A stretch of 64,000 bases of DNA, taken from the NCBI GenBank assembly GCA_965287045.1, contig OZ336884.1, forward strand, positions 45,198,001-45,262,000, read 5' to 3'. The position numbers and the translations under genes are program-made. This stretch comes from Carcharhinus amblyrhynchos (Eukaryota). Below, piece by piece: positions 1-64,000 of this stretch; the stretch's first letter is position 1; each line of letters begins with the position of its first letter. The notes under the pieces are model-generated. The model made no database searches and had not been told where the DNA came from. It saw only the letters and a program-made list of their open reading frames with translations.

Positions 1-309
1 TGGATAATATCTGATTTGGCTAGATCCTTATCCAATAAAAGATCAACACCTTGTAGTGGTCAGCTTGCAATCGTCCCAACTGTACTTGCCCTGTCACCAA
101 GTTACTCTGCAGGTATACGTTAAATGAGGGAACCTCCAAACATTCACTGGTAAGTCCCTTAGCCAGCACGATTTCATCTACTTTGCTTTCAGGCACATTT
201 CCAATGCTTCAAGTTTTGTGCAATCAGCATCTTAGAGAATGCTCATCTATTTTTGTGGGCTCTTAGAAAAGCTAAAGGTTATTTTCCATCGGATATTTAA
301 AGGCACAAT

Positions 310-475
310 TTCAGAAGGTAGTTAAAAATCAACAGTGCTGGGGATCCAGTTACATACAGGCTAATCTAGACAAGGATGGGAGATTTCCTTCACTAAAGAA
401 CATTAGTGAGCCAGTTGATTTTTTTTTATGACAATCAACATTCATTTCCTGGTCATTATGTCTGAACTAGCTTTT
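310..475 (-). mobile_element. Deu-domain (SacSINE1-like) SINE, 3'/central part, split by a CR1 insertion
   Basis: Reverse complement resembles the full copy at 59825-60190 (agatttccttcactaaagaacattagtgagcc; gtagttaaaaatcaac). The remainder resumes at about 1189. Confidence 0.6.
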
Positions 476-1187
476 CAAAGGAACAAAGAACAGTACAATG
501 GAGGAACAGGCCCTTCGGCCCTTAAGTCTGCGCTGAAATATGATGCCTTTCTAAGCTAAAGACCTTTTGCCTCTACGTGGTCTATATCTCTCTATTCCCT
601 GCTTATTCACCTATCCATCTTAGAAAAGCTAAAGATTATCTTTCATTAGACATTTACAGACACAATTTCAGAAAGCAGTTAAGAATCAACAGTGCTGGGG
701 ATCTAAAGTCACATGTAGACTCTTAAATGTTGCTATTGTATCTGCTTCTACCATTTCCTCTGGCAGTGCATCCAAGCGCTTACTGACCTCTGTGTAAAAA
801 AACTTGCCTCATACATCTCCTTTAAACTTTCCCCTTTTAACTTTAAACCTATATCCCCTTTTAATTGACAGATCCACCCTGGGAAAAAAGACTCCTATTA
901 TCCATTCTATCCACACCTCTCATAATTTGGCCAATTTCTATTAGGCCACCTCTCAAACACTGACGTTGAAATGAAAACAAACCAAGTTTGTCCAATCTCT
1001 TCTCACAGTTAATACCATTTAACCTGGCAACATTGCGGTAAACTTTTTTTGTACCGTCTCCAAAGCCTCCACAACCTTCTGGTAGTGTGGCAACCAGAAC
1101 TGTATGCAATATTGCAAATAAGGCCTAACTAAAGTTCAATGCTTCTGCAACATGACATGTCAATTTTTATACTCTATGCCCTGGCCA
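476..1187 (-). mobile_element. CR1/HER1-type LINE 3' fragment, degenerate
   Basis: Minus ORF 861-1109 (EKRLDKLGLFSFQRQCLRGGLIE..MRGVDRMD) is a CR1 ORF2 C-terminus. The 3' UTR gaacaggcccttcggccc and a caaagaa-type tail lie at 476-520. Confidence 0.85.
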
Positions 1188-1188
1188 A

Positions 1189-1305
1189 TTCCAGATTATT
1201 CATTCAGTTTAAATTCTACCAAATGTTGTAGTGGGATTTGAAAATTTGGCTTCTGGGACATTAGTCTATTCTTCTGGATTACTGGTTCAGTCACTAATCC
1301 AGCAT
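1189..1305 (-). mobile_element. 5' (tRNA-like) part of the Deu-domain SINE
   Basis: gtgggatttgaa and ctggattactggttcagt match the reverse complement of the SINE head seen at 59825-59900. Confidence 0.5.
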
Positions 1306-2874
1306 TGCCTAATTCTTTTGAATCACAAAATTAAGCCCAATCTGGTATGGATGGACAGACATGTTGAGTTGTTTCCCCTTTTCTCGTGAAACAGGCATTT
1401 ATGCAAGTTTAAATCAAAAGAATAAATGTTTATTTCTGACAATATCTAAAAGGTCATTGAAACAAATGATCACTCTTCACACATACTATACACATATCAA
1501 GAAAAGTTAATTTTAAAAATGTCACATGCACTTAAAATATTTATAGTGTATAAGAAATAGGTCACTTATTTTAACCGTCCACAAAATGATGGGTGGAACA
1601 TTGCAGGCCTGCAAATTTCTCTTTTGGTTATGGAAAACAAGGGAGGTTGAAAGGTTATCACTTTTCCAGCAAACCCATTGCTGTTTTCCTGTTCTAAGAA
1701 ACTGTAATCCTATTGTTAAAACAAATTAGCTACATTTCACTGCCTGAGATGACTTTCATTTCAAGACAGAGTCCAAACTTGTGCTGTGAGACTGATGGCT
1801 TCCCCCGGTCATCTTGTCCCAAACCGATTCACTGGGCTACAATTGTGGATCATATGATGTTGGCAATCTCCAGTCAGTTTCAGTTATGTGACAACAGCAT
1901 CATTGTCCACAACATGAGTTGATGAACATGTAATTGAAACATAATAGAGAATTAATTGCATCCCATCAACATTTCAGCCATCAGTAGCTTGCTGGGTCTC
2001 TTTATTTTAAATCTAATGTTCATGGGTCCAGTAAATCTAACAGTATAAGTCTCTTCAGTTGAAATGAAGAGGCCAGTCATCAAACCTGGGAAGGCCATTT
2101 ACATTTTAATGACTTTCCAAAGACATGTCCTGACATAAGTTCATCCCTGCCTGTACATAAACACAAAACATGTCACCTGACCAGCCTAGAATCCATTTTG
2201 TGAAGGTAATTGTCCATATTTCAAGTTGCCTTTTCAATAAAGTGTCAATCTTCCAGAGACATTTTACAGTCATAGGACGTGACTGTGCCATTATATTGAT
2301 CATTATAGCTGAACAAAACGCTTACTGAAATGTTGCTGATGAAATCACTTAATTTACTGCAAGGTTCACCCAAGGACTGCAACTATAAGATTGCCTGAAG
2401 CATTTCAAGGTGTAATCAAACACAAGTTTCATTTTATAGTGAAAGTGACAAAATAGCTTGCTTGGTACTCCCAGAGATAAAATATTCTTGATAGATTTCA
2501 AGATCAGATGATGCAATGAGTTAGAAAGCATTTTGTCCTATCATTTCTAGATTAGTGAGAATTCCACACAGGCAGAGGAAATGAAATTCACCAATCCTGG
2601 TTTGGTGTATTATTGACACCAGGACTATTAATGTAATAGAGTATTAAGTTATGGACAGAGTGTTTCCCTAACCTCGGTACATCACACAGCTACAACCACA
2701 CTCATAAATGAATCAGGGGCATGCCAATCAGAGCAATGTCTGCATGAAGTGCAGAGAAGTCTGCATAGCTGTAGAGGTCATGATGTGGATGTGCCGGCGT
2801 TGGACTGGGGTAAACACAGTAAAAAGTCTGACAACACCACGTTTTAGTCCAACCGATTTATTTGATAGTAAACG

Positions 2875-2908
2875 CACAAGCTTTCGAGGTTTCCCTCTTC
2901 GTCAGGTG
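2875..2908 (-). ncRNA. Minimal type I hammerhead ribozyme motif (mirror copy)
   Basis: Exact reverse complement of 2991-3024. Confidence 0.75.
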
Positions 2909-2990
2909 AATGGAGAGTTCTGGCCTCAGACAGAGCATATAAAGCACTTCTGTGCTTTATATGCTCTGTCTGAGGCCAGAACTCTCCATT

Positions 2991-3024
2991 CACCTGACGA
3001 AGAGGGAAACCTCGAAAGCTTGTG
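2991..3024 (+). ncRNA. Minimal type I hammerhead ribozyme motif
   Basis: CAC-CTGACGA-A-GAGG-GAAA-CCTC-GAAA-GC-TT-GTG. This gives the CUGANGA and GAAA cores, stem II GAGG/CCUC, palindromic AAGCUU stem III, a CUU cleavage triplet and stem I CAC/GUG. Confidence 0.75.
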
Positions 3025-3807
3025 CGTTTACTATCAAATAAATCGGTTGGACTAAAACCTGGTGTTGTTAGCTGTAGAGGTCACAGACAATGTGAGGAAA
3101 TACTTGCAAATACAGAAAAATAGAAAATCAAACAATGCCTCATTCCTTATGGTTCAGGGTTCTTGTTTACTCAAAATACTAATACTAATCGTGGTTTCCA
3201 GTTTATTTCATTGGAACTCTTTTGCATATATTGCTAGTTTAGAAAATACAGATGGCACAATCATCTCTGGTTTGTAGTCACACATTCATCAAATTAAATA
3301 GTGTTTCTTAATGTGCAGAAAATGCCCCATTACATTTACAGCCCTGAGCTAACAATAAATAAAAGGAGACAGTAAAACTCACGGTCATATAGTTAACTGC
3401 TATACAGCACAGCATCTTGATATCTAGAATAAGTTGGAGGCATTGATATTTTATTGCCAGCTGTTCCAAAGCTAGAAACTATATAGACCACTAGCCAGCT
3501 GTATGCTTCTGGGAGAGAGGGGACAAAAATGAATTGTGCCACAAATTAACACAGCTAGGCTATACTGCAAAAGAAAGTGACCATTGCTGGTTTAGCAAAA
3601 TATCAAAACTAGTGCCAGCTTCTGACATGGAACGTGTACCCCTTTCTCTTCTTCATGAAGAGTTCAGAAGGCTCAATAATACACACAATGAAATTCAATG
3701 TAAGTATTGCTTTGCTTGAAAGCAGCTGGAGATTATTCAATTATTCTGCCTTTTGATGCTTTATTTTTCTATTTCAGGAAAGTTGGTTAGCTCTGTTGTT
3801 ATACTTT

Positions 3808-4126
3808 CATAGAATCTCTACAGTGCAGAAGGAGGCCATTCAGCTCATCAAATCTGCACCAATCATAATCCCACCCAGGCCCTATTCCAGTAACCCACAT
3901 ATTTACCCTATTCATCCCCCTGACACTTGGGTCAGTTTATCATGGCCAATCAACCTAACCAACACATCTTTGGTCTGTGGGAGGGAACTGAAGTACCCAG
4001 AAGAAACTGAAGCAGCACAGGGAAATATACAAACTCCACATAGTGAGTGACCTGTGACCGGAATTGAACCCTGGTCCCTGGTGCCATATGGCAGCAGTGC
4101 TAACCACTGTGCCACCGTGCTGCCCC
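3808..4126 (-). mobile_element. HE1-type tRNA-derived V-SINE, full length
   Basis: Minus-strand head GGGGCAGCACGGTGGCACAGTGGTTAGCACTGCTGCC, B-box GGTTCAATTCC, V-domain and a 3' tail ending in ttctatg. Confidence 0.85.
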
Positions 4127-5362
4127 GGTCTTCAGATCTATGCTATGCTGTACCGTACATTGTACATTACAGAATCTCTGGATACCACAATAGAGACCTG
4201 CCGATTTGTTATACAGCACTGTAGGTATCACTAGTAAAGCTCAGAATGATATTCTAGCAATTTCTGGACAGATCCAGTCACTGCAGTTTGGTTTTGTGGA
4301 TCTATTTCCAGACTGGTTTATAGAGCAGCATCATTTTCTATTATTAATTGCTATGCAGTGTTCTAGAGATTGTTCTGATGCTGTTAGGGTTTATTAAAGT
4401 TTAAAGAGAAACCCTAACACCCACTATTAACTGACAGAATTATACAACAAAATTCCATATTCTTAAGTAAAAACACATTTTATTTTATATTATAATTAAA
4501 TAAAATGTGCAATATTAACTTAATGTGAAAATGTATGATTGATTATGCGATGAACCCAGGTCGACTCACTCTCTGCTATGAATTTCCTTACATACTAGAG
4601 AAACTTAAAAGTTCACTCACTTCTGTAGGGACCAACCGATAAGGTATGCCACAGCACTCTGGTTTACTTTTGGTATGTTCAGTGTTCCAGCTATTCACCA
4701 ATGTAATTATTATATGAATCTTTCCATGAGCTTTTTTCCAATATAACTCTCCAACTTTTCTACAGTACTTCGTAACTGTGGACATCTCAGTTCCTTGCTC
4801 CAATTGTTGCAGCTACCCAACTGCCTTCTCACAGCTTCTGAGCTAACTCTTCATTCTGATTTCTATCACAAGGGTCTGCGATGACCATTGTAGGATTACT
4901 TCCTCCAGCAGCAAATTGGGAAAGTTTTCCAGTCATCCTTTCCTCACTAAATACAGAGTGAGTCTGTTCCTGAGCTGTATTCCACATGGTACAGGTTAAT
5001 ATTTTCTCGGCTTAACATTAAAGCCTGACTAACAGTTATCTCCTGTTGGCTCTCTCAATCTGGTGAGATACAGTATTCACCAAAGCAAAACTGCAACTAT
5101 CTGTTTTCTGAGTAAATGCCCTGACAGCTTAAACAAAGAACTTATGACCCCAATAACCCATCTCTCAGACAACATGTCATGCTTTGGGCTGGTCTTAAAC
5201 AGAAATACAAATTAAATGCTTTACCACTGTCATAAATTGGCTCCACCAGGTAAGAATTAATTATAAACATTTTTTAACGATCAACTATTTACAGGGTGAT
5301 GAAGTTTCAATGCTCCTAGACATCACTCTAGGATCTAACTGTTGGGACAAGCCCAGATAGGT

Positions 5363-5885
5363 TAGAACATAGAACATAGAACATTACAGCGCAGAACAGG
5401 CCCTTCGGCCCACGATGTTGCGCCGACCAGTTACAAAAACAATGACCCACTAGCCTATACCAATCCCTTTTCGTCCATAAACCTATCCAGAGATCTCTTA
5501 AACGCCCCCAAACTAGACGCATCTACAACTGCAGCAGGCAGGGCATTCCAATCCCTCACCACCCGCTGGGTAAAGAACCTACCCCTGACATCCGTCCTGT
5601 AGCTACCCCCCCTTAATTTAAAGTCATGCCCCCTCGTGCTAGCTTTCTCCATCCGAGGAAAAAGGCTATCACTATCCACCCTATCTAAACCCCTAATCAT
5701 CTTATATGTTTCAATAAGATCCCCTCTTAGCCGCCTTCTTCCCAACGAAAACAACCCTAGATCCCTCAGTCTCTCCTCATAGGACCTCCCCACCATACCA
5801 GGCAACATCCTAGTAAACCTCCTCTGCACCCTCTCCAACGCCTCCACATCCTTCTTGTAATGCGGGGACCAGAACTGCACACAGT
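5363..5885 (-). mobile_element. Young CR1/HER1 LINE 3' fragment
   Basis: Open ORF 5455-5880 (QFWSPHYKKDVEALERVQRRFTRMLPG...FFTQRVV), CpG retained, (TTCTATG)n tail at 5363-5383. Confidence 0.95.
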
Positions 5886-6327
5886 TGGCTGAAGCCCCAA
5901 CTCAGTTACTGATTGGTCAGTCCAATTCATTTAACCCTTTCAGAATATCTCCCTTTAAAGGGTCAGATGTCACAACCACCAACACAATCCATTGTATTCC
6001 TAATGGATGTAGATTTGCTTTATTTATCAAGGTACCTGCTCCCAGTCTCTTTTTATCTGGCCATGCATCAATAATTTAAACCTATAACTTGCACAATTGT
6101 ACACCTTATGGCACCATTACATCACAAAAAAAACAGACAAGCAAAATATTTATCAACCAATTACTTACTCATCTTCAAATCTCATGTAATTAATGAGCAA
6201 TTGTAAGGTTTTATGAGTTGTGGGGAGGTTTTGCAACAGTAGTAAAGGTTATTGGGGGAGGGAGCGGTGGGCTAATAGTGTTTACTAATCATAAATTAAT
6301 GAATAAAAATAAATTCATATTTGATTA

Positions 6328-6960
6328 TGATGGAGGGGCAGGTGATATGTTGTGACTGCAGAGTGTGGAAGCAACTAAATGCCAGGACAAACTTTGTGGT
6401 TTGACGATCTTTGGCTCAGTATCATTGAGCTGCAGGCCAAGCTTCAGACACTGCAATGCATCACAGAAAGGGAAAGTTACCTGGATACTTTGTGTGAAGG
6501 GGCATTAGCACCTCTTTGGATAGGGTCTTCTGATTTAGTCAATGGTAATGGACAGGAGGTTGTGACGACAGGTAAGGCAGGTGGGACTCAGAGATAGAAG
6601 TAGAGAAGCCTCAGCCAGTCCAATAAATTCAAGGAAACTTCAAACTGTATGGATGAAAACAGTAACTGCAGGGTGGATGAGAGAACTGACCATGGCACTA
6701 TGGTACAGGAAGCCATTCAAACAGAGATAATTAATTGGACTGTTGTGATAGTTGGGGACATTATAGTCATGGGGATAGATACAGTTCTCTGCAGCTAAGA
6801 GTGAGAGTCCAGATGGCTGAGTTACTTGCATGGGTCCTGGGTTCGGAGCACCTGTTCTGGATTAGAGAGGAACTTGCAGTGGGAGAATCCAGTGGTCATG
6901 ATCCATGTAAATGCAAACTAAATAAAATTAGGAAAAATGGTTCTGCTGAGGGCATATGAT
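6328..6960 (+). mobile_element. CR1 ORF1 remnant (zinc-finger plus SGNH-esterase-like region)
   Basis: Broken frames read MEGQVICCDC, IIELQAKLQTL and VGDIIVMGIDTVLC, similar to the CR1 ORF1 motif GDSIVRG. Confidence 0.6.
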
Positions 6961-7054
6961 CAGTCAAATCAGGTGCATGCCCACACTACATTGCCAGAGA
7001 TTTCTGACACTAACTATCAAGATATTGTTGCATATCTAATTCTCAATAGAATAA

Positions 7055-7300
7055 CAAACAGATGCATAGCCATCCGCCCACAATAGACTATCAGGGAACA
7101 GACATGTCCCTATTTCCATAATGCCACAGGAGATCAGATAGATCTCCACCCACCTGTAAAAGGCTGCCAGAGATCAGACACATATCCACCCACCTGCACC
7201 TGCTTGCCAGAATAAACGTCCACCAGTTACAACGGAACCACTGGGAAACAGATGCATTTCCACCCACAAACACTAGACTGCCAGGGAACAGACACAAATG
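7055..7300. repeat. Degenerate minisatellite of about 40 bp
   Basis: Recurring acagatgcat..ccacccac..agactgccagggaacagaca units. Confidence 0.45.
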
Positions 7301-8285
7301 AACCAGTAAAGCACCATTTATCAGTTGCATAATCCCTCACCACATCACACAAAATCTAACATAGACTGTGAAAGATGCACTACAGAATTACCATGTTTGT
7401 TTAAATGTGGTTCCACTTTTGTTGAGATTCCTGTGATGTCAAACACCATGATAGCATATGTGACATAGGAAAGCTTTAGACAGGACAAAGAAACAGCACA
7501 AGACATACACAGAAGAACATTTTAACTACTCTTATATTGCTCTGATGTGGGCTTTGGCATTCCATAAGCCTTTTTGAACTGGAACATTTTCCCCATTGTA
7601 ATAAAAGCATTTAGCCCCTTAACCCTCATCCATCACACCCTCAATCCCTCTCATCGTTCCTCATGTCCTCATCATGCATGCTTGGCTGTGAGTCAGACCA
7701 ATATAAGCATTAGCTTAGCAGCAAATCCGTTTCGACAAAATGGACTGTGCAGTGTAAGTGGTTAATTGTAAATGTGAGAAATGTTACTGAGACTGCATAC
7801 CTCATCACAGGAGTGATGCGATGTCTCATGATCTTGCTCTCTCTTGTAGGCCTCATGGCAAGGAAGCCTGCATGAAGTGATGTTCCAACAATGATGAACC
7901 ATTAGTCATGGAGGAGGTGGGCTAACACCATGAAAATTGGGAATGGGAGGCAGCTAGAAAATGCCTATCCCAACAATGGAGCCAGCCAGATCAGGAGTGC
8001 AGGGTGTAGAATTGGCTTGTGCTGGTGAAAATTGACACTACCAGAAATAAAGACGGAATCCTCAACTAGATCCCTCCTCTACTTTTTAAATGGCAATGGA
8101 GTTATTCCTAGCATCTGCAAACATATAGCCCATAGACATCTAAATCCCAATGCCCCTCCATAACTCCTATTCTCTCACCATTAAGAAAACATCACGATTT
8201 ACTTTCTCCGAGTTATAATTTCACACTTTTCCACACAAGACTCCACCTGCCACACCTTCACTCTCTCAACTAATTTTTTAAAAAA

Positions 8286-8607
8286 TAAAGAATTCCTACA
8301 GTACAGAAGGGGGCCATTTGGCCCATCGAGTCTGCACCAACCACAATCCCACCCAGGCCCTATCCCTGTAACTCAATGCATTTACCTAGCTAGTCTTCCT
8401 GACACTAAGGGGCAACATACCATAGCCAATCAACCTAACATGCACACCTTTGGACTGTGGGAGGAAACAAAAGTGTCTGGAAGAAAGCCATGCAGACACA
8501 AGGAGAACATGCAAACTCCACATAGATAGTGACCCAAGGCCAGGTTTGAATCGAGGTCCCAGGCGCTATGAGGCATCAGTGCTAACCATTGCACCACCAT
8601 GCCACCC
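8286..8607 (-). mobile_element. HE1-type V-SINE
   Basis: Same head, V-domain and tail as 3808-4126. Confidence 0.85.
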
Positions 8608-8744
8608 GGGATTCATTCATGGAATGCAGATGTTGCTGGCTGGTCAGCATATATTGCCCATCTCTAATTGCCCTTGAGAAGGTAATGATGATCTCATCCA
8701 AAACTCTGCTGCTCAGATTCTACTTTTCACCAAGTCCCACTCAC

Positions 8745-8952
8745 AATTGAAAGTGAGTAAACTTGCCATAGTCCCAGATAACCATAGGCTGCTCCCCCAC
8801 TTTGAAGTGGAGAGCTGACTGGTGATGATTTAACCTATGGCTCACCAACCTTAGGGTTTCATGAATAGGTTCAGCCAGTACAGGAATTGAACCTGCATTG
8901 TTGGCCATCGCTCTGCAACACGAACCAGCCATCCAGCCCACTGAACTTACCG
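8745..8952 (-). mobile_element. tRNA-derived SINE of a second family
   Basis: Minus strand has A-box-like agttcagtgg and B-box ggttcaattcc, with a body unlike HE1. Confidence 0.5.
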
Positions 8953-8989
8953 ACTCCTTTATTCACAATTAACCCCGTGCAGATTAACC

Positions 8990-9365
8990 TACATCGGAAG
9001 CACCTCAATTTTAAAATGCTCATTGTTATTTTCAAGACCTTCCATGTCTTCACTTCTCCAGAACTTTGTTACTGCCTTCAGATTTCTGAACTCACCTAAT
9101 TCTGCCCTTTTCCCTGATTTTAATCAAGACACAGTTGAAAATTGTGCTTGAATTCATTTGGAAGCTTTGGAATTGCTTTCTTAAACCTCTCCACCTCTCT
9201 CCTCTTCTTTAAGATGCTCCTTTAAAATCTAACTTTTTAATCAAGGTTTTGGTTTCAACATCTCCTTATGCGATTTGGTACCATATTTGGTCTGACAACA
9301 CCCCTATGAAATGCCTTGAGAATATTTTATCATATTAAAGGGGCTAGATTAATGATAGTAGCATT
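8990..9365 (+). mobile_element. L2-like LINE 3' end
   Basis: Typical L2 3' end (ctcctttaaaatc..tatgaaatgccttgag..ttaaaggggcta), similar to 53125-53350. Confidence 0.55.
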
Positions 9366-11359
9366 GTTGAAACAGTTGAAACCAGCGTGATGTATGTTTT
9401 CTGTGCAAGTTCAGGTCAGTTTTATTTTCCATATCTAATTGTAACTGACCCTAGTGCCCACCATGCAGTCGACAGTTAGCTTTCATGGGCATATAACAAG
9501 TAAACTAGGAATCCTTTAAGAGTACTGCTAGAGATTACCTCTTCAAATGTTTTACTTCTCTGAATGTGGAGCCAGGTAGAATTGTGAGCCATATTAATTT
9601 TTACTGAACTATAGTGGTGGGGTAGCAGTGGGGAAATCATTGTTTCAAATTTCTATTCTTGGTCTCACTTGAGGCTAGTTAATTTTGAGGCTGTGTCCTC
9701 TGGTTCTGTGATCAGTCGATTTGATGTGTATGGGGAGTAGATGACCTGTAGCTTTTCATACAACTGTGGATTGTTATTTTACTGTAAACTCCCAACCACT
9801 GTTTCAAAAAATCTTGACAAAAGATTGTTATGTTATTTTACCAAGCTCATTTTTATCCCCCAGAGCAATATTGTGTCCTATTAATATTTATCAAATCTAG
9901 CCTTTGATTTCAAAGTTAAAGTTTTCTCTTATTGTGTTATCTTGTTATTATGGCTTTGAAAATCCTTTCCAATTACCTTTACCATTTCCATGCCAACTGT
10001 TCTGGAAGTAGCAAAATGAAATTGCTCAAAGGATTTCTGTTATTTGCATCACAAAGGAATTCTCCAAGGACATAAAACTGTTGTGATATGTAGGCATCTA
10101 CAAAGCGATCAGCTTATTAAAAAGACAGCGTTCCTTTTGTAATAAGGGTATGAAACATACTGCTAACAAGACCAAAAAGGCCTACAGTCATGGAAGCGTA
10201 TCACAAATCCCATCTTAAAAGCTTTTCCACTCTGTGCAACCTAAAGAGCACCTGACATTGATGAACAGATTGTACTATTTACAGCATATACGAGAAAAAC
10301 TGCCATGGAAAGGCAGTAGCCATTAATCCCAGAGCTGAGGCTTGAAATCAACATGCCAGAATTAGAGGAGCACTGAATCCTCAGGGGGATGTGAGGCTGG
10401 AGGATATTACAGAACTAGAAAGGTGTAAAGTCATAGAGGGATTTGAGCACAAAAGTTAACATTTTAAGTTCAAGGTTTCGGTGGACTGAGAGCTAAGGTG
10501 GGTCAATGGGCCCAGAGAATGCAAGCTACAAAACAAAATAGCCCATCATTATTTCCTGGGTACCATTTTTATTATCTTTACCCTACCACTGACAAAATGC
10601 CTTCTCTCGGCTTCTCAGCCCCTCCCACCTTACCTCATGAGGCCCATAAAAATCCCAATCTCTTGTTGCATATTGAACTCAGTACAGCTGAGCACATTGT
10701 GGTAGATTTTGACTTTTACTGTTGGATGCGAAATGGACAAAAGCAAATCAACCATGTGGTCCACATAATGCTTGGTGTCCTTTCTAATGATGTCAATGAA
10801 GAAACAAAAATTGGCCAGGTGTAAAACAAGTGACCAATCTGTTATCATCTGCTTTTACCCTGCAATAAACTGACAGTTCACTCCATTGTGTCCATATGAT
10901 GAACTAAGATTCATGAAAAGACCCTAAATAGATTGATTAATTTGCAAAAGTATACAGGTAATTACTTTTGTTTAAATAGAACAAATACAAATAGACCATG
11001 AAAACAAACTCTCTATCACTGCTTGCTGAATCTTGTGTTTTCATGCTTTGAAACTCAGAACAAATTTTGCATGCAATTTTCCCATTTTCTACATGGATTG
11101 ATGAATATTGCATTGGGCTCCATGATGCATTACACAAAGTGTTTCATACAGAATATCCTGTAAACCTCCAGAGATTTACTCTTGGTGAACCTTTTGAACA
11201 CTACTGATATTCAGGTTTTGAGAAAAAACAGATTATATTTTACAACATATTCAGATATTGAGTACTAAAACTGAAAACTACCTGAACAATCTGTGTGTAC
11301 TCGTCAAAACCGAAAGCTTTTACAAAAGGTAGCATGGAATTAAAGTGATCAAAACAAAT

Positions 11360-11580
11360 TGGATTAAAATTGAATACATTACAGAAAACAGAGAATAGTT
11401 TAGACAGTTTTTAGTATGCACAATGGTGTCCCAAACAGCTGAGTGCTGGGGCATTACTGTTTATGATATACATCAATGATTTGGATTCTCAGCAGTGGTG
11501 TCCAAGTTTGCAGAAGTTAAAGGCAAAGCTGAAAAGGAATATTGACAAGGTACAGAGATGCAGCTTAGGGCAAATAAACT
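11360..11580 (+). mobile_element. Old CR1 RT-core fragment
   Basis: Broken frames resemble GVPQGSVLG-LLFMIYINDL..SKFA. Confidence 0.6.
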
Positions 11581-12139
11581 GGTCACAGTGGGACAAAACA
11601 TGACTAATTGTGTGCCTCAACCTCCTGAATCATGGCAGTTGATAACTCTATACTGATAATCTGTCTTTCATCACTCCGTATAACCTCACTTGTATGTAAG
11701 TTTGATTAAACACCTCCTCTTTAAATGCTAAACCACCTCCTAATTGCAATTCACAGCTAATTAAGAAAAGTTGCATTTTTCCTGTTTACACTGCCTGGCA
11801 TGTTGTGCTGAAAATATAGCCAATTTTTTTCCACAAATTTCAAATAGGAAAATTGTGAATAATGTTTATTAACCCATATATAGCACACAAACAGCAGTTA
11901 CATGCTACCCTTATTTCACTTGTGACAGCATATTTGAAAACCTGTAACAGATAGCATTCTTACAAATTTATGATGCCATTGATGTAATGATACAGAATGT
12001 ACACTATGAACGATCAGCAGTGGTGAGACTTGAGGCTTTTCAGACAGTTTTTCAAACAAAAGAGGAGTGAGATAAGCATGGTAGGTCCCAGAAACCTTTC
12101 AACCTGTACAGTGAAGCTAACTTCAGAGACACAGAAGAT

Positions 12140-13790
12140 CCACCAGGTTGTAACATTGATGGGTTGAATGCCAATATTTTAAAATACACAGATGACATTG
12201 CACTATGCAGATTGCAAAATCAGAAGAAGCGCTGCAGGGAATTGTGAATAGAGTGTAAGGCAAGGAATGTGGAACATGGGTTAAGAGTGAGTATAACAAT
12301 GAGTTAGACAATAGTAAGAAGCAAAAACTAACCTCAGAAGTGAAAATTGGCATGATTGTGCGATCTGAAGGAGGACTGAGATGGCCAAGGGCAGCTCTGT
12401 CAGAATGAGGGACTTGTTAACATCAAAGAAACTGAGCCAAAAGAATGTTGAGGTATATATTTTGTCATCCATGTTATATGCCTCGGAGATATGGACAACA
12501 GAGTCACCTGATCAGCTGAATACATTCTGATTCAGACATATTGGAGGACATTCCACATATCCTACACAGACATAGAGACTAAATGCTGGAGAAAAGAAGA
12601 ATATAATGTATAACATTAAAGAGAGAAAGATACAATATTTTGGTCATACCATTAGAGCAGCTAGTAGATGAAGATAATTTTTGGAAATGAAGATCAATGA
12701 AAAACCTGGGAGAGGGAAGCAGAGGAGTCAGTGGGTGACAGATATAATAGCCAGGATTCTCCCTAAAAAATTCTAAGTCCTCAATTCATGTGAAAATGAA
12801 ACGTTGGTTTCTTTAGCATGATTTTCAGATTGAATCTCCAACACTCTTCAGCACTGCAGACTGCCCTATCAGGATTGCCTCTGAAAATCAGACGGCGGAG
12901 CCTTTTCCCGTTGGTGAGGCCGACAGCATGCTGCTAAGCGGGCCACAGCGCACGTGCCGAGCCGTCAGAGCAGATATCGGCGCACATACAGTAGCCCACA
13001 TTGCTGGCCTCCTGGTCTCTAGCCAGCCAAAATCACTGACCAGCCCCTCAGCCCCCATCGTTGCCCCTCCAACCCTCCACTCCTCCCGAATCACTGGCCT
13101 CCTGGATTTCTCCGGGCCAGCCTCGATTTCCTCCCATCCCCTGGCCAGCTCCAATCTCCCCGATCCCTGAGCAGAAATGATCTTCCCCGGCACCTCCCTC
13201 ACCCTACCCTCATCCCCACCCAGCAGCCCCAGCACCCAGCTTCTCCCCCAACCCCCAGCAGCCCCAACACTACCCTCCCCAACCTGGATGATCAGCCCTG
13301 ATCACCTCTTCTCTTCCTCTGCCTGTGATATTCTGGCAGAGAGGCAGCAGGACCCCTTGCCCCTGCTGATAAACCCCCAGTAAGCCCCCCCCCAATGCCT
13401 GATGGGCAGTGCCAAGGTGCCCCTTGGGCATTTCCAGTTTGCCCTTTGGGCAGTGACAGGGAGGCAGATGCTGGCAGGCCTAGAGACCTCAGTCCCATAT
13501 CTATTAATTCAATGTAAATGGGAAATTAAATATTGGAATCAGCTCCACACCAATTTCTGCCATGGAGCTAATTATTCTGAAAAGTTTTGCCGCAGAGATG
13601 TGCTGAGGCCCAGGCGACCAGCAGGAAGCCTGCAAAATGATCTCCACTGATATCTCCCATGCCATTGCACTGCTAGAGCAGCACAGCCGGCTGGGGGAAT
13701 CGCCCCCAACGAATTAGATGCAGCTGAGCTATGTGGGAAGTACAGACAGAGGTAGAGATCCATGCAAGTCAACCATCTGGAAATAAAATG
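12140..13790 (+). mobile_element. RTE-clade LINE 3' part, interrupted by a MITE at 12749-13707
   Basis: ILKYTDDIAL (YADD-like), LYASEIWT, QYFGHTIR and GRGKQR..WVTDI. The sequence continues after 13708. Confidence 0.7.
12749..13707. mobile_element. Non-autonomous Harbinger-type element (MITE)
   Basis: Imperfect 15-bp TIRs agccaggattctccc / gggggaatcgccccc with AAT/AAC flanks. The subterminal sequence is the reverse complement of the ends of the 14221 and 33735 copies. The core is C-rich. Confidence 0.7.
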
Positions 13791-14054
13791 ATAGCAAGGA
13801 ACAATGATGCAATTGTATACTGTTTAATTTGGGCCACTCTGAGTTCTAAATAGTGTTCAAATCCAATGATATTTTGTCCAGTTTATCAAAGACAACTTTT
13901 TTTTTTAATTGGAGACCATTGCAGGTTATTTTCCACTTGTGTTTAGAAATGGCTGAAATGTGTAGCGATACTAGCCATGTTTATTTGGCATGATAATAAC
14001 ACTCATGAGATTGCACAGAAGTTGGAAACTCGGGTTACAAGTGGGAATGAACCA

Positions 14055-14195
14055 GAGGTCAGTCAGCATCCGAAAGATAAAAATAATATTTTTGGCATAA
14101 TCTTTCATTAGAATGGAATATTCCTACCCAAAATATTAACATTTTTATTTTGCTGACATTGACCAATCTGCTGTGTGTTTCTGGTATTTTCTCTA
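14055..14195. mobile_element. Highly decayed PLE-type hairpin
   Basis: Residual inverted symmetry (gtcagtcagca..taatattttt / aaaatattaa..tgctgac..tgacc), similar to the 22753 family. Confidence 0.35.
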
Positions 14196-14220
14196 TACCA
14201 TGTAATCCTTTGAAGTCTGT

Positions 14221-15056
14221 GGGCTCAATTCTCTCATCCTGATGTGCATGTCTTTTGGTGCATCAGGTTGGGAGAGACACGTTGGTCAATTCACGGGATT
14301 CATGCATGCATTCCCGATGCATTTGCATCTCCCAAAGCCGGAGAGCAGGTGGAGTTAGAACCACGGGGCGAGGCCTAGGGGTGGGGCGTCCTGCTGCTAT
14401 TCTGTAGATAGGATCAGTCAGGGCTGGAGGGAGGCCAGTGATCAGGGTTAGTGGGGAATGGACTGCTGGGGGGGGGGGGTCTGCCTCCTGTGGGAGGTCT
14501 GCGACGGGTATCTGCTAGTGGCGGGGGTGTGGGATGGGGATCATCATTGCTGAATGGGGTGGGGGGCAGCTGGAGATTGTGAGGGGATGGGGGCAGAGGG
14601 GAGGGTCGGGGTTGGCCCAGGAATGCTTGTGCAGGCTGCAGTAGGGCCATGGGGGGCTTGCTGAAGGGGCAGCACTGCAGGGGTCCTGGGCTGGCCAGTG
14701 ATCAAGCTGGACAGCAAACTGCACTCTGACAGTTCGGGGCTACTGCACACGTGCATGCTTGGCGCATGCGCAGGGGCCCGGAACTACCTGACTGTAGCGT
14801 GAATAGGCCCTGCCCCCCGAGCTTTTAACGAGATTCACAATTGTGACATCTGCTGACCCCCACCCCTCCAGGAGGCAGACAACACCCCTCCAGCACACCT
14901 TGATCGCTGGCCTTTTTCCAGCCCTGACTAGTCCTATCTGCAGCATGGCAGAGTGTAGGAGATTCGAGTCTGAGCTCCCACTGAAAAAACAATTGTGAAT
15001 TACAACATTTTTCTCGCCAATTCTGCACTTAGAGTTTTTTTGGGAGAATCGGGCCC
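14221..15056. mobile_element. Non-autonomous Harbinger-type element (MITE)
   Basis: TIRs GGGCTCAATTCTCTC / GGGAGAATCGGGCCC, 3-bp TSD TGT (14218-14220, 15057-15059) and a G-rich core. Confidence 0.8.
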
Positions 15057-15502
15057 TGTATTTCTACAACTGAATAACATGGAGATACAAAGCCAAAGAG
15101 AGAGGAAAAAAACAGCATTTTGGTTGGAAACAATTTCATCCTTTTTGGCCTCTCACAGAAAAGGGAGGCTGAAGAACTGTTGAATGTTGCATGTTTTCTC
15201 AAATCTGTGTTTTGACATTCACCATTAGTAATCTATGAAAAACACATTTTGACAACTATAGGAGTTATCTGATTGTAAATTTCCAAAGGGTATTCAGTTT
15301 ATATCAGACCTAAGTCACTGGAGACTGAAAAGCTGCAAATAGAAAACTAAGTGAAATAGAGAGTCAGCAGCAGGGTAGATGCTTTATAGCAGCGAGATGC
15401 TTAGAAATGACAATCCTGGAAGTAAGTTTTTAAAAAGGTGTTATTTTGTATAGTTTTCTTTAGTGTATGTAATGAGCTTTGCTATCAAATTATCTTTCAC
15501 AT

Positions 15503-16047
15503 GGCCACCTGCGCAAGGATATTTTGGCCCTGGAGGGAGTGCAGAGGAGGTTTACTAGGCTGATACCGGAGTTGAGGGGATTGACCTATGAGGAGAGGCT
15601 GAATAAACTAGGCTTGTACTCGTTAGAGTTTAGAAGAATGAGGGGAGATCTCATTGAGACGTATAAGATGATGAATGGGATGGATAGGATAGAGGTGGAG
15701 AGACTCTTCCCGCTCAAAAAAGACAGTAGGACTAGGGGGCACAGCCTCAAGATAAAGGGGAGGTGGTTTAGAACGGAGTTGAGGAGGAACTTCTTCACTC
15801 AAAGGGTGGTGAATCTCTGGAATTCTCTGCCCGTTGAAGTGGTGGAGGCTGCCTCTCTAAATATTTTTAAGAAGCGGGTTGATGGGTTCTTGATAAGAGA
15901 GGGGATTAAGGGTTATGGGGAGAGGGCGGGAAAGTGGAACTGAGCCACAACAGATCAGCCATGATCTTATTGAATGGCGGGGCAGGCTCGAAGGGCTAGA
16001 TGGCCTACTCCTGCTCCTATTTCTTATGTTCTTATGTTCTTATGTTC
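15503..16047 (+). mobile_element. Young CR1 LINE 3' fragment
   Basis: Open ORF to the natural stop (KDILALEGVQRRFTRLIPELRGL...GKWN), (TTCTTATG)n tail, and TTCACAT repeated at 15496-15502 and 16045-16051. Confidence 0.95.
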
Positions 16048-16199
16048 ACATTATTTGAAGCAATTTCAATTTAAAGAAAATTCTTTGAAAGTGGCTTTGG
16101 AAAAGACTCCAACAAGTTAACGGGCAAGACAGCCAGATTTTTTAGTTAGTATCCCAGCAGTGGTGATGCCCAAATGTGGCATATAATAAAAATATCAAA

Positions 16200-16615
16200 G
16201 ACTTACACTTTAATTACATCTTTTGTGCTCTCAGGACATCCCAATAAAATATTTGGAAGTCAAGTCACTGTTGCTTGCAGGGAATGCAGCAGCCAATTTG
16301 CATACAGCGAGATCTTACAAACAATGTGATAATGATTAGAAAATATTTAGTAACGATGGTAGAATGAATGGCGGCTGGGACATCAGGGAAAACGCCCCTG
16401 CCTTCCTTAGAAATATGGGATTTCTTAAATCCACACAAAAAGGGTAGAAGAAGCTTCAGTTTAATTTCTCATCCAAGAGACAAAACCTTGAACAGGGCAG
16501 CACTCCCTCAGTGTTGTGCTGGACAGTCAGCTTAGATTTCTTTTAAAAACTTACCTCTTGATCCATAACCTTCTAACTCAAGAGGTGAGAGGGCTGTACT
16601 AAGCCAAAACTGACC
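16200..16615 (-). mobile_element. Old AmnSINE/Deu-like SINE with L2-type tail
   Basis: Core ggcagcactccctcagtg..ggacagtcagcttagatt and a tRNA-like head at about 16560-16615. Confidence 0.45.
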
Positions 16616-16699
16616 TAATAATGCTCCCAATAATTTGCACTTATGTAAAGAGATATATCTGTTCTGGTTTAGGATATGTGCAGCAATGAAGAAACAGTA

Positions 16700-17150
16700 T
16701 TAGAACAACAAGAGTGTATATTCATATAGCACCTTTAAAATAGTTATATATATGTAAAGGCATTTCACAGGAGTGTTATCAATCAAAAAGCAAGCCACCA
16801 AATGCAAGGTCAAAGAGGTAGATTTTAAGGACTGACTTGAAAGGAAGGGAGCAAGATGAAGAGGGAGAAAGATTTAGGGAGGGAATTTCAAAGGTTAGGG
16901 CCTAGGTGGCTGAGTGCATGGCCACTGATAGTGGCAATATTAATGCACAAGCTCAGAATTGGCGAAGGATAGTGTTTTCAGAGGTTGGAGTAACAAAGAG
17001 GGCTGAGGTAAAGCTGGGATTTTAATACAAGGAACAGAATTTTAAAATTGAGGTCACATTAGGAGTCGATCAGCAAGCACAGGCTGATGCAGAACATAAT
17101 TCAATTTAGGATATGGCAGCAGACTCTTAGATTAGTTCAAGTTTATAGAA
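16700..17150 (-). mobile_element. L2-like LINE 3' fragment
   Basis: Tail aacaacaa..tatagcacctttaa and ttagggagggaatttcaaaggttagggcctag. Confidence 0.55.
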
Positions 17151-19044
17151 ATTGTTGAAAAAGCCTTTTCAAACCTGCTGCTCTAGTTAAAGAGTACTCA
17201 GTGGACTACAGGCTGCTTATATCAGAATGTCATGGACTTGATCAATTACATATCCACTGGAAAATGCATAGATCTATTCCTCGTTAATTCTTTCATGGGA
17301 TGTAGGCATCACAGGCAAGGCCAGAATTTGTTACTGATCCCCAATTGTCCTTGACAACCTAGTGACTTGATTAGCTATTATATGTGGCAAATAATAGTCT
17401 TGCTTTGGGTCTGAAGCTCAAACTGCAGACATTTACTGCAGACTTGTTTTCCCTGGTTGATCCTGGTGTCCAGGAACCCCCACATTCTGCAGTCACAACA
17501 ATTTACTTGCCTAACCATCTTTGTGTGTTAATTCGTTTTTTTCTTAATTAATTGATTATGAATAAACACTGTTCAGCACAATAATATTCAGTACTGCTAG
17601 TAAACCTCAGCACAACTAATAAAAATGTACAACTTATTGTACATTACACAAGTTTTGAAGACAAATCAGCAAAATGTTCACCCATCAACCTGCATTCCTG
17701 TGATATTGCAGTTTGATTTCTCTCAGAATGCAATTTCTTTGTTCTGGAGCCACAGACTGGACTAGTTTGGATAGCTCTTCTAGGTGATATTACTACCTCC
17801 AGGTCCTCTTTTCGCCACCTGCTTTCTCTGCAGATTACTTTCATTTTATGAACGCAACCAAATTCTAACATGCAGTCAGGACCCTTTCTCACCCATGATT
17901 AGAACTCTATTAAAAAATAAATATCTTCTCTGATACAGCTAAAACCTTCATCATGATGAATATATTATAAGTGGCACCTTCGTAAATGACTCTTCTGAAA
18001 ATGGAAATGTCTCTCTTTCTTTATTTCTTTCCTTTACTTCACAATTTTCATCAGAGGAGCATTTGTCTCACAAATATTTATTGGTTCAGCAAACTAAGAA
18101 TGGTGTAATTTACACAATAGAGTGGCTTTCTATCATCACTTCTAGGATGGTAATCTGGTAAGATGGATCACACATTCCTTGGAACCCATTTGATTTTTGT
18201 TCTGTAATGGAGTGAAAATCAGATGGGTTCTTATAAGGGTCATGACTATCTCAGCAGTGAGGATGGAAATTTATCCTTATAACTCACTTATTCAGTAGAG
18301 GCAACATAAAATCAACTTTTTATTTCAGATTTTTAGCCATGGTTTATTTTTAAATGATATATGATCAACTTCATTAGGTGGTGGAGAAGACTCTTGGATT
18401 TTTAATCACACCGCCACACTCCTCCCACAGTCAAATATCCTGCTAGCATTCAATTTTCAAGTACATGGATAAAGATTAGTCACTTAAGAAAGCCACATCT
18501 TCAATACGGGGATAGAAAGAAATTAGACAGCAGCGACACAGTGACGCAACTTCATCACCAGTCACTTTAGCTTTCTTGGATTTATTTCTGAAACCTGATA
18601 AGGGTTTCTAAGCCAATAATGCAAAATCCCCCCTATGATAAAGGAGCAAGCTGCAGTATTTACATCACCTGCTTCAGTCATCTACCCCATTCAACATGGA
18701 AGCACTCGAGTTACTGAACCAGGTTATTTTTGATGCTGGCTGGAATTGAATAGAATCAACAATTCCCTGCTCCATTAGTCAGTAATCATAAATAAGTTGC
18801 CATCAACATTACAACACCTCAACATTGGACTTCATTCCCATCCCCACTCCCATGTCTGCAGTTGGCAATCACTTTTCCACTTAAATAACACCTTGGACTT
18901 CAACATTCCCTCCTGAGGCCAAGACTATTTGCAGGTGTTAAATCTACTGCCACCCAGGGAAACAGTCACTCACCTGTCTCCCCACCCATCCCCCCACCCC
19001 ATATTGCCAGGATGCACCTAAACAGTCACTGGTTGAGCATGTGA

Positions 19045-19540
19045 ACATACATACAAATATATTAATTAGGAGTAGGTCATTCAGCTCCTAAGCCTGCTCT
19101 GTGATTTGAGAAGATCATGGTAAAATCTGAATGTAGCCTCAACTTCATTTTCCTGCCTGCCTGCCCCCATAACACTTGACTCCCTTGTCGATCAGGAATC
19201 CAACGCAGCCTTGAATACATTTGATCATCCAGCTTCTGCTGCTTTGAGAAGGCACATTCCACAGGCTAATGACCCTCTTGTGTGAAAATATCTCAGATAT
19301 CTTAAATTGGTGACTTTTTAATGTTAAACTATTGACTGATCCTCATCTCATCCATAAATGAAAACATTCTTCCAGTATCCACCGTGTCAAGCCCCCTCAG
19401 AATTGTATACGCTTGGTATGTTCACCTGTCATTCTTCTAAACTCTAATGGGTATAAGCCCAAGCTGTCTAACCTTTCCTTGTATGACAGCCACTTCATCC
19501 CAGGGATTGTCTGAATGGACCTTCTCTGAACGGTTTCTTA
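19045..19540 (-). mobile_element. Degenerate CR1 3' fragment
   Basis: 3' UTR taggagtaggtcattcagc, plus cattcttctaaactc (reverse complement of the EFRRM codons). Confidence 0.75.
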
Positions 19541-22500
19541 TACACTGCTGGCTCTTGAACCTACCTCTGCAAAAATGGCCTGGTGAGCACGAAGTGAGAG
19601 GGAGCCTGAAAATATCACACTGGCTAGCATGCCAGTTTCACAATCCCATTCCCAGTATCAGCAATTTGTGCCAAAGAGGGTCCGACAGGGCTACCTGGCC
19701 TCGCCAGTTAGGCTCATTAACTACCTTAAGGGCACTCAAAGGAAGCTGACAATGATGCTTCAGTTATCCTCCAGTTTCCCAATGCAAAAGGGGGAAGTTT
19801 GAAGATCTGGAGTCAGGCACCTAAGCCATAGTTTGGAGCATTAGAGTTCTAGGCATGCCTGCCTGGGTGCAAGTGAAGCTAAACAGTGCCCTGTCAAGGT
19901 ATTCCACACCCAGCTCCTTACAGTCATGATCTGGTTGCATTTTCTGCATTTTGTTTAAATTTGTAATAAAGTTGGCAAGGGGCTCCTCCAAATTGAAGTG
20001 TCTTGTCAGTATGTTACCGATTGCTACCTCTTGCAGTCCTGCTGAGGGTGGAAGGCCTCTGATTAGCTGCCACCTTAACTTATATAAGGAACATTTCTCC
20101 ATGCCAATTAAGGACATGCCTCCATAAAAATGCCAGATCAGTGACCACTTCCTTCTGAGAGCAGGCTCAGGACATTAAAAACCACCCCAATTCTTGTTCT
20201 GGTGCCCAAAGAAAATTTGTCATTGTCTGAAAACTTTGCATTGATTTTGATTCATGAAACTGCATTCTTACCATGGTACAATAAAATTAAAAGTCTGTCA
20301 AATAAACATGTAAATTGTTAGTTAAAAAGAGGGTTTAAAGCTGTTTTAATCCAATAGGTGTTCAATCACAAGTCAAAATTTAACAAGTAACTTGCAATGC
20401 ACGAAGGCAGTTTAAAGAGTCAGCATAAGTAACGAGTTTAATGTTGAAGCAGTTGTCTGAAGTGATGCAGCAGGTTTCACATTCTTTATCAAATTTAAAG
20501 AGGGCTTGTAAAATTAATTGACTAACAATACTTTCAAATTGTTAAATTTAATAGGAACTTTAGGTTCAATGTCGCTTAACATTTCACGTAAAATGAAAAA
20601 CAAGTCATAGAATTAAAACTGAATTACCTGGATTCCTGCACAACACAACTATCAGAACACTGAAATGTAGCAAACTGGTATGAATTTGTTAATATGCTGG
20701 CAGATTTTCAAAAGGTTTTCTTTAATGCAATGAGCAGAATGATTTCTTTCTGTGGTAATGATGATTCTACATTCTTCAGGAAGAGTGTTAGAGGTTAATA
20801 CAGATGGAAGGTCTCATTTGAGTAAAAAAATTGATGCCATGTTACCACAGTTGAAGCATGGTGTTGCCTCAATAGTTCTCAAACAGATTCTGTTCTTGTC
20901 AAATGCAGGGACATCATTTTTCAGGAACAGTCAGTGCCAGCATTTCAGCTCCTGGGGAAATATTTTGCAGCAACAATTGTAAATGCTACATCCTGAGCTT
21001 TAGTGAGAGTTTGATGTTTTTTCCTTCTGCATTTTTCATGGAACCTAAAGGTTTTGTGATTCATATGGTTATTATATATCACCAATCCTGCTAATAGAGT
21101 TTTCTCCATTTAGAAGGCACTTCATCAAGCAGCGGCATTCCTTTAAATCATTTGTAATACCTGTAACCATCTGTAAACTAATACTGTAATCAGTATTAAC
21201 ACAAGCACATTTCATTCAGACTGCACTTGTGCTTTGTGGTGTGTGGTGAAAGATTGAGTGGGGTTTTGTTGGTTCTTTCGCAGCTCATGAACTTCACAGA
21301 TCTTGGTAAATCACACCAATTAATGTTATGGAAAATTTGAGCTTAGAAAGGTTAACCGACTTGAGTTGTGCCAGTGGGATGTAAACTACTTTTAACAGAA
21401 GCATTTATTTTTCCCTTTTTGAAATGATTTGTGTCACCACCACTGTAATTAGTTTCTCCAAACCCACTCTCCACATCCATGCACCAACAGTTTGAACAGG
21501 ATGTTAATCAGGAGTAAATTTAATCAGTGAAACAATAGGTCTTGCTGAATTTGACATGAGCGAAATGAAACACCTGCTTGGGAGTACTTCTCAGGGCTAT
21601 CCTTATCACAGTGAGGCCAGCAATATTTTTATATTGAATCAGGGGAATGCAGTAGGTTGTGTTTAAGTACTCAGTGCACAGATCAAAGTCAAAACAATTT
21701 GCTGTGCTTCCATTTCACATTAATGCCTCTGTCATCTTGCAACTGTTCACTCACTCACATGAGAGATATGACTAACACAACACACAGGGTATCGTCTGTT
21801 ATAAATGTCTTTACTAATATCTGAAGGTGCCCTATGCTATCATAATGTGCACTGCATCATAAATATAGCAGAGTTTTTTTAATTTAAATTTAGTTTAAGA
21901 TTTCTACTCTTATTGGATTGGTCTGTAAACCTCTGCTTTTGTGACATATTCAGGATTGTCATTTTACAATGTAAAACAGTGTGTTCCAGGCGATAATTTA
22001 ATAACACCCTTTTGATAAATTGACATTCTTTAGAAAATTAAAGCAAGAGAGAAACTTTTTCACATTTGAGAATATGAAGTCTAGTACAAAGAGTATTAAA
22101 TGTAATAACTGCAGTGCTGAAACTTGATGGAGAGACCATTGAATTGGCAGCATAGAATTGGCACATTAGCCATCACCATGACCATTCTTCAGGGAGGGCA
22201 GACATTTGGAGTTGCAAGTTGTCCACCAGCCATGCCCTTTGGAGACATTCACCTCCCTCCTTCCCTTCGCCCCTGAAACTGACAGCAGCCAATGGTAATC
22301 AACACATTTGGGCTGTGCTTCCATAGTTTCCATTCATGCATTCAGCATTCCCAACCCATGGTCTTCATTACTTACCCATTATCCTGGTCATTCAACCAAT
22401 TCTTATATTTTCCCACTATTGCTGTATCTCTCCAATAATCTGATCCTTGCTGGTATCTCAATATTATGAGACCCACGAGTCGAGAAGAATCTTGCCGCAG

Positions 22501-22752
22501 TGCAGATTTTACCCACAGAGAGGAGAACACAACTGTGCATCCAGTTGCTTCAAATATCAATCCCTGTAATTGACCAGAGGCACTGACCTTAATGTCCACC
22601 TGCCTGAAAAGGCAGTCCTCCCATATTGAGAGATCACACTGACTAACTGTCTGGTCAAGGTCAAATTGGAAAAATAGTGAGTCAATTTTCAAACATGCTC
22701 ACCACCTCCAACTTCCCTTATTACCATAGGCAACCCAATATCACCATTCCTC

Positions 22753-22939
22753 AAAGATAAAAGCAAAATACTGCGGATGCTGGAATCGGAATCAGAAACA
22801 AAAACAGAAAACGTTGCAAAATCTCAGCAAGTCTGAGAGTATTTGTGAAGAGAGAATGAAGCTAATGATCTGAGTCTGGATGACCCTTCATCAGAGCTCA
22901 GATGAAGGGGTGTCCAGACTTGAAAGGTTGGCACTATTC
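22753..22939. mobile_element. PLE-derived hairpin insertion of a second family, with decayed hammerheads and 14-bp TSD
   Basis: Palindrome centred on cttcatcAGAGCTCAgatgaag. The minus arm reads CTGATGAAGGGTCATCCAGACTC. TATCACCATTCCTC is repeated at 22739-22752 and 22940-22953. Confidence 0.7.
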
Positions 22940-25900
22940 TATCACCATTCCTCTCCCCTCAGTCACTCTTAAACCCCCTCCCATTATGCTGGACCTTCTA
23001 ACGATCCACCTCCAGATGCCTTCCCTCTCCTCAGAGCTGACACCCATTAACCATTGCCATAGCCAGCCTCACCCTATCTTCTCTGGTTATCCACTGTCTA
23101 CTTCCCCCTCCCTGAAACAACCCCGCTTGCTTCTCTTGTTCAATCTTGTTGCAGAGTTTGTATAACTTCACTTGAATGCCGGTCACAAAGGCAAAAGCAC
23201 CTCAATGTCACGGAAGAGGTGAAGCTTTTGTACCATTTATATACATGTGTAAAACTAGACATTCTAAATTTTTGCAGGCGGAGAACTTAATTGGGAGAAC
23301 AAACCTACTTTGGGTGTGGCTGTCTTTTAATTAGCAAGCACAGCATGCTGATGAATGCAAATTGGGTTCTCAACCTTCCTTTAAATTGCATTTATCAAAG
23401 TTGGGAGAACAAAACTCCAAAATAATCTCTTGCCAGCCAGGAACTGACTTTTTCTAATCATGGCGGTTTAAGTGCCCCACCCACTACAATCTCTGCAGCT
23501 GGTAGGAGTAGGAAATCCAGCCCAATGTCTTTACGTTTTTTTGCCATTTTTAAGATGATTTCAGCTAATATTCAGATTCGCAAATAAACCAGTGGTGAGC
23601 ATTTCATTTTAAAAAAACTGCATTTTGTTATATGTTTTTGTTTTTCTGCTCAACTTTTCTGTTTTCTCTTCTGAAGGGCAATAAGCTATTGTTGGGGCTA
23701 TACCTTCTCATGTGACAACAAGAATCAAACAGCTCACCTACATGTCATTTCTTTGTACTTGAGAGTAGAAACTGAGAAGGCTACTTAAATCTCAGAACAT
23801 CACAGCTGATGCATATTCTGCCCACAAGCCACATCCAAGAATGAAAAACCCTGCTATCTTTCTCTTCTACTGAGCTCAAAAATAAAGCAGCTATTTATAG
23901 CAGATCTACTAACAAAGAACATGACCAATTTGGGATCTGAAATCACCACGTGGTATATTCACTCAAGTTACCAGTGACTCTTTTGAAGCTTGCATATCTT
24001 CATGTGTTTCATGTTTTGATTCTCAGTTTAGAACAAGCTTTACAATATCTTTATAATAATCAGCTATTTGATGGTAGTAGTACCCTCACTAAAGTATTTT
24101 TGACAGGTGTGATTAAATGATTTAGCCTGAGGCACAACATGAAATTGAGGTCTGCTCTCCTCTGCTGACTACATTCCAGCACACCTGACCACAAGTTAGC
24201 TTTCTCGTAAGATTGAATTGTGGCAACCAGCAGAATAGTGAAAAAGGAAGATGAAAGGATGAATAGAGGAAAATGGCCAAACTTGGTGTAAAGTATACAT
24301 GTCATCTCTCCAAGATAGTTCCATTTGTAACCACTCAAGATGTTCAATGCACATTTCTGGGTATTGAAAATCTGAGGTGATAATCAATATACTTTGAACC
24401 TTTCCTTTCCTCATTGTTTTTCTCTGCAAATATAGGCACTCTTTAGCTATCACGTGTAGCGCGGTTTTGTGGGCACACAAATGGAAGATATTTAATTCTC
24501 TTAATGGACCTCTTTCATTACTGCCGCTTTCCATCACACTGTTCTCTTGTTCTTTCTATTCCTCTGTGCAATATATCATTTCTTCTCTTTTATCACTTGC
24601 ACTCACAATGAGTTAATGGCAGTGAAAATTCACGAAGATGATAGCAGAAATTATAGTATTGCAGTGGCTCAAGAAGGCAGTTCACCGCCACATTCACAAG
24701 GGCAATTAGAGTTGGACAACAAATGCTGGCCTAGCCAGTGATGCCAACATCATGCAAATTATTTTTTAAAAAAGAATGCTACTTGCTTCTTAAAAGGTCC
24801 TGAATTTTATGTATTTTTTTTCTTTTAGCACTTAAAGCCTTTTGTCAAATGATTTGTCAACAAAATGCAGTTTTGTTCCGAACACCCTGATGAGGCTGTT
24901 TGATTTCCATAATTTGTAGTCTTCCTTTTGTATGGATAACATCCTGAAGCATTTGCCTGCTTTGAGAGTTGTACCCACGATAATTGTTATAATCAGCAGA
25001 TGCTTCCTTGATTTAATTTGGCCCTGGTTAAGTTATTGGTTTCTGAGCAAGCTGAGGGTTCTCTACGGACATCTTGTTGTAATGCATGAATTACCGTTAT
25101 GGGAATATTTTGGGTGAATTTATAATTCCAGCTCAGCTTCAGAATGGGTCAAGTCACATGGGAAACCCTGTTGTCCAAACAATCATCTGGGACACTGATA
25201 GCAAGGGACCACTGTAAAACATGGGAGTATTCAGCAGTTGAGCAACAGGATATGTGAAGCATGAATGACAGGATGGTGACTGCACAGACATCAGCAGAGG
25301 GAGACTGACCCTGGCAGTAACTCAAGAATGTAACAACATGTCTGCAAGCACCACTGAGCAATGAAAGAAAGAGGATCAAACCCACTGAAAATTGCTTATG
25401 AAATTCCATCCTGGCAGTATCTAAGCTTTGTAAAGACAATTTCTTGATAACATACTTGCAGTTAACTCCAGTCAAAAGAAGGATGGAACTACAGCTAGAA
25501 AAAATGATGGCAAAGGCGCTGATTTATTAATACCATCAACAAGATGTTAAGTCCATTCTAAGCTACATAAACCTAAGAATACTTCTGCGATCGGAGTCTA
25601 GCATCACAAATTGCAACTTTTGTTAGATGGTGCCCTTCATGTGGTATCCCCAGTTTACATTCAGCCTTAATTTTCACAACCAGTATTTTAAATGGAAATC
25701 AGCGATTTAGTTCCCTCTCATCCTTCCAATTGAATTGAAATTCATTCCAGTGATTAGCATCTCAAGATTAATTAGTAAAAAAATCGTGGCTGTTGAATTG
25801 TGTCTGCAATCAGGAATCAGGTAAGTGAGGGCACTATTTTGAAGTGGAAGCAATGCTTCATTTTCTCAACTGGCATACAAACATCCTATGTGGCTGACCC

Positions 25901-27309
25901 ACTCTCTTCTGCTACAACCTTTTAATGGAAGTATAATCTAAATAATGACATGGTTCTTAATCAGAATTCATTACAAGTCGATCACGGTGAATGTTTTGTG
26001 GTTAACCATTAGCCATGTAAGTGGCGTTTGGTACTACATAATGAAACCCCAATTCCCACATTCTCATTAATGCACCACTTTGTTCAGGAGAGCTGCACTT
26101 ATTGCATTAGTTGTCAATTTATCTGTAAGATAGTTCATGTCCAGCCTTCCTACAAGCAATGTGTTGCCTTATTAATTTCCCATTTTAATACTGCCCACAC
26201 ACAGCTCCAAAGCAATCAACTTTGCTAATTATACACCTTGAAGCAGTGTTATTCTGAAGGAGAGGGCAAGGATATTGGCATTTGGTAGATACTAAAATGG
26301 AATGGTAACAAGATTAACAGAATAGCTTTGTTACTAATGCATAATATCAATACTGGTCGAAGCTGGTGTAATGCATATGCCAGGAACCAAAGAAAGTAGG
26401 CAATTACCAGAGTCCATCTGATAATACCTATCTGGCAGTATCTTATCATAAACCAAGCAACACAGGGGAAAAAGGCTCTGTTCAGGTTTTGAATGCCTGG
26501 CCCAACCTACACCATGTCTACTGGAATTTCTATTCCATCACCTAAAATGCTACTTCATCTCTGTGTGCCTATCACACTATAGAAGTCATCACTGTTGGAA
26601 TGCTGGAAAAATGAATTATCCAGCATCAGTTTGCAGGCTGCCAACCTCTGTGAAGGAGCACACATTGGACTTTGATTCTAGACTCATGTGGAAAAACAAT
26701 TATTTTCTCTGTGGTCTTTGCTCTGTAAATCTCTTTTCCTCTGTCCCTCTCTATTATTGTACGAGTGAAAACGAGTTTGTGTTGTGACTCTCCTCTCACA
26801 TTTGAGTATGTGGAAATAAACTAATCCTGCGGAGTTCATCCCATCTCTAGTTTGCTGTGTGGTTATTAATAGAAATTGCAACCACAACCTAGGTGTTGGG
26901 AAATAAACCACATCTTATAAAAGGGGAAATTGAAATCAAAACACCCTTCTGTGTATGGACAGGTGGTGAAAAGAGAAATCAGGACCATTTAAATTAAACC
27001 CTCTTCTGTCCATTACATCTCTCAAATTTGCTAAATTGCTAAAATCTTCATAATGTTTTTCAGCAACTCTGTCTTTATACTGGAATCTGCATTTAATCTA
27101 TATTTAATATTTTGTCAACCTCGAAATTTGGCCACAGCATTACCTGTATTTAATGGGAAAGTAGCTGGAAATGACTGTTTTACCAAAGTTTTGTAGGGCA
27201 GCAGCCACTTGATCTGTCAATACCTAAAATCTATTAAAATGAGATATGCATGCATTACAGAGTAAATTAAATGACACATTTGCACTACACGTCCTCAAGA
27301 AAAATCTAA

Positions 27310-27840
27310 TAGATTGGTCAATTCCATTTTCATAAAACCAAACAGGCTCTGCTGAATCATATTATTATTTTCTGTATGCCCTCTTGCCATTTCCTTAACA
27401 ATGGTTTCAGCATTTTGCCAGTAAATGATGTGAGACTAACTGGCCCATAGCACCCTGTTTTCTCTTCTCCGCTTCTCTTGAATAGCAGTGCTGCACTGGG
27501 CAGATATTGAGAGGCTGTTTCTCTTGGTCAGGGGAATCTGGAACATTGGGGAAGAGTCTCAGATAAGGGATTGATTGTTTGGCACTGAAATGAGGAGAAA
27601 ATGCTCACAGCATCATGAAACTTTGTCATTTTCTACCTCAGAGAGTTGTTTATGGTCCATAGTCAAGAATCTTTAAAGCTGTGATAAGCAGATTTTTGGT
27701 CTCTCAGGGTATTAAGGGATATGGGGACTGGGTGAGAAAGTTGAATTGAGACAGATGTTCAGCCATGGCAATATTGAATGGCAAAGTAAGCTTGAGCGGC
27801 AGCATAATCTACTCATGCTCCTATTCCTTCTGTCCTTACT
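27310..27840. mobile_element. CR1 fragments in opposite orientations (minus RT part joined to plus 3' end)
   Basis: 27310-27490 on minus encodes a PVSLTS-like motif. 27500-27840 on plus is the ORF2 end and 3' UTR. Confidence 0.55.
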
Positions 27841-28529
27841 GGACCATTCTAGGATCTAGGAAATTTTCAAAGTCAACATAGCTACATCTTTTGGAACCCA
27901 AGTCTGTGCACCAGAACTTTAAAAGTCATAGGTTAAGTTGGTTTTAAATATCTTACTTTATTATAATAAATAGGTCAAGATCATGGAGAGAATACTGAAG
28001 AGGCTCTGAGGACGATATCAGTATTAAACATTGAGCAAGACAGCAGTATCACATTTTCTCAGTAACATTTTTTCAAGTGGTACAACTTGGAGAGCAACTT
28101 TTGGGTCTTTGAGTGTGACTGTGCTTTTCCTGGAGTGGCTGTACCATTTTCATATAAATAACTGAATACCGCTGTCCTCACCATTACTTTGGCAGGAAAA
28201 TCTAGGCCAATGCTTTCGTACACAGGGACTTGTTAGTATACCAGAAATACTGGAGTGGAAGAAGAATCCATAATAACCCTTAAAAGGAAAATGAATAAAT
28301 AATAGAAAAATAAGTAACAAAATGGTATGTGGAAAGACAGGGGAATGGAATTAAGTAGATACCTCTCTCAGAGAGCTGACACAGATGCAATATACTGATG
28401 ACCTCCTTCAATGCTGTGAAGTTCCATAGTTCACAATATAACTTCTCTTTCTCAAAATCATTCAATCTCATAAATCTTTTCCATAGTTCTGATATCTTTT
28501 CTATAATATTCATGATATTTAAATTAAAA

Positions 28530-29720
28530 ATGGTGGACATGAAGGGGTTGTTTCCTCTTGTGGGAGAATCTAGCACTATGGGTCACTGTTTAAAAATAAA
28601 GAGCAGGATCATGGCATTAAAGAACTTCCCAGCTGTATGTTCCTCCCAGATTGAAACCTCCCCCCTCGTCGATGTAATGTCACATCAGCAAAGTTTACAA
28701 CATGTTTTTAAAAACAGAAACTGGGTGGAGGGACTCCTTAGCTTCCTGAAACTGCCAGAATGTAGTGTCAAGTTGGGACCCCTCTGGGGAGTTCCACTGA
28801 GCTGGGGTTTCTCTTATCCCTGCGGGGCAGGGGGAAGGCGGGGATTCCCCATCTCCATTGGGGATTTCTGCTTGTTTGTGTGGGAGGGGTCTCCATGTAT
28901 GGAGGGGGTGTGGGAGGTGATCGCTGTTTTTTTTAATGGAGAGTGGGGAGCCCTGTAAGAACTACAATCTCAGAATTTCCATCATTACTGGCTTTTTCTG
29001 GCTCCACATCACCAGCGTGACAACTTGAGCCACACCTGTGGATTGTTTTTGCAGTGCTGCACAATGTGATGACAGAAGCTGGCTGTGCAGCAAGCTGATT
29101 GGGCACTGCTGTCTCACAGCGCCAGGGGCATGAGTTCAATTCCGGCCTCAGGTCACTGTGTGGAGTTTGCACATTCTCCCCGTGTGAACATGGGTGTCTT
29201 CCAGATGCTCCCACAGTTCAACGATGTACAGGTTAGGTTGATTGGCCATGCTAAATTGACCCTAGTGTCAGGAGGATTAGCAGGATAAATATGTGGGGTA
29301 ATGGGAACAGGGCCTGCTGGGATTGAGGTCAGTGCAGACCTGATGGGCCAAATGGCCTCCTCTTGCACTGTAAGGATTCTACAATTCAATGGTTTTCTCA
29401 CCTCAGCCAGCACTCTGTGCAGAAAAGTGGAACTTCTGCTCATGGGGTCACCCATTTAAGACACAGATCAGGAGAAATTCATTGTCTTCAGAGTTTTGAG
29501 AGTGTTTGGAATTTTCTTCCTCAAAAAGTATTGGAAGCAGGGTCTTTGAATATTTTTAAGACAGAGGTGGATAGATTCTTAATAAGCAACCAGGTAAAAG
29601 GCTATACGGTACAGGTAGGCGAATGAAGTTGATGTTACAATCAAATCAGTCATGGTCATACTAAATGGTGGAACATGCTTGAAGAGCCAAGTAGACTACT
29701 ATTCCTAATTTGTATTTTTC
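28530..29720 (+). mobile_element. CR1 3' fragment split by a MITE-like element (28601-29441)
   Basis: VDMKGLFPLVGESSTMGHCLKIK stops at 28600 and resumes as ggggtcacccatttaagac at about 29444. The insert is bounded by GAGCAG...CTGCTC. Confidence 0.7.
29100..29382 (+). mobile_element. HE1-type V-SINE nested in the MITE
   Basis: gcactgctgtctcacagcgccaggg..gttcaattcc, V-domain and a gattcta tail. Confidence 0.85.
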
Positions 29721-30440
29721 TTTGTTTTTATAATGGAAGGTCCAGAACTGCATTTTAATTAACTAGCAATGGACTACTTGTGAGTTTAACATCATTATCT
29801 TGCTGTTTCTGTAAATTATATTCTCAAATTGGTTCATACAATCATAGAATCATACCGTTCAGAAGAGGCCCATCGAGTTTGCACCGACAAGTTGAAAACA
29901 CTTGACCTCCCACCTAATCCCATTTACCAGTGCTTGGCCAATAGCCTTGAATGCTACAACATGCCAAGTGCTCATCCAGATACTTTTTAAAGGATGTGAG
30001 GCAACCATCCAAGTTGGTGTTGATTGACTATTCTCCTTTGAAGTGCACTGGGATGTCTTAATATGTTAAAGGTGCTATGTAAGTTCAAGTCATTGCTATT
30101 TAATTCCATTAGGTTTTTGTTATCATTTTGTACCTGCATGGCTATCTTTAAACTTCTATGTATCTGCAATCCATGTGTTTCTCCCACTCCTAGTCTGAGC
30201 TTTCATGTATACTTTCAGTTTTTCTTTTTATATAAAGTATCACACATTTTCCTGCATTAGTTTGTAACTGCTATCTATCTGCCCAAACTGACAGAGGTGT
30301 AACTATAGATTCCTGAGACAAACTAATGGCCACATCTTTTCCAGCAAAGGAACAACCATTTACTTCTAAGGTCTCTTTTTGGGTCCTTAACAAGCTCACA
30401 TTCAATGCAGTTGCATCAATACCATGTGCTTTGATTTTTG

Positions 30441-30646
30441 GTGTGGAGTTGCCAGCGTTGGACTGGGGTAGGCATAGTAAATAGTCTCACAACACCAGAT
30501 TAAAAGCTGACAGGTTTATTTGATAGCATGAGCTTTCAGAGCATTGCCCGTTTATCAGGTGACTCTCCTGATAAAGGGGCAACGCTCCAAAAGCTTGTGC
30601 TACCAAAAAAACTGTTGAAATTTAATCGGTGTTGTGAGACTACTTA
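30441..30646. mobile_element. Older PLE-derived hairpin related to 2781-3068, with 12-bp TSD
   Basis: Shares the tail gcgttggactggggta and the arm caacacc..tttatttgatag. Both arms carry a decayed hammerhead (CTGATAAA). CTTTGATTTTTG is repeated at 30429-30440 and 30647-30658. Confidence 0.75.
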
Positions 30647-31374
30647 CTTTGATTTTTGTAATGTCTCCTATGTGACACTTTATCAACACTTTCTGAACAT
30701 CCACATAAGCCAACATCCACCACACTTCCTACAGCAACAGTGCTATTTTCTTTATTCACTGAAACTTGTCAAAGGAAAACTGTTATTCATTGCTGACTGC
30801 CTGTTATTATCCTAACAAAAACCTAGCATTAAATCTTATGAAGAATAATCTGGAGCTCAGTAAGTCCATGTTGTCAGAACGTGCAGCTGCATTTATATAT
30901 TGAAGTTAAGTGAAAACGTTTTGGGCCCCACTTTTTTTTACTTTGGACGATGGTCTATTCACAGGGAAAAATAAATTTGGTGCAATAACCTTTTGGAAGA
31001 GCTTCCATGTGACAGCAGCTTCCAGAAAGTCTTGTTTTGAAGATCTTTTGAGGTTTTTTTCATTTTGTGTTGGCTTTGCTGCATTTTGTTCCATGCATTA
31101 GTTAATTTTGCCAACTGGATCTCCACTTTTGTCTACCAGCACTAATTTGTACGCATGCCTGTGATATTGTGGGGGTGAAGTTACCACTGCACTCCACTGG
31201 TCAATGGGCAGGGTGAGCTGATAAATCACAGGCGAGCCAGGAAATCAGGTTTGCACCTGAATTTCTTGCCTCTCATGATCTTACTAGTACTATGTATCTG
31301 GCAAGATCAGTCTCATGCACAAAGAGGCTGACCTCAATATTTAAATTGCATTTAAATCAGCTACAGAGCCCTGC

Positions 31375-31381
<7 letters not shown>

Positions 31382-31406
<25 letters not shown>

Positions 31407-31419
31407 CTGTCTGTGTGTG
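31382..31419. repeat. (TG)n microsatellite
   Basis: About 12 perfect TG units followed by an interrupted extension. Confidence 0.95.
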
Positions 31420-32729
31420 GGGCAGGGGGAATAAAGGTAGGGTAGTTGTAACTAGCAGGGACAATGGCAGATCTCTGTGCTCTCAGAGTTCAGAAATCTG
31501 CACATGCGTACTTGCGTTGTCTGCTGCTATCAGTCAGTTTTTGGGTGGTTTAGGCCACACCCACTCCCCCTACTGTCAGATTTCAAGTTTTGCCTCATAT
31601 TTTTGACTAAGTCAGTTAAGATTAGGTTTTTAAGTCACCCAAAATAACGGCACAAATTTCTCCCATTTTCACATTCATTTCACACTGAAAATTTTTTTGA
31701 TAAGATCGTCCTTTATTAGCTTTTATTGAGGTTAGTGTTAATATTATTTTGGGTGTTTCCAAACGGACTGCAGAATTGAAATAAAGGCAGCATTAATTGG
31801 ACTTTTAAAAAATTAATTCATGTGGGCTTCACGGGCTAGGCCAGCATTTATTACCCATCCCTAATTGCCCTCGAGAAGGTGGGGCTGAGCTGCTTTTTGA
31901 TCTATTGCAATCCATGTGGTGCTGGAGAGAGAGTTCCAGGATTTTGACCCAGCTGGACTAGTTCCACAGTTTTTGCCAAATGGCTAGATAACTCTGAATG
32001 TGAACAGTCATTAAAGATACCAGTGTGGGAACCTGAGATCTTTTTGCACTGTATTAACATTCAAGACACAACATTTTAATTATGCAAAACAGCAGCTCTT
32101 ATCTAGGAACAACAATTACACCTTCATTGCGTGCATTCCTTGATGCTCACATTATTTGACAGAGAAATAATAATTGGTGGATGACTCTTAAGAGATTAGA
32201 TCTAAAGCTGAAACTATGTAGATTTTCTCTGAAGCAAAGGAAGTCTTATCTTGCAAGAAATTAGGCCACAGAACTTAGGCAGAATCAAAGAGCTTGACAA
32301 AAGAACATGGGTTGCAAATAAAGTTAGAAATGGATGATGCAGGCATTTCCATTGTAAATGGGGCTCACAAGAAATGTTTGCAGAAATGAGGAACACATTC
32401 AATGTCATTGAGTACCCTGCATCAACATATTTTCTCTTTATTTTGTGTTAGTTATGAAGGGTGTGGATAATCCGATTGACGTGATATGATGCTACGATGA
32501 TGGAGAAAAAACATGGAAATATTGGACTTTAACTAGACCCGAGTTTATATTTTTTAAAAATGGAACCGGAGCATGATGATTTCTTGCAAGCTGCGCCCAA
32601 CATACCCTCAAATTCTATTGTTTACTCTCATTCTATGCCTTTAAAACTCTATTCTAATTCTGTCAACACTACAATTTTCATCCTCTCCTTTCCTTCTCTA
32701 TGTACAGTATGCTTTGTCTGTATAGCATG

Positions 32730-33115
32730 AAAGAACATAAGAACATAAGAAATAGGAGCAGGAGTAGGTCATCTAGCCCTTCGAGCCTGCCCCGCCATTC
32801 AATAAGATCATGGCTGATCTGAAGTTGCTCAGTTCCACTTCCCCGCTTTCTCCCCATAATCCTTAATTCCCTTGCCTACCAAAAACCTATCTACACATGA
32901 CTTAAATATACTGAGCGAGGTAGCCTCCACCACTTCAACGGGCAGAGAATTCCAGAGATTCACCACCCTTTGAGTGAAGAAATTCCTTCTCAACTCCAAT
33001 CTAAACTGCCCTCCCCTTATTTTGAGGCTGTGCCCTCTAGTCCTGCTATCCTTTTTAAGCGGGAAGAATCTCTCTACCTCTACCCTATCTATCCCCTTCA
33101 TTATCTTATATGTCT
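32730..33115 (-). mobile_element. Young CR1 3' fragment inserted into a probable Rex1/Babar-type 3' tail
   Basis: ORF 32829-33101 is a CR1 C-terminus with a (TTCTTATG)n tail. The flanks gtctgtatagca.. and gaaacaatgcttttca..aataataaatcaaat join into another LINE 3' end (tentative). Confidence 0.85.
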
Positions 33116-33734
33116 CATCAATACTTTGTATTGTCTTATGTCTCTTATGTCACTTATGTCTCTACAATACAAAAGAAACAATGCTTTTCATTATCTCCTA
33201 ATACCTGTGAAAATAATAAATCAAATGAAACCAAACCCTGAAGATGATTGAGAATGTAGTTAGTAACTGCCAAAAGTGACTGCAGGGTGTTTCTCTAAGC
33301 AATAATGGAATCACATCCTGTCTATAGACAAGGTACTTCTAAAAGCACCCAAAGATTGATTATGATCCCTAGTAGAAGACAGATGGATATAACGACTATG
33401 TCATCTCAAAAATCCTGGGTGTGTTTGCCTAGATAGTCTTGTATTCTGTGTTTCCAATGTCTGCCTGTGTCTGTCTATCAATCTATCTGTGTGTGCTCAG
33501 AGTACAGGCAGATGCAAGTTTTTCCATACTGAAAATGTGCGGTTCAGTGACAGAAATAGCAACCTTGCAAAATGAAACTAGCCATCTTTTGCAGGTATAT
33601 CTCAAAACTCTCTCTCTGACTGGGGAAATTAACCCAAGCAGCAAAATGAGCACAGCTGAAAATTAACTGAAATTTTTCTGCCAAACTACTGAAAACAGGA
33701 ATTGAAGAACCAACAATTTGCCTGCAAAAACCAA

Positions 33735-34606
33735 GGCTGCAATTCTCCCATCAGTTGCTTTATTTTTTTTAGTACGGTGGGCCAGAAGATTCTCACGTTG
33801 ACTGATTCATGGGGTTCGCATTTAAATATAACTAAAATTTCATTAACGGGTCCGGGACCAAAATCTCCGGGCCTGCTAGCATCTGTCCAATCCACCCTCT
33901 CCAGCTAGCATGGTTCACTTCAGTGGGGATTACAGTAGCTGCCCCTTAAAGGGAACTAGTGTCCCAACCACATTGGAGTGAAGGGGGAGGGGGAGGGAGG
34001 CAACCAGGGCCCCCACAGAGAGTCTGGTGGCTGCCAAGGGGGCAGGGCATGGTGGGCCAATTGGTGGGGGTGGGAGGGGGTCCCACTTTGCAGATAGGAT
34101 CAGTGGGGAAGGAGGGAGGCGAGAGATCAGAGCGGGCTGGGGTATGGTCAGCCTGCTGGCAGAGTTGGGACCGTGGGAAGGGCTTGAAATCGGGATGGGC
34201 TGGGGGAGGGGGTTTTGGGAGTTCAGGGCTGGTTGGGGAATGATTGGGGGCGGGGGCAGCAATTGGGCCACTTTGGGGACGGGGGGGGATTGGAGGGCCA
34301 ACAATGCGGGGATCATGGGATCAGCGAGGGATCCAGCTGGCTGGCAATCGGGAGTCTGGCTATTGTGTGCGCTGATCTCAGCACTGACGGATCAGCATAT
34401 GTGCAGTGGCCCACTTAGTATTATGCTGCCAACCTCCTCCAGCCTATCCCTGCCCCCTGATTTTTTAATGATATACAAGCTAGTGACCTCTGCAGTGCAC
34501 AGAGTGTGGGAGACTCTTCTCTGAACTCCCACTCAAAAACCAGTGTGAATTATTCCAGTTTTCACGTGAATTCAACACACAGAACTTTTGGGGGAGAATT
34601 CCAGCC
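33735..34606. mobile_element. Non-autonomous Harbinger-type element (MITE)
   Basis: TIRs ggctgcaattctccc / gggagaattccagcc, CAA flanks and a G-rich core. Homologous to the 12749 and 14221 copies. Confidence 0.75.
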
Positions 34607-34916
34607 CAACTTTATTCTTGCAGAAATCAAATGATAACAGCAACATGCTTCATCATCATCTCCTCTCAAATAAAGGAGTGTTCCACATAACTTTTTATGT
34701 CTATTGACTTACAATTGGACACTCAATTCTTACTTCTAATCTGCATGAATAGATATGCAGATACTTGATCATTCCTTCTTACTTTTTGTTCATAAACTTA
34801 CTCTATCTTAGCTCAAGAGAGCCTGGCTAAATTGTCTCATTTTTAAACATAGATATTGGGTTTGGAAGAGGTATCCAAGGGTAAGGGAACCTTGTTAAAT
34901 TAAATCTTTATTGCTG

Positions 34917-34930
34917 CCAGCAGAGGGCAG
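34917..34930 (+). promoter_or_regulatory. CTCF-like motif
   Basis: CCAGCAGAGGGCAG matches the core CCASYAGRKGGCRS and lies in apparently non-repeat DNA. Confidence 0.45.
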
Positions 34931-35059
34931 GGTGAGTAAAGACAAGGAGCCAGTCATCCTTCCTCACCCAGGTTTGTAACAATTTTGGGGGTTATCCCAT
35001 TTAGATGGTGATAAACTGAGAGGTCTCACCCAGATCAACAAAATTGAAAACAACTATGT

Positions 35060-35415
35060 AAGAAATGAGAAAGCGAGAAAGTAATAAACTATCAGCCAAT
35101 TAGGCTAGCTCTGTCAGTCAGAAAAGGATAGAGACAGCAAGAGGACATTTTGAACACAATAATCTAATTAGGGAGAGTCAACATGATTTTGTGAAAGGGA
35201 AATCGAGCCTTAGAGTTCTCTGAGGATGTAACAAGCAGAGTGGGTAAAGGGCAACAAGAGGATGTAGTACTAAATTTTCAGAAAGCTTTCAATAAGGTGC
35301 CACATTAAAGGTTATTGCACAAGGTAAGATCTCATGGTGTTCAAGATGATGTATCAACATGGATGGAGGAATGGCTAATCAACAGGAAACAGATAATAAG
35401 GATAAACAGATCATT
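35060..35415 (+). mobile_element. Old CR1 RT fragment
   Basis: Broken frames NYQPIRL, SQHDFVKGKSSL and FQKAFNKVPH. Confidence 0.7.
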
Positions 35416-35424
35416 TTGTGTCTG

Positions 35425-35930
35425 TTGTAATTGTCCTTCGAGATGGTAGCATTTATGATCTTGGAAGGTGCTGTCTCAGGAGCCTCGGTGAATTCCTGCA
35501 GGGCATCTTGTAGATGGTACACACTGCTGCCATTACGCATTGGTGGTGGTGGGAGTAAATGTTTTGTGGATGGGCGCTTTGTCCTGAATGGTGTTGAGCT
35601 TCTTCAGTGTTGTTGGAACTGCACTCATACAGGCAAATTAAGGGCAACCTATCACATTCTTTTTTTGTGCCTTGTAGGTGGACAGACTTTGAAGAGTCAG
35701 GAGGTGAGTTACTTGCCACAGGTTTCCTAGCCTCTGACCTGTTCTTGTAGCCACAGCAGTCAGCTCTGTTTCTGATCAATGGTAATCCCCAAGATATTGA
35801 TAGTAGGGGATTTAGTGACGTTTATGCATTGGATGTCATGGGGAGATGGCTAAATTTTGTCATATTGGAGATGGTCATTGTCTGGCATTTATGTAGTGTG
35901 GATATTACTTGCACTTGTCGGTCCAAGCTT
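35425..35930 (-). mobile_element. CR1/L2-group LINE 3' fragment, same family as 48060-50040
   Basis: Reverse complement of the gcagtgtgtaccatctacaagatgc..cagcaccttccaa region also present at about 49700-49780. Confidence 0.6.
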
Positions 35931-36689
35931 TTGAATGGATATTCTGTTGTCCCTTAACCAGGGGAAATAAAGTGCTCTAGCTTTGAAAGATTGCTTACAT
36001 TTTACATGTTAGGTGAGAGCTAAGTAGCTATCAAATTACTAAAAATTGATGTTTAAAACATTCCTAGTCTATCAAATGCTTCCCCCAAAATTCTACTTAA
36101 GTTTGTTTCCAAAAACTTTGTGCCTGAATTGCACAATCTGACTTGATGGAAAGCTGAAACAGCTTTCCAATGACACAAACTGAATGGCTGGCCTAATTGT
36201 GCTTTGCAGTACAGAAAGAAGGATTTATTAAAACTGTGTCTGCCATTGGGGAATATAATTGTTAATATGTCATGGATGAGAAAGATGACCTACATAGCTC
36301 GTGTACAACATTCTGCAGGACTTTTCAGGCACTTCAATATTAAACAAATCCTCAGTGTTGCACTCACAGGTGCCAGACTAGATGGAACCAGCAATGCTTT
36401 TTTTGGATTGACAAATCAATACATCTTTTTTTTTCCCTCCACTGATTTAGCCAAATGCATGTTTGGAAGTTTTTGAATATATACTTTGTCCTTATCTTCA
36501 GAGGTTATCGTATCAATTTGGCAATGTCTCTTCCATGTAGCAACTGACAGTGATAGGCAGATGTTAATTAAACAGCACAGCATAAAGAAGACTAAACTGG
36601 TTTATATCATCTAAGAGTTAAATCAATGACAATTTTTTTGTTATCTCAAAGATCCTTTGATGTCATAGTCAGGGTTACTATTGTTCATG

Positions 36690-37492
36690 CTTTTTATTTG
36701 GAGTTTGCAACAATTCGTAAGTCCACATCAGGTTCTATCATTTGTTTGTTTTGGATTATTGAGTTGTTCATTCCACAAACCAATCTGTCTCTCAACATTC
36801 CATCCAGAGATGACCCGCTTTCACAATGTTCTGCCAATTTCTGCTATGGACCAAAAATTCTTTAATGTGTTCCTCAGGAGTTCATTCTGTTTTATCAAGA
36901 CAGTACCCAGTATGACGAAGGGCTTTGGGTCAAAGTAGTTGTTAATAAAATCTACAAGTTCACCGAATGTCTTTGAATCAGGCATACCTGGGTAAGTCAA
37001 TCTTTTTATTATGCTGAAAGTTGGGGCCCCACATGTTGAGAAAGATTACTTTCTGTCCTTCACTTCCTTCACTCTTATTTGCCTAGAAGTAGTAGCGCAT
37101 GTGCTCTATGGCATTTTTGTTCCTTTTCTCAGCAGAGAGGAAACATGGTTTCTGCCCATTGATGAAGGTTAGAGGAGTAGAAGAAGGAAAGACATCTTTT
37201 TCACCTTTGCCGCCAATGTAATAACGTCGCAAAGGATAGTCCTCTGGTACAACACTGCTTTATTAGAACAAAAGGTCACATTCACAGCTTACAACACATC
37301 AACGCCTGTACTTTGGACTTACATAACCCTGGTCCAGGCTGTGAGTGCACATTTTAAACATCCATCATTCGTCTCTCCCTGGGTGAGCTCCCGCTTACTC
37401 AATAGGGTAATTCATATTCTACAAAATATTCTACAAAATCTCCTGTAGGGAGATCGATTAATAATGCCTCATGTCCTTCATGGCCACTATAA
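36690..37492 (-). mobile_element. Gypsy-type LTR retrotransposon remnant: 5' LTR, PBS and gag
   Basis: LTR about 37217-37492 with minus-strand AATAAA, ending TTACA and followed by PBS-like TTGGCG. Broken gag frames read IEHMRYYF*ANK, TCGAPTFSIIKRLTYP..SKTFGELV..FDPKP and AEHCE..MLRDRLVCGMN. Confidence 0.8.
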
Positions 37493-37819
37493 CTGAAACA
37501 ATCCCCAATTGGGCCTGTGTGTGAGCTGTACATGATCTCTCATCACTTAGCAGTTTACTTTCTGTAAGTCCCTGCTACTTTGTAACCTCTGACCATGCTC
37601 TATTGAAGCACAAACTTTTGAGAATGGAATTTCATGCCTGTATGAACGTGTTTTCCTCAGAGAAACTTAAAAAAAAAGCTATGTTACAACAAAGGTTTCT
37701 GTATTACAGATTTAGTTCTGAGGTCATGAGGAGTTGAGCAATGTACTGGTCATCTAATCTCAGATGAGAAGACTATGATTTTCTCACAAGTATGGCCAAA
37801 ATGTGGTCACGAAAAACAC

Positions 37820-38417
37820 GGGCCAGGATTTTATGGCCCTTCCTGCCCAGTGGAATATTATAGTTCTGCTGGGCAGAATTTATTTTATTCATTCAACTGG
37901 ATGTGGGCAAGGCCAGCAATTATTGCCCATCCCTATTTCACAAGGTGGTGGTGCCTTCTTGAATCACTGTAGACCCTGTGGAGTATGTACAACTACACTG
38001 CTGTCAGCGAGGGAATATCAGGATTTTGGTCCAGTGACAGTGACGAATCAGTGATATATTTCCAAGTCTGGATGGTGAGTGACATGGAGGGGAACCTCCA
38101 GGTGGTGGTGTTCCCAGGTACCTGCTGCTACTGTCTTTGTAGATGGTAATGCTCATAGGTTTGGGAGGTGCTGCCTATGGCACCTTGAGAGTTCCTGCAG
38201 TGCCTCTTGAAGAAGGTACACACTGCTGCCACTGTTCATCAGTGGTGAAAGGATTATGTGTTTGTGGAAGGGGTAGGAATCAAGTGGGCTGCTTTGTCTC
38301 GGATGGCATCAAGCTTCAGGAGTGTTGTTGGGCTGCACTCAAGGAGATGAAAATTTAAATGGCTTGCTGCATCCACCAGGGGAGACACACTTTGCTGGTG
38401 CTATAAAATCCTGGCCA
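37820..38417. mobile_element. Short MITE split by a minus-strand LINE 3' fragment (about 37885-38345)
   Basis: Ends gggccaggattttat / ataaaatcctggcc. The interior is the LINE tail shared with the Deu SINE. Confidence 0.6.
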
Positions 38418-39119
38418 TGACTTCAGCAGATGTTAACTTATATCGGACAAAAAGATGTGGAGTGAACTGACATTAAAATGTGAAATTAGTAGATAATTAG
38501 TGAATAATTAAGGATTATTCAGAAAAGAATATCAACTGACAATGCTGAGACTATCTCTTGTTTTGAGTACAGCCTAATAAAATTATGAAAAGTGGGTGAA
38601 AGGAGAACCCCATGACAATAGCCACTATAGTAATAAGTACCTGCATGCATTACAATTTACAGGTGCTCAGCAGAACAAGACTTAACACTATGTTGTACTG
38701 TATTTGGAACCAAAGATTGTGTTGTATCCGCTGTTAGAAGGAAGATTTTCAAACAAGAAGATGTGATGAAATGTGCATGCACGTATTATACTTTTAAGCG
38801 CTTCGCAAAGCATGTATAAATATGGGACTGGAGTGTGGCACCACCCACAGTGTGATGTATGCAGTCACATGGTCAGAGAAAAGCCAAGAAGAACACTCTG
38901 TAAGCAGCTAGCCTGTATGGTGGGGGCAAAATCATGCAAAACTATGTTCGGAACAATAGTTAAAGCCCAACAGCAAAGGTGTTTTTGCCTAAACATATGA
39001 GCCTCAGGATCTGATCAATGAGTCACCACCATAGCAGCAGAAAGAAACTATATTATGACAATCATCACTTAGAAGAGAGGATGAAGAGGAATATGAGGCA
39101 GTAACCACCAACTAGGATC

Positions 39120-39245
39120 CTGAGAGAGGAGCAGCCGGGTTATTAAGAGCGACAGAGGAGTAATGGGGCCACTAACAATGGAAAAAAAACAGTGAGCCAT
39201 TCACAGCAACAGAGGAGCAATGCGGCCATTAACAGTGAGAGGCCA
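39120..39245. repeat. Degenerate minisatellite of about 29 bp
   Basis: About 4 units like cagaggagcaatgcggccattaacagtga. Confidence 0.5.
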
Positions 39246-39279
39246 GCACCACCCTCATAAGACTGCCACTACACTTTAT

Positions 39280-41395
39280 GAATCCCAGGCAGAGAGGTCC
39301 TCTGAGAAGGAGAAAGTAGGATGGTAGGAGGGCATGTGTGGCCCAGGCCCATACAGCTGAGCCTGGTCTCCAGGTATCTTGAACCTCTTGCCACTGGACC
39401 AAGGCCTTGCTCCGTCAAACTGATGTGGTAGCTGGTGTGCAACGGCAACCCTACATTAAAAGAGCTTACACACAGGCATCTTCCACCTCCTACAACTGGA
39501 ATGTCAGGACCCACATGGTCCATCCTCACAGCAACAGACTTACTGTTGTGACAACTGACAACAGACAACAGACTAACAGCTTACTGTTATCATTGTCCAG
39601 AACCTCAGGCATTTCAACATTTTCAACACTGTCCTTAGTGAGACCCAATGGACAGGGGAAAAGGCACATTGAGGAACAAGGTGGCAATTACACCTTCTTC
39701 TGGAAATGCAAACCAGAAGAAGATCCTGGCGCTACAGAGTTGGCTTTGGCATTGAAAACAAACTTGGTGTTCATGTCAGAGATTCCTCTTGTGGGATAAA
39801 CAAATGTTTCATGACTCTTCACCTCATCCTTGCCCAGACCCAGTGTGCTACAGTCCTTAGTGCCTACACACCAACACTAGAAGCTACAGATGAATCAAAA
39901 GAGGAATTTTACTCCAGCCTCAAACAATCATTGGCCCAAGAACCAACAGGCAACAAGCTGATACTCCTTGGTGCCTTCAGTGACAGAGTTGGAAAAGGCA
40001 CAGATCTCGAGGGAAGTGTAATTCTTGCTACCGTGCTCCACCTCAACCTCAGCAAGCTCCCTACTGGAATGGAGCTAAAGAACAGGAATCTTCACCACCT
40101 GCAGGCCAAATCCAAACTCAACCTCTGTAATTGATCTACAATGTGCAGACAATGCTTTTGTCTGTGCACAATTGGAACCCAAGCTCCAAGCCATCATCAA
40201 CACCTACATCTAGGGATATGAGAGCATGGGCCCTACATTAAATATCCGTAAGACAAAGGTCCCCAACCAACCTGTCCCAGCTGCAGAGTACTGTCCCCTT
40301 GGTTATCAAAATCCATGACAAGGCTTTGGACAGTGTGGATCACTTTCCATAACTTGCAAGCTTACAGTCAACAAGGGTAGACATTAAGCACGAGGTTCAG
40401 CACTGTCTTCAGTGTGCCAGCATAGCTTTTACTCACCTGAAGAAGAAAGTGTATCAGGACCTCAGTCCTGGCATCAAGCTCATGATCTACAGAACAATAA
40501 TGATACCAACCCTCCTAAATGGCTCAGAGACTTGGATTATGTACATCAAGCACCTCAAAACACTGGAAAAGAACCACAGCATTACCCACTCAAGGTCCTG
40601 CAAACCCAGATCAGGAAAGGAGCATCAACATCTCCCTCAAGCCAACATCTCCAGCATCCAAGCATTGACCACAGTTGATTCGCTCCACTGGTGGGTCATT
40701 TTGCTCATATGCTTGACACTAGACTCCCGAAACATATGCTCTACTCGACAGAGTGAACAAGCCACAGGAGGGCAGAGGAAATGCTTCAAGGACACCTTCA
40801 AAGCCTCCTTGAAAAAGTGCAACATCCCCACCGACACCTGGAATCCATGGCACAAGATTACTTGTGTTGGAGAGGAAGGAGTTGAACACCTCGCGTTTCA
40901 TCAACGAGAGCAAGCTAAATCTAAAAGATGTCAATGAAAAGACATTTGGCAACCTGAGTACCCCTCCCACCTGGTCATCCATCTGCCCCACCCGTGACAG
41001 AGAATGTAGGTCGCGCATTGGACTCCTCAGTCCAATTATTTTAATTGCAGAAGACAGTCATCCTCTCATTGGACCGTCATTGGGATGGCACAGTGGCAGA
41101 GCAGTTAGCACTGCTGCCTCACAGCGCCACAGACCCGGGTTCAATTCCAGCCTCAGGTCACTGTCTGTGTGGGTTTCCTCCGGGTGCTCCGGTTTCCTCC
41201 TACACTCCAAAATGAGGTAGACTGGCCATGCTAAATTACCCTGTAGTGTTAGGGGGATTAACAGGGTAAATAAATGGGGTTAAGGGGATGGGGCCTGGGT
41301 GGGATTGTGATCGGTGCAGACTTGATGGGCCAAAGTCCTCCTTCTGCACTGTAGGGGTTCTATCCTCGACTCTGAGGGACTTCCTAGGATGAAAA
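39280..41395 (+). mobile_element. RTE (BovB-like) LINE, internally deleted and degenerate
   Basis: Endonuclease motifs WNVRT, GGNYTFFW and SAYTPTLEATDESKEEFYSSL. Post-RT motifs TLLNGSETW and GGQRKCFKDTFKASLKKCNI, then C-terminal CPTRDRECRSRIGLLS. Confidence 0.85.
41082..41362 (+). mobile_element. HE1-type V-SINE inserted in the RTE 3' end
   Basis: ggatggcacagtggcagagcagttagcactgctgcctcacagcgcc..gggttcaattcc, with a ttcta tail. Confidence 0.85.
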
Positions 41396-41711
41396 AGAAA
41401 TAAAATTAATCACAGACATCGGGACTCCTACTGCATCACAATAATTCAGCCCACAGACTAACCTCCATATCACAGTTTCACTGCTGTGCACCCGTCCTTC
41501 ATTAAAAATACACAGGGTCTGTGAGTCTGTTTACTTTTGCAGAATTGTGATAAGCTCTATATATTTCAGGAACTTAAATCGAAAATTTAACTGCATAAAT
41601 CTGCATATCACCATGTGAACAAAATCGTCCCGTGTTTCACTCAATTGTTAGGTCTGTTTTGAATTGAGCAGTGAGCAGAAGGCAGCACAACCTTGCCAAA
41701 ATAATCAGTGG

Positions 41712-41725
41712 CCACAAGATGGCAG
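41712..41725 (+). promoter_or_regulatory. CTCF-like motif overlapping a YY1-like AAGATGGC
   Basis: TGGCCACAAGATGGCAG in apparently unique DNA. Confidence 0.4.
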
Positions 41726-44700
41726 AAAACCCACATCTAATCAAAAATGGATCACCCCTTAGATAAATTGTGGAGCTCAGATTTGTCCTGGCGAGATGAG
41801 CTTGAGGCAAGTTGCACATTTTGTTTGGTCCATGTTCAACGTTGTAAGTTTTAAAGTTCTTTTTGAGAGAATTTGTGCACTACCCAATCCCCACATTTCT
41901 TTCTCAATGATTATTCTGGCTTAAATTAAACTGTGCTTCCTGATTTATATTTTGTTCAGCTGTCGGCAACAGGCAGCAGATCTCAAGTCTGTGTAATGTG
42001 TCAGAAAATCACAGGCTGTAACAGTGCAGAAATTACAAGACATGAAAGGATTCAATGTTGAGTTATTAATCCAGTATGAGCGCAGTCAATCAAACAGTAA
42101 TTCACTTATTTTATGTGCCACCCTATAGCGACATCAGTTGCTTGCAGTGCGTAATTGCATCACTGCTGAAGAGATTTGTTTCCACACGATACAAAGGCAA
42201 AATCTTCAAGGGCTTGTCATCTGCCTCTATCATAGTTCTTTTTTCTTCAATGTCTCCGCAGTTTCTTCTGAAATTGCTGACAGCTGCTAAGGTATAGTTT
42301 ACTCCCTTCCACTCACAGAAGAGCAGATTCATGGACAGATCATTCAATTACCAACAGGCCTCACAGATGAATCCAACCCTACCTTCAATCAATGTCCAAA
42401 CAAATGCCCTTTCTAGCAGGGATCACTGAGTAGTGAACGGAGCCAGGAACTGCAGCTGATTTTGCTCCTTTCAGGGAATACTAAACACATTCACAGCATT
42501 CTCATCACTGACCCAGCTGAGACCGGCTAAGTCAGCAAAATCTGGGGATCAAACCTAAGCAGTACCTGGACTCTTGTTACTGTGATTTGCGACACAAGGA
42601 AGAAGCTTTTCCTGACACTGTTTTATAGCCAACTAATAAACATGTTCATCATGCTGTTACTACTTTGCTACCAAAGGAAACAGAGAAAATGTTTTTCCAA
42701 TAACGTCTCAACTGCAGCACTCCAGAAGAATAAGTGGAGGAGGTTAAATGTAGCGGTAGGGTTCAGCCACAGCTGTACCATATTCACTGAAGGAAGCTCA
42801 ACAATACAAAAGAAGCTTTGATCTGATCGCCTTCCTGGCTCTTGATTGAAAAATGTCCCCGCGCGTGGAGGATGAAAAGAAAAACACTAAAAAAGGAGAG
42901 CACATTAGCAATTTAAATGGATAAAGGAAGCTTTTTTGTAAAAAAAACTATCTTGGTGTCTTACTGTTTACCAAGCTGCATATGCCAGCAGAGAGGACAA
43001 ACATATATTCTACAGGGCTCTGACAGAGGCTCCCCTTGAAGTGACACCTTAGATGAAGTATGAGTGACCAGTCCCAGGAAAACTCATCTATTCAACTTCC
43101 CCTCCCATCCACCTGCTATCTGATACTTTCTTAGGTAACACAAGGGACAGGGACAGTTGCCTGAAGCATATATCTGCCACTGCTCCTGCCCTAGACATAG
43201 CACAGTGATAGATAGCTGTAGCATGTCTTCAAACCAATTGAAATTGAATTCATTTTTTGAACAACACCCTCAGGTCAATGAGAGTAAATTATAATTTCAG
43301 ATCCTTTTGATTAATTTGTTTGCCCTTGAGTACCAAAACTACATGCCTTCAAAACAAACTTTGCATATATCTAAAGATGTTCCTTAAGGGAAGGGAGGAT
43401 CAGCTTGTTCCAGTGATCTAGTGTGGATGATATTTTCATGAGTTCTTCGCATCTTGACATTCACAGTGAGTGACATGTAATCTTTTATGCCTGCTCATGA
43501 ACTAAAACTATTTTCACTGTTACAGGCACCAACAGATTGAGGCAGGTGTGAAGGGCCAACATAAGCCCCACCCCACCTCAGGTGAGGGTCCTGAAGAAGC
43601 CACCTAGGAAGAACTGTCACTGCACTCTCCTTCATCCTTCACCAGCATAGTGACACACATCTTGGTGAGTCAGGCTCAGGCTCACGTGCTGGAGAAAACT
43701 TCACTGACGTGTCTCCACAGCAGTTGGAAGCAGGGACAGTCCAGGTCTCCTGCACTCAGAGGGCTGCTGGAGATCAGTCACCCACTCAGAGTTAGACGAT
43801 TAACCTCAGTGATTTGCCAGACACAACACTGAAAATGCAAATGCCAAGGAACATTAGGCAATCACTCAGCAGACTAGAGTGAAGGATGGAGACTCCATCT
43901 GCTTTCCTTCTGATGTTGTAGCTCCAACATCTGAATGTCTCAAGGTCACTGTGGAAAGGTTGATGACCACCATGGACACCTTGGCCCAGTATGTTTTGCT
44001 GGATTTGGGCTCAGTCCTTGACTCTGTAGTCACATATACTGGCAGGAATGAAGTGTGTCTAGGCAATAAGGGATTGGGACATTTTGACCACCCTCTAGGT
44101 GCCCCTTCTTCACAAGGTTTCAGGGAGCAGTGCTTGGGCATCCACTGGGGAAGAGCATCAGCTGACATTCCCAGGTGTTCACTCAGGACACACCAAGGAT
44201 ATCCAGCCACTCAGAATCCTCTCTGTCTGTGACCACATTCATCCCAGTTGCTCTGACCAAGGAGGGTACTTCTGCTCCTGAGCATGAGACCCTTATCAGG
44301 CCAGGGCCCTCCAGGCCTCAGGCAACCAGAAGATGTCTGCCAAGTTCATCACAGATGGCAGGATGTAGCAGTTGGCGGCAGATTATCTCCACCTCTACTG
44401 CAGATGTTGGGGCTGCACCGAAGACAGTGGTAGGGTTAAAAAATTTAAGAAATACTGAAATCACTTTGGTTATAGTTGTGCAACCACTTTGTAAAGATTG
44501 CACTTTTGTTAATACCTTTTGTTTCATGTGAGTGGTTTGATCAGTTAGAGACCTGTTAATTTATGTACATTATCATCTTATTGTGAAATTTAACCTTCCT
44601 TGAGCTTCATGTGATATCAACTGTACTGAAGGTAGTTGCCGGCTCTTTGTGTTTTGTCTGGTAGATGAGTAAAAATCTTTATTAGAAATGTGTGCTACAT

Positions 44701-45119
44701 GCATTTGTAACATGGGTCTGCTCATGATACACCATTGTATGAAGCAGCTTAGCATCCTTTAAGGATGAGAGGCAGTTGCATCTCCTTGGTGGTAGTACCA
44801 AAGGACAAGACCTGAACAAGAGGATGATATCCCCAACCATGTCCTCATCTCACTGGCTACTGTAATTTATCATTAATGTGGTGACAACTGCATCAAATTA
44901 GTGACGCCGTGTTCTGCTGTCAACTTTCACTTTCCAGAGTGAGTGCATATGAGGCTCACCACTGACTTTCTCAGAAGTCATGACTTGATGTATCGTGAGG
45001 TTAGATGGTGTAGGTCTGAACACTGAATTCGGTCTTGATGTGACTGTTTGAACATCACTCAATACAATGGAATGGCATTAAGGAATAGGAAGAATATGGT
45101 ATCTTTTATTATCTTCACT

Positions 45120-46520
45120 TTACTTCCCTTGTAATCTAGTGGCAATTAAAGTAGCATAGACATGTCCTCTATGTTGTGCTTCCTTAATGGAATCATCCCT
45201 TAGAAGCTTACCCCCATCATGCTCTTCAGGTTCCATGTCCTTCTGCCCTTCATCCTCCAAGGAGCTCTCATTCTGCTCAATTTCTCTCTGCAGCAAGGGC
45301 TCACCTCTTTGCAGCACCAGGTTATGAAGGGCACCACATACAATGATGTGGGAGACCATGACTGGAATATACAGCAGATTTCCATCTAAACATTGAGGGA
45401 ACCAAGTGTATGGTGTCGAAATTTGCTGATGACACCAAGATTGGTGGAACGGCAAATTGTGCAGAGGGTGTGGAGAGTCTGCAGAAGGATCTAGATAGGC
45501 TGGGCGAATGGGCCAGGAATTGGCAAATGAAATTTAATGTTGGCAAGTGTGAGGTTGTCCACTTTGGTAGAAATAATGGTAGGAAGGACTATTACTTACG
45601 TGACAAAAAACTGCAGCATGCGACGGTGCAGAGGGACCTCGGGGTCCTTGTGCATGAGTCGCAAAAACCCAGCCTGCAGGTGCAGCAGGTGGTCAGGAAG
45701 GCGAATGGCATGCTGGCCTTCATAGCGAGGGGGATTGAATATAAAAGTAGGGAGGTCTTGCTGTAGCTGTATAGGGCACTGGTGAGGCCGCAGCTGAAGT
45801 ACTGTGTGCAGTTTTGGTCGCCGCACTTAAGCAAAGATATTTTGGTCTTGGAGGGAGTGCAGAGGAGGTTTACTAGGCTGATTCCGGAGTTGAGGGGGTT
45901 GAACTATGAGGAGAGGCTGAATAAGCTAGGCTTGTACTCGTTAGAGTTTAGAAGAATGAGGGGAGATCTCATTGAGGCGTATAAGATGTTGAATGGGATG
46001 GATAGGATAGAGGTGGAGAGGCTCTTCCCGCTCAGAAAGGACAGTAGGACTAGAGGGCACAGCCTCAAGATAAAGGGGGGGCGGTTTAGAACGGAGTTGA
46101 GGAGGAACTTCTTCACTCAAAGGGTGGTGAATCTCTGGAATTCTCTGCCCGTTGAAGTGGTGGAGGCTGCCTCGCTCAATATTTTTAAGACGCGGGTTGA
46201 TAGGTTTTTGATAGGCAAGGGGATTAAGGGTTATGGGGAGAGGGCGGGAATGTGGAACTGAGCCACTCCAGATCAGCCATGATCTTATTGAATGGCGGGG
46301 CAGGCTTGAGGGGCTAGATGGCCTACTCCTGCTCCTATTTCTTATGTTCTTATGTCTCGAGATATGAACTGTGTTCTGATTCTCATCTGAGGAACTCTGA
46401 GGCCAATACCAGGTGTCACAAGACAGCATTTCAGTGGGTACCCCTTATCTCCAAGTCACCATCCCTACAGACAATCAGTCTCTTTGAATATGTGAGGCAC
46501 TTGAGGATGACTCAGGATAG
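45120..46520 (-). pseudogene. Harbinger (HARBI1-like DDE) transposase remnant, interrupted by CR1
   Basis: 46520-46410 reads ILSHPQVPHIF..GW*LGDKGYPLKCCLVTP. 45392-45120 reads CLDGNLLYIPVMVSHIIVCGALHNLVLQRGE plus an acidic tail. Confidence 0.8.
45398..46355 (+). mobile_element. Young CR1 LINE fragment from RT core to 3' end
   Basis: SKFADDTK..QMKFNVGKC..QRDLGV, one stop at 45764-45766, then an intact frame to GMWN and a (TTCTTATG)n tail. Confidence 0.95.
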
Positions 46521-48059
46521 GCACTGCCCAGCCATGCCCCTGACGATCTGGGATTCCAATGGATTCAGAGCACAAGCATCAACCCCCCCAACCCCCACGT
46601 GCCCCCCTCCCCAAACCAGTGTGGCCATCATGCCTGGTCTCCATTTGTGAAGACCAGCAGTGATTCCTGACAACCCGGGATCTGGATGAATCTGGCTAAA
46701 ACCTAGAAATGCATATCTAAATTAAGATTTAAATATGCAGATCTGATTCACACTCATGCTGTGTGTGAACCAGATTATGCTGCCTTGGGGGGTGGGGACA
46801 ATCCCAAAAGGGGCTCTCCCTGGTGCAAATTGCATAATGGCCCCTCTCACAAAATTCTCTGGCTATGAGCTCTGCATGGATGCGTGGGGCCAGAGAGTTT
46901 CCCCCTTCCTTCATGACTCTCTGTGTGACCCATCCTTCTTATTCCACACCTACACTCTCTTCCCTACCACTCAATCTCCCTCTGCCAACATTCCCTCTGT
47001 CCCCCAACTCCTTGCGATGCTTTCTTGCCTCTTTACCCCCCATTTGTCTGTTAACTTCCCGCCAGCCCCCTCTCCCTCAGTCACAATTCTGGTCTCTGTT
47101 TGAGTACAGTCCTGCCTGAGTACCACTGCACAGGGGCAGGAAGGCATTACAAGGGGCTGGCAGTGGGAGAGAGGAGGAGGGGTGGGAGAGAGGAGGAGGG
47201 GTGGGAGTGGGGGAAGCACCCACTAGGAACAGACCAACCCTACACACCCAGCAATGTGGCATTCCACTGACATCGCAATAAACTCAGCAGAACACTCCAA
47301 CAGGTAGACTATGAATGCTACATTCACTTCCATGTTATGAAAGAAGTGAGCTCTGAATATGGCATGCCACTCCTTTTCATACGTGACCCAGACTGGCATG
47401 AGTTCCCACTGGCATAACACAAGATTAGAAGGTGCTGCATATTTCTGGTGAGAAGCATATTTAATGAGCATTCATGACTGGTAATAAGTGCAAATAGTGT
47501 TCACGTCTCTAGTCAGTGAGATACCCACTCCACCATCAATCAGCCAGCAAACAGTTGTCAGGAGCATCACAAACTCTAAACACCGGTGGAAATCCAAATT
47601 TTTGACTCTCACCAAACTTTCCACTTTCACGTGTCATAAAACCTACCACAGGCAGGATGGGAAAGTTCCGCCCTTTGTGTTTCAGATTGAACCTTTCATC
47701 AGAACTGAATTCAAACATGATGAATTTTCACTTGTATCAAGTCTGTTTAGTGTTTGTTGAGGAGACTTAATTTGACTGTGGGGTGATCTGTGAATAAATA
47801 TTATCCTGTACATGATGTTGGCTTGCAAGCATCTACAGTTCAAAGTGAAAAGACCATTATCACAATTAAGTGAGATTGGCAAGTGGTGCAGGACATTAAT
47901 AAGGAATGTAGAAGAGCATACCAAGGGCAATATACCGAGTATACTGAGAATGAGGTGCCAACCTGGTGAGGTTCCAGTGCAGAATACATGCATGTTAAAC
48001 CATAGACGCAGCATACTATAAACAGAACTAAAGAATTCCATAACAAATCAATCCAAACA

Positions 48060-50040
48060 AAGCTCTGCAGCTCTGCCAGCTGTAAATGGTTGAGGACAAT
48101 TAAACAACTAACAGAAGGAGGTGGTCCATAAACATCATCATAATTAATGGTGGCTGAGTTCAGGACATGAATACAAAAGATAAGGCTGAGGTGTTTGTAA
48201 TAATCTTCAACCAGAAGTGCTGAGTAGGTGATCCAGTTTGGCCTCCTCCTGAGGTCACCAACATCACAGATGCCATAACTTGATTTGCTCTGTATCATGT
48301 CAAGAAATGCTTAAGTGCATTGGATACAGCAACGGCAATGAACCCTGAAACTACCTGGCTGTGGTGCTAAAGGCTTGTGCTGCAGGGTTAGGCTAGCTGT
48401 TCCAGTACAGCTAAAACATTGGCATCTATTTTATCATTTGGAAAATTGCTCAGGTGTGTCCTGCTCACAAAGAGTAGGACAAACGTAATTTGGTCAATTA
48501 CTGTCCCATGAGACCACTCTCAGTCATTAGCAAAATGGTGTTGTTGACAGTGCAAATAAGTGACATTTTTACTCTCCAGTGACTGCTTGCTGATACTCTG
48601 AGTTCTGCAGGACCACTTGGCACCAGGCCTCATTACAACCTTGGTCCAAACATAGGGAACAGTGTAGAAATCCAGAGGTGAAAATGACTGCCCTTGATAT
48701 CAAAGCTGCATTTGACTGAGTGTGGCATCATGGAGCTCTGGTAAAAAATGAAGTCATAGAATCACAGAATGGTTGCAACACAGAAAAAGCCCTTTGCCAT
48801 GGCTGGGCCAGCTCTGTGAAAAAGCACATTAGCCAGTGCACTCCCCTGCTCTTTCCCAATTGTCTGGCAAATTCCTTCTCCAATTCCCTTTTAAAGCTCT
48901 GATTAGATCTTCCTCTATCATACTCTCAAGTAGCACATGCCAGATTGTAACCACTCACTGCATGAAGAAGATTTTCTCTGTTGGTTCATTAAATTGGTGT
49001 CCGAAGGAACTTAACCCTTCTGCCAGTCACTGGCATTTAGGAGAAGATTCTCCACAGCTGGAGTGATACTCAGTACAAAAAAAAAGACAGTTATGGTTAT
49101 TGGAGGCCAATCATCACAACCCCATGATATGATTGGAGGAATTCTTGAGGGAGTGTTCTAGGATGAACCATCTTCAGCTGCTTCATCATTGACCTTCCCT
49201 CCATCATAAGATCAGAAGTGGGGACGGTCACAGATGATTGTACTGTGTCTGGTTCCATTCTGATCTACTCAGATAATAAGGCAGTATATGTCTGTATGCA
49301 GCAAGACCTGGACAACATTCAGGCTTGGGCTGGTAAGTGGCAAGTGACATTCAGGCCACAATAATACTAGCTAATATCCAAATCCAACTGGGCAGCATTA
49401 CCATTGTTGAATGCTCTACCATCAAGATCTCAGGGACTACCAGTGACCAGAAACTAAACTTGGAAAACCAAGTAAATACTGTTGCTACAATGATAGACTG
49501 GATATTCTGTGGTGAGTAACTCATGTTCTGACACCCCAGATCATTTCCACTATCAGCAAGTTATAAGTCAGGAGTTTGTTGGAATGCTCTCCACTTGCCT
49601 GGACGAACACAGCACCAACAACAAAGAAGTTCATTATCCAGGACAAAACAGCCTGCTTGACTGGCACCCCATGCACCATCTTAAAGATTCACTCCCTCCA
49701 CCACAGATGCATCATGGTTGCAGTTTGTACAATATACAAGATTGATTGAAGCAACTCCTTTAACAGCACCTTCCAAACCTATGCCAGTTGGGATCCATTG
49801 TCACGAAGGACAAGGTCAGCAAGTGCATAGGAATACCATCACTGCAAATTTTCCACTATGTTACACACCATTGTGACTTCAAAATATATCATCCTTTCAT
49901 TGTTGCTCATCAAATTATGGAATCCCGAATAATTAGCACTGTGGATGGATTTACAATATGTCACTACCATCTTCCCAAGGACAAGAAGGGTTGGGTAAAG
50001 ACCTACCAATGATGCCCACATCCTATGAATGAATTAAATA
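48060..50040 (+). mobile_element. Old CR1/L2-group LINE, with a minus CR1 3' piece nested at about 48755-49020
   Basis: Broken frames WKIAQVCPAHK, NYCP, ALDIKAAFD*VWH, TDDCTV and MQQDLDNIQAW. Tail gatgcccacatcctatgaatgaatt. Confidence 0.75.
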
Positions 50041-53000
50041 ATAAAAAAATGATGACCAAACAATGAAAACAGTATATTTGAGGAAATCTATCAGAAAATT
50101 AGAATTGGGGAACTTTTGTTTCATAGCAATATAAAGTAGAATGAAATACTATACAAGAATATTCTGATCATTTGGGTTTGGGTATTGTCTCTATTTCCTA
50201 TATTAAATTGAAGATATAGGGTACGGCATGGGGAAGAATGCTCTAGGATTACAGTTCCCTCATTTTTTGCAGCCATCCACATGACAAATACAATTATTCC
50301 TTGATCAGATAGACGATGCTTTTCTGCCAATGCAATGGTCCTTCTGAACTGCAACTAAATTTTCTCCATCATTTTTGTTGGACACCAATTTCTCTTCATT
50401 AAATTACACACTTGATAAATACTTTCATTCATACCAAACCAAAAAAACCTCAATTATGGGCACACAATATCAACTACATTGATGAATTGACAATTAATGT
50501 ATGCCAATACTTACAAGATTTTGCTACTAGACATGTTACCTAGCAACCTGTGTTGCCTATGGTTAAATTAATCAGTTTTTCAATTTGTTTCTGATTCTTT
50601 CGACAAATTGCAGAGACTTAAAGGTTAAACTTTTATCAGGTTTGCTATATTGTACAAGGAAAGCATGTAATAAGGACAATCAAGCTTGATACATAGGAAC
50701 AAGTTTTACATCACATGGTATTTAGAATGAAAACTATCTCATGACAAAGCCAAAAAAAAGTAGCTTGAAAGGGCAAAGGTTGCCTCTCTTCTATTCATCC
50801 ATTACACATTTTCCCTCCCTTTTCATTTCACCACATAAGATCTATCATTCTTCACTAGTTGAAGTAGTTAAATCTCCTGTTGCCACTTGTTGTACATTTT
50901 TTAAAGGCAATTATCATCACAATGTTTACTAACACAAAGAAAGAATAAAACCACCAAGGAGATCATGTGGCTCATTGTGCCTGTGTTGACTCTGCTCAAG
51001 TGAGAGGTAAGAGATTTGAATAGGTAAGGATTAGTCAGATTGGTCTGATGGCCAAGCTTAACACTTCCAGTAGCAAGTTAATGGGGATTGGAATTTCAGT
51101 GTGCGAGAAACTTGGGACATAGATCCATCTCCCAATAGGCTGCAGCACAGCACATTGGAGCTTCACACCACAGTTTGATGACATAAAATTCATAAGATTG
51201 AAGATATTGGGTAATGTATTGATTGAACTGAGGAAGTTGTGAAGAGTTTTAGCTTGTGAACAATCTTCACATTTCATTAATGTTAGTGAAGTAAAAGTAA
51301 AGCTGAGCCTTGCACTTCATGTGAAAAAATACAATTAGATGGTATTCTTCTTTGTTGAAAGGAAAATAAATAACCTACCGTCTCTGATCTGCATTTTATC
51401 TCATCATACTACTTTCCAGAAGCTGGTGTTTGGTTCTGGTTCTTGCATCCACACTTACCTCAATGCCACAATTTGCCACCTTTTTTTAAAGTTAGCAATC
51501 ACAGATCACACAGCTGCCAAGTTTTACATATTAAATTCAGTAAGTTTATCAGTGAAGGTGAACCAGTTTTCCTCTCTCTTTCCCTCACAACCCTAACTCA
51601 ATCACATCCTTAGCTTGCCAGATACCATTGGGCTAATAGTCCTGGTCATATGGTTTGAGAATAATTTATTTTTGCATGTCATATTTAAGATAAATGTTTT
51701 TAAAAAAATTGTAATGCAAGAATGCAAATTAGGCATGGAAGTAAAATGTGACAAAGTCAATGAGATTGCTGTTATGTGGTAAGATTGTGAAAACTTGGAG
51801 TACTGAATGTGCCACATCTGAAAATCTATGATAGGTCTTATGATCTATCACTTCAGTTGGATGAATCTAGTCCTCATTTCCTCTTCTGAGATATTTGTTA
51901 AATCACTGGCTATAATGTTTAGTTTTGTTTCAACAGCAATAATTCGGCCATATTTTGTAAAACACGAAGACAATGTCAAATGTGTTTTCCATTTGTCCCG
52001 TCTTTGGGGTACAATTTTGCTTGCTGGCCAAAGAAAGCATCCCATTCAATTCCACTGAAATTATGAAAATAGGAGATGTAACAGAAGACCAATCCAAAAT
52101 GCCAATTTATACACATGTAACAAGTTGAAAATGAAGTGTCAAGTCGGCATCCATCTTAGGTTTTAATGATTGACTTTTTAATTCTTCCTTATTTGTGCAT
52201 GTTTAAGATATGGAATGTCACAATAAGAATATTTATGCACACATTGACGCCTTAAGAAAGGATGGAAATTTCATGCTGTCCACATGTTGACAGCAACTGC
52301 AAATGTGCCAAGTCTTCGGTTTATGTAGAAAACTCTCTGGAGCCAATATTCATTTTACAAGAAGCTGTGACCTACTGTTCAGAACTAAGCACCAAATTAA
52401 ATTATTGGCTTATTTAAAAGTTATGTTTTGCATAGGAACTCAAACAGAAACATCATAAAATGCATTTTGATTCACAAAATATCTTCTGTCCTTACCATTC
52501 CAAAGGACAGCAGGTTCCAAGGAAGCCCATCTCTCTTTCTAAGCTGCATTTTAAAACTGTATGTGACTGCATTTTGTGGAATAATAGAAAAGAACCTGAC
52601 CATGGACACTGCAGCATTTCTTTTTGTTTCAGCATGCAGACATTTTTTTTTATTTCAGAGAGATTTAGGGTGCAATGATTCAGTTGGGTTTCTAATTTCA
52701 AGGTCGGAAACTCAATGATCAGAGTCAATCTGATTAGTGGAAGGAGATTGAGAGTCAAACCTGGGATAGATTAAAATGACAGCATTGATCTTTTATAATT
52801 TCAAACCTTTCTGTAGATGCAGATGCTCTTTACTGGCTCTAAGTACTGTGCCTCAGTCACTGACATTTATAATTTCAGTAAGATAGACAACATTTTAATT
52901 CTATCCATGTTGTTCACTTAATACTGCACACAGTTGTTATTTTTTTCTTGTAAACCTCTGGTCAATTTTCATTTCTCTCTAATGTGCTGACTCTTGGGTG

Positions 53001-53124
53001 CTTACAGTTCCTTTTGTGAGATGTCTGCATCATGAACAGTGAGTAGCATGGCAGGCAAACAGTCTGATTCTCAACTGGTATAATACTGCAATACTTCATT
53101 ATTTGAGGCCACACTTAAAAGTAC

Positions 53125-53350
53125 CTAAGCCCAAACCTCTAGAATTTCTCCTTAGATCTCCCTGCCTCCCTAATTCTTGCCAATTTTAAGACGCTCCTTA
53201 AAATCAGCCTCTTTAATCAAGCTTTATGTCATCTTGCCTTCATAGCACCTTTAATGGTTCAGTGTCGAATTTCTTTTTCAATGCTCCTGTGAAGTGCCTT
53301 GGGATGTTTTATTATGTTAAAGGTGTAATATAAATACAAACTATTGTGTT
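53125..53350 (+). mobile_element. L2-like LINE 3' end
   Basis: cctgtgaagtgccttgggatgttttattatgttaaaggtg..tataaatacaa. Confidence 0.6.
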
Positions 53351-55142
53351 GATGGCGCACAAGTAGGACAGAGTTTATCACAGTATCCAGAGGTAAAGAA
53401 AGGGAAGATTCAGCCTGGTGTTTTACTCTTAACTGATATCCAGTGACTCTCTTAATGAGTGTCAATGGATGCTATGTTTGATCAATTGTGATGTTTTCTA
53501 CTGTTGAATAACTGCTGACATTTGATAATCTGATCACATGTAGTCATCTAGGAGTGGAACAATGCCTCTGGAACTATGAATATAAATGACCACCTCCAGA
53601 AAAAAGATAAATGGGAAAATCATAATCAGCAACCAACAACAATTGATGGAAAATAAAATCTTTGGAAAGTATCAAATGACATTTAATGGCATTAATTGTC
53701 ATTTGGTAAAATCACAACATAATGTGTTTTCCTATTTCTATCTGGAGTGTACAATTTAATATTGCTTTTGTACGTTAGCATCTAATTGGTAAAATGCTGC
53801 TTTAAATTACAAGTTTAAGGCTCCACAAGGAGTGGAGAATAACACTTACATTGGATAGACAAATAAAGAAATAAGAATTTGCTTATGGATAGCAAAACTA
53901 AAGACTCAGATCTGCTCACACTGAGTAAGAGACTGGAGGTCCAGGCTTGATCAAATTTTTAAATTTCAAATTCACAAGTGTTCATTTTCAGCTTAGTCAT
54001 GCAAACAAGATGGTGAAAAGGTTGCAAATGTTATTGCAGGTATGACAGTACTGAAAATGCAAATAGATCCATTATGTCACTTGTGTTATTGTGTAATGTA
54101 TTTGCATGGCATTCAATTTTTACTTGTTCTTCATGTTGTTTTCATAGCCTGGTGACTATCCAAACACATTTTCCTTGAAGACTAATTACTGATGATTTCA
54201 TGTTCATAACTTTCAAAATTTTTGAGTGTCTCTTGTTAACTAATTAAAAGAATTAACATGAACAATATTGTCCTAATTTTATATCCCATTACTTTAAAAT
54301 AATCCAAATATTAAAACTTATGATAATTCAAGAAATACTAACATTACCTGTAACAACTGGATGAACTACCCCAATCATTATTTCCACACACTTTGTGATC
54401 TCTGATTAGTATCCATGGACCACAAAAATGGAATGAGGTCATCTGTCAAATGAATGCGTTGACTGTATCTCATTCTGAGTTTTACTTTGAACAAAAGAGC
54501 AACTATTTTTTCTAAGTTAGAAAATTGCTGGTAAATTTACAAATGAGAGATAATGCATTCTCAAGTGTGACAATGGTTTACCTGGACAACCTTAACATCC
54601 TACTTCCCACCAGACTAAAGTTACACTATAAACACTACAGTGTCATGTGATATGAGGCAGTATTATAACTCCTGTATTCATGCATTTGGGAAATGCATCA
54701 GTGACCTGGTTCTGGAAATAGTTTGACAATTTTGCATGAATGTGCAAAGGGCCGTTTAATTGTGGATCGAGCTCACACTAATTGTTTCTGACAGAACTCT
54801 AAATTCATGATGTTTGCCACATCTCTCAGTTTCTATTAACCACCACCATCCCAACAGAGGGGAGGGAAACTAGGAGCAAATGTATATTAAATAGTTATTA
54901 ATCCAAGCATTTCCTATACGCACACACACAAAATCTAAAATTCACCTTCAAGATGCACAATGCATCTAAAGAACTGGCTACCAATATATGGGCATTATGA
55001 ACTGCTCTAGATGGTTGTCAATCAATTACAAACAACAATTAAATCTCAGGATTCAAGAAGTTTTAAAATGGACTGTGAGATTGAATTACTTACAGGCATC
55101 CATCATTTTGTATATATTACACAATTTTAATAAATAGCTTGT

Positions 55143-56128
55143 TGGGGGGTTTTCAGCTCACATTCACCACCAGAGAATGGTGACACAGACGGAAAACCCA
55201 GAGAGACTCAGAAAATGCAATTCCCTTTGGACAGATCGCATTTGCTCATTTTCCCCACCTTTCACCAGTGATGTCAAGAGCTTTATGCCCATAAAGGACA
55301 GGAATCTCATTTAATTACATGTCCCTCACCACATGATTCCACCCCCTTCACTAAATATTTACAGCTGGTCAGCAAGGTTCACAACAAATTTGGTCAAGTG
55401 AGAAACAGACGAGCAAATCCCTCCGGGGGCAGTGCCAGGAGCGGGCCCCAGTGTGAGCCACATGGAGTTGGGAGGGGGTGGTAATGTAGGGATGTTCAGG
55501 TGGCAGGGGAGGGGGTGGGTTGAAAGAGCAGACAATGGCGGGAGGGAGGGAAGCCTAAGGATTTTGTGCCATATTTAATGGCGGGTCAGGCGTAGTCCAT
55601 GGCAGTTGTATCTTGGTGCCATTTCGGAAACATACCCAACATCACTGAACTATCACTGAAATAAGAAGATAGGCCCCTAAAAATGAAGAGTGATCTGGAG
55701 GAACATTCTCTGCCTGGAAGGTGCCTCCAGGGCACCAAATCTGCATTTTCCATCTTTACATGCACCCCTCTTACTGCTGTGGAGTTCTGGGTTCCAGGGT
55801 TCTGGCAGCCTCCATCCCAAACTCTCGGAGCAGTCCCAGGCATTGTTCAGGTGAATGCTGACATTTGCACACCATGTTATTCCAGACATATTTCACATCA
55901 GCATGTTTTCCCACTAGCACCGTGGAAAACTGGGCATGGATGGTTGGACCTTCATTTGTACTCTATTAGGGGGATGAAAATTGGTTTCATGTCAGCTTCC
56001 TGCTGATTTCTCAATCTGGTATGGTGGGCACCAGTGGAAGATCCTGCGGGAAATTCATGTTGGCATTAACCCGATTCTTGGGCCTCCTGCCGAATGCTCC
56101 CGGGTCTCCATGGTAGTCAGAATTCTAC
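55143..56128. mobile_element. Decayed Harbinger-type non-autonomous element
   Basis: G-rich core and subterminal motifs (aaaactgg, cccgattc) like the other MITEs. The TIRs are eroded. Confidence 0.4.
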
Positions 56129-56129
56129 A

Positions 56130-58085
56130 AATGGCTGCAGGATGACATGGATTGGTACCTGAATATTAAAAAGTATAGGACATTTAGGAAGGACAGCAAG
56201 TAGAGAAAGGTGAATGGGGTGATTCTGTTAATTAATTGTTGCATTAGTGCAATAGAGATGGATGACCGAAGTTCAGTAAACAAGGATATAGCTTGGGTAG
56301 AGATGCAAATGATAAAGGCAAGAAGTCACTTGTAGGAATGCAATGCAGACTCCCTAATAGTAACCACATTGTAGGAAGGGGTATGAAAGAAGAAATAATT
56401 GGAGCTTGTCAGAAAGGTGCAGCAAATGTCAAAATTTTAAACAACATAATGACTGGAAATATAAGATGGACAAAAGTACCTCAGATGTAGATTTCATAGA
56501 ATGTTATCAGGAGAATTGGCGGAATTATCCCATGCCCTCCTGTTGGGGTCAATGACGAGTAGGGGGACAATTTGGTAGGGGGTCCGAAAATCAGTTTCAT
56601 AACAATGTGATTTTTCACAGGACCTTCCACTGGTGCCCAACGTGGCAGATCAGGAAACCCACTGATAGCTAACATGAACCTGATTTGCAGATGAAGGCCT
56701 GGCAAGAATCTTGCTCCACACCCAATTCTCTGCAATGCCAGGGAGAAAACATGCCAGTCTGGAACAACATAGTATGAAAAAGTTGGGACTTATCTGAGGA
56801 ATGCCTGAAGTTGCCTCTGAAGTTCAGAATGGAGACTGCCAGTGGCCCAGATACATGGGGTAACATGATGGCACAGGTAGAAAATTGGTTAAGAGGAAAC
56901 CGAGAATAAGCATAAATGGGTCATGTTCTGGTAGGCAAGATGCAACACAAGGAGTGGTATAGGGAGCAGTGGAGGTGATTCAGTATTTTACAATTTATAG
57001 AAATCATTTGGATGAAAGGACAGGAGGTACAGTTGCTAAATGATACAAGGATGGTTGGGAAAATAACCTGAAAAGTGGGCATAAGGAAGCTACAAAGAGG
57101 TATAAATAGCTTTAGTGAGAGGGAAAATATCTGACAAATAGAATATTCGCTGGAAGTCTACCACCTTGCCCGTAATGGAATTGGAGTGGGCGAGGGTCTG
57201 GCAACGGAAATCTCTGTTGATCTCAGGCAGGAGTTTCTGGTCTCGCCTGAGTAAAGCCATAAAATCCTGCCCATTATGTGGGAAAATGTAAACCTGTCTA
57301 TTTTAACAGAAAGAATAAAAACGGAGCATACGATCCAAATGGTAAGAGACTGCAAAGTACTGAGATTCAGGGGGATTTGGGTATCCCAGTGCATGAATCA
57401 CAAAAGGTTATTATGCAAGTACAGCAAATAATAGAATAATAATAGAAATAATAGAAAACTAATAGAATGTTATAATTAATTTGAGGAGAACTGAATACAA
57501 AAGTAGGGAGTTATGCTTCAGTAGTACAGGGCATTAGTGAGACCACAGCTCGTGTATTATGTACCCCGTATTGTCTTCCTAGTCAAGGATGTTAATGTAT
57601 TGGAAGCAGTTCAGAAAAGGTTTATTAGATTAATACCTGTAATGAGCCGGTTGGTCTTATGAGGAAAGGTTGGACAGGATAGGTTTGTATCTGTTGGAGT
57701 TTAGAAGACCAAAAGGTGACTTAATTGAAACTTATCAGATCTTGAGGTATCTTGACAGACTGCATGTGGAAAGGATATTTTCTCTTGTTTGAGAATCTAG
57801 GACTATGGGTCACTGTTTCAAAATAAGCATTTAGGACAGAGTTGAGGAGAATTTCTTTCTTTCAGAAGGTGATGGAGTCTCTGGAACTCTCTCAAGAGAC
57901 AATGAAAACAGCACTTTTGAACATTTTTCAGACAGACTAGATAGATTCTTGAGAAGCAAGGGGGCGAAAGATGTTGCTGTTAGTGGGAATGTCGACCTGA
58001 GATTGCAATCAGATCAGCTATGATCTTACTGAATGGTGGAGCAGGGTCATGGGGCGCAGTAGCTTACTCCACCGTTCTTTGTTTT
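56130..58085 (+). mobile_element. Old CR1 LINE (endonuclease to 3' end) with nested MITE pieces
   Basis: Endonuclease-like start, RT region, EYKSRE, LEAVQKRFIRLIP and DLIETYQIL, then the 3' UTR. Inserts at about 56515-56850 and 57148-57272. Confidence 0.8.
57148..57272. mobile_element. 125-bp mini-MITE with ATT TSD
   Basis: ATT on both sides (57145-57147, 57273-57275). It interrupts the CR1 sequence gaatat/atgtgggaaaatg and ends in aaaatcctgccc. Confidence 0.65.
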
Positions 58086-59824
58086 CTTTGGCCTGACTCG
58101 ATAATTTAACAAATTTTACTTAAAAAAACATCCCATCCAATTGCTTATGAAGATCTTTTCATTGTTAGTTTGTTTACTCCCTCTTTTCATGTTTCCAAAT
58201 GGATTGCAACTCTAAAACTGACAGATTTGACAGATAACTTGAACCAAATGTATCCTAATGTTACTCATGAGCTTGCCACTAGGTGAGATATTGGGACAGC
58301 TGCCATTGAAATTATCTTCACACACTGTGGACAAATGTTCTGATTTCACAGGAAGTTACTGCTTGTGGCATTGCATGTAGAATCATTCATACCAACTGTT
58401 CTATGAACAGCATGAGATGCAGTGCTTTGATAGGCTCACTCTAGCAAACAAATATTTCTGACTGCTTTAAAACTGAGAAATATTTGCTATTGTATGTACT
58501 AACTTGCAAATTGTAAACATATATAATAAATATCTAATTGAACTTTGCAGATATCCCTGCATCAAAAATATTAACCTATTTTGATACTCAGCCTTCAAGA
58601 CATTTAATAGTTACAGACTTCCAATAACAATGAAAATAAGGCCATTATGTTTTTAGTACTACCAAGCACAAGGAAATTAGCTCAGTTTAAAGTCATTGCA
58701 GTATTGGATCTTCAGTACAGGTGAGAACTGAATGCAAAACTGACTTAGTGATGAACAATGAATAATGCAGTCACTGGCCTATGGTATCAGTGTCTACCAC
58801 CAACCAGGGTCCAAGCTGTCAGCATGGACAGAGGATCATGAGTCATGACACAGTTCCACCAGAGCAGGACACAAGCTGTACAATGCCATAGCTTCTTACA
58901 AATCACACTCTAAGTCAAATCAAAGCTGTAAAGAGAAATCATCTCTTTGGAGCACAATATGTTTAGGAATAATGAATAATTAAATCCAGTTATCAATGTT
59001 ATTTTTCCTCATCTGAATTTTGGGGATTTTCTTTTGCAATATTCTCCAGTCTTTATCATCACATGGTCACATCAGTTGAGCTTTTGTTTGAAATCTTTGT
59101 CATTTATTAAAGTCAGACTGGCTTACAAAAACTTAAATGGAATCTGAACAGGCACTACACAAATCCATTAGCACAGTTTTTTTAGCATCCTCATTCACAG
59201 CCTTAAATTTCCACATTGTTGCATAATTATATTTTTCTCACTTTAAACCTTTATTCTATTCAACCAGGACTTCTATTTCATACTGGGGTTGGCAGGGGAA
59301 GGATGAGGGTGTTGGGTGGGGGTGGAGGGGGAAGAGGGAAATTTCTTGCTGTTGCTGTATTCTATGACAACACTTAAAACTTCACGTCTAAATCTGTCAC
59401 ACATATAAAAATTTATATTATTGCTATAGAGTTCAGAGATATGAAATATACAAGAATCATCTTTCTGAGGAAGCTGAATGTATGCCATTTGTTGCATGAT
59501 TCAGAACACTGCTTTACATGAACTTCGGACCTGGGCAAAGCTCGCAATCATTTCAATGATAACCTTAAAATGTCTTTGTGAAACAATATGCATATCCATC
59601 TGCCCAAACTAGATTATACCCCAAGGTGAAAATAGCAGAGCTGTATCCTATTATGTGGCCTGGTGCCCTAGTTTCAACTGATTAATTGAGCTAAGATAAA
59701 TTGCTACCCTGCTCATATTATATCTCTCATTTTGAATTAACTGTGTTACCTAATATGATATTTTTGTTGTTAGATTACTTTTACTGACATGTTGGTTGTA
59801 ACAATGTGATGAATATATTGATGA

Positions 59825-60190
59825 GATGGTGGCACAATGGAAACATCACCAGACGTGAAATCTAGAGGCCCAGGCTGAAGCTCTGGTGGTTCAAATCCCT
59901 CCATGGCAGTTGGTGGAAGTAAATTACAGTTAATTAAAAAGTCTGGACTTGAAAATTAGTGTCAGTAAATATAACCATGAAATCAAACCATTGATTGGCA
60001 TAAAAACTCATGTTGTTTGCTAGTGTCCTTTTGTGAATGAAATCTGCTGTCCTTACCTGGTCCACGTGTGACTCCAAACTTATAGCATTATGATTGGCTC
60101 TTAAATACTCAAGGGCAATTATGGGTGGGCAACAAATGCTAACTGACTTTCTTTACCAGTGACACCCACACTCTATGAACAACAAAAAAA
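59825..60190 (+). mobile_element. Deu-domain (SacSINE1-like) SINE, near full length
   Basis: tRNA-like head (ggttcaaatccc), core gaaatctgctgtccttacctggtc..gtgactcca, and a LINE-shared tail gggcaatt..aaatgct..cccaca with an A-run. Confidence 0.7.
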
Positions 60191-61678
60191 AAGAATGCAA
60201 CCAGAAGACAATTTTCGTGACAGGAGTGTCAAGACCGGATGAATTTTTAATGTGAAATATTTGTTCTTGAATCAGCTGCACACATCTGGCATTTTGCTGG
60301 TGGTGGGGTAGGATATCAGAGAAAAAGATTGGCGGTATCTTTCAGTGGCACATTCCTGATGTTGGTGCTTCAATTGGGCACAGCGTGTCTGACAATGAGG
60401 GATCTTTCCCAGAAGGCTGGCTTTTGGGAGGCACAGGAACGTTGTCCAACTCCCATTTAATCTCTGAGCCACAACTAAATTGTGGTGGCTTCAGGGTTGA
60501 GTGGTGTCAATTGACTCATCAATGAATCTAATTGACATCCAGCCATGAGCAGGTGAGTTTACTGCACAGGCCCCTTCCTGACTCCAGCTCAATCCTGGGA
60601 GATTTTCTTCCACCAGGAGACTGACATGCAGGTTCCTTGAGATTAAGCGTGCTCAATTGCCAGGTTTCTGGCCGCAGAGGAGTGGATTAAATTGTACCCA
60701 TGTCTCCAGTTGAATGTAAGGAGTCATTTTCCACACAATGATTTGAGAAAAAAAAGGAACATTTTAAGAGGATTACTGCCAATGATGGCAACATATCTGA
60801 AAAATACTTGTGTCTCTAAATGGGGATTGGAGGTCACTATTCCTTCAATTCTAAAATAAGCCAAACTTGAAAAGAAATGTTAGTTTCATACAATTTAGGA
60901 GATAGTGGTGCTATGAACCTTAGCTGAGGAGCTAATTTTGTTATCAATCATAGTCATACAGCTGACTAATAAGTAGAACACACTTCAGAATAAATTTCAG
61001 CTATGAATTGGAAACTGCAAGCTGGAACTTTATCAAATTAATATTTTACAGTGTGAACAAAATTTGGGTCACTGTTGTAACTGAGTATGTTAATACTAAT
61101 TAGACAGGACAATATTCAATGTAACACTATATTTTTTCTCCATTAATGTTGAAAGGAGAAATTATACACCATTCATTAAAACTAACAATAAAGTATCAAA
61201 GTAATTAATTACATTCATTAAGATAATATATTTGCAACTCATATGTTTGTCAATCATTATATTGTTTACTCAGTTACTGGAGTAGGAATCAAATGTAATC
61301 AGGCATTAAAATTTATGCTTAGTGTGTTAATTGGTATATTAATCATTGTCAGATATTGTCTATTGTATTTGATTCTGTCAGCTTTTTACATGGTGGGTAC
61401 CTATATGAATTGTAGAAGTCTGTACATCAAGTAAAGTGCCATGCAGCCAATCCTTAGCATCATTCCTTTACAACAGGTGGGGAGACATTGGGTTACAGTT
61501 ATGTTCAGAAGCTAAAAATCAATATTCATGAGCATCTTTTCTCTTGTAGAGGGTCTTTCTGTAAAATTATTTTTACTGTGGCAAATTTTTGCACATACAT
61601 TAAGAAACCACTTCTCCTTCTGGAAGATCTTGATGCAGCATAGTCTACCGTTACTGCGAAAAGAGATGTTTCAGTTCC

Positions 61679-62253
61679 TCTGATGCTCGATGGTTTCCTT
61701 GTGTGCTGATGATTACCACCATCAAAAGAATGTTCTACAGAATTCACAGCCACACCATGGGCATGTGGCCAGCTGTTTATTTTGGCCTTGTATTAATGAT
61801 AAGCCCGATGGGTTTGTCAATATGACTAGCACCAGCAACAATGCCAACAACAGCTCTACTAGCTGAGGAAACAATTTTCTTACAATCTGATGGAAACTTG
61901 ACACATCTTTTGGTGTCATGATTGTGGGAGATGACTATGGCATTATTACCAGTGGCATGTAAAAGACTCCCATGGTCACTTGGCTTTTCCTCCAGGCAAC
62001 ACACAATGGTACCTTCTGGCATAGTACCCAAAGGGAGGGCATTTCTAATGTTTAATTGAGCCTTCTTGTCATAGTAAATATACTGACCAATGTGGATACC
62101 CTCCAGTCTAATGAACAACTCAGTCCTTCCTTTGAACCTGTAAGGATCACAGAATAACACCTTTGCTAAAGAAGTACCACAACCCAGGTCATGAACTTTA
62201 TCCTTGACAATACCCTTGATATAGCCATGACATTCAGCAAAGTCCACAGCTCT
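61679..62253 (-). pseudogene. RPL8: Processed pseudogene of 60S ribosomal protein L8 (uL2)
   Basis: [53 protein letters not shown], then a frameshift and [26 protein letters not shown]. It is intronless and lacks about 29 N-terminal codons. Confidence 0.93.
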
Positions 62254-63275
62254 CGATGCGTATACAAGTGAAATTAGGCCCAACTTTATCCAATTCATAT
62301 CGAAGAGGAGCCCAATCCACAAATCTGTCCTAAACTGGGTGGAGACTCTAACAGCTTCATCTGTACATGTGGCAAACATACTTGCATTGGGTTGAAATTG
62401 TATTAAAGTCCTGAGTAAGAAGACATCATCACTGAGCCCATCAGATTACTAACGAACAGGTGACTGTCTTTCAGAATGGGGACATAATTTAACTTCAACA
62501 TTGTCCCTGAGGTTTCAAGTAACATAGCAGCTGGAATTCTCCTGTCTTGTACGCCCTATCAACACTGCCAGTGAGAACACAGAATTTGGCACTTGGCTAA
62601 ATCTCCATTTACTGCAGCGGGACTGGAGAATCCCAACTGTAGGTGAGGTCAGAGAATTCTGGTCAACATCTCAGTAACCATATTTGTATATTTCCTGGAT
62701 TATCATGGGCAATAGCAGTGATTCAATATCAAGCACAATTTTTCAATGAAGGCTTAAAGGCAAAGAAGACTTTTTTTGAAACATTCTAAACAACATACAG
62801 AGTAAAAAAAAAGAAATGAGAGAAATCAACAGTCTGTCCACATCTGTAAAAAGAAAAAAGTATTACTTGTGTTGATGATCTACCCTTGGAATGCTCTGCA
62901 TTTCCGGCTTTTTTTTCCACATTTCAGGTTTCCAGCATGTGTTAATTTTGTTGTTCAAAGATCACAGAGAATAGCTCTTGCAAACATTATTTTTCATGGA
63001 GCATAATGAGCAAAATTGTCTCCAAAATTGAAAAAGTCCAATTTCAGGCAGGGAGAGTGATGTTAAGCATACTGACAGCAATGGCAGCATTTTTTACCGT
63101 ATTGCATGGCATTTGCAGGGAAAAAAATTGAAGGCATGGGTTTTCACGCTGTATTGCTGGCAGATGGCCTCTGATTTGCCCATATCACTATCAACTCAGT
63201 ACTTCAATGATCCAGACACCATATTTAAAGCCACCCTGCAAACAGCCAGCACACATCAGAAGGCACTGGGAACCA

Positions 63276-63900
63276 ATGGCTGCCAAGCCCAGGAAGCATT
63301 CGGCACCCAAGTTTAGCAATACCTCCCTCGGGCATATGCTAGATGCAATGGAGGTTCACTGTGATGTACTTTACCCAAGCTCATGGTGAAAAGCTGCAAG
63401 CAAGGGCACTAATTCAGCATGGGAGGAGGCGGTATCGGTGATTGGCAATAGTGCCCTGCAGAAGAAGAATGCTATCCAGTGCTACAAGTGGATGAATGGT
63501 CTCCTTTGTTCCATCAGGGTAAGTCATTCTTCTCTCTTCTCAACACTTACAACTCTCACTTTCACCGACCCCTCCCATATCTACAGAGATCTCACTCAAT
63601 GCGGCACACGGGACTCCCACTCTTACTGTCATCTCCCCTGCCGGTCATGTCCTCATCGTCTCAATGGTCCCACCTACCATCCACACATGCCAAATATCTT
63701 CATCATCTGCTCTGATATGCATCCTGCTTACATTCTCTCCATCTGTCTTCACTCAGGCCAAGCTGGCTCATAACATGAGGGAGACATCCTCGACTGTGCA
63801 GAGATGTCAGAACTCAAGGTCCTCATAGACTGAGGAGGGATCCATTTACTGGCTTCTGAGGATGTGGACCATTCCTGTGCTGATGGTGAGGCGGTCCTTG
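63276..63900 (+). pseudogene. Harbinger accessory Myb/SANT-like DNA-binding gene remnant with two exons
   Basis: Exon 63276-63518 reads MAAKPRKHSAPKFSNTSLGHMLDAM..LYP..*..AWEEA..QCYKWMNGLL and ends at AGG/GTAAGT. After acceptor ctcag at 63756 it reads AKLAHNMRE, then frameshifts. A TIR-like start lies at about 63008. Confidence 0.75.
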
Positions 63901-64000
63901 CTGAACCAAGTGAGAATCCAGCAATGCAAAATCCATCAGACAATGATGCCTTGTTTCTCAGGCCTCTGCCATGCACTCATGATTCCTCCATTTTTTTCAC

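What the first reader, a model, noticed from the sequence alone, without database searches (positions are those of the whole stretch)
2766..3083. Young palindromic retro-insertion carrying an intact hammerhead ribozyme on each strand
Seen: 117-bp near-perfect inverted arms with a 4-nt loop, a 50-bp unpaired tail, a 15-bp TSD, no credible coding capacity, and a complete minimal hammerhead in each arm. Known: Penelope-like elements carry minimal hammerheads with palindromic stem III in their pLTRs and often have inverted pLTRs. Inference: transcription from either strand yields one ribozyme plus its own antisense arm. The plus-strand RNA makes the antisense arm first, whereas both RNAs can fold into about 117-bp dsRNA that blocks cleavage and could feed ADAR or Dicer. 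It could be a self-propagating non-autonomous retrozyme-like unit, or a single truncated PLE insertion.
Basis: partly seen in the sequence, partly recalled or inferred. Interest (0 to 1): 0.7.

Follow-up and report, generated by a model that had tools for sequence, protein, structure and literature searches.

The report
Double-primed shark Penelope retrotransposon stump
This mirror-image insertion is a short stump of a very common Penelope-type jumping gene of a known layout, likely in a shark, and its many sister copies land in a symmetric DNA target, which suggests that both cut ends of the chromosome each start their own copy of the element's RNA.

Summary
The palindrome, duplication and two minimal hammerhead motifs are real, and three related organisms carry the empty site. 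It is not a self-amplifying hairpin: its central junction occurs once in 2.9 Gb, while the ribozyme region has at least 18,964 matches and belongs to a 3-kb RT/GIY-YIG Penelope-like element of Neptune type. Sister insertions are head-to-head pairs of 5'-truncated arms from about 90 bp to several kb, one with the tail, one without: the published layout. The ribozyme needs a dimer and is predicted to be locked in the hairpin on both strands. The family adds mechanism: targets read CTG-N16-CAG around a 12-bp duplication (58 of 84 sites, then 24 of 33; control 2.4%); arms end at two sites about 38 nt apart with microhomology at both target ends; either arm can be the longer; rare insertions join arms of two subfamilies. 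Best reading: a symmetric staggered cut, both 3' ends priming reverse transcription, cDNAs joined head to head. The scan noted this layout and double priming before in other genomes; I found the target motif and chimeric arms neither in its notes nor in eight literature searches.

The parts
2761..2763 (+). CTG, left half of the symmetric target motif (here CTG-N17-CAG in the empty site; family mode N16)
   Evidence: sequence; family target test
2766..2780 (+). left target-site duplication: 15 nt apparent, 2766-2778 (13 nt) by the predicted cut; GT at 2777-2778 is 2-nt microhomology with the element RNA
   Evidence: single copy in empty sites
2779..2830 (-). tail of the long arm; ends at the ATG (2781-2779) that starts the ORF in tandem copies; first priming site
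   Evidence: L087 pLTR-tail-ATG-ORF; arm-end distribution
2831..2947 (-). tail-bearing pLTR arm (sense on minus strand), 5'-truncated at about -42 from the hammerhead C3; one derived substitution at 2840
2875..2908 (-). minimal hammerhead motif of the left arm (C3 at 2905, predicted cut after 2878)
2948..2951 (.). head-to-head junction: one untemplated T (2948) then TCT of the right arm; unique in the genome
2949..3068 (+). tail-less pLTR arm, 5'-truncated at about -45, 3' end 12 nt short of the family's usual second priming site
2991..3024 (+). minimal type I hammerhead motif: stem I CAC/GTG (3 bp), CTGACGA 2994-3000, extra A 3001, stem II 3002-3013, GAAA 3014-3017, self-complementary AGCT in place of stem III, predicted cut after 3021
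   Evidence: matches the min-HHR description of PMC4209133
3037..3042 (+). AATAAA of the pLTR (mirror copy in the left arm); role as poly(A) signal is inferred
   Evidence: sequence; kept in the family (pattern)
3069..3083 (+). right target-site duplication (3069-3081 by the predicted cut)
3084..3086 (+). CAG, right half of the symmetric target motif

Best explanation
This is a one-off, 5'-truncated insertion of a Neptune-type Penelope-like retrotransposon, likely made when the element's protein cut both strands of a symmetric target and each 3' end primed its own reverse transcription. Shown: head-to-head arms, one-sided tail, duplication, empty site in relatives, parent RT/GIY-YIG ORF, CTG-N16/17-CAG target, two arm-end sites about 38 nt apart, microhomology at both target ends, variable junctions. 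Inferred: a protein dimer cuts 12-13 nt apart leaving 3' overhangs; one end primes at the ORF start (tail arm), the other about 38 nt upstream (tail-less arm), nearly always on RNA from one source, probably one molecule; both cDNAs stop early and are joined at their 3' ends through 0-5 nt microhomology or a few filler bases. The hammerheads are passengers from the pLTR: they need a same-sense partner and are predicted to be zipped into 117-bp dsRNA in read-through RNA from either strand.
For: Parent element: L087 is pLTR-ORF-pLTR (3.0 kb) with an inverted copy; RVT_1 E=7e-10, C-terminal GIY-YIG-type stretch and CX4CXXC linker; nearest proteins from sharks, 83-90% identical. Target symmetry: at least 5 of 6 matches to CTG-N16-CAG in 58 of 84 sites against 2.4% of 2,790 control windows; other spacings 8-25 of 84; without shifting, TG at -4/-3 in 27 and CA at +3/+4 in 29 of 32 sites with a 12-nt duplication, background TG 7.6%; replicated in 24 of 33 further sites. 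Arm ends: +124..130 in 67 of 69 and +85..90 in 59 of 69. Microhomology with the RNA averages 1.5 nt (n=63) and 1.4 nt (n=64) at the two target ends, 0.33 expected. The tail-less arm reaches more than 30 nt further upstream in 17 of 91 insertions, so it cannot be a copy of the tail arm there, and the tail arm cannot be a copy of it. Loopless palindromes centred on AAGCTT in 13 of 50 listed short insertions fit two cDNA ends annealing. Chimeric arms: L150, L044, L034, L115 (4 of 91) and L193, L194, L196, L197. In vitro, the anole PLE cuts and extends both strands from two internal start sites that define the tail, is modelled as a dimer, and does not need hammerhead cleavage (PMC11167929). P(stem II) falls from 0.96 in the lone arm to 1e-16 in the whole + strand.
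Against: Chimeras are rare: 4-5 among about 990 short palindromes sorted by stem II class, where random pairing of RNAs would give about 47%; later gene conversion could make that many, and L044 and L194 had no duplication found. 28 of 91 junctions are symmetric within 5 nt, some at 280-520 nt arm length, which fold-back copying explains as well; part of that sample was chosen for its centre. Cut positions and dimer are inferred, not observed. The anole protein preferred ATT targets and primed without homology (PMC11167929), unlike this family. This copy has the less common N17 spacing and a short tail-less end.
Confidence: 0.8

Rival explanations
1. Same element, but the second arm arises by fold-back: one cDNA (or an antisense RNA, as proposed in PMC3846280) primes on itself and copies itself, so only one target end primes on RNA; or a mixed route in which both ends prime but one cDNA folds back and anneals to the other.
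For: Arms are nearly always of one subfamily (about 99.5% by stem II class); 22 of 91 pairs have no substitution, 32 rare variants are shared by both arms; many junctions are near-symmetric.
Against: Pure fold-back cannot give both a one-sided tail and a longer tail-less arm (17 of 91, up to 241 nt in simple insertions), loopless centres (13 of 50), microhomology at both target ends or two-subfamily arms.
Confidence: 0.15
2. The 318-bp hairpin is a self-propagating non-autonomous unit (retrozyme- or MITE-like) that is copied whole.
For: 25 other insertions of similar size and centre came up as best matches; some junction sequences recur 3-4 times among 50.
Against: The exact junction occurs once; the similar centres are a product of ranking by likeness to the query; identical junctions occur on different stem II subfamilies, at microhomologies; lengths are continuous; no tandem same-sense short repeats; no A>G excess among variants shared by both arms (2 of 32).
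Confidence: 0.02
3. The insertion has been kept as a host RNA element (self-cleaving switch, or source of dsRNA for editing or small RNAs).
For: A 117-bp hairpin (-243.6 kcal/mol for the + strand) would form if transcribed; the insertion is shared with organism A.
Against: Absent in three close relatives; one of many thousands of like arms; the ribozyme cannot fold as a monomer, and a minimal PLE hammerhead showed no detectable cleavage as a single motif (PMC4209133).
Confidence: 0.03

Closest known systems
Insertion unit of endonuclease-positive Penelope-like elements: inverted 5'-truncated copy and 30-40 bp one-sided tail (PMC8557442 Fig. 2 legend and text; PMC3846280)
   Same: Head-to-head inverted pLTRs, tail at one end only, short duplication, partial tandems of the full element.
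   Different: Here both arms are cut down to the pLTR; duplication is a regular 12-13 nt inside a symmetric CTG..CAG target (8-10 bp and AT-rich targets in the papers read); data favour two priming events over the antisense self-priming proposed in PMC3846280.
Neptune-group PLEs (CX2-5CxxC linker between RT and GIY-YIG; PMC8557442)
   Same: C-terminal endonuclease with CCHH-type motif and CX4CXXC linker in the parent ORF; 44% identity to turtle proteins with PF01541.
   Different: Clade placed by motif only, no tree; the paper itself finds Neptune paraphyletic.
Minimal type I hammerheads of metazoan PLEs (PMC4209133)
   Same: Extra nucleotide between 9 and 10.1, G10.1-C11.1, palindromic 15.2-16.2, no own helix III, very variable helix II, pairs on opposite strands 100-700 bp apart.
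   Different: Helix II (3-5 bp) and helix I (3 bp) are shorter than in the Schistosoma motifs described; activity untested.
PAc (Poseidon) of Anolis carolinensis in vitro (PMC11167929)
   Same: Two internal RT start sites bounding the tail, both strands extended, uncleaved RNA as template.
   Different: PAc starts 111-118 nt inside the ORF, prefers ATT, primes without homology; here the tail ends at the ATG, target is CTG-N16-CAG, 1-4 nt microhomology is common.
Non-LTR retrozymes (10.64898/2026.07.22.740005; PMC7229834 seen in search listing only)
   Same: Non-coding, type I hammerhead, PLE-related.
   Different: Retrozymes are head-to-tail tandem repeats with at least two same-sense ribozymes; this is a head-to-head pair with one per strand.

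Membership tests
EN+ Penelope-like element insertion | pLTR belonging to an element with one RT plus C-terminal GIY-YIG ORF | tested here: met
   L087, L063, L064, L082; RVT_1 hit; Pfam GIY-YIG not hit in this genome's copy but the C-terminus aligns end to end with P0026, which carries PF01541
EN+ Penelope-like element insertion | inverted 5'-truncated copy at the 5' end | tested here: met
   93 two-armed insertions among the loci then held; this one included
EN+ Penelope-like element insertion | 30-40 bp tail at one end only | tested here: met
   distance between the two arm ends 34-43 nt in 55 of 62; 52 nt here
EN+ Penelope-like element insertion | target-site duplication with empty site | tested here: met
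Neptune group | CX2-5CxxC linker between RT and endonuclease | tested here: met
   PCHSNLCKTC in L082; definition from PMC8557442
Neptune group | RT phylogeny with named Neptune references | not tested
   no reference set fetched
PLE minimal type I hammerhead | conserved core, extra nt after A9, helix II, palindromic 15.2-16.2, NUH site | tested here: met
   extra A in 163 of 165 cores; GCT[T/A] after GAAA in 161 of 165; the common helix II variants keep 3-5 bp with different sequences (the core was part of the search pattern)
PLE minimal type I hammerhead | self-cleavage (dimer or protein-assisted) | not testable with these tools
   no RNA data; no excess of arms starting at the cut site among 50 listed junctions
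Canonical hammerhead (Rfam models) | helix III closed within one molecule; Rfam match | tested here: not met
   no hammerhead family at E<=5; helix III would need a 0-nt loop
Non-LTR retrozyme | head-to-tail tandem units with at least two same-sense hammerheads | tested here: not met
   one sense copy per strand; definition from 10.64898/2026.07.22.740005
Non-LTR retrozyme | unit amplifies as such (shared junction, different flanks) | tested here: not met
   junction found once
Non-LTR retrozyme | circular RNA expressed | not testable with these tools
   no RNA run holding the locus

The most novel reading that the evidence does not exclude
Shark Neptune-type Penelope elements integrate by symmetric double target-priming: a dimer reads CTG-N16-CAG, cuts 12 nt apart, and both ends reverse-transcribe from two fixed sites on the RNA, so that the inverted arm, the one-sided tail and the 12-bp duplication all come from one reaction; rare two-subfamily insertions record two different RNAs in one event.
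Probability: 0.65. Interest if true: 0.6.

Novelty: new member of a known kind. Interest (0 to 1): 0.4.

Why it matters
The locus itself is ordinary. The family matters because how Penelope-like elements make their inverted arms and tails is stated as open (PMC8557442, PMC3846280, PMC11167929). Thousands of young copies give a defined target, cut spacing and two priming sites, which turn that question into a simple cleavage-and-extension assay. It also means this genome holds thousands of near-perfect palindromes that would give long dsRNA where transcribed.

Tried and rejected
Rfam scan of 1500-4500: only generic microRNA-hairpin matches below gathering score, no hammerhead. RNA evidence: no RNA holder listed, so expression, editing and cleavage are untested. 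Runs X11 and X12 had no cover at the site, and X4 none at the right junction: uninformative. Hammerhead-cleavage footprint: looked by eye for arms starting at the predicted cut among 50 listed junctions; none has both arms there and about 2 of 100 arm ends lie there, no peak. ADAR footprint: no A>G excess. Energy of the active hammerhead dimer could not be computed (pseudoknotted, value invalid). Tail hairpin flanked by the two priming sites: weak (-3.7 to -8.2 kcal/mol for common variants), not kept in older families, no covariation test run; not used. Apparent clustering of junctions near -42 rejected as ranking bias. Host gene: 68 of 82 long frames in the window scanned, no host exon near the site; short exons not examined. 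Rows dropped: 4 of 93 insertions had no duplication found and 5 were doubtful before the target count (84 left); 3 of 36 in the replication; in the junction list L113 and the second L107 row are mis-mapped, L055 doubtful, L087 tandem; L192 and L195 are point mutants, not chimeras; L198, L023, L053, L079 doubtful.

Full report
Observation. The window shows a 15-nt direct repeat (2766-2780, 3069-3083), 50 unpaired bases, and two 117-nt inverted arms (2831-2947, 2952-3068) with one mismatch and 4 nt between. Each strand carries one CTGACGA-A-GAGG/GAAA/CCTC-GAAA-GC-TT motif. Rfam finds no hammerhead model here. Public contigs support both outer junctions in run X1 (possibly the source) and X5 (organism A, flanks about 0.6% different) and the left junction in X4; runs X6, X7 and X13 (organisms B, C, E; flanks about 1.4, 1.5 and 5% different) each have one contig running from 2765 straight to 3069, the empty site. 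The insertion is therefore real and recent, but older than the split from organism A. No contig spans the centre.

What it is. The genome is 2.92 Gb. A 26-mer just upstream of the ribozyme core matches 18,964 times, a 24-mer further upstream 10,421 times, often as minus/plus pairs 59 bp to 4.8 kb apart; this copy's subfamily 33-mer 542 times; its exact junction once. Following long arms leads to a 3.0-kb pLTR-ORF-pLTR unit (L087) whose tail ends at the ATG of the ORF. The ORF has an RT (RVT_1, E 7e-10), a CX4CXXC linker and a GIY-YIG-type C-terminus that aligns with a turtle protein carrying PF01541. The linker marks Neptune and Nematis types (PMC8557442, passages). Nearest proteins come from sharks (83-90%), so the host is likely a shark. 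Inverted 5'-truncated copies and a one-sided 30-40 bp tail are the published layout (PMC8557442, passages; PMC3846280, passages and Discussion). Minimal hammerheads with an extra base after A9 and a palindromic stem III stub, including pairs on opposite strands 100-700 bp apart ascribed to truncated PLEs, are in PMC4209133 (Results and Discussion read).

Not a self-amplifying unit. 279 palindromes are centred in the same region; the 50 listed show many junctions, the commonest 3-4 times and at short microhomologies (counted by eye). Identical junctions sit on different stem II subfamilies. Arm 5' ends run from +36 to about -2,900 (family numbering, hammerhead C3 = 0). Retrozymes are head-to-tail repeats with two same-sense ribozymes (10.64898/2026.07.22.740005, first part and passages); this is not.

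The ribozyme. In 165 family cores the extra A is kept in 163 and GCT followed by T or A in 161; stem II changes sequence and length while keeping 3-5 pairs, which suggests selection in the active element. Stem III needs a second same-sense copy. Because the arms are head to head, both strands make the antisense arm first; the predicted probability of stem II is 0.96 in the lone arm and 1e-16 in the whole strand. Both arms run through the cut site, so the template was not cut there, or was rejoined; arms do not pile up at the cut site. This agrees with the anole element, where uncleaved RNA is the substrate (PMC11167929, main text read, supplements not seen).

How it was likely made. Of 93 two-armed insertions, 84 had a usable duplication, 12-13 nt in 57. 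Rebuilt targets match CTG-N16-CAG at 5 or 6 of 6 positions in 58 of 84 (control 2.4% of 2,790); anchored only on 12-nt duplications, TG stands at -4/-3 in 27 and CA at +3/+4 in 29 of 32; 24 of 33 further sites replicate it. This site reads CTG-N17-CAG, giving a 13-nt duplication. Tail arms end at +124..130 (67 of 69), tail-less arms at +85..90 (59 of 69); both target ends share more bases with the RNA than chance (means 1.5 and 1.4 against 0.33). The tail-less arm reaches over 30 nt further upstream in 17 of 91 insertions and the tail arm in about 10, so neither is always a copy of the other. 13 of 50 very short insertions are loopless palindromes on AAGCTT. Four of 91 insertions join arms of two subfamilies, L150 most clearly, inside a perfect target with its duplication; a directed search found 7 candidates, 4 real and 1 doubtful, against 615 and about 370 concordant ones. 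The simplest model: symmetric staggered cut, each 3' end primes its own cDNA at one of two fixed RNA sites, and the truncated cDNAs are joined head to head. The cut, the dimer and the joining step are inferred.

Against this reading. Chimeras are so rare (about 0.5%) that gene conversion could explain them, and their rarity requires that both arms nearly always use one source. Many junctions are near-symmetric, so fold-back may contribute. Samples were drawn by pattern, mostly from the first contigs, and part were chosen for their centre. The anole protein shows another target preference and no microhomology.

Novelty. The locus is a new member of a known kind. Eight literature searches showed no report of a symmetric target consensus or two-subfamily arms for a PLE; subscription papers, Repbase and supplements were not seen. 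The scan's own notes hold seven like palindromes from other genomes, one with a double-priming reading, none by sequence and none with the target or chimera words; I had stated my reading before seeing them. Interest 0.4: ordinary object, useful handle on an open mechanism.

Noticed in passing
window 30428-30650: A second, older palindromic Penelope insertion of a related family: tail arm from 30439, short centre, decayed hammerheads, apparent 12-nt duplication with TG at -4/-3 on the left.
   Followed up: partly
L150 1329-1550 (G000:C1:13923227-13926259): Single insertion in a perfect CTG-N16-CAG target whose two arms differ at 8 subfamily-diagnostic sites; clearest two-template candidate.
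   Followed up: yes
L186, L189 and 11 more rows: Loopless palindromes centred on the hammerhead's AAGCTT recur (13 of 50 listed, of 531 in the genome), 7 of them in the GCG subfamily whose local self-complementarity is longer.
   Followed up: partly
L044 tail end: The tail arm runs about 34 nt on into the ORF start, so its template was a pLTR-to-ORF read-through RNA.
   Followed up: partly
L064, L082, L083, L087 ORF before the RT core: The same in-frame stop at a CpG site in several copies, absent in L063; L082 and L083 look like a segmental duplicate.
   Followed up: partly
window 61700-62250 (-): Decayed intronless ribosomal protein L2/L8-type processed pseudogene (Ribosomal_L2_C, E 4e-19).
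   Followed up: partly
window 15506-16041, 32731-33117, 45362-46355: Three 88-94% alike copies of a LINE-like 3' region, one with an RT fragment.
   Followed up: no
window 2936-2943 and mirror: TATAAAG reads on the antisense strand of the pLTR just inside the junction; a bidirectional TATA was suggested for rotifer pLTRs (PMC3846280). Untested.
   Followed up: no
L077, L149, L175, L164: Family copies inserted into or next to older Penelope palindromes; pLTRs seem to hold usable targets.
   Followed up: no
G000:C1:5337823-5521851: Seven same-strand copies spaced 22-52 kb apart, likely a large tandem duplication.
   Followed up: no
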